DNA from: Oculina patagonica
Lineage: Eukaryota
Direction: 5' to 3'
DNA: 64,000 nt
NCBI RefSeq assembly: GCF_052425735.1
Contig: NC_135763.1
Location: 23,746,001 to 23,810,000 of the forward strand
The first letter of the stretch is position 1; each line of letters opens with the position of its first letter. Below are positions 1 to 64,000 of this stretch, piece by piece. The position numbers and the translations under genes are program-made. Below the pieces are notes generated by a model, which was given only the letters and a program-made list of their open reading frames with translations, did no database searches and was not told the DNA's origin.

Positions 1-38
1 ATGAGAAATTCATTCAACATTATTTCAGAAATATATAA
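1..38 (+). CDS. C-terminal end of an upstream Polinton ORF (..EKFIQHYFRNI*), possibly the adenain-like cysteine protease
   Basis: Open frame ending TAA at 36-38 just before the next ORF; protease identity is only a recollected resemblance of the tail. Confidence 0.3.
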   Translation, partial: EKFIQHYFRNI

Positions 39-50
39 CTTATATATATA

Positions 51-494
51 ATGGTTAAATCGTATTGTGTACGTGAAAAAATAAAAACTAATTCAGTTCC
101 TAATTCTGAAAAATATATGAGAACAAAAAACAATCGTTTAATACTCAAATCGAAATGCGTTTCTTGTGGTATTACTAAAACCCGTTTTGTTAGTGAGAAA
201 AAAGGGCGTGGAGTAGGTGAAACGATTAACAAAAAGGTCGGCGAAAAGATTCCAGGGTTTCAACAGGCTCAAGACTTAGCATCGGCTATCATGGCAGTTA
301 CCGGAGGTGATAAAGATCTATTTAAAAAATATTGGCGCGGTGACTTTGCTAAAGGTATATTTAATAAAAAAAGCGGAATTCAGACATCTAATTTTTGGAA
401 GCCTGCTGGTGCATATACAAATGAAAAATTTAATCCATCATGTAATTACACAGAATATAAAAACGGCAAATGGGTTAATCATTATTGTGATTAA
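51..494 (+). CDS. Polinton protein with N-terminal Zn-ribbon-like (DUF5679-like) domain, 147 aa
   Basis: YCVxE..KT...KNNRLILKSKCVSCGITKTRFV, paralogous to the N-terminus of ORF 514-1056; ATG preceded by TATATATATA. Confidence 0.7.
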   Translation: MVKSYCVREKIKTNSVPNSEKYMRTKNNRLILKSKCVSCGITKTRFVSEKKGRGVGETINKKVGEKIPGFQQAQDLASAIMAVTGGDKDLFKKYWRGDFAKGIFNKKSGIQTSNFWKPAGAYTNEKFNPSCNYTEYKNGKWVNHYCD

Positions 495-513
495 TATCTA
501 ACATATAATATAT

Positions 514-1056
514 ATGTGCCTGTCATACTGCGTTTCATGTAATAAAAAAACAAATTCAATCAATACTAAAAAAGTAAAAGCAAAGAATGGCCGACTTATG
601 GAAAAATCAATTTGCTCAATCTGTAAAAACAAAAAGAGTAAATTCATCAAAGGTGAAGGTATCGATATCCATAAAGCTATTTTAAAAGTAGCACCAAAAA
701 AGGGTTTTGTAATGCCTGGTCATCGTTATACAGGTCCTGGTAATCCTTTAGAGAAACAGGTAAAGTGGGATCAAAAAACAGGTAAAATACTGGAGATATA
801 TGAAAAACCAACAGGAAAAACGGACGCCGTGAGCATGCAACATGACGTGGATTACTCAGTATGTGCAAACAAACCATCAAAAAATCAGGTTAAATGCAAA
901 AACGAAGCTGATAAAAAGATGGTAAAAGCCCTTGATGCTATCCCATGGAAAGACAGACAATGGGGTCATGCTATTGCAAGGAACACTATTGCTACCAAGG
1001 CTAAAGTAGGTATGGGTGTAAAACAAAAGAAGACAAAAAACGGAAAACGGCGTTGA
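514..1056 (+). CDS. Polinton Zn-ribbon (DUF5679-like) + parvovirus VP1-type phospholipase A2 domain protein (PLA2X-like), 180 aa
   Basis: YCVSC...CSIC N-terminus; MPGHRYTGPGN Ca-binding loop and DAVSMQHDVDY (HDxxY) catalytic motif. Confidence 0.88.
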   Translation: MCLSYCVSCNKKTNSINTKKVKAKNGRLMEKSICSICKNKKSKFIKGEGIDIHKAILKVAPKKGFVMPGHRYTGPGNPLEKQVKWDQKTGKILEIYEKPTGKTDAVSMQHDVDYSVCANKPSKNQVKCKNEADKKMVKALDAIPWKDRQWGHAIARNTIATKAKVGMGVKQKKTKNGKRR

Positions 1057-1107
1057 GTAAAAATGATTGGTCTCAACAATTAGCCGATGAGTTACATAAA
1101 CCAATCA
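1035..1107 (+). promoter_or_regulatory. Candidate -1 programmed ribosomal frameshift signal: slippery A_AAA_AAC + 6-nt spacer + H-type pseudoknot
   Basis: Heptamer 1035-1041 in the PLA2 frame; stem 1 CGGC-GTTGAG (1048-1057) with CTCAAC (1072-1077) and GCCG (1083-1086); stem 2 TGATTGGT (1064-1071) with ACCAATCA (1100-1107). Confidence 0.78.
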
Positions 1108-2003
1108 GACGAAAATTTAAAACTAGAAGAGTAATATCAAATGGAATTGACGACATATGGTCTGCTGATTTAGTTTTTATGGATAAACTTTCAAAATGGA
1201 ATAAAGGTTATAAATATCTATTGACTATAATTGACGTATTCAGTAAATTCGCTTGGGCTATACAATTGAAAGATAAGAAAGGTACATCAATAACTAACGC
1301 ATTCAACAATATTGTCATTAATGACAAACGTAAACCTGAATTTCTCTGGGTCGATCAGGGATCTGAATTTTATAACAAAACATTCAAGGAATGGCTAAAG
1401 CAAAATGATATTAACATGTATTCCACTTTTAATGAAGGTAAAGCTGTTGTTATTGAGAGATTTAATAGAACTTTGAAAAATAAAATGTACAAACAGTTTA
1501 CTATTCAAGGTAACACACAGTATCTTGAAATGCTACCCATACTGGTAAAAGAATACAATAATACAAAACACAGTTCAATAAAGATGACACCAACAGAAGC
1601 TTCAAAGGAAAAGAATCAAGGAATTGTATATCTTAACCTATACGGTGATATGGAGCCATTATCAGCAAAACCCAAATTTAAGGTTGGTGATAAGGTCCGA
1701 ATATCTAAGTATAAACGAATTGTTTTCGATAAGGGTTATACACCAAATTGGAGTGAAGAAATGTTCGTAATTACTAAGATCCAACATACTAATCCCATTA
1801 CATACAAAATAAAAGATTTGAATGATGAAGAAATAAAAGGTAGCTTTTATGAACCTGAATTATTAAAAGCAAAACAGGATGTATTCAGAATTGATAAAGT
1901 GATCCGTAGAGATTATAAGAAGAAACAAGCTTTAGTTAAGTGGAAAGGATACAGTGATGACTTCAACAGTTGGATTCCAATCAAGGATTTGAAAGATATA
2001 TAA
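1041..2003 (+). CDS. Polinton retroviral-like DDE integrase with C-terminal chromodomain; probably expressed by -1 frameshift from the PLA2 ORF
   Basis: IWSADL / LWVDQGSEF / VVIERFNRTLK catalytic motifs; KFKVGDKVRIS..KGYTPNWSEE; chromodomain ALVKWKGYSDDFNSWIP. Frame is open from 1005 but has no ATG before the first catalytic Asp; the ORF-track start at 1053 is TTG. Confidence 0.93.
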   Translation, partial: RKTALSKNDWSQQLADELHKPIRRKFKTRRVISNGIDDIWSADLVFMDKLSKWNKGYKYLLTIIDVFSKFAWAIQLKDKKGTSITNAFNNIVINDKRKPEFLWVDQGSEFYNKTFKEWLKQNDINMYSTFNEGKAVVIERFNRTLKNKMYKQFTIQGNTQYLEMLPILVKEYNNTKHSSIKMTPTEASKEKNQGIVYLNLYGDMEPLSAKPKFKVGDKVRISKYKRIVFDKGYTPNWSEEMFVITKIQHTNPITYKIKDLNDEEIKGSFYEPELLKAKQDVFRIDKVIRRDYKKKQALVKWKGYSDDFNSWIPIKDLKDI

Positions 2004-2146
2004 ACAATTTTTAATTTTATTTATGGAGTATATGTTAAGAGTGCCTTAAAATCAATTATCAAGTATTACACATGCAAATAAAAATATTAAGTATAATATT
2101 TTTATAAATCAGTATTTGATTACAAAAAATATTTTAGGACATACAT

Positions 2147-2506
2147 TCATTTTAAAAAAACATTGAATTTATCAACAACTAATTTTTCATCTAATTGATT
2201 TTCATTATAAAAAAAGGTATCAATATTTATAATACTACAGCCGTTATCAAAAAGCATTTCGACAATATCTAAATTAAACAAATTTGATATTACGTAATTA
2301 GTATCTTTATAATTATCAAAATATGCTTCAATATAATCGGCCCATGGGTTAGCCCCGCCATCCATAACAATTACACTGTTTGGCTGATTAAATACCATGT
2401 GCTTGAAATTAAATTCATCTTCTAAGATTTTAGCAATTATTTTAATATCATTCGATCTATTATTTTTATCCGAGGTTAAACCGATTATAAATCTTTTATT
2501 ATTCAT
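2147..2506 (-). CDS. Polinton ORF, 119 aa, resembling a degenerate nucleoside-monophosphate-kinase fold
   Basis: FIIGLTS...IAKILEDEFNF...W...NYVISNL...VEMLFDNGCSIINID pattern echoes phage dNMP kinases, but the P-loop is lost; ATG preceded by TATATAT. Confidence 0.5.
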   Translation of the reverse strand: MNNKRFIIGLTSDKNNRSNDIKIIAKILEDEFNFKHMVFNQPNSVIVMDGGANPWADYIEAYFDNYKDTNYVISNLFNLDIVEMLFDNGCSIINIDTFFYNENQLDEKLVVDKFNVFLK

Positions 2507-2610
2507 ATATATATTACAAAGAGATTTTATTTTTATATGTGTTTTTTCCTTAAACGCACTATTAATGATATAAGAAATTAATATATTGTGTCATTAATAT
2601 ATAACAATTG

Positions 2611-2805
2611 ATGTTTTGGAATGATAATATTGTTAATGGCCGATACCAGAGATGGTTTACCAAAGAAGACAAAATGAAAGCTATAAGGCGCACAAAAGCC
2701 CGTTATATGCGAAATACACGATGGTTTTGTGAGCAATGTAAAAAAGAGTACAGTCTGGGTAGCAAGTGGACCCATATAAGACAATCCCATTCGAACGCAG
2801 TATAA
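2611..2805 (+). CDS. Small basic protein with a C2H2-like zinc finger (Polinton accessory ORF)
   Basis: WFCEQCKKEYSLGSKWTHIRQSH motif after a basic helix; ATG at 2611. Confidence 0.55.
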   Translation: MFWNDNIVNGRYQRWFTKEDKMKAIRRTKARYMRNTRWFCEQCKKEYSLGSKWTHIRQSHSNAV

Positions 2806-3263
2806 AAAAAGTTTAAAAAAGAGTATAAGAAGTTTTTTTTATTTTGAACCTAGGGTTGAGTTAGGGTTGGTTTTTCAGGCTTGGTTTTACAGGCTTGATT
2901 CCATAAATGAGGATTGCCATCGAAGCAAAGCTTCTCTTCCCACCAAGCAATCCTAGATTTGGCCGTTTTTTCCATCCCCGGCTCGGCTTCGCCTCACTGC
3001 CGAAAAAACTAAATCTGCTTCGCTCGGATCTCAGGGGTTCAAATATTTACATAAGGAGCAAATATAATTCTAAAAGAATTATATTTGATCATAAGTTTCT
3101 ATAACCATTAAATAAAATTTAATGCTTATGAAACGCTTCGCTTGGTTACCAGGATTGGTTTCCATTTTTGTTTTCCATTTTTTGTTTTCCGCATTTGATC
3201 CCAATATTTGATTCCAATATTTGAATCCATTTTTGGCCCCATATTTTTGGAACCAGCACTGGT

Positions 3264-3328
3264 AGTAGTGATGTACTACATCTCTAGGGCAAAAAATTTT
3301 TTGCCCTAGAGTGTAGTACATTACTACT
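3264..3328. repeat. 65-bp terminal palindrome at the Polinton end
   Basis: AGTAGTGATGTACTACATCTCTAGGGCAAAAAA / TTTTTTGCCCTAGAGTGTAGTACATTACTACT; one mismatch and one bulge. Confidence 0.9.
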
Positions 3329-3388
3329 GCTGTCCAAGTTTGAAGTAGATGCGGTAATCTGACACGAGTATTTCAGAGATAGAAAGGC

Positions 3389-3742
3389 TGAGCTCCCGTT
3401 AATTGAATACGAAATATGTGCTAAGACTACCATAAGTTAATGGTTACAAAATAGCGACCTTCAGATTGGACTACGAGTACGAGATTGAGTACGAGTACGA
3501 GTTTTCAAACCAAATTCGTGTGCCTCCTATAATCACTTATCACACCAATCTTATCCCTAACGTTTCAGTTTATGTGTTAGTCTGCAACAGGGACGAGTTA
3601 TAGTTTGGGGGATACAATTGTGTCGAAATTCCAAAGTCGTACTCGATCTCGTACTCGTAGTCAAATCTGAAGGGCGCTGTTTTGTAACCATCAACTTATG
3701 GTAGCCTTAGCACATATTTCGTATTCAATTGACGGGAGCTCA
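3389..3742. mobile_element. Foldback/MITE with ~100-bp terminal inverted repeats (possibly nested; inner element 3451-3679)
   Basis: TGAGCTCCCGTTAATTGAATACGAAATATGTGCTAAG...TACGAGTACGAGAT mirrored by ATCTCGTACTCGTA...CTTAGCACATATTTCGTATTCAATTGACGGGAGCTCA. Confidence 0.8.
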
Positions 3743-5584
3743 TGGGGTGTAGAGGTTACACCTGGTTGCCCTGGCTTTAATTACCCATCACTTCCACTAT
3801 CAAGGCAATGACATTTATTAGGAGAAAATGTTGTCCACACTCTATTCCCTTATTTGCATTATCACTTTCTGTGCAAAAATCGCTCCAGTTTATATAAAAA
3901 AAGACCAAAATTGAACACGACACACGAATAATAATTCTCTGTTTCAGTACATCATCTCCAGCAAATAAGCAGAACTCTAGGTATGTTGCTCCTATATTCC
4001 GTTCAGTACAGATTATCGGCTTAGAGACCATTAGCTATTAGTAAAATGACCGAAAAACAGAAGATAACAACTCCAGTTGTCCGTTTTAGAAAGGTATCCG
4101 CTAAGAAAGAGTCTAATATATCACGAATGTTTGCCCGACCGAGTAATTTAACAATTATCCTGTGAGATTGCGAGATTGATATTAGCCGCCGTCGCGGCCG
4201 AGGCCGTGTTGGTCAAAACAGAGGATAAGGTAAGCATTCAACTTTCTGCATTCCTGCAATTATTAGGACAGTTCTTATACCGATATCACTAATGGAAATG
4301 ACAGTTATCGAGCGCATCGTGACCATTTTTGGTCATGTGTAATGTTACAGTGATAACAATTTGTATATTTGATGCTGAGAGCAATGAAAGCTTGAAACTG
4401 AAAGAATTTTTGCAATGTTACGAAATGTGCCTTCTCGACAGTTTGTTATCTTTCTAGCAGTAGGCCAGATAATGTCAACAGAAACGTTAAGAGAATTTCA
4501 AAGAATTAACGCATAGATCAGGTTGAATTTTTTGTTCAATTGTTGATTCTTGTACAATAATATTGAAAACAAGCGATAAGAGTTCTTTAACTCTGTTGAT
4601 AAATGTTTCAAATTGTTTCCATTCAAGGGAAATATTCGCCTGAAATTAAGATACGCCTGTAAAATAACGAAATAAATATAGGTATAGCACCACTGACATC
4701 AGTATTTCTTTCCTCTGTATATTTTTAACTTGTTTAATTCACAGTCCGTCAGAGTAAACATGTTTTTTTTGGTGCTTAAAGGAAGTGGAAATTAACTACG
4801 CCGTAAACATGTACCGTGATCATAGCGTACAAGAAGGTAATATCAAGGAACAGAAAGACGTGCTGTTTCCCATGATTGTTTCCATAGCAAACATGAAAAA
4901 CATGTTGACGTTGCTTTTGTGTTACATTTTTCGAGTTCGAACTTGACCTGAGTGTTTTTTCCGTGGCAAACCATCATTTTTTGTTAGAATTGATAACAAG
5001 TTTTAAGCTGTGCACAATATTTGTTTTGTTGACTCTGCCGTTAATGGCAAACAATTTTTTCGCGCCAATTTTTTCTTTCCTTTTTCCGAGGCGGAAATGC
5101 GTATTAATTTTCTTTTACAAGTTAACAACCTCTTACGAACATTCCCCACTTAGAGGTAGACATTGCAACGATGACTTACAGAATTCATGGGAGAAAAGAC
5201 ATATTATTGGCAGCCACGGGTTCGGCAAAATTGAGCTTCAGTGTTTTAAAGAAAGGGGATCAGATTACCATAGCTTTCAAGATTCTCAAAACATGATATG
5301 ATTATGTCCGAAATGACTATTTGTTTTTCTGTGTTAATCCTTACAATTTGTCTCTTATTATACCTTTTGGTACCTTAGGTCAAAAATAACTTAAGTTTCG
5401 AGGCAAATGCAAGCACAGCGGACATTTTTTTCGTGCGATTACCAATAAACTTGTGGTTGTCTTGATTCAAAACTCTTCTTTTGCTAAATGATCTGAAAAC
5501 GTTTCTTTTCTTTTAAGAAGTTAGGTCCCATTTCACGTCAGGCACGCTTGCAGTTAACACAATAAATATCGAAGATTTCCTAGA

Positions 5585-5670
5585 AGCGGCGTGGCCTAGT
5601 GGTAGGGCGCTGTACTTGCAATCCAGAGGCCCCAGGTTCAAATCCACCTCCTTGCCACTAAATGGATTTT
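5585..5670 (+). mobile_element. tRNA-derived SINE head
   Basis: A box TGGCCTAGTGG, B box GGTTCAAATCC; no proper acceptor stem. Confidence 0.65.
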
Positions 5671-8415
5671 TTTTTTTTTCAAACAAGGACAAGCTGAAAT
5701 CTCCTCCCTCTTCTTAGTGGACAGCAAGTATGGAATTTATTGTGCATTGAACTTGATTGAAATAAGACACAAATCATTTTATTTAAAATTCCTAAAAATG
5801 AACCACAAGCCCTCAAAATGAACCGCAAGTGTTAACTTATTATATAAGCAATACCTATACTGGTTTAAATGTTTGCATACAAGATGTGAATTTTCTTTAC
5901 CCTTTCGTGTAATAACTTGGAAACCCAAAGTGTACCACTTAAGGCCTACTTGCCTCGCCAATATAATTATGTAATATATTCACGGAAGGCTCGCAGATGC
6001 AGATTTAACCATGCTTTTGTTTTTATCGTTTGGTGAATTTCTCGTACTCTCTCGACGTTTTACAGCCGAAGATGTACACCTTGACTGGTTAAAGTAGTAA
6101 AAGCTACAGTCTCCTTGCTTGAAAAGAAAAAATGAAATTTGAATTAAATGCCGCCAGGTTTGTTGACGAAGTGAAATTGATGTTTATACAACTCCGCTCC
6201 ACAGACTGTTTAATTTGGCTGGTGACTGCATCAATTGCCTTTTATTCTGGCTTACAATTGCTTTCTTTTCTTATTTTGTCGGCAATTTGTGCCGAATCAA
6301 TCACCTTAGGAAGGAGTTTAGGATGAATAATGCTTCTATGAAGAAAGTGAACCAGGAAAATGTTAGTTTGGCGGTGTGATTAAATTCGGGCCATTTTAGT
6401 CGTGTGGCGACGCACAATCTTGATGTGTTCACTCAGTTGTGGCGTTCATAAATGTTCGTCTTCCTTTAGGGTGACTTCATAACTTTTCGCCCTGAGTTGG
6501 CCCTAAGTGGGGGTATTTAACAAGTCTTTTTAGTCCCTTTATTTTGTCGTTATTTTTTCCCTTATTTTGTGATTTAATCGTTTCGCTGTTGTATTTTCTA
6601 GCTTTCCATTAAAAGGAAAATTGCAAGTCTGCCCTACTGAATGCTTCAAATCATTCTTTACTCGTAACTCTTCTTTGTTTTAGTTTGTTGTGTGTGAAAA
6701 TAACAACGGCCTATTTCCAAAGATTTCTGATCTGTACATAAAAAGCGACTGCCATGATTTGTCCAGTTTTAAACGGAAATTTCCTTATTGTCGGTCATTT
6801 GTCACCAAATGATTAAGTTCCCTACAAGATGACTTAAAATCTTACTAAAAGGCTTTCAGTTAGTAACAATGTTCTACCAACAGTGGTTATATACATACTT
6901 GCAAAGAAAATTGTTCTAGTAAACAAAACGACACTTGCATTTGTGATGCATTGGCAATGAAAAAGATATCGCATGTCGTTATCAGTGCAAATTTTTCCTT
7001 TTCTTCAGTATAGACATCTTCAGTTAAGAACACTGTATTTTAATGTACATTACGCTTTTAGTGATATGGCAGAAATCCTTTAAAAAAGAAACATCGATAT
7101 GGTCATGTACGTATAGGATTAATTGTTATTCTCATGGCTCCAGAACTACTCAAGGACAGTCCAAAATAGTAGAATGAATTTCATGAGTCATTGCTTCCGT
7201 AAACTTCTCTATACTATAAGGTTTCCAGATTTTTCTACAAATATCCAAAGGGGATACTATATTAGTGCAATCTTTAAAGGTTTCCGAGAGAACTAGTTTG
7301 AAGCGAATTTCTTTTTAAATCAACAATATCATGACAACTGACTACGTGGAGCTTACCGTTGCCTTAACAATTTTAAATTTTTAACCTAAAATACTGAAAT
7401 AAGTCACTTTTATTATTTTTATGTATTTGCCTAGCAACACAAAAATAAACAGTGTATATGATGAAAGGAAGTGATAGGCATTTACATAGTAAGTTGTTTT
7501 TTTTTTCCTTGGATACAAAGCGGCGAGTTCGAAAACATCACGAATGGGCATGTGGGCATTTCCAAAAGCGGATCTGTGTCAACTTTGATGTTGCTGACAG
7601 CTGAAGAACCCTTGACGGCGGTACTTGTTTAATATCACACATAAAAGCTTAACAAATATTGTTATTAAAATAGACCCTGGGAATTAAATTAAGAAATGTG
7701 TTGCCTGTCGTTATTGCGTGTACTAGGAAGGTCGGAAAACCTTATATAATGCCTAACACGTGGAAGGAAAAAGCTCCTGTATCACCTGTATCAGTGTTTG
7801 TGGCACATTTTTGAGGTTAGAGATAAGGAAGACATTATTTACTTTAACCATGGCCACCATAATCGATAACTTGAGTGGTATTCTAAATCCATTAAGATGT
7901 AAGGGATAACAACAAGTAATTTGCCATTTCCTTGGTAACGAATAAAAAGTATTTTAACGATGTGTACTATATTGTTTAATCAAAACTGTTTACCCGAGTG
8001 CGCTTCCATGGAAACAAGACAGAAGGCTAATATTGGAAACGCCGTCTTTACGACACTGAATGAATTAAATCGTGTTCAAGTTTTAATATACCAAAGATAC
8101 CGACCGAATTGCGTAGCGATTCATTTGAGGCACTACTTTTTGCCTATATTTCTTCTAAAAGTAACAGCTGCTTTCTGTTCAAGTGTTTCTAAAATGAAAA
8201 CGGTTTCGCAATATCCAAGCTTCTCATCTGATTTTAGAAATGTTCGATAACATTCTCCCGCCTATCTTAACAAACATAGCAATATCTCAAGTACCAGAGA
8301 AATATCAGTATTTTGCACTTAATACAAGACGTCCATAAAAGCCAATGTAAACTGCGAAGAAACCATTAGCCTGTTACAACGAGCAGAGAGAACATTGCCG
8401 AAGAGCTGAAGAGAA

Positions 8416-11075
8416 ATGGCCTCTAAGACCTTGCTTATTCTTTGCCTTGCGGCCCTTTTGACACCACTTTTGGCTTTGCCTTTACCAATGCAAAATGGTA
8501 AGATGCGATTATATGTTTCATTAATTTCATACTCTTACTGTTTTGTTCTACTGGTCGACACTATAAACTGGTTTTGAATGCTACTCTGTCATTTCTTATA
8601 TCTGAAGACACAACTTATACATTAAGAACGTAGTAAGTTGCCTCAGGTCTTTTCAGGGGAACATATGAAAGATAGATTCTTATTTCATAAGGTCTTGTAT
8701 TTTCTTTGATAGAATTAAACAAATTCCGATGTCCACGTTAAGGATGAAACTAATATAGCAGTATTCCGACTTTCAACGTAATATTGATGACAGAATTAAT
8801 TTTCTTTCGTACAATTTATTAGTGTCATTACCTTTATTGATAGTGCAGATTTCAGGTGATACAAGTTTAAACACATTAATTTAACTTGATGAGGCTTTTA
8901 AAGCAAAGTTGAAAATATTGTATAAATCATTTTTGGATCAAATGAGAGCTGATGTAACTGTTCATGCTATGTTTTTCATCAAAAACGTACAAAGGTATTT
9001 TAACTTTACCGCATTACTTTAAAGATAAATAAAATGACTCAAACACGCCGCTATTTTCTTTTTTCAAAGATGTAATGGACGACAGTGGCAGTGGCGAAGA
9101 TAGAAGTGGTGAAAGTGGCGAAGAGGGAAGCTCAGAAAATGAAAGTGGAGACGACAATAATGGTAAGATATTTTAAAACAGTTTTCACTTTTATAGGCGT
9201 CATATACTAAACAATGGCTTAAACCCGAAACGAAACGAAAGGAAAGCAAAGGAAAGGAAACCAACTCAACAAATAAAAGCTAACCGCAAGTAAACCGGAG
9301 TGGAGCTAACCTCAAACAAACCGGAGTGAAAGCTAACCGCAAGCAAGACGGGATAAAAGCTGACCGCAAGCAAGTCGGAGTGAAATACTGTGATTTCGTT
9401 TCGCTTCGGGTTTTAGTACATCCCGTTTTAGCTCGTTTAAGACTGACGTTATTCCTTCAATATTCCAAACCGTTCAGTTTATATCACCTACGTGATGTAA
9501 TTTTTCCTTTGATGCAGCCGAAAAAATAATCCACCAAGATGAAAAACTTCATACTGTTGCCATGGGGTGTTTTCATAGTCTAGTTTAAAATATTTTAGTA
9601 GCTAACGCTGTATTTTAGAATAATAAATGGAAATTATATCTGAAATGTTCAAGCCTATACTCACATGAACAAAACGTTTGTGTACTAGTCGGTTTTCTAG
9701 GAAAAAAAACTGTTGAGGTTTTTATAACATCACTAACAAATGTAATTTTAAATGCCACGACGTTCATGCAGATAACTTAAGATTTTTCAGGTATTAATCA
9801 CATACAATTTATTCTTATGATACAGATAACGAGATTGGCGAAGACTCAGGAGATGACAGTGGTGACGAAAATGACAGTGAGAGTGGCGAGGAGTCTGGAG
9901 ACGACAACGGTGATGGAAATGATGATGAAAGTGGCGAGGAGTCTGGAGACGACAACGGTGATGATGAAAGCGGCGAGGAGTCTGGAGATGACAACGGTGA
10001 TGGAAATGATGATGAAAATGGCGAGGAGTCTGGAGACGACAACGGTGATGGAAATGAAGATGAAAGCGGCGAGGAGTCTGGAGACGACAACGGTGATGGA
10101 AATGATGATGAAAGTGGCGAGGAGTCTGGAGATGACAACGGTGATGGAAATGATGATGAAAATAGCGAGGAGTCTGGAGACGACAACGGTGATGGAAATG
10201 ATGATGAAAGCGGCGAGGAGTCTGGAGACGACAACGGTGATGGAAATGAAGATGAAAGCGGCGAGGAGTCTGGAGACGACAACGGTGATGGAAATGATGA
10301 TGAAAGCGGCGAGGAGTCTGGAGACGACAACAGTGATGGAAATGATGATGAAAATGGCGAGGAGTCTGGAGACGACAACGGTGATGGAAATGAAGATGAA
10401 AGCGGCGAGGAGTCTGGAGACGACAACGGTGATGGAAATGATGATGAAAGCGGCGAGGAGTCTGGAGACGACAACGGTGATGGAAATGAAGATGAAAGCG
10501 GCGAGGAGTCTGGAGATGACAACGGTGATAACGGAAATGACGGCGATAATGACGAGGAATCTGGAGATGACAGCAGTGATGGAAATGACAATGGCAATGG
10601 CGAAGACTCAGGAGATGACAACGGTGATGGAGATAATGATGAGAATGATAGCGATGGTGGCGACGAGTCGGGTGATGAGAACGGTGATGATGGAAATGAC
10701 GGAGATAATGATGAGGATGCTGGAGATGACAGCGGTGACGAAAATGACAATGATGGTGACGAAGAGTCTGGAGATGACAACAATGATGGAGATGACGATG
10801 ACAATAATGAAGATAGTGGCGAAGAGTCAGAGGAGGACAGTGGCGATGGAAATGAAGACGGCGACGAAAGTGGCGATGGAAATGACACTGGTGACAATGA
10901 CTATGTACAAGGGGATGGCAACAATGTTGACGTGGTTGACGAATTCGGAAGTGGAGCACAAGGTGTCGGATTCGACAGTTTACTTGCTATGAATAGCGGA
11001 TTTGCAATGAGTGGAGGACTTGCGTCGATATTTATGTCAACAGTAATATGCTTACTTTCAAACATGTACTACTAG
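8416..11075 (+). CDS. Secreted acidic protein gene 1 (Asp/Gly/Glu/Ser/Asn-rich, GPI-like tail), ~474 aa; SAP1-like candidate skeletal matrix protein
   Basis: Exons 8416-8497, 9070-9162, 9826-11075, GT-AG, phase 1/1, in frame. Signal peptide MASKTLLILCLAALLTPLLA-LPLP; about 13 copies of the 48-bp unit SGEESGDDNGDGNDDE; tail ..AMNSGFAMSGGLASIFMSTVICLLSNMYY*. Confidence 0.9.
9219..9417. mobile_element. Small MITE-like inverted repeat in intron 2 of gene 1
   Basis: TAAACCCGAAACGAAACGAAA ... TTTCGTTTCGCTTCGGGTTTTA with internal AGCTAACC(G/T)CAA repeats. Confidence 0.55.
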
Positions 11076-13155
11076 TTTTCTTACTAGTGTTCTCAATGCA
11101 GGCCATAAACTGAAACCGAATTTCGCGGTGCGAAATTTTAAGTGATACAATGATCGTTAAGTCAAAAGCAGACTAAAAAATATATAGCTGATGTTAAACG
11201 AACACAATTTGCCTTTAGATGGATAGATGGCAAACGAACTACATTTGCCTTTAGATGAATATAACTTTTCTTCAACAGCTTAGTTCAGAACGTACGAACT
11301 TTGTCTTAAGACGAATTTAACTTTTTTAGTTGCTAATTTCAAAAAGATTGCAAAAATATCTATTTACGCCCCACGGTAAAAAGAATTATATTCAATTTCT
11401 TTGACCGCATATTTTTCCAAAATATGAACGTTTTTGTAAATAAATATTTTACTATATTATATTATTTTATAATCTATTTTATTTATTTTACAGTGAGAAC
11501 TGTTCGTTGCACTCGTAGGTAAAAAATAAAATGTGAACTTCACCATAGCCTGCTTTGTTTGCCTTGATGTTAAATGGGTTTGAAATGCAGCTTTTTTACT
11601 AGAGAAACCCCGTTAAGGCCGGAAAACAAGGTAAATGTTTACCCTTGCTGTCGTGCCAGGAAGATTTTATGAGACTTTGAAAAAATGATTGTTCCTCATG
11701 CAACTCAAATGTTTCTCACAGAACATGCTAGTCAGTTGCAGAAGTTACTCAAAAATAAGTGAATCAATGTCTTCAATTGGAATCACAACATTAGAAAGAA
11801 TGAAAACTGTACCTTTTGATAAGGCGTCGGTGCAGTAAACTGCACCATATACCTTGCTGTTTTATTAAAATATGCAAGTCGACAGCTTCGAATATTTTAT
11901 GACAGTGAAATTAAAATGGAACTTTACCCTTCACGGATTTAATGATTGTGAGTTAGGCATTTATAAATTCAGCACGCACACAGATACTCGCCCTGCTAAG
12001 GCCATCCCAATAAAATGTTTCGTTTCCCATCGCCCCTTCTCTTGTGATCGTGGGTCGGTCGGTTGGGCAAAAAAAAAGTATGAACACTTTAAGGGGTCTG
12101 GGTTCATTAAAGAAGCCAGGAGATGCAGAACTCAAAGATTTCGTTTCAGTAGATCTCGCTGAGAATGTTAGAACAATCGTTAATGCCCTTGGCGCGAAAC
12201 AGCCTTTGAAAAACTAAGAATCAAGCTAGGACACCACGTCATACCAATTGTTGTTAATAAAACAAGATCGTATGCTTGTATTAAAGTACTTGCCTCTTTG
12301 ACTAGTGAAACTGGAATTTTTTTACATTTCGAAAAAATGGATCGGTCAGGCGATGGGAAACGAAACACGAATAGATCTAATCTTAATGTCATTTAATTGC
12401 GAGGCATTTCCTGTTGTTCGACACTCTGTGGGCTGTAGATCCCTGACCAATCAGGAGACCGTACGTGTCCAAGTCCTGAATACAAGACTAGTGATCTGTT
12501 ACATGCGGTCCTTCCTGCTATCGCCATCATGCTGTGATAAACCATCTTGAAGACGAGTTGTAAATCAAGTCATTTTTGTGCGATAGGTCTGGATACACAG
12601 GTTACGCCAACACCCGGTTCAATAAGTTAGTTCTAGGTCATTTATTTATTCGACAAGAAGATTTTGAAAGTCACCCTCAAGGAACGGAATTTAGCGCTCC
12701 AAATTACGGCGCCCGCTGCAGTAAGTTGGCATGGCTTTAGCTAGCCTGTTCCAGGCTTTTGGTAGTTGGGGGAGAGCGAAAAACATCGGTGAGCCTGGAA
12801 CAGGCAAGGCTTTAGCCTGCGTCGCAGAAGGAATCTAACCCCGGCTAGTAGGCGCAGGCTAGCATGGCTTACGAGGGCGTACAGGGGCAAAAACGATTAA
12901 ATATGATCTGCAAGTCGTATAATCTATCCACTCTGACATAAACCCTATTCACACTAAAGCTAAAATACGTTTAAAACCTGTTAAGTTAAACACGGTTTAA
13001 AGTTGTTTACCTCGCTGAAGTTGCTAACTGATGTTTGTAAAAATTAAACTTAGCACAATGAAAGCACTAGTAAGAGCTCACTTGAACCCATTTGTAAAAT
13101 TTTAATTATAATTTATTTAGTCTTTCAGTTTTCTGTTGCTGATTTTCATTATGTT

Positions 13156-13399
13156 AAGCCCGGGCCAAACGAGGATGAGAACTCTCACTCTCGCTTGGCA
13201 CGGAACTGTCATGCACTCTCATCGACTCTCGTGCGCTCTCATGCGCTCCCATTGACTTTGAACGTGTTTAAATTTTTCATGAGAGTCGATGAGAGTTTTC
13301 TCTCGTTTGACCCGAGTTGATGAAAGTCGATGAGAGTTGACGTAAACTCTCATGAGAGTCAACTCCCATCAACTCTCTTCCTCGTTTGGCCCGAGCTTT
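13156..13399. mobile_element. MITE, nested in a larger degenerate inverted-repeat element (~12940-13450)
   Basis: TIRs AAGCCCGGGCCAAACGAGGA / TCCTCGTTTGGCCCGAGCTT; internal CTCTCAT repeats. Confidence 0.7.
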
Positions 13400-13733
13400 A
13401 AACCTGGTTTAGTTTAGCTGAACATGTTTTGGTGGTGTGAATGGTGTGATAGTTATTGTGCACCTGGGCATGTCCAACTACTCCGCTCCCTATGCCGGCC
13501 AACAAACAACCATTTGCAAGTAAAGCATTGCCTTTAGGTAGTAGGGTGAAACCCAAAATAAAGAGCAAAAGTTAGGCCAATGAGTATATAGATTTGGGGG
13601 TCACGCTTTCCATCTACTCAAATACTGATAAATAAAAACCCTCAGCTAGCTTATCACACCAATCCCAGTTGACACTGGAGCCCTATCAACCCTACAAAAA
13701 TCACATCTTCAATCAATTGCTGTCAGCCTTTAA

Positions 13734-14575
13734 AGTGCTATACTACTACTATGATGAAATTCGCATTTTTTTTCGTAGCTGTTTTAAAATATTAGAAAAG
13801 TTTTCTTTATACGAAGAAAAATGACGTTTACTCTTTTCCAATATCTCTTTTCTTTCCATAGATATTCAAGTTTTTAAAATACTGTATGTCACAACCTCGT
13901 TCCCAGGGCTATTCCCTTGGAAATTTGGAACGGTTGTGTATGTCAAAATATATTAATATGAAGAAAGTGATATCGCAGCCAATTTGCATGAAAAGTCTCT
14001 GATTCTTTCCAGTAACACTCTGCTAGTTGTTTTTCGCAATATTAACTTAACAATTTGGTTACCTTGGCGATATACTTGGTTCCAGACCCCCCATGTTAAA
14101 GGCTTTTCTGGCCAATTCTGGCATTCTTTTTTGATTTTTGCCAATGATGCTTTACATGCATGCGTGATCTGACAAGCATAGTGGGTTAATAGACTTGGTA
14201 GACGTCTCGCCAGGCTTCATTTTTCCGAACTGAAAAATTTTATTATATTAAAACCAAAATTGTAGGGACTGGAAAAGAGTGAGTTGCCATGGTAACATAA
14301 TTTTATTATAACTATAAGTGTGTCATCTGTAGAACTATTAGTCTGCCAAGTTTCATTGGTCTCTGCAGAAAAATGTCCGAGATAACTCAAATTTTGTACT
14401 CGACATAAAATGGGGTTGAGTATATGACGTCACCAGCCCCCTAATTTGCATAGTGTACTATGTTTTTCAAGTTTTAGTATCTCCGGAACTAAAATAGACA
14501 TTTTAAAACAGAAAACGCCATTTTGAATCTTTCACTTAAAGTTGCAAGGGCTGAAAATTTGATCATAGTAGCACT
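13734..14575. mobile_element. Non-autonomous DNA transposon with TTAA TSD (Kolobok-like)
   Basis: TTAA|AGTGCTA(TACTACTA)CTATGATGAAATT ... AATTTGATCATAGTAGCACT|TTAA. Confidence 0.75.
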
Positions 14576-16959
14576 TTAATACAATTGTAGCCATTTTATT
14601 CAGAAAGATTCCCGAACGAAGCTGCCGAGGTAATGGAATATTTTGAGATTATTCGCGGCATTTCGGCATTTCATTGAATGATACTCGAAGAACAATAGCT
14701 GTCAGTTATACTCCATTCAACATGCAGGGCCAGAACTTAAGCGAAGCAACAATAGTGTTAAAAGGCTAGTCTCAACTCCTATGGTGGCAAGACTTAGGTA
14801 AACAACAAAATCTACCAAAAATCAAACATTTCATAGAGATGAAACAATGAGCTCAAGATCAACTTGGAATTAAAGCATACAGCTGAATCTCTAGCATGTA
14901 TAACTCAGCAAGGTAAATGACCGATACTTGTTTTAATAAAAGCATTATGTTGAACAGGGCCCGGACAGGAAGGTTTGAGGGTGGTAATTTCAAAGACCTT
15001 AACTTTAAAGATGTTATCCACCAAAGATGAAGGATGCCCGGTTATTCTTTTTATTAAAAGTAGCTCAACCAAACAATGACGGCTCATTTGCCATGACCGT
15101 CACGAAAATAAAACAAAAACGGAAGCTTGCCTTCGGTGAGTTCAATATTATGGAACACACGGCAAACTGTCCATAGTCTGCGGATATTCTAAAATCTTAG
15201 GGCGGTGTATTCCATCCGGCCGCTCCGTTAGAGCGGAAGCATTTTTGCCCAAATTAAATGTGCCTAACAGTGATAAGGATATTGTAATAGATGAGCCAGT
15301 ATTCTTTGTGAAAATTATAGGCACGCATACGGGCAATGTCTAAAACAAATATGCTTTTAAAGAGTCCTTTCCACTCCAATGAACTAGCATCAACTGACAA
15401 CCGTAAAATTAATTTCAGCGTACGTAGCTGTGTTATCTGACTTTGCGGTACATAACTAATAATTATTTTGCAGTAAACGAATAGATTCACACGTTGGACG
15501 ATAACAAAGTTTTAAGATATATATCAATATGGGCTTCCATATTGCATATTTTCCTTTGTCTCAAAATACTTAGTATGTTCATTTTTATGATGAGACTTGT
15601 TATACCCATTTCTTTGTCAGAACCCTTTTAAATAACGGTTCAAGTTGTTGCAATGGAGTTGATACACATAAAATTATCTCAAGCTAGGAAATAATAGTTA
15701 ACCAAAATATGTATCTTTGAGCTTCATACGAATATATGCATAAGAAGCTTAAGGTAACTTGAACTTCGACTTTTTTTTCAGCGACGCCATCAACTGTCCG
15801 TTGTGGCTTATTCTTTATTTACGACCTTTATAGCTTGAAATGATGAAATTGTTGTTAACTCGTTTACCTTGGTCTCCGATACTAAGGGATGAATGCGAAG
15901 AGAATCCAAGTGCGTCTGTTGATAAGCGGACACATCAAAGCTAAACTGATATAGTTACTGTAAAGAAGCTTTAATTTTCAATGTTTTAAACGTTTTGGGT
16001 ATAAGTTCTTTATCGAGACGTCTTAGTTGGAGAAAAGTGATTTTTGCGGGGGATTGGTAGTTCATTGGTTAATTAGGTTTGCTGCATAACTGCAAAGTAC
16101 TTGTAAGACATGGTACATGCGCTAACAATATGTCAACAGTGTCTACTGTATTGATATAAATAACAGTGTTTTTATAGAATAACCTGGTGGCTAAATACTC
16201 GGGGATCTCCCACAGTGGACTATACGGGGTGACCCAAAATAGGGTCTCTTTTTTCAGGCTGAAGGTATATAAAGGCGTAGGGACAAAGATAGCATCAAGA
16301 CAGTCATTTTCATTGACAAATTTACTCCTTTGTGTGCCACGGGCGCCACACCTCAGGACTGCAAGGATGCCTCCAATCGTACACCATTCTACAAAAGGCG
16401 TAGGGATTCTATAAAGGCGTAGGGATTCTCAAGTTGGAGAGTTCGCATTATTTGCATCGTCTCTCTTCCCAGCGCAAATAAACGTCCTTTTTTTTCAACT
16501 GTCCTTCTACCGGAGAAGAATCTTCCACGAAACAAATTTCGTCACACAGAAGGACGCCCTGTTCTTCCTTCACTTTCATTATATTCTGTAAATTCAATTT
16601 ACAACAATTCCTTAGCCCAGAACATGCGAAGAAAAACATAAAAAAAATGGGTACCAGAAAGCACTATTTTTATTCACGGGGTAAAAATCAAGAGTTATTT
16701 TTTGTAGAAATTAGGCAAGAAAATTCATAATTTTACCTACATGGCTTCGGCATCAGTTTGTGCGCGAAGGACAGCAAATATATTCGCAAGCCCAAATAAA
16801 TACCAACTTCTAAACACCAAAACAAGAATAACATAAGGGACCAGCTTACAAAGTAACATAAATAAAAACAAAATAACGGTGGCATTGAGAGTACAGTCGT
16901 CAGCGAAAGTCTTTAATGACTGTGCCTTTCATCTTTGTTACTGCTTGCTGTAGACGCTG

Positions 16960-17470
16960 ATTCAAGAGATCCCCATCTGTCCTGTACCTGATAGTGTGCA
17001 TAACAGAGAACATGATGCTAAAGAACGTCGGCGTTAATACTCAGCCATTTTTCACTCCGTTTGTCACTGGTAAGGCATCTGATGTTTCTCCATCGTCCTG
17101 TACATGGCCGCTATATCATCATGGAACTGACGCACCATGGTGATGAATCGATCTGGACATCCAAATTTGGCTAAAATCTTCCAGAGACCCTCTCTCCTAA
17201 TGGTGTCAGAGATCAAGATCAACAAAGGTGTTGTAGAGGTCCATGTGAGCTGTCTAACTGCAAAGATCATGTCCACTTTTCATCTACCAGCACGAAAGCC
17301 ACACTGAGGTGTCGCTGTTCGAGATGCTGGATGAAGAGGTTGAGGAGGACTCTGGCAAGAATCTTGCCGGTTATCGACAAGAGCGATACACCTCGGTGAC
17401 TGTTACAGGACTGGTGGTTCCCTTTCCTTTTGTAGAATGGTGTACGATGGAGGCATCCTTGCAGGTCTGA
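16960..17470 (-). mobile_element. Degenerate RTE-clade LINE reverse transcriptase fragment
   Basis: Frameshifted motifs HRGVSLLSITGKILARVLLN, DMIFAVRQL, DTIRREGLWKILAKFGCPDRFITMVRQFHD, PVTNGVK. Confidence 0.85.
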
Positions 17471-18391
17471 AGTATGGCGCGTTTGGCACACAAAAGAGTA
17501 AATTTGTCAATGAAAATGACTGTCTTGAAGCTATCTTTGTCGTCAGACGTATTGAATAAGGTTGTATAGAAAAAAGGAAATGGAAATGTTTTTTTAGAAA
17601 TTTTTTTGGTAAAACCTAAGCAATTTGCAGTAAAATAAAATATTTCATTGTGTTGGTCACACGGACGAATCCGTCGCAACCTCCTCCCTACGGAACTGTT
17701 GTTCAACTTGTTTACCGTCCTTAGATACAAAGCGTTGCAGGCAACACGAATGCAAATGCATCTATTTTTCTGATATCTAACGGGATCCATAATCCGAGAA
17801 ATCAAATGGTTATTAATGTTTGACCATAGTATGATTTCTTAAAACATTCAAAAGTTTATTTATCCATTTTTTATTATGTACATTGTATACTGTACATGAC
17901 AAATTAAGCTGAATTAAAATGAACGTGTGCTAACAATATGTTTACAATGTGTACCATATTGGATTGAACAAAACAGTTGGGATAAATAACAGTTTCTATG
18001 AAACAAAACAACGCGACTAAATACAGACAAGGATCTTCACAATGGAAATTATGAGGTACTTGAAAGAAAATGAAGTTAAAAAAAATGAACTGAAGAAAAT
18101 AGTAATTGTAATTAAATTAAATTAATGATTAAATAACATTAAATTAAAAATTGTAACTATGATCGTAATTCATCCGACGTTATTTTTCATTAGATCAATA
18201 CCTGCTTTATGAGTGTTTCTAAAATTAAAGCGATCTCTTCGCATAATATAGCTTTAACTGATAATACTCAAGATTGAATTTAAGCGATAAGAGTAATTCT
18301 TGATCTACTGATAAGTCGTTAAATTGCGATGCAGAAAAAGAAGACATCATTAAGCAAGTTAGATCCGCAGAGATAGTGTCAAAAAAGAGAT

Positions 18392-21300
18392 ATGGCATCG
18401 AAAACTTTGCTTTTCTTTTGTCTTGTGGCTTTGTTGAGACCTCTCTGGGGTTTCCCTTTACCAAGGAATGACGGTAAGACATGGTTAAATGTACTCTGAA
18501 GTCTTTTTCCAGTTTTGGAAAGTTTTGGAAAGTATGCGCCATTTGGTCTCTTTCAGGAATTGAAACATGATACACTTGCTTTCTTTGGCAGCTGGAATGC
18601 CAAGTTTCACTATATTATGGATTATTTTCAAAGAGATCAAATTTTTCTTAAAAAATTAACACGAGAGTATGCATTCATTTCCCGATATTATGGCCTGACT
18701 TTTTGTATGACTAAACTTTTTATTCCAAAGTCACGAACCCAGAATTCTTTAAGTTCTAAGAAAACTAGTCTAGAAAGATCAGATCCGACCGTGTTGTTGC
18801 GCAGTATTTGAGGGTTTTTTTTTGCGCATGTGTTGAGCGATCGTCGAAGATCGTAGATGTTTAAGACCATTGGAAAAAAAACGGATTTGGTCATACTGAT
18901 GCGCTACTCCTACTACATTACATTAACGCATCACTTTATCCAAATAACAAATCGATGACCAAATGACCAAGATATCATAGTAATAATAATAATAACTTTA
19001 TTTAACGAGGGTAAAAACACTTTACAGTTAAAAACTGAGAAACTAGTGGCCCTCATTATATTATACAATTAAAATGACTAAAAACAAAGTACTAAAATAG
19101 AGTTTAACTTAAGAAATAGAGAAATGGTCGAGACCACGTAAGACCTAAGGTAATTTACATAATTATTTTTAAAAAGCTTTACCGTGAAAAACCCTTAAGA
19201 ATTATGGGTAACAGTGAATTTTTTTCATTTGAAGGAAAATATAAATGCTGTTGTTTTCCAAAAGTAAATAAGGTCACAAATCGAGTTCCTTTCTGCTCGC
19301 AAAATTAACGGGAGAAAGCTATCAACATAGCCATGTGGTGGGCCTGACCAGGGCTTGAGCCCGGACCGCCCGATCCTAAGAGTACAGCCCAGCGCACTAA
19401 TTATTAGGCCACCACGTCCCTCGGGAGGGGACATGTAGCAGGGACAAATTCCCAACATATGCACACAAGGGACAATATTTTGCAGGGATGCGAAGTTCCC
19501 TTGTGTGAACAGTACATGATTTTGCCCGTGCTTGTCGCTGCGCTATGACCCTGTCACACCTTTCGTGTGTACCGATCTGTAAAAAAAGCATGATGGCGAA
19601 TTTTGATTTCTTGTCTAGTCTGCTCTTAGCATGAAGTTTACATTTGACGGTTGATGAAACATCCGTCCTCTTTGCTAATGTCACTAAACAGATTTCGAGT
19701 ACAGGACCATCTCTACAGTATTTGGCGCCAATCAGTTGTAGTGTTAACCTGTCTGCTCGGAAGGCCGTTATTAACAAGTGTCTACTCCATTCTTTCTCCA
19801 GTCTCTCGTTTCCACTAGCCCAACGTAACGCTGTAGTTCTGACCCACTTGAAACTAACATGACTAAAGGGGCCGGTACTACTAGCAATTGCAAAATCACA
19901 AAACCAACTGTTCATACTAAAGATAGTTTACAGTATGGCATTTTATTTTTAGGCTGCTTTGGGGTCACCAAATGGAACGATGCCAGTTGTATTGAATAAG
20001 GCCACCTATACTTACAGTAATCATGCAAACGTTTCTTAGAAATGATGGGGAATTGTTAGAGGGTAAAGCAAATGAACATAAATGCACAACAATATGTCAA
20101 ATCCAACAAAGTTTCTCTTTCGAAAGAACGTTACATTTAAAGTTTAGCTCCCTAAAGGGGAATAAAAGGAGTTTTATAAACTTATAGTTCACGAATGGAT
20201 TGACTTATCTTACCATACATTTGTAACAACTTATGTTTTGTGTAGTGTCCCTAGTTAGCATTTACAAACTGAATTTTAAAATTAAGTTGGTATATTATGT
20301 AAAAGGTATTAATTTTGTATCAACCCAATTCACGGCTTACCAAACAAATTAATTTTGTCATCGTTTCGGTGAAATGAGAACCGCGGTGTGGCTTTCCTTT
20401 CTTTATACGGACATCAAAATTTAAATTCTGAAACTTGGACACAAAAAACACATGACACCGATTTCTAGTCCGTAAAATACAGCACAGATGTTTCTTCAAA
20501 ACCCTCAATACAAAGAAGACATTTTTAGATAGAGGACCCACATGAAAACCAGCTAGCGCTGATGTGGCATCCTCACAAGTTTCTACCAGGTTCATACATA
20601 CAGCCAATGCAGCAATTCTTTTTATAACGTTTTTGAAGTGAAGGGTTTCCGTGTGATCTATCTCCAAATAAGGAAACTGAAAACTTGCAACATAGCAAAT
20701 TGTTTCATGTACTAATACATTGAAAGAATCAATAATTTCTGATCGCCCTTAAGTTAAGCGAGAATAATTTGTTGTCGGGGATCATAAAAAATGTTCGATA
20801 TCAATTCAATGGTGTTGCTGTAACAGATAAACGAAAAACAAAAATAAAACTCGGCTTTCACACGTCGGTCAGAAACGGGTTGCTATGAATGGATCATACC
20901 TGTATGTTCCGACCAATAGAGAAATGGCTTAAAATTATTATTTTTTATTCCTGAAGATGCTGATGATGACGATGTTGAAGATGCCGATGATGATGATGCT
21001 GGAGACTCCCGCAATAATGCAGTTGCCATTGCTGTCATGGTTGGTGCTGAAGAGGCCAGTGGTGCTGGCGCTGTTGGTGAAGGTGCGAGTGGTGCTGAAG
21101 AAGTTGATGAAGGGAGGAAGGAGAAGTTGATGAAGCGGAAGAAGGTACAGAAGTTGATGAAGCAGAAGAAGGTACAGAAGTTGATGAGGTCGAAGAAGGT
21201 ACAGAAGTTGATGAGGTCGAAGAAGGAAGTGGTGCAGGTGGTGTTGGTGGTGGCGATACACCCCCTGCACCTGTACGTACACCTGCAGCAGCTGGCGGTG

Positions 21301-21731
21301 ATGCTGGTGGTCTTGGTGCTATCGTTAAACACTCAGCCCCTGTACCTAAATCTGCTACAGCAGGTGGTGGTGCTGGTGTAACTCGAGAAGCTGGTGCTCC
21401 AGGTGTTTCTCCAGATACCGGTGCTCCCGGTGTTGTTCCAGATACCAGTGCTCCTGGTGTTGCAACAAATAGCGGTGCTACTGGTGTGTTCACAGATGCT
21501 GTTGCTCCTGGTGTTCAGAAAAACGCTGCTAAAGCTGGGTTTGCCACTGGTGTTGGTGCTGCAGATGCCGGGAATGCTGGTGATGCCAAAGATGCTGATG
21601 ATACTGGAGAGGAAAAAGAAGAACAAGAAATCGACGTGGATAGCTTAACGTCAGGTGGATTGTCCATTAACCGAAAGTTTGGTTCTATCTGTTTGTGCAT
21701 AATTTCATGCTTCCTATTCAACAAGATTTAG
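18392..21731 (+). CDS. Secreted acidic protein gene 2 (Asp/Glu N-part, EVDEAEEGT repeats, Gly/Ala/Pro-rich region, GPI-like tail); one apparent 1-bp frameshift
   Basis: Exon 1 18392-18473 MASKTLLFFCLVALLRPLWG-FPLPRND|gtaag; exon 2 from 20957 (phase 1) to TAG 21731; frame breaks at GGG 21112-21114; tail DSLTSGGLSINRKFGSICLCIISCFLFNKI*. Confidence 0.78.
19345..19413 (-). mobile_element. tRNA-derived SINE head (degenerate)
   Basis: Reverse strand GGTGGCCTAATAATTAGTGCGCTGG...CCGGGCTCAAGCCCTGG (A/B box-like). Confidence 0.5.
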
Positions 21732-23213
21732 AACTGGCTTCCTTTGATGCTTGTCATGAACGCATGCACATATGGGAACTTTGCTGTGCGAAATTCCGTG
21801 ACGTTTATAACTAAGGGTATTAAGTTAATGAGGTATTCTATTTGTTCATTATGTACTAGCAGCTTTTAAAGCTAGATTATATAATAAGCAGAATGATATC
21901 GCTATAACAGGTATATTCATCGAACGTTTGTCTTAAATTAAGCTGCAGTACTTGCATTTAATTTGTGTGGTATTAAACCAAAAAATATACTTTTATACAA
22001 CTGGTCTTTATTTTCGTTTGCTTCAAATCACAAAATAGCACTCGTGTCTCTCTTTGTCCCTGCATAGCCAAAACGTGACGTCTCGACATTACTAATTGAA
22101 ACAGTCGAGTTTGAAAGACGTATGTCACATAGGAATGCAGTGAATAACATAGCTCACAGCGAGTCTTTTGCAGCTCGGGGCTAGCGCATCTAGCCAATGA
22201 AGCATTTATAAGTTCTTTAAGGCATCGGTAAACGGCATTTTACGTTCTTGGTGTGACGCTTATTATCGAATAATTTGCAAATGTCTAAAATATTTTTTTT
22301 TCAGGCAAATCTCAAATAACCCATCGGTTAATTGGTCCAGTTTAAGTGTTAAGTCAAGGAATGGAGTTGTCAAAGACAAGCAGTACTCTGTTCCAGTGAT
22401 GTTGACAGTCTCCATATTTTGTTTCTTTCGATCGTTCTTGAATCAACCTTGAGTTTTTGCTGAGAAGCATTAAATGTTAGGCCTTTTGAGGTTAGAATAA
22501 CATTCATTCCCCACCTGGACTGTTTACCATTAATCGAAAATAACCAGTTGGATGCGATATTGGTATGTATAATTTTCAATATCAGTAAACCAGCCGGCCC
22601 AAAGAGATGACGCTAACCATTTATTATTCGGTTTCCTTTTATTGTTTTCCTTTGATGGGAGACTGAGCAAACAGTCCGAAATGCTTCGACAGTTCCCATC
22701 AGCTTGGACAAAAGGCAACCACTTAACGCAGTCTCCAGTTTCGAACAGAATTTTCCAGAAAAATGCATCCCTGTTTACTGGTTTGAGATTAAAATCTTAC
22801 ACCATGGTAACGCGCACAAACATTATGTGTTAACATTCTCTGTGTTTAAAAATTAAAGAAAACGTTTTCAGTGGGGCGATGTAAGAAAACCCATCTCCAA
22901 ATAATTACCTCCCTACGATATGGGTATATACGTAACGAGGGGCCTTAGGTGGGTATGAATTCAACTGTTATTCAGTAATACCTATTCAGTTGCACCTTGT
23001 TTTCAACAATTGCCTACATGTGAAGTGTTTCTTTTTATATTTGGTGCGTATTTCTTTCGCATATAAATATCGTTTAACTTCAATCGTTAACCGCGATCGA
23101 TATGAGTAGCAGGTTTGCGTCTTCTAGATGAATCCTTTACTTGCAAAACAGAAATTCAACATATTATAAAGCAAAGTAGACTTACAGAGATACGAACAAA
23201 GAGCAAAAGAGAA

Positions 23214-24729
23214 ATGGGCTCCAAAATGTTTCTTTTGCTCTGTCTTTTGGCTTTGGTGAAACCGCTCTGGGGTATTCCTGGTAAGATATATAATTTGATG
23301 TTTTTACTATTATTTAAGATAAAATCAACGAGACCTTCAAGCAGGGTCTTGACGACGTAGCCTAAAAACGAGGTCAAATGTTTCAAAGCGACTCTTTCTA
23401 AACTATAAGGAAGGCCGACCAAGGACACTAATAACCTCGTTTATTTCATGGATTGTTGAGCAATGGAAACGTGACAAATCATTTAAGTCAATCTCTGTAT
23501 TCTTTTTTTTGATACGCACACATATTGCTTGCTGTTGAAATCAAATACTGCTTTTATACAGCGCGGGTAATCAACCAACTTATTTCGAATAAATATGAAT
23601 TTTTAAATATATAAGCTAAATAGCCTCAGGCTTTTAAAGAACACGTGGAATTTCATTTTTCAAACAGTAGTTTTACAACGTCACTCTCATTTGACGAAAA
23701 TAAAAGCTAAATTTGCTCGTCTATGGCTCAATATTCTAAGATAAGAATCGTGTTTTCTAGAAATTAAGTATGAACCTGTGCCTTGCAGTTCACGCTGATG
23801 GCGTATTAGTTTGAATCAGCTAAAGTACGAACCAAACCATATGCTGGATTTCCACTGACGCGTAAATTTTTACGTGCGTGAAAAAATTAGAGACAATGTA
23901 TGAACGGCCTGCGTAAACGTGTACGCAAGCCGTTCATACATTGTCTCTAATTTTTTTTACGCACGTAAAAAATTACGCGTCAGTGGAAATCCACCTTATC
24001 ATAGCAAGCATTAGGCTTTTACGTAGCTTTCTAAATAAAGTCATATGAATATAACATGGAACAAACATTATCTAACAGGATACGGCAATAAAATGTTATG
24101 AAAGACATAAACTTATCTCTTGTTTGAATGCTTAAAAATAGTATGGATGTCGCTTTCCTTTGTTGTTTGCGGTGCGGCAGAATAGTCAAACGGCTTATAA
24201 TTTTGTCATGTCGATTAGTTGGTCTCGCATTTCAATTTGTTTGTTACCAGTAAAAAGGCTTTCAATATGGGCGCATTTCAAATACACGACGACATGTTTT
24301 ATTAAACCTTTCTTTCGGCAATTCTAGGGTAATTACTTATATTCAATTAAAAGGTAGATCGAAACAACCTCTTATAAAGTATGGAATAATGACAATTGCT
24401 TTGTTAACTTACATAAATATTAAGATTGTTAACTTGTCTACTTGTAGTAAATTTTCATGAAAACCGTTAAGACTCGGTTGTTAAACAATTACAAAGATAA
24501 GTTTTTGTATTTGTTCCTAAATTTTAAATTCTGATANNNNNNNNNNNNNNNNNNNNNNNNNNNNNNNNNNNNNNNNNNNNNNNNNNNNNNNNNNNNNNNN
24601 NNNNNNNNNNNNNNNNNNNNNNNNNNNNNNNNNNNNNNNNNNNNNNNNNNNNNNNNNNNNNNNNNNNNNNNNACGAAGACGATGACGATGTAGGCGAAGA
24701 TGGCGATGGCGATGGAGACGACGACGACA

Positions 24730-24779
<50 letters not shown>

Positions 24780-25001
24780 GATAGCGGCAGTGCTGAAAGT
24801 GGCAGTGCTGAAAGCGGCAGTGCTGAAAGCGGCAGTGCTGACAATGATGTTAACAATGATAATGTAGATGGTTTAGCTGACAAGGGCTTTGAACGTTTAC
24901 TGGACATGCTTTCGTCCAGCGGATTTACGTTTATGGGAGGAAGTAGCTGGATCTGTTACTGTGTAACTGCCTACTGCATATTCAGCATAATTTACATGTA
25001 G
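23214..25001 (+). CDS. Secreted acidic protein gene 3 (poly-Asp, SGSAE repeats, GPI-like tail); partly in an assembly gap
   Basis: Exon 1 23214-23280 MGSKMFLLLCLLALVKPLWG-IP|gtaag; exon 2 starts at or in gap 24537-24672; (GAT)n poly-Asp; tail GFERLLDMLSSSGFTFMGGSSWICYCVTAYCIFSIIYM* (TAG 24999-25001). Confidence 0.82.
23845..23993. mobile_element. Near-perfect ~150-bp palindromic MITE in the intron of gene 3
   Basis: TGGATTTCCACTGACGCGTAA...AATTAGAGACAATGTATGAACGGC / GCCGTTCATACATTGTCTCTAATT...TTACGCGTCAGTGGAAATCCA. Confidence 0.8.
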
Positions 25002-25015
25002 AATTTATCTTTTAA

Positions 25016-26078
25016 GGTGGCTCGTACCGGTTTTTCTTGCGTGGAAAGTCTGGTGACTAGCGCGCGCGTCGCGCTTCATGCCCACGAGTCACGCGCGAGA
25101 TTTGAAAAGAAAAACGAACATGGCGGCCGAGTGCGAGGTTGCTTTTCTTCATTTTAAGAAAGAAATTCCGCGTTCAACTGAAGTTTTTTCAACAAGAACA
25201 TTTTAAGTCAACTTAATGTTCGACAGTCAAAATGTTTTCGGATCTCACTGCTCGAGTTACAAAAGCAAATTCGCATGTGCTACGATCGATCTTGTCGGAG
25301 ATCGTGACTCAATTCCACTTTTTTCGTTTCAGGTTATTTGAGTTCGCTTTCAAACACATGATTATTCAGACAAAGAAATACTAAACAGTAAGACCTAAGA
25401 GGCACAACTGGCGCTAACTGAAACTGGCTAAATCCCATGAAATCCTGAGCCGAAAAGTTTCGCAGACAAAGCGAGGGGAAGTCCACGCGTGTTGCGCGCG
25501 TATGTGCCCGCAAAGATCAGCGGTAGTCAGAGCATGAGTAAATACCAAACTTTTAAAATCGAAATTTTAAAGTGCGCGGAAACGCGCGTGGGAATTATTG
25601 AGTTCGCGAAGGCTTTAGCAAGAAAACTAACCCGATGACCCCTATTTTTTATTGCCCTAATATTTTCCTTTTATGTAAAGGAAACGCCAGAAAAAATCTA
25701 AAAAAATTCTACGAAAGGAATTTTTAATTACTTACAAATTGCTCTTTTTTGCATTTGCAAAAAATCCGCTTCGTAGAATTTTTTTAAAATAATTATACAG
25801 TTTCTTTTTCATATGCTTTAAGTTATCACGAGAAAAAAAATGGGGGTCATCGAGTTAGTTTTCAAGATATAAGCACTGGAAGCTGAAAAAGGGTCCAAAA
25901 AATCATTGCCTACCGTTGCCATGGTAACCACTGATGACGTAATTATTGGTATTTTGGATCAACAACACAATGGGTAATTTAATTATACAAAAATTTTGTT
26001 ACGATCTTTAATTATTTTTTTGGCCATTTTCTTCCAAACGTCGCACAGTCAAAAACCTGAAAACTGGTACGAGCCACC
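25016..26078. mobile_element. Non-autonomous Kolobok-like DNA transposon with TTAA TSD, inserted just after the stop of gene 3
   Basis: TTAA|GGTGGCTCGTACCGGTTTT ... AAAACTGGTACGAGCCACC|TTAA. Confidence 0.85.
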
Positions 26079-27834
26079 TTAAGGTGGCGTGGCTAAGTGG
26101 TCTTAGGCAAGAGTTTAAAACAATAAAAACAGTGTGATACATAATATTTAAAGTTCACAGTGTTTTTAGTAAAACTGAAGTTAGTAGAAGTGTCCTTTAT
26201 ATATTTTTTTAAATCTAAAATAATACCTCTAATTACTATGTTGAAAACATATAAATGAAATGAACTATAGACTGCCAAGTTTACAAAGTGACGTCGTTTT
26301 TTCTTGCTTCAAGGTATATCCGTTTTTCAAAAAAAGATATTGTTGGGTGTTATTCTAGTCAGCATAGCATAGAATGCTTTCCATGCAAATTTAGATCTAG
26401 AGAAAGAACACTCTTTAGAACTAACGAGAAATTGTTACAATGCAAAGCAATATTTCTGAATGTTCGTTGCATTTAGGTCAATAATGACATTTTGTATTTA
26501 AAGGGATACTTTATTCGAATCTTTTATCATATATCCAGTTGTTTACAAGAAAACTCTTGAAGCTTCATGGCTCTCCGAACGATCTTTAAGGTCAAAAAAG
26601 TGTTCAATTTTTAATGAAAGAAAAATAAAATAGTAACGTTAGAAGAAGAAAAAACTGCGCTGCTCGGCGATTAACTATAGTCCGTTTTCAGGTTTAGTGG
26701 CTCTTTAGACTGGTGCTTCACTCCATGGCAGTATTAAGCGGCGGGTAGTATTCTTACCTTCGATCGCTCCGAATCAGGATGCTCGCTCATCGAGAGTTAG
26801 TAGAGTCGCACCAATAATTGGCAGTAACCATTGTTACACCTGGATGAAAGATGGAGTTGATCCACCCTAGTTTACAAAAAGACAATATCGTTGTCTTGTT
26901 TAAAAGAGAGGCTTTTGTGATAATCAATTAGTTTCTTTGGAATTTTTTTTAGGAAATTTCCTCAACCACATATACAACGAGCGTAATTTTGCCATTTGAG
27001 CGTAATCTGTTCACTTAAATGAAAAGTTATAGACCACAGGTTGCCCGTGGAAAACAGAAAGAAGTGCCTTGAAGTGTGCAATGGTAAACTTCTTTCATTG
27101 CAGTGAGGTTACGTAAAATTGTGTTAAAGTTTAGTAAAATCGGACGTCAAGAGTCGAACAAGAATATCAATTACGGTAAGTATAAAAATATTAGCTAGTG
27201 CATAACTCCTTATCACTGGTAACAAAGACGTGAAAACAAGACCAATGCAGCGATTATCTCCTGTAAACCAGGGCCAAGCAGTTATATTGCTTCCTCTCTA
27301 AATAAACTGCTTCTTGCTTACAAAATGACACCTACCTACTGTAAGGCAGATTTCAACAGAAATAGTAACTATACGAAGGTTTCCTTTTATCGGAATTGGT
27401 TATAAACTCTTCCTTTGTCACATCAACTTGAAATATTTCACTTTGAAAACTTTAAGTGGGGCAATGATTAATTTCTACTGCGTGGGTTTAATCGCATTGG
27501 TACCGGTAGGAGGATGAAATCTGCGCTCCATGACAACAAAGCTCAAATTTGCCAAAACACTGTTAATCCTACTAAACATATTGCCGTCTTGAAAGATAAA
27601 ACGTTTTTTCGAGAGGGATAAAACTAATTTGCATTTAAGGCCACCTTCTTGTTTAAAATTAAACGGTTTTCAATATCACAACTTTCGGTCAGATCTGACA
27701 AGACCGATTAGATATTCCTAGCAACTGCACAACAAAATATCGATCTAAAATCTTATATATAACCAAAAACTGACAACTTAGAAGACAAGATCGTCATTGC
27801 TGGATCAAGTACCGTTTGGGATCATCTAAGCGAT

Positions 27835-29058
27835 ATGAAATCTAAAGGCTACCTTCTCCTCTGCCTAGTAGCTCTATTGGTGCCAGTTTGGGGCAGTCCT
27901 TTGCCAATGCCAGATGGTAAGATAGTTTCAAAAGTGCTATTTTTTATCAATGCAACCCGCAACTTTGACTTTCGACTTTTCGCCACATCTGACACAAAAA
28001 TCCACACCTGTATGGCACTTTCCGACAATTCATTTGTCAATTTGCTGAGTTAATTAGTTACATCATTTACTTCATTTTATTTTGCACTTTTCTTGTGCTA
28101 TTATGTTTCGTTTTAACATTTTTCAGTAACTTTCCCTACTGAAAGCTTGTGATATATCCACAAAGAATCTAAAATGCAGTTTATTACAATTACTTTGATA
28201 GCTTAAAGCTTCGCAATGATATAATCCTAGTATAGGCTATGTGGGCCTAACGCCAATTTTCCCGAGAAATTCGTGTAAAATTGCCATGACAAGCTTGTTC
28301 TATAGTTAATCTTGTTTACAACATACTTTTCTGCATATGTCGAACATTATTTTTCGTTTGTTACTGTTAACCCTTGTCTTGAGTTAAAACATGAACAGAA
28401 TAGTAAAAACAACAACTAAAAAACATTTTAAGTTCAAGTAGCATGAGTGTGATATTTTTACTTTTCAGATGATGGTTGGGATCGTGAAGAAGGAGATGAA
28501 TACCACGACCAAGAGGAGGATCAACAGGATAGCGATTACGATGATGAAGGCATGAATGGAGAGAGCCGTGACGAAAATGATGAGAACGACAACTACAGCA
28601 ACAAAAGAAAGGATGGGGATGATGACTACTACAACAACAGAAGAAACGACGACAATGACGACTATAGCAACAATAGAAGCGATGACGAGTACAACAACAA
28701 AAGAAACGACGACCGTGATGACTTCAGCAACAAAAGAAACGACGAAGACGATGCCGACTGGGGAGAAAAAAAGACAAACAAAGGAAACTTTGACAATGAC
28801 TTTGACAATAGAAGGGACGAAAATGGCGAGTACTTCGACAATGAAGACGAAGGCGAATGGAAAACAAAGAAGAGAGGAAAGAAAGGAAAGGAAGAGAGAA
28901 ATAGAGATGAAGAAGATAATGGCAGGGATCCCAAAAGTATGAGAGGAAGTCAACTTCGCATCACCTCTGCCGGAATGTCCCTTTTCAATGCCAACTTCGC
29001 CTGCATATTTGTAGGTGCAGTTATCTACTATGCACAAAATACCTTTCCTGTTCTGTAG
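27835..29058 (+). CDS. Secreted acidic protein gene 4 (Asp/Asn/Tyr repeats separated by KR/RR, GPI-like tail), ~223 aa
   Basis: Exons 27835-27916 (MKSKGYLLLCLVALLVPVWG-SPLPMPD|gtaag) and 28469-29058, phase 1, in frame with ORF 28552-29058; tail ITSAGMSLFNANFACIFVGAVIYYAQNTFPVL*. Confidence 0.88.
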
Positions 29059-29458
29059 TTGTTGCTAACTCATATGCTAACTCAAAATTTCCTTATGTAG
29101 TACGTTTTTTTTTTTTTTTGAAGGGGGGAACGGCCCCCCAAGGGAAACCCGGAAAAAAAAAATTTAAACTAATCAGTGGTGTCAACGTGTTAATAGATTT
29201 CACAGTTTAATGGTTAAAGGCGTCTCTTTGTAGATTTAACTTTGTTTGAACATCCAGATTCTCGTAATGATCTTAACGACAAAGAAAAATCTTAACTTAT
29301 AAATGGATAAGTAATTTAAGCTGTTAATTGTTGATTGTTTTTATGTTACCCTGTAAAAATCGGCGAAATTGTTACACGTCCTGTACCACTTTGAGCACTA
29401 AATAAACGTAAATTATTTCACACACAACTGATTTCATTTGTGGGAAATTAATTCGAAA

Positions 29459-29533
<75 letters not shown>
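29459..29533. repeat. (AAT)n microsatellite
   Basis: Perfect trinucleotide run. Confidence 0.95.
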
Positions 29534-32500
29534 GGAATAGGTTATTGTGGGAGCGCTTATTGAAAGAAGGGCGTTAAATTGAACTATTTTTCCAGTTCAA
29601 ACGGAAAGCGCAAGTCAAAATTTAATTTAGCTTTCTAAAAACGTGGGCACGGTCAAGTAGCTTGACTCAGAAACGATAAGAATAATACTATGGTGGTGGG
29701 ACAGCTTCGCCTCCTTGGAGATAAAGTCACACTTTCTTAAATTATATGATGAGATAAGTTCTTTTGTTAATACAAGAAAATTCAGATATGCCAACCACCT
29801 GAAATGAGCCCTCTCCACCGAGAATTATAAGACCACAAAAATCATTCCGAAAAACACCCCCTGTAAAACAGTCTACGCTCTCGACAGCAAAGGCAGAATC
29901 CAGGGGAAGGATAAGAGGGTTAAAATCCCCCCACCCCCCCCCCCCCATGTACATTGATAAATCACTTATCAGGACCCTACTCCGTTTGTGTTGAAGATGA
30001 AATTCTATCAAAGCTCAGAAAACGCCCCATGAAATGTGTTGCTTTCTAGAAAACAAAAAATCTTTTGCCTTTTGTCCTAGTTGCGTGCTCTCTAGATTTT
30101 CTTAAGAATACAGTTATGGGTTTTTCCTGTATTTGATGATATGCGATGTTAAATAGATTTTGGTTTAGGCTTTTCAACATTTTTTCTTTAATTTTAGATC
30201 TTTTATGTTTTCAAAATGTTTGGCTAATTTTAGGTATGACATAGTTAAAATATTAAGAAAGGAGCATTGTGGTGGAACAAAAGGCCACGCAAATAACAGC
30301 TAAATGGTACAGAAAAGTGTTGTTCGTTTACGCTTTCAAGTTTTAAATAATGTCACCCTTTCTGTTACTTTATCAGCATGAAGATGAAAACTACTCGATG
30401 AAAATCAGTGTTTATTCTACTGTATTGTTCGAAAGTGATTTCGAATAGACACTGAGTGTTAATTAAGTGCTCTGTTTTGATAGTATATTGGATTCCTATC
30501 ATAGTGATATTTTTTGTTCACAAATGATAGTTTTTGCAGTTCAAGGAAAAGCGTCTAACAAATCGAACACTGATCGTAAACTGGTTTTTGTTGCCAACAA
30601 TTTATTAGCTGTATGTAAAACGTACCTCATGCGATTTAAAAACTGACATAGAAAACCAGATTCGTTGAAATTACCATGTCGTCTTTGGTTTCGTTGTTTG
30701 GAAACAAACCTCGTTTTCTTCTAATGACGTGATATTGACTTTTAGCCAATATACTAAATAGGCCTACTTCATGTCACGAAACGCATGAGCATGAGATTTT
30801 TGCTTCCCTACCAAGCAAGATAATTAACATTCTCCGATGCGATAATTAAACATTCTACGATGCGTTTATTCAAAGGTCACGAAGTTTTGAGAAGTTAAAA
30901 TGGTAGAAAACTAATAAGTGTATCTCCGAGTAACATTAAGAAAGCGTTTGAAGTCATCATAAGTTCGGCTTCACGCTACAAATCTGTATTTATATCAAGA
31001 GTTTACAGCTTTTGAGAAAGAACAAAAATCTTATTATTATGTTACATAATTTATTACAACTCTCTCTAATATTAGAGATTCTAAGATTTCACTCAATCAA
31101 ACTAACTCTTTTGCCACATTTGTTATAGTTAAGTGTCAGCGTGGTGGAAAGTTCATCCGTTGTTTTAGTATGTACTGTTACACGAACGCCCCAGAATTAC
31201 TCGAACAAAATACATTGCACAAAAGGGCCATCTTTTTAAACTTTTTAAAAAAGTTATCCACACACAGTTCATCAAAAGTGCTAAACTCCTGCCCGTCATT
31301 GAACATCGAGTCATGAATTTCACCAACAAACAAACAAAGAAACAAACAAAAACAAACAGATAAATTGTCTGTATAAACAATAAATATGACCCTCCACGGG
31401 ATCTTGGTCACTTTGGTGGACAATGGAAGTTATAACATTACTTTTGTTTGTTAGTTCACAGAGCACTATTGAAACCATTTTTGAAACAGTGGCAGTAGTT
31501 TGCGTAATTACGAAAATTGCAATTGGTGAGCTAGCAAGTTCAAACCACTTGCATTAAAAATCTCTCAAATAACCAAGGGGACGCTGCCTGTAATATGAGA
31601 TATCGTTTTGGTAAAATAAAATTATGGATTTCAGTAAAAGTCGTCGAAAGAAATTTCACATGCAGTAAATGCGACACAACTTTGGAAAGAACCTCCTAAA
31701 TGTACATGTATAGATTTGTAGCATTCGCTCTCCTCTATTAAAAAATGCATTTTGTCGTGTCATTCAACTATGACATATGGACCAATCAAGGGCACTTTTT
31801 TAAGTGACATCATCGTCCATCCATTTGACGCAAGCCTCTGTTCGCAAGTGGCTTCATTTATCGTTGGTTGACGGATTTAGCTCATATGACGCGTTAGACG
31901 AATATTAAACCACTGGGGTCGTCTATAGCTACGGACTGCCAAGGTCTATCAAAGCACAGTTATTTACACAATAGAATTAAGCAAGGGGAGATTTTATATT
32001 TGTTAAAGTATTAAGTATAGAAGCTATCTAGATCATCTGCTCCTGCCTGAAAACGTTACGTAAAACAACAGCGGTGTATTCTTGGTCTTTTAATTAATGT
32101 GTAATCATTTGTTGGGGTTAAAAGCCATCGACATAATGACAACAATTACTACAATTTTTTAATTGCTTAGGCAGTTAGGCAGCTGGCCGCAATATCGCCC
32201 TCTTATTAATTCCAATTGATTGACAACTTCAACAATATAATCCAATATCAGGACGTCAAACAGGTCTTGCGTGAGGTACTGTATTATTAGTAAATGATGA
32301 GCTATGAAGAAAGCGGAAGATAATTGGAAAATTATTGAGAAAGAAAAAGAGGAGAATGAAAAACAGATAAGGGTTCAAAAAACTTGGGCTCGGGATCGTA
32401 ATTATCAACCTACATTGAAAACTAAATGAGGGCATCAACTGGTCGTAATTAATTCTGGGTGTAACAAAAGATGAAATACTTATAGTCGCTGGAACAAAGC

Positions 32501-32956
32501 TGATATAGCAATATCAATTCTGAATACCAATGTTCTAAATAAAACATTTCGCCGCTCTTGGTTTCATTTACTTTTTTCTTGACGTTCCCTCTTTTATAGC
32601 GTACCAGCGTTACGATGTGTACATTGTCGCGTAATAAAAAAAAGAATGAACTGTTTTACTTAGAGCGTTTAGACGACAAAACGTACTCCTGTAATATGTT
32701 GTTATTTTTAGTTCATTTTCATACGTCAAGTTTTTAAGTATTGCACCAATTAACATTTATGTTGATTATATTGTATTCAAAATGCTGGCTTATTCATTCA
32801 AAAGCTTGATGAGATTTTTCCTGTCACACTAAATACAATATCTAGACTTTCCTTTTCGTAAACAGTTCTGTGTTTTGTGTTAAATTACGGAGTGGAAATA
32901 ATAAAATCACTTGGTGAAATAACCTCGCAAGGTGAAGATCACTAGCCTCAAAGAAA

Positions 32957-35900
32957 ATGGCGTCAAAAACTCTGCTTCTCATTTGCCTTGTGGCTTTATT
33001 GAGACCGCTCTGGGGTGCTCCAGTGCCAGTGCCAAATGGTAAGTTGACGTCGCTTCTGTTGATTGGTAATCAACTCATAATGGCATGGCTTACAAAAGCG
33101 TCAAAGACGAACATAAAAATTGTCTTGTTAGAAAGTTCTGTGTTTTTCAAACTGATTGTAGCGACAACTTCTTCTTTAGCTACCTGTATTGTAGAATTAA
33201 TTGATAACTGAGAATCATTCATGCAGGTCCATCGACGGAGTTGTTACGCTTTCTTTTCTTGACGGCATGTCATTGGATTTGGTTTCTTTGTTCGAATTTT
33301 AAAAGCTTTAATGGTCTTCTGTTTTCTTTAAGCTTTTTAGAATTTCGTTATCATTTGGTTTGCGTTTAAAGCCAAAGTTCAGATAACAAGATGTTGTCGC
33401 CCGAAATGTACTCGTACCTCCAGGTCAATATTCAGTACGTAATCATTATTCGCTGCCACGTATCCTAGCGGGAAGGAAACTCTTCTTCGCTGAGATAAAA
33501 ATTCAAGTATACAAAAAAAATCGTGTAAGAAGGCCTTACCTAAGTAGTACATGAAATTTTCACGCCATTTTTATGTATACATTTTTCATAATAGAATAGG
33601 CTTATTCATTGCCCGTTTAACCCTCCTTATTAGGAAAACTAGCGCAACTACTTCATTTACTTTCGCGTAGTATGTCGTCAATATTTTACTTTTGTTTTGC
33701 TGTTAAATGCACAGTCGAGCCATATAATCGCGAGTAGCATATTTACGGTACTCCTCGAGAAAGCGTAACTTACTGGTTATTTTGTCCTTTACCTACAATT
33801 GTATTACACGTTGTGATATCTTGAAAAATTAGCTGTATTCCTCAACTTATGAGAACACGCACTTTTATTAAAGATACCCCGAATTTCGTTAAAAGTTTGA
33901 TGTTCGACTTGGATAGAAGGAAATCGATACAGCTAGATAGAGCACCTTAGAAATAGTAGAATAAGTTATGCGCATTGCACGCAGATAGAAGATTTGCCCG
34001 TTTTATGGAGTTGTTAGTATTGTAGCCTGAAAAGTGCGAGCGGTTCTACCCAGACTGTTAGTACACCGATAGTGATTCCTTTGACTTTTTTAGTGAATAT
34101 CCAAGATGTGAGCTATATTCCAAATGTGAATAGGATTGAACTTTATGAGATAGCTACGATAATCGCGCTTAGTATTCTTACTGTGAAGTGGACATCAGTA
34201 GGAAAATGACACTCTTTAATCAAAGTATTAAAAGCACATGCAGTTATGACTTGACGGTAAGCTGGACGCACCAAATTTTGGTGCGATCACCTCTCTTGCA
34301 TTCTTGATCGATTCAAATTTTATAAAAGGAACAAAACCTCAATTTCTATGCCTGTATTCTCACTAGCATCATTTGGTGACTGGTAGCAAAGGTTACTAGC
34401 ATCATATTTGGCATCGTCATTTGGTGACTTCGATCGAATGGTCGCGGAAAACCTCGCCTGGGGCTCGTGTTCTTTGTGCGCATGGCGAGAGCGGAATGAC
34501 AAGCTAGGGTTCTTTCTTGTCTTTCTTATTCTTAAGAAATTTCGACTCTACGAAAAATGCGCTCTCGAAGTTCTCTAAGAAGAGAGTGCTGCTCTTTTCA
34601 GTGATGCCAACTTCCTTATTACAAATATCCTCATGATCAGTACAAATTGGAGAGTACCAGAAAATAGGAGTCATGCCTTTATATATCAATGCACTTTATG
34701 CTATGCCCAAAATGACCTTTAAATCGACGAAAACTTAATATGATAGTTTGCTAAGGTAGAAAAACTGAAACCACACTGAATCCACACTGAAGGATAATAG
34801 TAAGAGAAACAGCAAACCGACGAAGATGAAGAAAAGTTTCCCTTGTTGATGGGTTATTAGCTCTGTTTTACATTGTATCACTTAGAAGAGGAAAATAAGG
34901 CAGAAGACTACGCTGCCGAAGATTATCCGGAGATGGATGAGGAAGTCGACATGGATCAGAGCATGGATGACGAAGACGGTGACTATAACGACCAATATGA
35001 TGACGAGGATTACGAAGGTACATTATCTGGTGACAATTACTGACAGCACTGTAAGGTTTCATGACCCTTTCATAGACTGCTCACCTTCCAATACTTTACA
35101 TGCTTTAGCAGCTCACACGTAACTTATAACGTATAAAAAAGTGCCCCCTAGCAAAATGTGATTTGGTCCCTGGCTTGCTCAGTTGAACTTTACGTGGAGT
35201 ATTGTCCATGTTTTGGCTTTGTAGTGAGGATTGCTCACGCAAGCTCCATACTTCTTCTTGACAACTGCCAGTGTTCTTCTACTTGTGAGCCGTTTACAAC
35301 GGAATCAAGTATTTTACTTCTAAGAGTGGACTTTTCCAGAAATAATCGGTTAGCATGATGCGGTATTGGCGGCGAATTATGGGGGAGGAACTGGCAAGCG
35401 ACGTATTGTGGAAAAAAAATTCCAGCAAAAAATACTTTCACAGCAAAAGAAAATATAATCGTCATTTCAAAATCGTAACACATGCCTCATTCAATTTTTC
35501 TCTGTTGGTTAAAAAACATAACATTTTGACAAATAATTTGTGAAGGTAAGGAGTTTTTAATTATCTGTACATCTCCACTGTAATTACTTACATGTTTTCA
35601 TCAATTATTCTCTTCTTATCATTTAATTTACAGTTAAATATAAAGGGTTGTTACTGTGTGGTATATTTTGCAAAATAAGGCATCCTGTTAGTCTGATCAT
35701 TAACAGGGCACAATCATGAGCATGATTTCGAAAAGTCAAAAGCTAAAAATAATGGCATAGTTTTGTTACAAATTAATATCTAAGTTAATAAGGGTTGTTA
35801 TCATGAGTTACACTGGCACAAGGTTTTGATCTCGCATTAAGAAAGTCGTGTGGACTTTTCAAAATAATGTCTATGTGTCTTCGGAAATCACTCAAGTTAT

Positions 35901-36219
35901 TTACATTTTACTTGCTCTCTCCTCAGCAAAAAAACCCTGATCTTGGTCTTTAGGCGAATTTTGTTGGGAATGTACTTGGTGATGATATTCTTTAGCAAAA
36001 AATAAAGCGATTGCCTTGATAGTACCCGCAACTTTTTAAAGATAGTGACATAAAACTGAAGAGCAAAAGTTTTCTTATCTTAAGTGTCTCGCGTTTTAAC
36101 GTTTTTCAACAGAGTACGATCCTGATGACGTTCCAGAAGACGTACCAGAAGAATATGAGGACATGTCTGAAGAAGATGACCTTCCAGAGGAACTATATCA
36201 AGATGAATACGTAGAGTAA
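32957..36219 (+). CDS. Secreted acidic protein gene 5 (Asp/Glu/Tyr-rich, no hydrophobic tail), ~106 aa
   Basis: Exons 32957-33038 (MASKTLLLICLVALLRPLWG-APVPVPN), 34886-35017 (EEENKAEDYAAEDYPEMDEEVDMDQSMDDEDGDYNDQYDDEDYE), 36113-36219 (EYDPDDVPEDVPEEYEDMSEEDDLPEELYQDEYVE*); phases 1/1; probable 3'UTR exon from 37698 with AATAAA at 37864. Confidence 0.87.
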
Positions 36220-38835
36220 TGGAAAGAGCGTTAGATACAAGGTACTATTGAACTTAGCTGAAGTTCAAAGGAAACTAAAGTACGTAAATTCATCGATAAT
36301 ATCAAGTCGCAATAATAAAAGGGACAAAAATAGGTCACTCTAGGTCAGGTGATTATCGGCATGCGAACAAATTCAGTTGTCTTAGAATTTTATTAAGCGT
36401 TTTTTTTAACTTTTAAAATAAGGATTTGAAACTACACAAAAACGCAAACTTGATATTTCGAAGTTCAAATGTGTGTATTTTATGGTACGTGTTCGACGTG
36501 CTCTTATAATTCTGATTGATCACCTTTGCGTGCCTTCATGTAGTTTACTACATAATACTCTCGTATTAGTGTCTTGCGTATTGGTATCTGCACACTAGGC
36601 GCCAAATTCTCTCCGAGAAGGAGTCACGATCGAGTTCACTTATGATGGCAATTCTTACTGACTTGCTATCACAGTGGCAGTTACAAGTAGATGTGAAAGA
36701 TTTCCTTGAATAATACGCCAAATAAAATGTTGTTATATAATATAAATTAGCTTTTCAGTCTCGTAATTTTAAGACCCAAGAGAATCACTCAACGAAGCGT
36801 GACCTACGCCTTTTTAAACAAACGATACTGTGCTACGCACTAGCTAGTGTTTAGATATTTTTCATATTACGTCATTTGCTTAAAATATATACCCCAAGCT
36901 AAGTCCAGTTTACACGCTATTCTTTTCACACTTTTGTATCTTTATATTACTTTCATGATTGTGAGGAAGTTTTGTAAGTTTGCTGCATTAAACGTTAGTC
37001 CATGACAAGACAATACATGATTGCGCCAAGTCTTCGGAATTGTGGCTTGTGGCGATATAAGTTAATCCAACAAAAAATAAGTAAGGGCTATTTAGTTTTT
37101 TTCCGCTTTAATTTACACCGTAAGGTCAATAAATTTGGTCTTTTCAGTTTAGATTTTTTATTTTGAAAAATTAAAGACCCCGTCGATATATGTCTTGCAT
37201 AAAACGAACAAAACAATAAATGCAAAACCTTTCTGCGATCCGTTCAACTACTTTTAGTTATGTAGTGGACTATATTTTCATATTTGAAACTTATGTGCAG
37301 TTTTCTTCATATCTACAAAAGCCAATACAACAATGGCTTATGGTGATGCATGACGATGCATCAACATGGCGCAAAGAGACGCCATACGTAGCGAAAAGGT
37401 TGAAACGTCAAATTAAACAACACCATTTTTTGAAACGAAATCGAATGTAGCCGGCACAAAAGGCAACAATTCACTGACAAATTATGAGGGGAAAAGCGAA
37501 TAATGTGGAAAATTTCCCGTTTACAAGAGAATTATAAATAATTTTAATAATAAGTAATCGTTTTTATGTATACGTCTTGCATAATATGCAATCACTCTAT
37601 CGCCGTATTTCCCTTTATGGCTGGATGGATTTATGTTTTTCCCACCAAAGGTGGATGCATTAATATAGCAAAACTAATGAGTTTGTTTTATTTTCAGATA
37701 TCTGTCTTGATACTAATTCAACGGAGCAAATGAAAGAACCTATAATTTTTTGCAAGGAATATTATCTAATAATGTATCTTTGGTGATCAATCAACTGCTT
37801 CATATTGTTTGTGTTCTTTTCCACTTTAGTGCATGTCTGCTCCCTTGTAATTTTATGTAAACTAATAAATAAAAATATCACCGAAACAGGAGGTTAATTA
37901 TTCTTTGTGTTCTGCTTTGCTCAGGAATACCGGGAGTGTGTCTTGTCTTGTCCTAGGAAGCAATGGATGCGCGGTTGGTTGTCTAATTTCAGTAAGCTTA
38001 ACAAGTGTCCCTTGTGACCTAAATACCCACAGATATAGTTTGAGGGCCAGACTTTATAAATAATAAAAAAAACATGCATATAGCAAACTTCAATGCTTGG
38101 AGCAAAACTTTCATCTGTTTTTGCCTTTGAAATACCCGGGAAAATACGAGCGACTAAACATTCTATCTCTGAATGATCTAGATCAGTCAGGAGTCACAAC
38201 TTTTCATCTCAGTGACCGGGCTGAAATTCCTTATGTTAGTAGAAGACAAAATTCCTCCCGTTACCGGGCTCACATGAAGAGTTTTAAACCATTGGGCCAT
38301 CCTGTTGGACCATTTTATGATAACATTTTGAAGAAAAGATAGATGGAAGTCAAACTGTTTTCAAACATGCACAAAAATTTGAAAAGACGTCGCCTTGTTA
38401 AATAGTCTTTTCGGCAAAGAAATGACAAGACCCGACAATGGGGATTAGAGCGTAACAAGCAGCACTACACTACAAAATTAGATAATATTTATTGCATAAG
38501 ACTTTCGCTTTTCATTTTCTTAAAGGTTAGTTAGTGGCAGTCAAATGGGTCTTGGCCAACATCGGACGTGAATATAAGTAATATAGGGTGTAGCCTTATG
38601 GACTCGCATGTTTATTAATGGTCAGTAAAATGTGTAGTGATTGGGTTCTTTGAATTATGCTTGCACGAATATTTTCCATATGGACAGTATATCATTTAAA
38701 TTTTGAACAATGAAAAAAAAATGTAAAAAAATGGTAATAGCAGGTTTACATGTACCTACTCAATTTTCCGCATAACTAGGTTTTTGGCAATACCTGCAAT
38801 AAAAGAACGGAAGGAACGAGGGATTATACCAGTAT

Positions 38836-39395
38836 TAAAGTCTCGGCACACATGGGGACATGTCGCAGCGACATGTAGCAGCGACAAAATATTGTGTCGT
38901 ACACACTGAGGGGACATGTAACAGGGACGTGCAGCGGGGACATGCAGCAGCAACAAAAACACAATATGAACACACGCAAGAAAATGTAGCGGGACATGAC
39001 CCAGGGACATGTCGCAAGCGCAGTGACATGTTCCCTCGTGTGTACTGATAGTTTTTGTCTCAAGCAACACGAATGTTGCAGTTTTGTCCCTGCGACATGT
39101 TGCACAGATTTCAACTCGTTGAACTTCGTGCAACATGTCGCAGGAACAAAATGTTGCAGGAATTCGTGTTGCATGAACCAAAAAATTATCGGCACACACG
39201 TGGGGGACGTGTCGCTGCGACATGTCCCTGAGTCGTGTCCCCGCTACTTTTTTTGCGTATGCTCTTATTGTGGTTTTGTCCCTGCTACATGTCCCCGATA
39301 CACCCCCGCTTTATGCCCCTTCAATGTGAACAACACTTTTTTTTGTGGCTGCTACATGTCCCTGCGGCTTGTCCTCGTGGGTGCGAAAACCTTTA
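38836..39395. mobile_element. MITE with repeated GACATGT/CGACATG subunits (related fragment at ~19420-19575)
   Basis: Imperfect terminal inverted repeats (GCACACATGGGGACATGTCGCAG / CTACATGTCCCTGCGGCTTGTCCTCGTGGGTGC); source of several spurious Cys/His-rich ORFs. Confidence 0.65.
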
Positions 39396-40340
39396 CTGCC
39401 ATTAATATTTTAGAAACTTTATAATACCTTATTTTAAAGCCCTGCAAAAAAAAAAAAAAAACTCAAAAAAAATATAATATAAAATATACCTTATTTTGGG
39501 GGGTTTTTTNNNNNNNNNNNNNNNNNNNNNNNNNNNNNNNNNNNNNNNNNNNNNNNNNNNNNNNNNNNNNNNNNNNNNNNNNNNNNNNNNNNNNNNNNNN
39601 NNNNNNNNNNNNNNNNNNNNNNNNNNNNNNNNNNNNNNNNNNNNNNNNNNNNNNNNNNNNNNNNNNNNNNNNNNNNNNNNNNNNNNNNNNNNNNNNNNNN
39701 NNNNNNNNNNNNNNNNNNNNNNNNNNNNNNNNNNNNNNNNNNNNNNNNNNNNNNNNNNNNNNNNNNNNNNNNNNNNNNNNNNNNNNNNNNNNNNNNNNNN
39801 NNNNNNNNNNNNNNNNNNNNNNNNNNNNNNNNNNNNNNNNNNNNNNNNNNNNNNNNNNNNNNNNNNNNNNNNNNNNNNNNGAACCCTGTATTATTCGAAT
39901 AAAATTTTAAAAGCTTTATTTGAGGCGGACTATAAACTACTTTCGGATTGTCCTCCAACCCCTAGCGCAGCCTGATCTGAACGAGACTGGCAATGATAAA
40001 GGGGATTTGTATTTAACATTTTAATATAGTGACTGATGGATCCTCCTCTAAGTAACTTCCATTTTAATAACTGTAAAAAAATTTTGCCATTTAGAGCTTC
40101 CGCCAATGAAATACATGTACAGAGTAATGGATGCATAATGACTGTTCATATGAGACATGCGAGCTTAGAAGATTTAACTCGTACCAGTCTGACTCAAACA
40201 GTTCATTCCTCCGGTGCTTCAAGGACAAGAGTCCAGCACAGCAAGCACAGCAGAAAGTAGTTTCTTGATTTGTAGCAAGTGAAACAGCATCATTACCATC
40301 TTTCTTAATTTATCACCATGAAGCAGCATCGATTTTCGGT

Positions 40341-43300
40341 TCAGTCATCCTCCTCCTCTTCTTCCTCTTCTTCCTCTTCTTCTTCCTCTTCTTCTTCCTC
40401 TTCTTCTCCTTCTTCTTCACCCTCCGGTTCCTCTGTTTCTTCAGGAGCTTCTGTCGCTTCGGGAGCTTCAGTTTTCTCAGGTGCTTCCGTTTCTTCTGGG
40501 GCTTCCGTTGCACCCGGTGCTTCAGTTTCCTCAGGTCCTTCCGTTGCACCCGGTGCTTCAGTTTCCTCAGGTCCTTCTGTTGCTTCCGGTGCTTCCGTTT
40601 CCTCAGGTCCTTCTGTTGCTTCCGGGGCTTCCGTTTCCTCAGGTCCTTCTGTTGCTTCCGGTGCTTCCGTTTCCTCAGGTCCTTCTGTTGCTTCTGGTGC
40701 TTCCGTTTCCTCAGGTCCTTCTGGTGCTTCTGGTGCTTCCGTTTCCTCAGGTCCTTCTGTTGCTTCCGGGGCTTCCGTTTCCTCAGGTCCTTCTGTTGCT
40801 TCCGGGGCTTCCGTTTCCTCAGGTCCTTCTGTTGCACCCGGTGCTTCCGTTTCCTCAGGTCCTTCTGTTGCACCCGGTGCTTCCGTTTCCTCAGGACCCT
40901 CTGTTGCTTCCGGGGCTTCCGTTTCCTCAGGTCCTTCTGTTGCTTCTGGTGCTTCCGTTTCCTCAGGTCCTTCTGTTGCTTCCGGGGCTTCCGTTTCCTC
41001 AGGGCCTTCTGTTGCTTCCGGGGCTTCCGTTTCCTCAGGTCCTTCTGTTGCACCCGGGGCTTCCGTTTCCTCAGGTCCTTCCGTTGCACCCGGGGCTTCC
41101 GTTTCCTCAGGACCCTCTGTTGCACCCGGGGCTTCCGTTTCCTCAGGTCCCTCTGTTGCCCCCGGGGCTTCAGTTTCCTCGGGTCCTTCTGTTGCACCAG
41201 GGGCCTCCGTTTCCTCGGGTCCTTCTGTTGCTCCAGGTGCTTCCGTTTCCTCAGGGGCTTCTGTTGCCCCTGGTGCTTCTGTTTCTTCTGGAGCTTCGGT
41301 TGCTCCCGGCCCTCCAGTTACCTCTGGCTCTTCAGTTGGATCTGGGGTAGCTATTTGGAAATAACAATGGAATGGAAGAGATGAGAAACACTTTATTACC
41401 TCTGTGTCGTGTGAAACTAAATAGCAATAAAATTTAAATCATTTAAAAGACTCACAAAAATGCTTAATTTATTTTATTTAATGAAAGAGGGAAGAAATGA
41501 GTGATTTATCCGAGTTGAAGAAAGTCAAATTTTGCTGAGCCCTAATCAGGGATAAGATGCTTTCTCCTTTCCTTTTTTTTTGTACCAACAAATTTTCCAA
41601 GAAGATTCATAATTTAATTATTTTGTGGAATTCTTCGTTATGGAAAACTTTATATTTGTCTTTTTCATATCTTATAGTTGATAGTCTCTGTTAATTTACT
41701 TTTAAAGGTTTGCAAGTGTTCCGCCCTAAGAGATAATTTTGTCCCTTTTGTTATTATCAACCTTTCTAACCGGTTTGGGTGGGTGCAATTTGCCACTGAA
41801 GTCTTGGACTTGGACCAAAATCACGCAGACGCTGAGTGATGTCACCCATTGACGTCATCGGTGCGTCAGGAACTTAAGAGAAAATACCCCAAGTATCATA
41901 TAAATCTATGAAAAAGTTTTAAATAAACAGAGCAGCAGGGGGTTTTTCAGTAGGAATGAACTGACTTGGTTGATATATTAAACTTGCGGTGACTTGCAGT
42001 AACTTGCGGTTCTTTAAGTGTTGTAGCTAATTACTTGATCACGTAAGTTACGTGTTTAACTTCTGTAATTTTCTGTATTGAAAGAGCTTTGCTACGATAA
42101 TTAATCATATTTCAGTGTATCTAACGAAATTTCCGTAGTATGAAAAAGCAAACAAGCCGTGAGAAGCTGTGACGGCTGTATGGAAATGTATTTGAACGAC
42201 GATGCATGATTAAAGTAGGATGTTTCTTCGCCAAGCTAAAATGACGTTGCGCGATTGATGGCTTTCCATGACATTCTTAATTGTGCATGGCCTGCTGTGA
42301 AGATTTGACGACATTAGAAGCAATTAAACTATAATTGCCATTGTCATCATTTTTAGCTTTTGCTGGACCTTTCAAGGAACGCACAAACGAACTACGGATA
42401 CCGTTCGCTTGAACACAACACGAATTGTACCTTGGAAGGCTATTATCATCCAATTATGTAATGATTCTAGTTTAAATAACTTTGTGTATGTTACAGTTTG
42501 CGAAATACCAAGATTGTAGAAATTCAAAGAGCTGTCAAGCTACACTTAGGCCGTAGGCCGAGTGCAATTCTTCAGTCAGAGGAATTTTTACATGTTAAAA
42601 AATATATTGTGCATTTGGTCAAGTCCTTTACTTCCATTTTGGCGAATATAATTGGTTACTTGCGTAAATAATTTTTTTCACGAAGCGAGAGCTTATGCCA
42701 ACTTATGTAAGTATTTTGCGCTCTCCAAACAGAGCATAGCTTATTTGTCTACAAACGAAAACTGTGTTTTTCCATCATTTTGTAAAAAAGAGGAATATCG
42801 CCGAAAAAGTTCGATTGCAAACTTATGGTCAACTAAGTAACAGCTAAGCAATCTTTTCAACAATTTATATTGTACAAATGCTAGCCTTAAGTGAAGCGAA
42901 ATACTGGGTTTACTCTCCATCGGTAAAGTAACTTATTGTGTTCTCCTTGAGGCGAATCTGTCTTTATCAAATGATTGACGGCTGGACGGTTAAACGAGGT
43001 AGAAACTTTAAAAAGTTTTTGAATAAAGAGAATTACACCCTGTAAATGGAAAAGAATCCCTTAATTGACAATTAAACCTGGCCGCTATTTTCCAGATTTT
43101 GACTGAACAGTGAAATAGTTTAATGACTTTAGAATGTCTTGCAATCAGAAAATAAAAATACCCATCGATGTTAATGTGAACCCTTGATCACTATTATATT
43201 AAAACAACTAGATTGATTGTTCTCGTTTTTTATGACGCGATTCTTGTTTCAAGCTGCAAACTCATTGACTATGCTCTCTTAGAAAAGGAGAAGAAATAAT

Positions 43301-43420
43301 GAAGCTTTGTTAAATAATTATATTATTTTACTGCTTACCTGCCTGTTGAGGTAAAGGAACACCCGAAAGCTGTCCAACAAGTGTAGCAAGGCAAAGAAGG
43401 ATGAACGTTTTCGTAAGCAT
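40341..43420 (-). CDS. Secreted acidic protein gene 6 (Glu/Thr/Pro-rich; 12-aa repeat EETEAP[G/E]ATEGP; poly-Glu C-terminus), ~363 aa
   Basis: Exon 1 43420-43339 MLTKTFILLCLATLVGQLSG-VPLPQQA|gtaag; exon 2 41350-40341, phase 1, in frame; >20 copies of a 36-bp unit; ends ..EEEEEDD*; TATAAA about 69 bp upstream of the ATG. Confidence 0.9.
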
Positions 43421-43488
43421 CTTCTGGAGTTCAATCGCTCTTCTTAATAATACTTTTCACAATGATGTCTTGAAATTGTATTGAGCAA

Positions 43489-43494
43489 TTTATA
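43489..43494 (-). promoter_or_regulatory. TATA box of gene 6, conserved with gene 7 (49127-49132)
   Basis: Both read CTATAAATTGCT on the minus strand 69-70 bp upstream of the ATG, followed by a shared ACATCATT motif. Confidence 0.65.
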
Positions 43495-45533
43495 GGAAAA
43501 ATGAATCATGCTTGTAGCTTCTACTATTGGTTGATGAAGGAATGAAATCCAACGCTATATTACCGTTATTAAGCACTTTAATTTTAGAACTAATCAAGAC
43601 CTCATCAAAGCACGTGAGAGATTTTGACAGCGCGAGTCATTGCTAGTTATAGTTATATGACGGAGTAACTACGTAATTTTTCAGTAATTTTGGTTTCCAT
43701 GAATGATATTCAGCCCGTCAGAAATGTCTTTGTGACAGTGATCTGACAAACTAATCTTTGATTAAATGGTGTTGCTGGCTTAGGTGAACTATTTGAATAC
43801 AGTAATCAGCCGATTGATTCGTAGAGTAAAGAAGTTTACTTTTTCTATTTTAGAGGAGGGGTGGCCAATTGTAAAATGAAATGTAACGTCAATTATCTCA
43901 AAAATTTAATTGAATGCCAACAAAAGCCAAATATTTTTAGGTAAAAAGCGCCCGTATATTTATTAAGAAGAAACTTTCTAAATTGAATGACACAAATTCC
44001 TCTCAATACGATCTTTTTCTACGTAATTTCAAACGTTATGAAGAGAGAAGTACCGCTTAGCTCATAAAATAACATTTTTTTCTTTAGGTGCAATATGTAT
44101 CTATATCCGACGACCCTCGCCAACTACCAAACGTTGGCTTTTACTGTTTTGGACCGCGTGATTGGTTGGCGATAGGTGGATTATATTGGCTGTATTTGGT
44201 TTTCGTAATTTTTTCGAGCCTTGATAAATGCAATGAAATTTCATAGCGATTCAGATAAGGTGTTGAAGTTAAAATAGAAAGCATTAAATATTGATATAAC
44301 GTCCACAATACAAAAAGAAAAGTATGTAGTATTAGTTGCAAGTTTTTCGTCACTTTAAACTCGAGCATCCTTATATTGTCATTACAAAGCATTTTTCGAT
44401 GAGTATGAGTGATGGGAATGAGCGAAAAAAGGAGATCTAATACGTAAAGAAAGCGTGCATATATGACATATATCTGTTTTGTGTGTTGCCCGAAGCTTAT
44501 GCCATGATGCATCTAGAAGTATCGCTACCCCCCCCCCCCTTTGACAGGATGCTAGTCCGTGATAGGTAACCCCACGACCATTCTGTAAGATTTCCCAAAC
44601 AGTGACAAATAAACTCACGCGATGAACGCACTGACGTTCAGATCGCACTGAAACTGTCTTGCAATAAAAAATGAGCCGAAACTATTTTAGATATATATAT
44701 TGCACGCAGTGCCCCTAGATTATTAATGACGTAAAGAAAACCTTACCCTCGCTTTCCTTAACTTCGGCGGCGTATAGAATACATTAATATTTGGTATTTG
44801 GATAAATGATTTTCAAAACAGAAAGATTTCTACCCGCGCTAGCGTTAAGGAGAGCATTCACATAGCTCGTCACTTAGCTTATTGTGTTTCTTACAACTGA
44901 AAAGAGCAGTATTAAAGCCGTTTATACTACAAGCATGGGCGGATACAGGGGGGGGGGGGGGGNNNNNNNNNNNNNNNNNNNNNNNNNNNNNNNNNNNNNN
45001 NNNNNNNNNNNNNNNNNNNNNNNNNNNNNNNNNNNNNNNNNNNNNNNNNNNNNNNNNNNNNNNNNNNNNNNNNNNNNNNNNNNNNNNNNNNNNNNNNNNN
45101 NGGTTTAAGTTTGGGTGGGTGGTTTTAACCCACCCCCCCTCCTCTTTTTTATCTTCCCTACAAGTACATGTTCAAGCTGATAGGAATGATCAATGACAGT
45201 GGCAAGTTGTAGGCTTTATTGTCTACTTTATGACTAATATAAATTACATAAAGTAAAACATCATGAAACTTTGTGATATGGGTGTGTAATTGGTCAGTGT
45301 TTAAATGGAAATGTTCGGCTGATTTTCCATGATTATGTCATTGGGGTGGGAAATAGCAGTAAGNNNNNNNNNNNNNNNNNNNNNNNNNNNNNNNNNNNNN
45401 NNNNNNNNNNNNNNNNNNNNNNNNNNNNNNNNNNNNNNNNNNNNNNNNNNNNNNNNNNNNNNNNNNNNNNNNNNNNNNNNNNNNNNNNNNNNNNNNNNNN
45501 NNNNNNNNNNNNNNNNNNNNNNNNNNNNNNNNN

Positions 45534-48500
45534 TTCAGTTTCTTCTTCTTCCGGTGCTTCAGTTTCCTCAGGTGCTTCTGTTTCCTCTGGTGCTTCAGTT
45601 TCCGTTCCTCAGTTCCTCTGGTTCTTCAGTTTCCGGTTCCTCAGTTTCCTCTGGTTCTTCAGTTTCCGGTTCCTCGGTTTCCTCTGGTTCTTCGGTTTCA
45701 GGTTCTTCCGTTTCCTCTGGAGCTTCTGTTTCTTCTGGAGCTTCTGTTTCTTCTGGTGCTTCTGTTTCCTCTGGAGCTTCTGTTTCTTCGGGGGCTTCTG
45801 TTTCCTCGGGGGCTTCTGTTTCCTCTGGGGCTTCTGTTTCCTCTGGGGCTTCTGTTTCCTCTGGGGCTTCTGTTTCCTCTGGAGCTTCTGTTTCTTCGGG
45901 GGCTTCTGTTTCTTCTGGGGCTTCTGTTTCCTCGGGGGCTTCTGTTTCTTCTGGGGCTTCTGTTTCCTCTGGGGCTTCTGTTTCCTCTGGAGCTTCTGTT
46001 TCCTCTGGGGCTTCTGTTTCCTCTGGTGCTTCTGTTTCTTCTGGTTCCTCGGTTGGACCTGAAATCAGTGAATAGATTTAAAAAATTAAACCCTTTCCGT
46101 TCGACCGCTTCTTCTTATGCAACTAAGCTGTTGTCCAGAAAAAAGCTTTGATTAAGACACTGGCTTTTTCTGGCGGTACTAGTCGGACTTCATTATTTTT
46201 TCTGGTCGCGCTTATTTCTGTGTTGTTGGCTTGTTTGTTCCAGCTTATAACTTTTTTTCTCATGAAGCAGGTTTTATAAAAGTAGGTTTCTTTTACACAA
46301 AAACATTAATTGTTTTCGTCCTTTCTCTTTACTCTAATTTTGTTTCAATATTGTTTTCATGCCCATACTATCCAGAAAGATAATCAAAAAAATGTACATT
46401 CGCGTAGCTACGAGACTAGTTTATAGCGGAGCTCCCTCGCACGTCGAAGATGCCCGCTAGCGGAGCCCTACACCTTCAAAAATTGGTATACTCTTCGCGA
46501 ACTTTTAAACATTTCATTGTCATGTCATTAAAGTCCGTCTGTTCGTGTGTCTGTGCGCACGTACCTACGTACACCTTATTTTGTATAACTCTAAACTCGA
46601 CTGAATGATGTGGACGTTTCAAAACGAAGCGATGGTATCACTGTGTAACTTGAATAAAACGTGAGGAAAGCAAGCAAGACAGAAACAAAAGATCCGAAAT
46701 AGTTGTCTTTGTTGAAACTCATATCCCTTGTGCAAGTGAGATGAAGCCGTTTGCGTTAAGTTTACTTGTTTGGCTTAAGCTTGTTGGCTCCGCGGTTGTC
46801 ATCATCAAGACTACACAATAATTGTGTTGAAATGACGCTAAGCTTCGAATCAATCAAGTTAACTGAAGTAAAGGACAAGTTCAAATGTAAGGTACGAACT
46901 TGACTGCATTGTTAAGCCTAATTTTATGACGAAAATATGTGTTCACTATTTGAGTGAATTGTATCGGCCGATTTTCGGATCTTCCCGTGAATTTGCCTTC
47001 ATTTATCCGCTTTTGTTGTATATGTACATGTACAGGCATTTTCAATTAAATCCCAGTTAAGCCGTGAGTTCCCTTTACCTGAGTTGAGAGTTAGGTTATT
47101 TTCTTTCGCCGTGAGTTTATTATCTTTTTTGTGAGTCGATTTTCTTTTTCCTTGAGTAAGTTTTTTTTTTGCAATGAGTATATTTTCTTTACCTAGAGTT
47201 AATTTTCTTTTACCGTGAACCACCGTGAGTCGGTTTTCTTTTGTAGTGAGTTGATTTTTTTTGCCGTGGGTTAACATTGTTTTGCTGTGTGTTTATTTTA
47301 TATTGCCGTGAGTTTATTTTATTATGCCTCCAGATAATTTTTTGTGCCGTAAGATATTCATCTCGCACCTACCTGTATGGGCCACCTTACTTTTCATATG
47401 TTGACGATTTCTTACCAGAATGGAAACATTATTCATAACTGGGAAAATCGAACGCTTTTAGGCTTGCCTAATGTCTATACTTTTTTTATAGCTTATGAAA
47501 TCACAAATTTGCGAGTTTTGTTAATATTTAAAAATGGCCAAACCGAAGCATACTGAAAGAGCGAATCACACCTCAATCCGCCCCTTTCATTGTTACAAAT
47601 ATAGCTCATCAAATCGTTTTCTACGAATGAGTACAATATATATAATACACTATCATTTCCTGTAACTGACATGCCCATATACGTGTACACGGTGCGAGAA
47701 GTATTCGAGAAACACTACAAATTTCAAAAATTTTGAAGCCACGTGAACCTTATATTATTTGTCGATTGTTTTTTACTTAAAGTTTGAAATAAAACTGACA
47801 CGCTGTATAATGTCAAGTGCCCCTGATAAGCGGGATATCTTTTATGAATGATTCAGCCATCCAAGTATTTTGAAACGTATTGCGTCGGTAACTTTGTTGA
47901 GTAGAGGAATATATTACATAAAAAGACCCTAATATAGGACAATGCATGACAGTGCACGAACACGAATATTGGTAATTTTGTTTTGCCGTGAGTGTGATAA
48001 TTTGGAATTTGGTTTAACACAGCATATTTGTGTGAGGAACTTATTTAACTGCAGTTTGGTACTTGAAATCAGTGTGCGTGGGTTACCGCAGCTTAATTTT
48101 CAAGTACAATGTACTTGTCCATTACATTATGCAAGAGAACATTTACCACCTGCCGAGGAAGAGTAAAGCCACATTAAACGAGTGAAAGAGGCAAAATAAT
48201 CTAAAATAACTTTGGTTTCTGTTGGATTCCGTTTGGCTCATTTACAATATATTGAAGACTATTCACTATCTGCCGAGGCAGAATAAGTCGCTCACATGTA
48301 TATTCACCTTTTTATCGTCAGGTAATTAGCAACACTTAACGGCATTGTCAAGCTAGCCCACGTGTGGCCGCACATACCTTCTAATAGTATTGTTTCAAAA
48401 TACGGTCGCCGACTTCGTTCAGGGTCATTCTCATTGTTATTTTAATTTATCTCTTAATTTTGCCTTCTTCTTCAAAAACGTCAATTCAAAGTCAAATGCC

Positions 48501-49057
48501 TTTATCGGAATATTTGCAAGTGACGAATTAAATACGCTGTCTGAAAACAGCAGATTCTTACAGAAAATAGAGCGTCTGGCAGAAAATAAAAAAAGGAAAA
48601 ATGCAAAGGCATGGATATATTTTATTTAAGTCAATGAAAGGACTAACTATTGATTTTTAAAGGAAGGAAAGTGATAAATGATCATCGCAGTGAATTTCCA
48701 ATTTAAGCAATTGGAATAAAGAAGCCTGAAAAAATTAAGGGCTTCAACGTTGGTAATCGTTCTCAAAGGGTTCTTATGTTATGAGATTAAAACAACAAAG
48801 CACTTTAAAGTCAATTTAGTCTTGTTCTAACCCAAGCATTAGACACTCTTTGTGTAAACAACATTAAGCCTCCCTCTGCAGAATAGCCTTTATAAACAAA
48901 CCAAGACAAAAAATGCGCATTTTGTGTAAGAAATATTTGATACCATATGTAAGGCATATGTTTTTTTTTGTAACTCACCTTGTTGAGGCAAAGGAGCAGC
49001 TGAAAGCTGTCCTATCAGAGCACAAAGGCAAAGAAGAAACAAAGTTTTTGAAGTCAT
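45534..49057 (-). CDS. Secreted acidic protein gene 7 ((EETEAP)n then (EETEEPETEEP)n); 3' end in an assembly gap
   Basis: Exon 1 49057-48979 MTSKTLFLLCLCALIGQLSA-APLPQQ|gtgag; exon 2 starts at 46058 (phase 1, GPTEEPEETEAP..); two single-base losses at ~45600-45615 next to gap 45364-45533. Confidence 0.83.
48665..48750 (-). mobile_element. Truncated SINE fragment in the intron of gene 7
   Basis: TGATCATCGCAGTGAATTTCCAATTTAAGCAATTGG...GAAGCCTGAAAAAATTAAGGGCTTCAACG resembles a common anthozoan SINE body (from memory). Confidence 0.45.
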
Positions 49058-50612
49058 CTTCTGACGCTTGTTCTTTCCTTCGTAACGATATATTTCAAAA
49101 TGATGTTTTGCACTCTAAGTAAGCAATTTATAGACAAAGTGATAGTTATTTATAATCCGAAACAACACCGTAATGATGCGGCTTCTTACATTCATATTGG
49201 CTGATAAAGTTTTAATTCCACTGCAATATTGTAATAAAGTGTTTTAATTTGGAACAAATATTGAGACAACCGTGTGAATTATTTGAAAATTGCATGGTCA
49301 CTTTCTAATATAATATGCTCATTTTAGGGAGTTAATAACTTATTTTAAAAGCCGGCCGGCCAATTTATTGTCAGTTCCTTTAGTCACGCAAAGACGCAAA
49401 ACAGGTAGTTGGAAATTCGACTCGTGGTGTTAATTGAATATTTTATTTTTATTTTTTGAATGACACTTTTTACAAGAAAGCGAGGTCGCCATCTCGATTG
49501 CAAACAAGCGAAACTCTATGAAATTTATATGGAAAGAAATTTATACAAACAGGTAATTTGTTTAACATTATTTACATACAAACGGTAGCACGGAAAAGTT
49601 CTTTGGATTATAAGAGTCAGTTTTGTGTTCGTGACCAGCATTTGAGCGATAAGTGATAGCAATGTCGAGAAGTTAGTTTATTTACGACCGTTTTACAGCT
49701 TTGAATCTGATATCCCCACTTACTTCGTCGGCTTACGTCCAACCAATATCAAAAACTGTTTTTTGGTCTAGACCTGTAAAAATTTTCGTCTTTGGCTTCA
49801 AAGTCCTATTAAGTTTATTTTTCTGGAAGTTATGGAGTGGCTTGGAGTTAATTTTTATGGAAAACAAGAGCTTAAAGACCGGTGTAATTCTCCTTAAATT
49901 CCTTTTCTTTGCCTTTAAAATTAATTTCAATAAACGTAAATTTAACAAAACACGAATAGCGTATTCAGTGTAAGGTTTTAAAGTGTTATCTGTTTTAAAA
50001 AACTGGTTAAAAACATAAGCAGGAATACGAAAATATACTCATGGTAAGAGGCGTGTAAAACTAAAGATATATACAGCAAACAATAAAAAATATATGCTTT
50101 ACAAAGGCGTTTGAGTAATTTAAAGTTCGTTGCTATAACAATAATGGAATATTGCCTAAGCAACGGCTGTTTTAGTGTCATTATTTGCTTAACTGGTGGC
50201 TGCGTAGTACCATAATTTCAATCCCTACGACATTCGCACGCGATAGTCTAAACTATCTTAATGATGTAGAGCGATCTTGTCTGACGACTCTTTTAATTCT
50301 AGTTACTAGCAAAGTAATCTCGTAAGTGGCTAGGTAGACTGTTTACGTTAAAACTCAGTTATTAGAGAGTTGGAGACGGGATTATAGCCCTCGCTTGACG
50401 CTTCAGAACAAAGTAACGCTTCGCTGTCTGTATTCAACACCGATTTTTTAACCGAATTATACATTAAAAATGTTAACAATACACAGTGCTTTGAGCTTTC
50501 GAATTCGCATTGAAAAATTCTTTCTTGAGTCAAAGTATTTTTTGCGTCTACAAATAAAGTAATCTTTGTATTTCAACTGTCTATTCTCGAGTGCAAACAA
50601 AACTATGAATAA

Positions 50613-52308
50613 GGCTGCATTCATTATGTATCCTACAGGGGGGGGGTGGAGGCAGAGGATTGGATTTTAGGGGGGGGGTTCTCAAATTTTTAGAGCAAAA
50701 AAAGGGGGGATATGAAAATTGTTTAAATATCTCCTGGGAGGATGCTTATTTTTTGTAAGATTCTGTCTAGCTTTTGTAATAGTTTTAAAAAGTGAAAAAA
50801 AAAAATGATAAGTACAGCAGCTTCTTTCAAGGATTGTAAGCAACAGAGAGGGGGGGGGGGAGGTCGGCCGGAGACAGCAGGCGACGGGAGCCGCCGGGAC
50901 CACGAGAACGACGGGAGAAAAGGCGACCGCGGACGAGCACCCGCGAGAGGGGGGAAGCGAACAAAAAAGGAACAGACCACCGCCCGCCCGCGCGACCGGG
51001 GACCAGAAGCAGCCCGACACAGAACCGCCCCCCAGCAACCACGAGCGCGGCCCGCCCGCACCGCAGCCCCGCGACGGGCCCCCCCCCCCCCCCCCCCCCC
51101 CGCAACAAGGGTACCTCTATTATTCTGAGCTGAGAGACTAGAATAGTACCTATTTTGAAGTTTTTCAAGTAGTGTGCCTGGCCTAGGCCTGTAGATGTAA
51201 TGTTTCAATACAGTATAGAAAGTAAAACATCTAAAATGGAAACATTTAATGGAACCTCAGTCTAAGTAGTGCAACTTTATTTATCTTTTCTCACTTTTTC
51301 GCGAGACTCGGTGAAAAATCGCGAGGGACATCGGACAACGACTGATACTATGACTCGAGTTCAGCTGTCTGAGCAGAGGCGTGTGTCCAAAGTATAGTCG
51401 CACTGCGACTGTCTCGCCCCGCCCACCGCGAGCGAGATGAACCATATGGATAGACTGTGACTGTGTTGTATTAGATGAAAAATAAGGAGGAGAAGAGAAA
51501 AAAGGAAAATACACAAGACCAAAAGCGAAATAAGTACTGGAAATATGGCACTGATTTTTCGCGAAATTTAGTGAGAATAAGGTAATCAATGAATGCAAAA
51601 GAAAAAATGTAATTCAGTACACAGTTTTATTAAATTGATCAATGTGCACTTAAATGTTCAATGAAAGGATACGAACAATATGACTGGAAAACTATCGCGT
51701 CCACGTTTGAAAATATGAAAAGCTATACGTCGAAGAACTTAACAAAATTTTAGACCATCATAATCTTTCTCTCCTTGGGAAGAAAATGATAAGATAAGGA
51801 GAATAATGGCACATGTCGCACTTGAGAGGAATAATGCTGAACGGCCGGAAAACGTGGGTGAAGAGGATGGCAACAGCGGAGATGAATCCGTGGATGAGTG
51901 AGTGAGAGTGATAATGATGATGAGGTTGTTGCTTTTGTCGACGAGAGTGACAGTGAAACGGAGGTTCCTGTCAATACTCCTGGTAGTACTCGTACACGAG
52001 CTGGCAGGCTATCTATACCTAATTCGCGCTACTTTGACTGGCTGGCATAGGTATGATATAAACAGTCAAAGATGTTGTTATTAAACATGTCTCTTGAAAT
52101 TTCAAACATATATAGTGTACTATTATACAGATATTTATTTTGATATTTCTTGTGAGGGAGGAGGGGGGGGAGTATTCATTTTTCGGCTGATTGCTTGGGG
52201 GGATTATGAAAACTTGTATGGACCTTGGGGGGGGGGATATAAAAAAACGAGCCGCTGAAAAAAAATCCTCTGCCCCCCCCCCCTGTAGCATACATAATGA
52301 ATGCAGCC
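50613..52308. mobile_element. 1.7-kb non-autonomous DNA transposon with TAA TSD (PIF/Harbinger-like)
   Basis: TAA|GGCTGCATTCATTATGTATCCTACAGGGGGG ... CCCCCCTGTAGCATACATAATGAATGCAGCC|TAA; possible coding remnant ..ESDSETEVPVNTPGSTRTRAGRLSIPNSRYFDWLA* near 51915-52050. Confidence 0.82.
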
Positions 52309-53637
52309 TAAAAGCTTAACTTTCGCCCATGATTTCGAATTGCTTTGCGTTCATACAGTGCACGTGGTTTCAAGCACCACGTCCTGATTACGTGCAAGTC
52401 CAAGGTTCAACCTGTTGCCGCCCTGGGAGGTTAGTGAGTTTTGTTCGCCCTAGGCAGTTATACAGTTTTGACGCGCGTCACGTGATACGTTCTCGTCCAA
52501 TAGAAAACTGCATTTCAGTTATGGGGGAATAACATATGGCCTTGTTAATCCTGGATTGGATCGTAATTAAAAAATGGTACCAGGCTTTCCGTTTGTGAGC
52601 GTGCCTCAATTTCATTTTCAATCCATTTGGCACGAATGCATAATTAATTTTGCTTAATCACGTATTCGATAAATGCCATGTCGAGGTAACATGAATAATA
52701 TATTTGGAAATTTGAATTTTAACGTCTATAGAAGGTACCAAAATCCATTTGTCTCTCCTAAAAAATACGATGCACATTTTCCGGAGTGGTACAGTAGACG
52801 TATAGAGTCCCTTAGCTCTGGGAAAGAGAGAACTGGAAGAGTTCTATATAGTGTCTTAGCCAAAAACGTAGCGCGGCATTGACCAGTATTCTACTTCAGC
52901 AAACGAAATAACAATCTAGTAGGCAAGCGCCCCAGCCAACCCCCAACCGCTGCCTAGCCTTACTAATCTATTAAAATATTACAACTTCTTGATACTTATA
53001 AAGGTTCTCTTGTGATAACAATTATGTCAGTATCTGAAATTATGTACAAAAATATCTTAAGGAGTGCTTAGAGTTTCTTAAATTAAAATTTGAAATTATG
53101 TATAAAAATATCTTAAGGAGTGCTTAGATATTCTTACATTAATATTTAGCGTGTAAATTAAACAAATTATACGATTTCTATTTCACTGTCGCAGGTGAAT
53201 TTGTAATAGGAAATGTGAACAGCATCACACCCGCTACATTTGTTCCATAGACTTCTTCCACAAAAAATAATTTTAAGAGAAGTTTCTGCAAAAATAGCCG
53301 ACTTGTTTTTGTCCGATAAAGATGTGATAGAGGCTGAACAAATCACGACTGGCGTTTGCAATCCACAAAGTCGTCCAATTTAAGCCTTTCTGCTCTACGT
53401 ATTATAAAATTTTGTAGCGATTGACTAATCTCTTCTTCTCAAGGTCGAATAAAAGCAACGGGTAACTCAGAGGAACAAACGATACCAGCAGCACAGTTAG
53501 TAATTTTTGGCATGTATCTCAGATATTCCTATTATAAGAAGCTATAAGAAGTATTTCTCTCATATGAAGTTTTCTTATTGTTTCAAAACATGTTTTGCGG
53601 TTTAAGACAAAATGACCTAGACCGACCTAGGCCACTT

Positions 53638-54430
53638 TAACCCTTGCCGCGGAGAGCATAAAATTTGATTTGACGATTAGCTGGAATTTTAGGATCCGTT
53701 TCAAGGTTTCGATTGCAAATGTATGTGAACTTCAGGGTTTTTCTTTATCTTTCTAATGTAACTTTTCCACGACTGGTCAACGCAATATCTCCAAGTTTTA
53801 CCCCTGTAAGTACGCTTTTTTTCTCTATGCAAGCTAGATGTATCTTTGTTTTGGATTTTCTATTGTTGTCTTAACCCAAAGGCGGGAGAGCACAAATTGA
53901 TTTCGGTACAATTAATTTTAAATTTGATCTTTATCGGATTCTTTTGATGTTGGAGGACAGCGGAGCATAATTAATCTCGATTTGACAATTAGTTTAAATT
54001 TTATCTTAATGAACTTATTTCAAGGACATTTCTATGTGAAGGAATTTTTTCCCTCTCTGAAGCATGAAAGCAGCTTTTCATCACGTTTTATTCAGTCAGT
54101 AGCGTTCAAGGACTACTAGGACTCCTCCTGGGACTCCTAGACTTTTTTCGCCCAGATGTTTTTGCTTCGGATTTTCAAGTGTTGCCTTAACCCTTAGGCG
54201 TGAGAGCATAATTGATTTCGGTACAATTAGCTTTTAATTTGATGTTGATCGGATTTTCTAGTGTTGTCTTAACCCTGAAGCGGGAGAGCATAATTCATTT
54301 CGATTTGACAATAAGCTTAAATTTAATCTTAGTGGATTTATTTTAAAGACTTCGTATGTGAAGGAATTTTTTCCCTCTCTAAGGCATAAAAGTAGATCTC
54401 CATCACGTTAAATTCAGTCAGTAGCATTCA
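53638..54430. repeat. Degenerate hierarchical tandem repeat (~80-bp monomers within ~310-bp duplicated blocks) upstream of the TNF-like gene
   Basis: Recurring TTAACCC....GCG.GAGAGCATAATT..TTTCG...ACAATTAG at ~53638, 53871, 53960, 54187, 54269. Confidence 0.7.
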
Positions 54431-54904
54431 ATCTCTGGCAGTTAGAGGTCACACGGGAAGCAAGAAGAAACTCCGCTGAACCAAGAATACACGGTAACTA
54501 GCTATCTCAGAGTGTCTGTAAACCTCATTTCACGATTATTTTTTCCTCCCCTTTAAGGCGATTTATTAATCACATCCAGATTTTTATTTTGAAGGTAAAA
54601 ATTTCGAAAGAAAGACAAGCTAAAATCTTAAGTGAAAATTCAATCAGGGGAATGACCATTTTATAACTTTTCCGTGAAATGAACTCAGTTCAGTGTTCTT
54701 TTTTGTGTGTTTGTCTTGTTAATAACAAATAAATTTTGGTTTATCGTAAGTAGCACTGCTTTCGTCCAAAAAAGAATGAAGCATTGGTACTTGGATTGTT
54801 AATTTGTAACTCTTTCGAGTTTAGTTGAATGATTGTAGTTTACTCAGTCACAACGGCACGTGGTAAAGTAATTATTTTCATTATAACATTAAGTTTCAGG
54901 AGAT

Positions 54905-57780
54905 ATGGACTCTGCCTGGTTGAAGTTCTCTTTAGCTTGTCTAATTTTTGGACAAGGTGCTATGAGTGGAGTGAGTGCGGCGGCCGTAAACATTGTAAGT
55001 TTCCAACTATTATTAGATCAAATAAATAAAAAGGTACGTAGTCATATGCTGTTTGGGCGGCCAGGGATCATAATAAGAATAAGGCAATAATGAGTCTGCA
55101 ATCAAACAGCACACACGTGGCGTGGGCAGTCGAAACAAACGCTTACTTTTAGAATCTCTGCATTCCACTTTAAACACCGAAGCTGAACGCCAGCCCTTCC
55201 CTAAAGCGTACTTGCCACTGATTATATCCATTAGAGACCGTCACAAGTTTTAGAAATGTAAAATTTATTCATTTTATTTTTTAGTCATTTTTTTCTGAGT
55301 AAGGCAACAAAAAGGTGCCGAAAATTTAGTACAAAATTTAAACATTTTTAAAGGTCAAGGTCAGGTACTGCATTCAGCAATGTTTACCTAATAGGTAGTC
55401 ACAACAAGGTGTACCTATTACCTGCTGGGATTAGTTGAGATCCTTGAATAAACGTATTGTCTCCAGTTTTGCACGCACAAGACTGACTGGATTTGTCACA
55501 GCATGCACATGATCTGCCTGATGGTGGTTTTCTATAAATATATCAAAACAAGCTGTCACGGAACACAATTATCACGGAACAGGGACTTTAACCGATATAT
55601 GTTAAATCCTTTTTCTACGATCAGAACTTTTTTTTGTTTTATCTTTTTACTGACGGTTTTTTTTGTTTTGTTTTGTTTTGTTTTTTTGGCATAGAATTTT
55701 TTTCGAGTTCATTCCAGCCCACCGACGTCAATATCAAAAACATACAGGTAAGGTTTTTTTCTTTTAAGGACGTTCGCGCGAAAATCTTCCAACATTGCAG
55801 TTTTTCTTACAATTTCACCAGAGCTAGTTTATTAGTCATTTTATCAGAAATGTAAAAAAAAAGTGGGGGTCACCGACTTCGTTTCCGAAATGAGATAACC
55901 GAAAGAGGGCGCGTATTTGGATAAATTTCACTTCGTCACAAGATATGACCTCAGCGGCTTCGGGCGACAAAATATTTTAAAGTAATTGATGTAGGCTAAC
56001 TTTCTTTGTCTGAATTTATTTTAGTTGGTCTATTGTACAATCAATCTTAAGGAAAATCTTGCCTTAAAGAATTGGATTTGCGAACACTCGAGACTGGAAA
56101 ATGTGACTAATTTGGTCGCGCGCGAGGGGAGAAAATGAAAAAATAACAAAGTTCCAACATTGGAAATTCGCTCATTTTTTGTCAATCAGTAGAGATTTAT
56201 CGGTAAAGTTGGTATATCCGAAAAAAGTGGGGGTCACCGACCGTTTAAGAGAGGAAACTGCAAGCGAAGTTAACGCAACGGCTACCAACCCTATATGAGG
56301 CCTTCCAAGGGGTTTTGGCGACAGGCGACATTGCTCCAAAATTGCTAAAATTGTAGCGACAATCTTATTCCACAGCACTGACAGCCGACAAAAAATAGCA
56401 CTGAAAGGGTGCATATTTGCGACAGCGAGGTTTTCTTTACCAAAAAGGTGACAGGTGAGTTGGAAACGAGCGACAAAGCGACAGCAGAAACCCCCTTGGA
56501 AGGCCTCCTATATGTGTTCGGAACGTTTTCTCAGCGCGCGCGCTCATGCATGACGTGGCGTGACGTTGCGACATGAATTACGTGCACAGTAAGGATGCGC
56601 ATAAACAATTAGCGCGAACGTCCTTACTTAAGGTACACTCTTCTAAAACATTGTTGTATATTATTTGTTGATTTAACATAGTTAGAACGTGAAATTAACC
56701 CTTTAAAAAGCAACGCGTACGCGATCGTATTCTATTTAACAATTAGACGGCAAGCTCGAGGTTTTTACCGGCTGATAGTTGGCGAGGGGCGAAGGCCCGA
56801 GCCAACTATCAAAAGCCGGTGGAAACCGAGAGCGAGCCGTCTAATTGTGTTAGCATAACCCACTGACCGATCTATTGAAGTCAGAATATCGCTTGAATTG
56901 ATTTATTGAAGATTTTGATTAATAAAATTCAGCGAAGACTACGCGCGCGCTCCGAGAGCCTTCTACGGATCGATAGTAGGCCAGTGTGGTTATGCTAACA
57001 GCGATAAGTAGAAACTCAGTCGTGTTCTATTGAAATTCTGGTAATCTGATTGGCTTCCATTGCTTTCTAATTGCTGATAAAACACCATTGCGTGCACGCT
57101 CCTTTTTTATAAAGGGACAATTTTTCTTGATTTTTGGTTTGAAACTACATAAAATTGTAGGTTTTGAACTGCAATCCTTTAGAGTTTCAATTTTAATTTA
57201 AAAAAACACCCAACTCACCCTCGTTTTCTGTAAACGGTAGTCAACTCGGCTACGAACCGTTGACTTTGCGCTCGCAGAAAAGCCGGGCTTCTTCTAGTCT
57301 AATTGTTTAATAGAACGCATTAGGAGAACCAATCAGATTTGTGGATTTCAACAGAACAAGGATAACTTTCCACTTATCGTAGGTAGAGCAAGATCGCGAG
57401 CGCATTGCAAGGCAAAATTATTCATCATTTTTGGTTTAAAAATACCCAAAACTGTAGGTTATCGACTGTTACCCTTTATGGTGTTTTATGACGTCTATAA
57501 ATACAAGTACAACAAATTTGCTCATAAAAACTCGAGGTTGTTGTCTTATGTTAAATACACTCTGGCTGTAAAATATGCTTGTTTAAACTTGACGGGACAA
57601 AATATAGATATTGGAATCGTGTCTTTAATTTTGTGTGCTTTGCGTCACAGTGGGATAAATATTTCCTCTCTTGCCTTATCAACGTGCCATACAAGCGTGC
57701 TATTTTTTCAAATTCATTCATTCATTTATTGATTCGTTCGTTCGTCCATTTATTCGTTAATTATGTATGTATGTATTTAC

Positions 57781-57852
<72 letters not shown>

Positions 57853-58386
57853 TTTATTGCAGGGACCAAAACCTTCCGCGCATATTGTAGCATCTTACCT
57901 TCAAGACGTCAGCTATCCAATTAACACAGGTATGCTACTTCAGCATTTAAATTTATCTGATCAACTTTTCTAGTTAGGTTTGTAAAAAGCCAGCCAGTAC
58001 ATATGGTTAAACAATTATACATTTACCTTCTAGTGATAAAAGACTGGTCCACCAGCGACCCTCATAGCCATCTTGAAGGTGGCATGACATACGATGATGG
58101 AAAACTGATGGTACCCATGGCTGGAAGGTACTACATCTACGCACAGTTCCACTTTAAATCTGTGGGAAGAGTACAAGTTCGTGTGAATGATGATTTTGTC
58201 AGCCTGATTTCCTCGCCAGTGATACAGGAAGGCTTTGCCATAAACTCCAACACAATGGGTGTGTTTGCTCTTAATGCTAATGACACCATTTCGTTGCGGA
58301 TCAATCCATGGGGGGCGCCGGCTGATGGTTCAGTAAAATTTTGGATGCAATACCATGGTTGTTTTTTTGGTGCGTTTTTGATCTGA
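54905..58386 (+). CDS. TNF superfamily ligand, ~179 aa, with a signal-peptide-like N-terminus
   Basis: Exons 54905-54994, 55718-55747, 57863-57929, 58034-58386 (phases 0/0/1, in frame). TNF motifs KPSAHI, IKDW, GGMTYDDGKLMVPMAGRYYIYAQFHF, GVFALNANDTISL, CFFGAFLI*. Confidence 0.88.
55768..56623. mobile_element. Kolobok-like non-autonomous element in a TNF intron, carrying a nested MITE (56297-56507)
   Basis: TTAA|GGACGTTCGCGC ... GCGCGAACGTCC|TTAC; nested GAGGCCTTCCAAGGGG ... CCCCTTGGAAGGCCTC flanked by CTATAT duplication. Confidence 0.78.
56738..57000. mobile_element. Hairpin-rich interspersed repeat
   Basis: ACAATTAGACGGC...GCCGTCTAATTGT palindrome with inner GATAGTTGGC/GCCAACTATC stem, followed by TGTTAGCATAACC...GGTTATGCTAACA inverted repeat. 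Confidence 0.6.
57775..57850. repeat. (TTTA)n microsatellite forming the pyrimidine-rich tract before TNF exon 3
   Basis: Tetranucleotide run ending just before ttgcag|GGA at 57863. Confidence 0.9.
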
Positions 58387-59201
58387 GCTTCAAGTTAAAA
58401 GTTTAACAGTTGTATCGTTAACAATCCATCGATTCCTTAGTTATGCTGTAATAATAAGAGTAGCAGTTTGTTAACTGGCAGCTTGTAATAAAAGGGTCGT
58501 TAACAAGGCTTTGATTTGCTGTAGTACTTGTATCGGTTTGTAAACTGGTAACTTATAATCTTCAACGCTTTAAGGATTTATTAACACTACTGCAATAAAA
58601 ATTACATTATACAATAACCGAGAGAATTCTCGCGCGCTGATTGGTCGAAAGTTATGGTCGATGAGATTATAAGCCATGGAAGTGACGTCAGATCATGTCA
58701 CACACGCTCGGGCTAGAAATTTGTACGTTTGAAATCGATGAATGAAAGCGAATTTTATCTTGTTTTGTTTGGATCAAACTTAGGTAATCTGTCTTATGAA
58801 AATTTACCAGTATACCAGGCTTTTGAAATTGATTTGTCTAACTGATAAGAACGCTGCTTGCGACGTGGCAGTAAACAGTTGAAGTTCATGTGTACAAGCG
58901 CTAACGAGATCTTCAATCAGAAAAATAATCGCGTTAGCGTTTTTCACGGTCAGGCATCGCTTTTGATAAATACTCGTTCGAGTTTGTTATTGTATGAAAC
59001 AAATCGACCACATTTTTCCATGCTCTACACTCTTAAAGACCCAGGAAATGACGCCATTAAATGTCCAAAACTTTGCAGTTCCACTTGAGTTTTGGACATT
59101 TTATGACGTCATTTCGCCCAAGAAAACATGGCAGACAATTGCTTAATAAAAGGTCTCCAAGGCATAAAGAGATCGTAAATACAGACATAGTGTCATAGAT
59201 A

Positions 59202-59774
59202 CAGTAAAAACCGGTGAATAAGAACCAATTTGTTAAGAACTTGTTAGGCTAAAATTGCCAGTTAAACACCATCTATATAAGAACCTCCTAGCCTAAAGTT
59301 TGGAAATAGGTTCTTATTTTCTGAAATCATTAATAATGTTTACTTTTAGGGAAATAACATAAAGCGACATTCTGGATCCTCTTTAGGAGCCTTATCGCTC
59401 TTGTTGCAATGTAAATGCCAATGTTGAAAATCATAAAATATTACAGAATTAATTGATACAAACAAAAAATTATAAAAATGGTATGCAAATTTCATAGAAG
59501 GAAAAGGCTGAATACCACTAGAAACTCTAGAAACCTAGTAAATGGCCTAGCTCACAGCGAGTCTCACGTAGCTCAGTTGGTTAAAGCGCGCAACCGGTAT
59601 CTGGGAGGCCATGGGTTCGATTCCCGTTGGGGACTCAGATTTTTTCTTTGTCCCACGCTCGTGTCATGTAGAATAATTTCTTCACAGCCTAAATTTATGC
59701 TAATTAAAATTTATATAAGAACCTGTTTAGGCGAACTTGGGAAAATGCAGGTTCTTACTCTCGGGTTTTTACTG
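59202..59774. mobile_element. Tc1/mariner-pogo-like MITE with TA TSD, containing an inserted tRNA-derived SINE
   Basis: TA|CAGTAAAAACCGGTGAATAAGAACC ... GGTTCTTACTCTCGGGTTTTTACTG|TA. Confidence 0.75.
59545..59690 (+). mobile_element. tRNA-derived SINE
   Basis: A box TAGCTCAGTTGG, B box GGTTCGATTCC, tail TTTTTCTTTGTCCCACGCTCGTG. Confidence 0.7.
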
Positions 59775-61269
59775 TATCGCGACCATGAAACTGAAATTTT
59801 AAAGTCTCTTACCGAAGCTATCCATAAGCACAATTGTCCATAGGTCACCGACTGCTCAGCCGGTGAACATTGGTGAATATTTATCTCGAGTTCGTCTCGG
59901 TAAATATTCACCAATATTCACTAGTATAAAAGCGAAGCGCGCGAGGTCTAAAAATAGAATGCAAATTAATATACCCCCTCCCTCACGGGGCTCAGAAAAC
60001 ATCAGCGTGTTCTGAGAGAAATAGAGAAGCTAGGTGCAGTTTTCGAAGTTTGAGTTTAGGAACACCGGCTGTTTCAAAAAGTGTTTTAGAAAAATCGTCC
60101 ACCATTCTGGTTTGTTTGTCTGAGTCTTGTCTGAGTCATGACGTCACTCAAGTGCTTCGCTATTGCTTATAAATGTGTAGTGTGGTTTATGTTAAGAGGC
60201 TAGTCAAGCTGACCGATTACTGACATTTTTATTTACATCTTTCTCAAAATGCGATTCGTTGCAATTGACAATTGTTTGTACACCGTAAAACCCCAATAAA
60301 GCTCCCGGGGGTTTCATTTCTTTTCGCGACCTCTTGAGGCGGGTGAAGGCGGGGGAAGGCGGGGGGGAGGGATGTTGGTGGCTTATAAATCAGTTAGGGT
60401 ACTTATAAAAAAATGGACTTTTCTGCTGTTAAGTAACACATTTTTACACAATGAAAAAGTTGATGTGGTGGATGAATAAGTATAAAAGCCTAAAGTCACC
60501 TTGTTTTATTGTTCAAATGACTGTCGTGATCTACCATCTGAGGTGGGGTGGGGCAAAAACGAGAGAGGAGGTTTATTAAAATATTAATAATAATAAACCT
60601 CCTAGAAGCTGGCTTATTTGAGAGGGGGCTTAAAAGAGAGAGAAAGGGGGGGGGAAGCTTTTAACACAATAAGGCAATTATCCTACCCAGTCTTGTGGAA
60701 TACATGATCGCCTGATTTTAGCCAACTCGGCCGATCAGACGATATAATCCGCAATTTTGCAGATATAATAGAGATTGTACAATGACCAAGGTCAGACTAG
60801 TGTTGCGGATTCTTGCCAAAAATAAAGCAAAAGTAATATCAATTCAAAGATTACATATCGAATACATAACAAATGAATTACGATTTCTGAGAATTATATA
60901 CAGACTTGCTTCAAACATTTAATGATACGATTCATACAGGCAGCATTTAACTCAAATACTTAAATGTTTACATGTAAGTAATTTAGTCTCCATATATAAT
61001 TTTATAGGTGGTAGTCGAACTTTTAAACCTAATCAAGATGATGGACATTTCAATCAAATAGTACGCGGCAAAGACAGCAGAGTTTCAATAAAATTAACTA
61101 TACTTGTTTGCAACTGAAAACACTTCGACTTTTGAAAGCAAAATCGTTGTGTGTTGTGCCTGAACTAAGAAAAGTACTTCATTATTTGCAAGACAAAGCT
61201 TCAGCGACATCTTTGAATCAGGAAAACAAAAAAACAAAAATACAATGAGATGTGCGTGGCACGTCTTAA

Positions 61270-61815
61270 CCCTCGGACGTACAAGCAAACTCATACACCC
61301 ATCATCGTACAAGGAGGGGGGGGAGGGTGGATGGAACCCCTCCCCGGAGTTTTCGTTATATTAAGGCGTAGCGAGATTATTTTACACTGATAAGAAAGCC
61401 CTTAGCTTACTCTACAAGATGACATAATTTTAATTGGCTGTGACGTCATATGACGTCACGTGACGTCATAAGAGCTGCCATCTTGGATCCGCCATCTTGG
61501 ATTTCAACATTTTCTTAGAAAGTCACAAAATAACGGAAATTGATGCAAAATCAAGCTAGAATGCTTATGAAATAAAAAAAATAAACAAATATTGCACTTC
61601 TGTTATAAAAAACTGGAAAAAATCAAGAAAAATGTTAAAAATGACGATTTTTGGCAAGACCTGCTTGTATTTATGACGTTGCTATCGCAACGTCACATAC
61701 CATGGACACATGGTTGACATATCAAAATTTCCGCAAAGGATGAATGAACAGCTACCGAAAGTTTCAGCACTGTAGGGTTAATGCTTTTTTCAAAATTTGG
61801 AAAAAACCTTACGGA
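61270..61815. mobile_element. piggyBac-like non-autonomous element, left end only
   Basis: TTAA|CCCTCGGACGTACAAG terminus; matching right TIR not found. Confidence 0.5.
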
Positions 61816-62739
61816 GATCAAAAAGGTATAATTATACTTTATCAGTTTTCAGTATCTTTAATTTTTAAAGAAAACTCAGCTTTTTTAATGAAATATCCGA
61901 TTAGCGAATGTTGTTACTATACTTGCATCTATGCCAGAATCCGGCCGCTGGTAGTACGTTCTCTAAGGTACCAAAAAGGGCAGAATAGTAATGTCATTTC
62001 ACGCAATAAATAGGATAAGTAATAACTGCTACATTTGTTATAAAGTGATTTTTTGGCTTGTCGTTGTTTGGTTTTGATAGCTTGATTATTTCTGTCGATA
62101 AGGACCCTTCAATGTTACTTGTAAAAACCACATTAGTTATGCATAAATTAAATGTCGCATCTTTCATTGTAGTTCAAATATTGCAAAAAAAGACGAGGTT
62201 CCAATACTCCGATTCACGGTGACTTTTAGTATGTTATTCCTCAATATATGCAAAGTCGAATAAGGCATGTTTTATTTTTGTTGCAATTTGTTTTGGGTGT
62301 AATACTAAGTTGACTGGACTAATATAAGTCCATCCGGCGTTTAGACGCATAACTTCTAAGTATTATAGGCCCTCTAAAATATAGGTTCATTTCAGATTAT
62401 AAGTAAAGTTCCCTATTGTAGAGCTTGCGTTGTATTCTGTGTTGTTAGAGTATGCACGGAGAACTGCAATTCTTGTTTACTGACTGTAGGACTTCATATC
62501 GTTATGTTTATAGAATTTTACTTTGTGGTATTCTTTTATATTTTGCACCTTAACTTTCTCCGACAAAGTACCCCTGAATGCCAAATATGAACCCAAACAT
62601 TTTTGAAACGATGAAGAGTAAAAGAGGTAATACCCCATGAATGCCTTTTTCAGTGAAATTTCCTTTCATGTTATTTTAGGTGGCTGGTATCGGTTTTCCG
62701 CACTTTTATACTTTATCCTCTTATACTTGACGTTTCAGT

Positions 62740-62969
62740 ATTTAATGGTATCAAATAAATTCCCATGGGCTTTTCTTGACGTCACTGGTTACCATAGCAA
62801 CAGTAAAGCCTGTAAAAAAGACACCCTTAACTTTGGCTTCTAGGGCTTATAACTCAAAAACGAGCTCAATGACCCCCATATTTTATTATTGAATATTAAT
62901 TAGCATGTTAAGATACAGCTTTCTGCAAAGTTACAAAAAATCTACGAAGCGGATTCAGAGCCACCTTAA
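62740..62969. mobile_element. Right-end fragment of a Kolobok-like element related to 25016-26078
   Basis: Ends GAGCCACC|TTAA; shares ATGACCCC.A/TATTTT..ATT and CTACGAAGCGGATT motifs. Confidence 0.55.
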
Positions 62970-63441
62970 TTTTTCAAAGCTACGCCGCGAAGATGTTTTT
63001 TTCGCAAATAAGAATGCTCAGAAAAGTCATTCTCCAAAGGCGAATTAGCTTTATTAGAATTGCTGCAATACATTTCATCATTGTAAACTCAACAACATAT
63101 AGAAGCAATTGTTCTTTATGCATTGTGCGCTTCTTTCTTTCGGACTCTTCTCAAAGCAGTACACGAATAAAGATTGTTTATATAAAATGGAGCCCTTACA
63201 ACTAAATTCACAACTTGTAGGGTTAAAATGATAGCTTCATTTACCACTATGTGTAGCTAATAAACCAACACAGTTTCAATATATAAGGGAAAATAGCATT
63301 TTTTATTTTGTTTGGCAAGACAGAAAACAGTTTACAGAGCGTGATTTGCTTTTTCTTATTTTGCTGCTGGTTTTATGAGGGATATCAGGAGAGTTCTTAG
63401 TCTTGGACTCGGTTGTCCTCCCGTCAGTACGTGCTTTTATT

Positions 63442-63641
63442 TCATTTCACTTCCGGTTCTTCAGTTTCCTCTGGCTCTTCAGTTTCCGGTTCCTCAGTTT
63501 CCTCTGGCTCTTCAGTTTCCGGTTCTTCAGTTTCCTCTGGCTCTTCAGTTTCCGGTTCTTCAGTTTCCTCTGGCTCTTCGGTTTCCGGTTCCTCAGTTTC
63601 CTCTGGTTCTTCAGTTTCCGGTTCCTCAGTTTCCTCTGGCT
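63442..63641 (-). CDS. Last exon of secreted acidic protein gene 8 ((EPEETEEPETE)n..EPEVK*); upstream exon(s) beyond the window
   Basis: Acceptor tgcag at 63642-63646, phase 1 like the paralogues; 33-bp repeat nearly identical to that of gene 7; TGA 63442-63444. Confidence 0.78.
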
Positions 63642-64000
63642 CTGCATGCACAGGGTTATTTAAAAGGTAAATTAGTTTAAAATGCCATTGCTTAGTTAAT
63701 TTCATATTAGTTATTGATATATAAGTAATTAATTAGTGAATGAATGAATAAATGGATGAATGATTTTTTTTTTAAATAAATATTAATAAAGACGCATAAT
63801 TAAATCATTTTAGCATTGGCATATGCCCACCGTTTCAATGCCTTGTTTTATTATTTCTTTCTTTAAAAAAACACTCGTGACACTATAAAAGTAAAATGCT
63901 TATAATAAATCAATGAAACAATTACAGTTGAACGTTTTTCGGTTAAATAATTAATATACCTTGGCGGAGAACCCGCCTAACAAGTGCAAGGTTGCTTCTT

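Follow-up and report, generated by a model that had tools for sequence, protein, structure and literature searches.

A virus-like element at the beginning of the analysed DNA probably carries a programmed -1 ribosomal frameshift cassette, through which a Polinton-type dsDNA element would make a minor PLA2-integrase-chromodomain fusion protein. The DNA is a stretch of 64,000 nucleotides from Oculina patagonica (assembly GCF_052425735.1, contig NC_135763.1, positions 23,746,001 to 23,810,000 of the forward strand), which is called here the window and is numbered from its first letter. According to the proposed mechanism, most ribosomes translating the Zn-ribbon/PLA2 open reading frame (ORF) would terminate at 1056 and release a 180-aa protein. 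A minority would slip back by one base on the heptamer A_AAA_AAC, in the overlap at 1005-1056, aided by an RNA structure that starts 6-7 nt downstream of the heptamer. The shifted ribosomes would then read the integrase frame to 2003, yielding a product of about 500 aa in which PLA2 is followed by the integrase and then by the chromodomain. The integrase would have no independent start and be made only as a PLA2-integrase fusion.

The anatomy of the junction, its deep conservation under purifying selection, the existence of an in-frame sister clade and a conserved heptamer with a downstream stem are direct observations. An earlier note, made from the letters of this DNA, had already read the junction as a -1 frameshift site. 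This reading is supported by the clade of relatives in the -1 state, by purifying selection, by the conserved heptamer and by the colinearity of the fused relatives.

Layout of the junction and of its element

The reading frames and protein domains at the beginning of the window are the following.

1-2005, + strand: virus-like element as far as it extends into the window, delimited by blastn against L001-L003 and L085-L087
51-494, + strand: neighbouring element gene, 147 aa, with an N-terminal Zn-ribbon DUF5679 (PF18930, 38.8 bits)
514-1056, + strand: PLA2 ORF, 180 aa, with ATG start and TGA stop
about 526-645, + strand: Zn-ribbon DUF5679 (PF18930) in the PLA2 ORF, 29.4 bits
about 700-999, + strand: parvovirus-type PLA2 (PF08398) in the PLA2 ORF, 36.2 bits against a cut-off of 23.9
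1005-2003, + strand: open integrase frame, with a TAA immediately 5' of it, in the -1 frame relative to the PLA2 ORF
1005-1056, + strand: overlap in which both frames are open, with the slippery heptamer A_AAA_AAC and the spacer inside
about 1152-1418, + strand: rve core (PF00665) in the integrase frame, 48.9 bits
about 1887-1997, + strand: chromodomain (Chromo, Pfam), C-terminal in the integrase frame

The translation of the PLA2 ORF contains YTGPG and HDVDY, which we take to be the Ca-loop (YxGxG) and HD catalytic (HDxxY) motifs. Reading of the ORFs bears out the earlier description of an integrase frame that opens at 1005 after a TAA, overlaps the end of the PLA2 ORF in the -1 frame and starts without an ATG; in the window, no ATG is present in this frame 5' of the first catalytic Asp. 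The heptamer, too, has the phase and the place, inside the overlap, that had been assigned to it. An exact-sequence look-up found no exact copy of the window PLA2 ORF on record. The ORF at 51-494 is homologous to the ORF located upstream of PLA2 in L085 and L002.

The start of the window falls inside the element, in a gene-dense stretch, so that at most one terminus could be present, and similarity to relatives stops just after the integrase stop codon. No likeness to element genes was found by tblastx of 2004-64000. The copy in the window, of which about 2 kb is visible, may be a truncated, inactive fragment. In relatives, the PLA2 and integrase genes are part of dense intron-less modules that also contain VLTF3-like, Bro-N/VRR-NUC and HNH genes. 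A Pox_A32-type packaging ATPase is encoded in four of them (L001-L003 and L086), and none is visible in the window. Furthermore, relatives carry an ORF of 1,295-1,324 aa with an Endonuclease VII insert, which is not found in the window. The invariant columns of this large ORF include what we take to be PolB-like motifs, and sequence searches of it against Pfam, PHROG and PDB gave no polymerase match. The same three kinds of search revealed no capsid gene in the relatives, and a protease was not recognised by Pfam. The name Polinton is therefore a putative one; it is based on the relatives (packaging ATPase, rve integrase and PolB-like motifs). Polintoviruses have been reported to be abundant in stony corals (PMC11131425), whose genomes are also rich in rve integrases, and the gene content of the relatives fits these viruses.

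Frame states, selection and slip site among the relatives

For 90 loci, the DNA of relatives was collected from ENA assemblies, IMG/VR and metagenome contigs, the latter with integrases that are 47-77% identical to that of the window. An IMG/VR scan with the integrase contributed one distant locus only. The loci were classed by separate tblastn searches for the PLA2 ORF and for the integrase ORF. The outcomes that the earlier note had named as refuting were looked for in 88 related loci.

In a protein search with the integrase frame, the closest named proteins among the matches listed are hypothetical proteins of Oculina patagonica, with at most 96% identity. These matches fall into two length classes. 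One, of about 316 aa, comprises the integrase frame alone, for which a prokaryote-style gene caller chose an alternative start codon beside the zero-frame stop; the other, of about 490-560 aa, contains PLA2, rve and Chromo in a single ORF. By a tally of the matches listed, about 3,600 member sequences belong to integrase clusters of the split type and about 200 to fused ones, a ratio of about 18 to 1.

PLA2 is located immediately 5' of the integrase in 68 out of 68 loci that show both genes. The junction is in the -1 state in 33 of these loci, fused in frame in 23 and in the +1 state in 11, while a single locus has both genes in the same frame with a stop. No ATG precedes the first catalytic Asp in 28 of the 33 -1 loci. 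The earlier note had considered that intact relatives might start their integrase with an ATG; among the loci with enough upstream DNA, none has a stand-alone, ATG-initiated integrase. PLA2 went undetected in 17 loci, 13 of which have almost no upstream DNA. In the other four, the integrase is preceded by a long N-terminal extension in the same frame; three of these extensions were scanned with Pfam, and PLA2 was recognised in one.

An NJ tree of 56 integrase ORFs, taken as they stand, has two deep clades. One of these is fused throughout (17/17). Its sister, with 39 loci, contains 27 loci in the -1 state, 5 fused, 6 in the +1 state and 1 other. Since the -1 state predominates through this deep clade, it is inherited across it. 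In-frame fusions in relatives, which had been named beforehand as a sign of mutation in the window, thus do exist, but as a separate clade (17/17) and in only 5 of the 39 loci of the -1 clade, which does not point to a mutation in the window. The predicted fusion protein is probably the real product, as it is encoded directly by the fused sister clade. A split copy taken from the same assembly as one fused cluster (98 members) matches it at 99.5% identity, and their alignment of 1,536 bases contains one gap. The fused copies within the -1 clade are therefore probably minority length variants or homopolymer assembly errors.

In comparisons between -1 loci, the integrase has a dN/dS of 0.05-0.13 and PLA2 one of 0.08-0.22, at dS values from 0.5 to above 2, which is near saturation. 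Such low ratios at high dS indicate that the genes of the -1 type are not dead. Decayed copies do occur, with the integrase ORF interrupted in 6 of the 33 -1 loci and in 5 of the 11 +1 loci. Fused relatives align colinearly to the zero-frame ORF of the window and, separately, to its -1 frame, and the two alignments abut (gap between them: median -2.5 residues, range -24 to +12). The concern that a spliced transcript could supply a start was examined in this way, and no segment is skipped by the fused relatives. With no space for it, and with both frames conserved up to the linker, an ordinary intron was rejected. Two NCBI gene models of Oculina patagonica, P0037 and P0106, have predicted introns that span the PLA2-integrase junction; these introns remove residues that are conserved among relatives.

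As to the slip site itself, an in-phase X_XXY_YYZ heptamer is located within the overlap in 28 of the 33 -1 loci. In the coral lineages, the zero-frame codons are NCA AAA AAC, where N can be any of the four bases and the encoded amino acid changes; conservation in the columns of the heptamer is complete or at least 90%. The same A_AAA_AAC is also found in two distant loci (L051 and L052). Among the remaining lineages, some have T_TTA_AAA with further A's behind it and others a run of A7-A10, and one locus (L027) has a run of seven A's from which an in-phase heptamer is absent. The Lys-rich linker is rich in A-runs in all classes and phases, and in-phase heptamers are also present in 8 of the 23 fused and 5 of the 11 +1 loci. 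Counting heptamers by phase was tried as a test and is not discriminating, since long A-runs fit every phase; for the same reason the phase is persuasive for six-A sites only. By itself, the heptamer would be weak evidence, and it is its conservation across relatives that counts. The comparison called for by the earlier note, of the heptamer and of the -1 overlap across relatives, indicates that both are kept under strong purifying selection. The slip site is a homopolymer and, as such, a mutation hot spot. Termination-reinitiation at the TTGA stop/start overlap was considered as well and rejected: there is no AUG, the zero-frame stop lies 3-48 nt from the heptamer and its position is not conserved.

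Candidate RNA structures downstream of the heptamer

The main coral sub-lineage has a stem that starts 7 nt past the heptamer, with a conserved core of 11 bp that lengthens to 12-15 bp in some loci. The overlap contains its 5' arm, and the 3' arm is located about 55-60 nt further, in conserved Thr-Arg-Arg-Arg codons that use CGN for Arg in genomes with a GC content of 32-40%. The folding energies correspond to MFE z values that are mostly between -2.6 and -4.2 (-1.8 in L020 and -1.0 in L022). With a single-stem statistic, z ranges from -6 to -9 and is reached by 0 of 150 shuffles, except in L022 (z -1.5). RNAalifold recovers the stem in 11 out of 11 sequences, and with a covariance model it was detected in 20 loci, of which 17 are distinct. 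In these 17, pairing amounts to 98.4% and drops to 25-54% when the partner is slid. The variation within the stem is mostly wobble-tolerant (U-A/U-G, C-G/U-G), and covariation is modest: in the model-fitted alignment, the score is 0.126 versus 0.111, a value reached by 14 of 500 shuffles, and there is one double change. In L020 the stem has been re-written with three compensatory pairs, as read directly. Strong matches to the covariance model are confined to this sub-lineage. The window scores 48 bits against it by sequence homology, without the stem. In the A7-A10 lineages, no significant downstream structure was found (z about 0 to +1.5).

The sub-lineage of the window consists of seven loci: the window itself, L085-L088 and the fused loci L002 and L003. 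Here, the homologous 5' arm is kept, while the long-range 3' arm has been lost because the Arg codons at this place are AGA. Instead, the 5' arm pairs with a nearer CTCAAC and GCCG. The structure in the window comprises the following features.

1048-1107, + strand: candidate stimulatory RNA structure of H-type topology, formed by stems 1 and 2
1048-1057 with 1072-1086, + strand: stem 1, 6 bp plus 4 bp across a 5-nt bulge; hairpin of -10.6 kcal/mol
1064-1071 with 1100-1107, + strand: stem 2, 8 bp, with its 5' arm within the loop of stem 1

The hairpin begins 6 nt downstream of the heptamer. The spacer, the GTTGAG/CTCAAC pairing of stem 1 and the complementarity of the 8-nt loop to a downstream segment are all situated where the earlier note had placed them. 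The 6-bp core of stem 1 stands as described, and its proposed CGGC/GCCG extension is present only across the 5-nt bulge on the 3' side.

In nested folding of 1042-1125, the MFE is -12.3 kcal/mol (z -1.07) and stem 1 is not used; another run gave z -0.03, and neither value is significant. With a pseudoknot-aware stacking score, which was written for this analysis and enumerates H-type stem pairs, the best pair consists of exactly the two stems that had been proposed. Its score of -24.5 compares with -13.9 +/- 3.0 in 400 dinucleotide shuffles, and was reached by none of these (0/400), nor by any of 59 control windows placed within the PLA2 and integrase ORFs. The segment 1039-1128 is the most conserved stretch of 90 nt in the PLA2-integrase region, with a pairwise identity of 0.90-0.93 versus 0.73 overall; just upstream of it, identity is 0.56-0.71. 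Across all seven loci of the sub-lineage, stem 1 does not vary and stem 2 keeps 7-8 bp, with a variable spacer. The stems thus persist but show no covariation, as there is no informative variation among the seven loci, and both 3' arms are missing in the sister lineages. Where the stems are encoded by Asp-Trp and Pro-Ile codons, the sister lineage has other forms of these codons, synonymous or neighbouring, which are unable to pair. From these comparisons, an H-type pseudoknot seems plausible and lineage-specific, as a candidate only. A scan of 900-1300 against Rfam gave nothing relevant.

On balance, we favour a wider reading as well. A large and ancient clade of Polinton-type elements in animals, above all in corals, would obtain its integrase only by -1 frameshifting from a virion phospholipase gene, and the stimulatory RNA would have been swapped between lineages. 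Some of these lineages may have moved to polymerase slippage on an A-run or to a plain in-frame fusion. The wider reading also includes a long-range stem in most lineages and a local hairpin or pseudoknot in that of the window.

Competing explanations, known systems and significance

The split genes could be imagined to result from an accident, in which an ancestral in-frame fusion was broken once, by mutation or by an assembly error, in a decaying copy. In-frame relatives exist, some copies have indeed decayed, as seen from their interrupted integrase ORFs (6/33 and 5/11), and the homopolymer at the site is prone to indels and to long-read errors; one fused variant and its split counterpart differ by just the one gap. 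However, the -1 state spans a deep clade and assemblies of different kinds, and the frame change always falls within the same short linker. Moreover, both ORFs are intact, with a dN/dS of about 0.1 at near-saturated dS, and split sequences are far in excess of fused ones among the matches listed. Contradicted by the frames of the relatives, the tree and dN/dS, an indel appears largely refuted and would be a most improbable cause. Separate expression of the integrase, from a spliced leader exon with an AUG or from a non-AUG start in 1005-1150, would turn the overlap into a matter of gene packing. Splicing is frequent in eukaryotic DNA viruses, and the introns predicted in P0037 and P0106 bridge the junction, but these delete conserved residues. 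Moreover, both frames are represented in full and in the same order in the fused relatives, and the sister clade encodes the fusion directly. As separate expression would also leave the conserved heptamer and the stem at canonical spacing unexplained, we consider it quite improbable.

Transcriptional slippage would give rise to the same fusion, and still in a programmed manner, if RNA polymerase stuttered on the A-run and added a base to some of the mRNAs. The frame changes at an A-run in every -1 locus, and the run of seven A's in L027 occurs without an in-phase heptamer. Several A7-A10 lineages are without significant downstream structure, and for these slippage is a serious option. In the window and the coral lineages, by contrast, the run has only six A's in strict X_XXY_YYZ phase, and at 6-7 nt it is followed by a conserved structure, which is very stable in the coral lineages and a candidate in the window; slippage of a polymerase would require neither the phase nor the structure. 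Taken as a whole, transcriptional slippage seems unlikely. With a programmed -1 ribosomal frameshift as the preferred reading, we infer that it is the ribosome that slips, how efficiently it does so and to what end.

Programmed frameshifting is characteristic of RNA viruses, retroelements, bacterial insertion sequences and phages. In the Gag-Pol and Gag-Pro-Pol genes of retroviruses and retrotransposons, an in-phase X_XXY_YYZ heptamer is followed by a spacer of 6-7 nt and a stem-loop or pseudoknot, and an rve-family integrase is encoded in the start-less shifted frame. The cassette described here is reminiscent of this arrangement in its heptamer, spacer, candidate downstream structure and start-less frame for an rve integrase, and the protein encoded upstream would presumably be a virion component, produced in excess. 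It differs in that it belongs to a dsDNA element, that the shifted frame encodes neither a reverse transcriptase nor a retroviral protease, that the upstream partner is a Zn-ribbon/PLA2 protein instead of Gag and that a sister clade has the fusion in frame. Insertion sequences of the IS3 and IS1 families produce their OrfAB transposase by -1 frameshifting, at a rate that sets recombinase dosage, with OrfA providing a DNA-binding domain. Here too, a recombinase of the DDE superfamily would be produced solely through frameshifting, fused to a small upstream ORF, with an A-rich heptamer and a candidate downstream structure. Unlike these prokaryotic elements, the present one resides in an animal, and its upstream ORF encodes a phospholipase, joined by a Zn-ribbon in the lineage of the window. 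Parvoviruses rely on alternative splicing or initiation to attach the PLA2 of their VP1 unique region to the capsid protein. The enzyme is of the same family (PF08398), with Ca-loop and HDxxY motifs, and in parvoviruses it is likewise carried on a virion protein; the partner in the present case is an integrase, connected by proposed recoding.

Parvovirus-type PLA2 is also encoded by Polinton-like elements of animals, as in adintoviruses, where PLA2X has been proposed to be a virion accessory gene, a separate one with a pX-like tail (Starrett et al. 2021, PMC8502044). Neither this paper nor the one on coral polintoviruses (PMC11131425) describes a PLA2-integrase fusion or recoding, and frameshifts are treated there as damage or assembly error. 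The same holds for the full-text literature searched on Polintons, Mavericks, polintoviruses and adintoviruses: frameshifting as a means of expression was not found, and frameshifts are mentioned only as damage or assembly error. The suspicion of the earlier note that the frameshift is no standard feature of Polinton annotation agrees with this, as no earlier report was found in that literature. A review on recoding remarks that the eukaryotic DNA viruses known to rely on frameshifting are relatively few (PMC8310308).

The purpose of the frameshift is likely to be twofold: to keep the ratio of integrase to PLA2 low, and to have the integrase carried into the particle together with the virion PLA2. 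Given that PLA2 is a proposed virion accessory protein, a fusion made at low frequency would load integrase into particles and fix its dose. If this is true, Gag-Pol-like recoding would be seen here for the first time in eukaryotic dsDNA mobile viruses, with packaging of the integrase into the particle as a consequence. The frameshift rate would then serve as a built-in dosage control of integration. Integrases of Polinton-type elements would prove to be mis-annotated, as gene callers split them or add false starts or false introns. In addition, the elements would offer a natural series for the evolution of recoding signals, from an in-frame fusion and a heptamer with a long stem to a heptamer with a pseudoknot and long A-runs. 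Finally, the integrase would probably be a virion component that is delivered with the genome, which bears on the question whether these elements are true viruses.

Modular make-up of the element and its relatives

The virus-like element is a mosaic, in which positions 1-655 and 657-2000 of the window match different relatives. Its upstream ORF is most like that of two related loci, L085 and L002, and so is the Zn-ribbon portion of its PLA2 ORF; from the PLA2 domain onward it resembles four others (L001, L003, L086 and L087). Lineages also differ in how the PLA2 protein begins: some have a DUF5679 module there, others an unrelated N-terminus. The gene at 51-494 and the PLA2 ORF just downstream share a DUF5679 Zn-ribbon at their start, which suggests that this N-terminal module was duplicated.

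In L085, the closest relative, the PLA2-integrase pair is preceded, at a distance of a few kb, by a LINE-type retrotransposon (Exo_endo_phos and RVT_1; 1002-4694). The L085 copy is probably disrupted.

Largest ORF of related elements
L001, 12668-16555
L002, 15658-19632

In these elements, the region close to the N-terminus of this ORF weakly matches an MGME1-like nuclease, and an Endonuclease VII domain occupies the middle. The C-terminal half contains invariant PolB-like motifs; despite these, no polymerase profile matching the ORF was found.

Tandem arrays elsewhere in the window

Long, coding-like tandem arrays are present at four sites.

Tandem arrays in the window
9836-10828, 48-nt unit, 17 copies
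40480-41309, 36-nt unit, 23 copies
45553-46045, 18-nt unit, 28 copies
63451-63643, 33-nt unit, 6 copies

The 48-nt array corresponds to an Asp/Glu/Gly-rich ORF (9817-10992). The arrays look like low-complexity protein genes of the host, bearing no relation to the element.

Gene models and long A-runs at the PLA2/integrase junction

In three NCBI gene models of O. patagonica (P0037, P0075 and P0106), predicted introns span the PLA2/integrase junction, deleting conserved residues, or the integrase is joined to unrelated exons. The frame change has probably misled the annotation here, making these models artefacts.

Comparison of junction regions within the -1 clade revealed that several lineages outside the corals carry runs of 7-10 A's at the frame change, in some cases preceded by TTT.

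Loci with long-A-run junctions
L024, L026-L029, L042, L045, L049, L061, L062, L064, L067, L068, L082

No significant structure was found downstream of these 7-10-A junctions. Polymerase slippage or structure-independent frameshifting may be the mechanism in these non-coral lineages.
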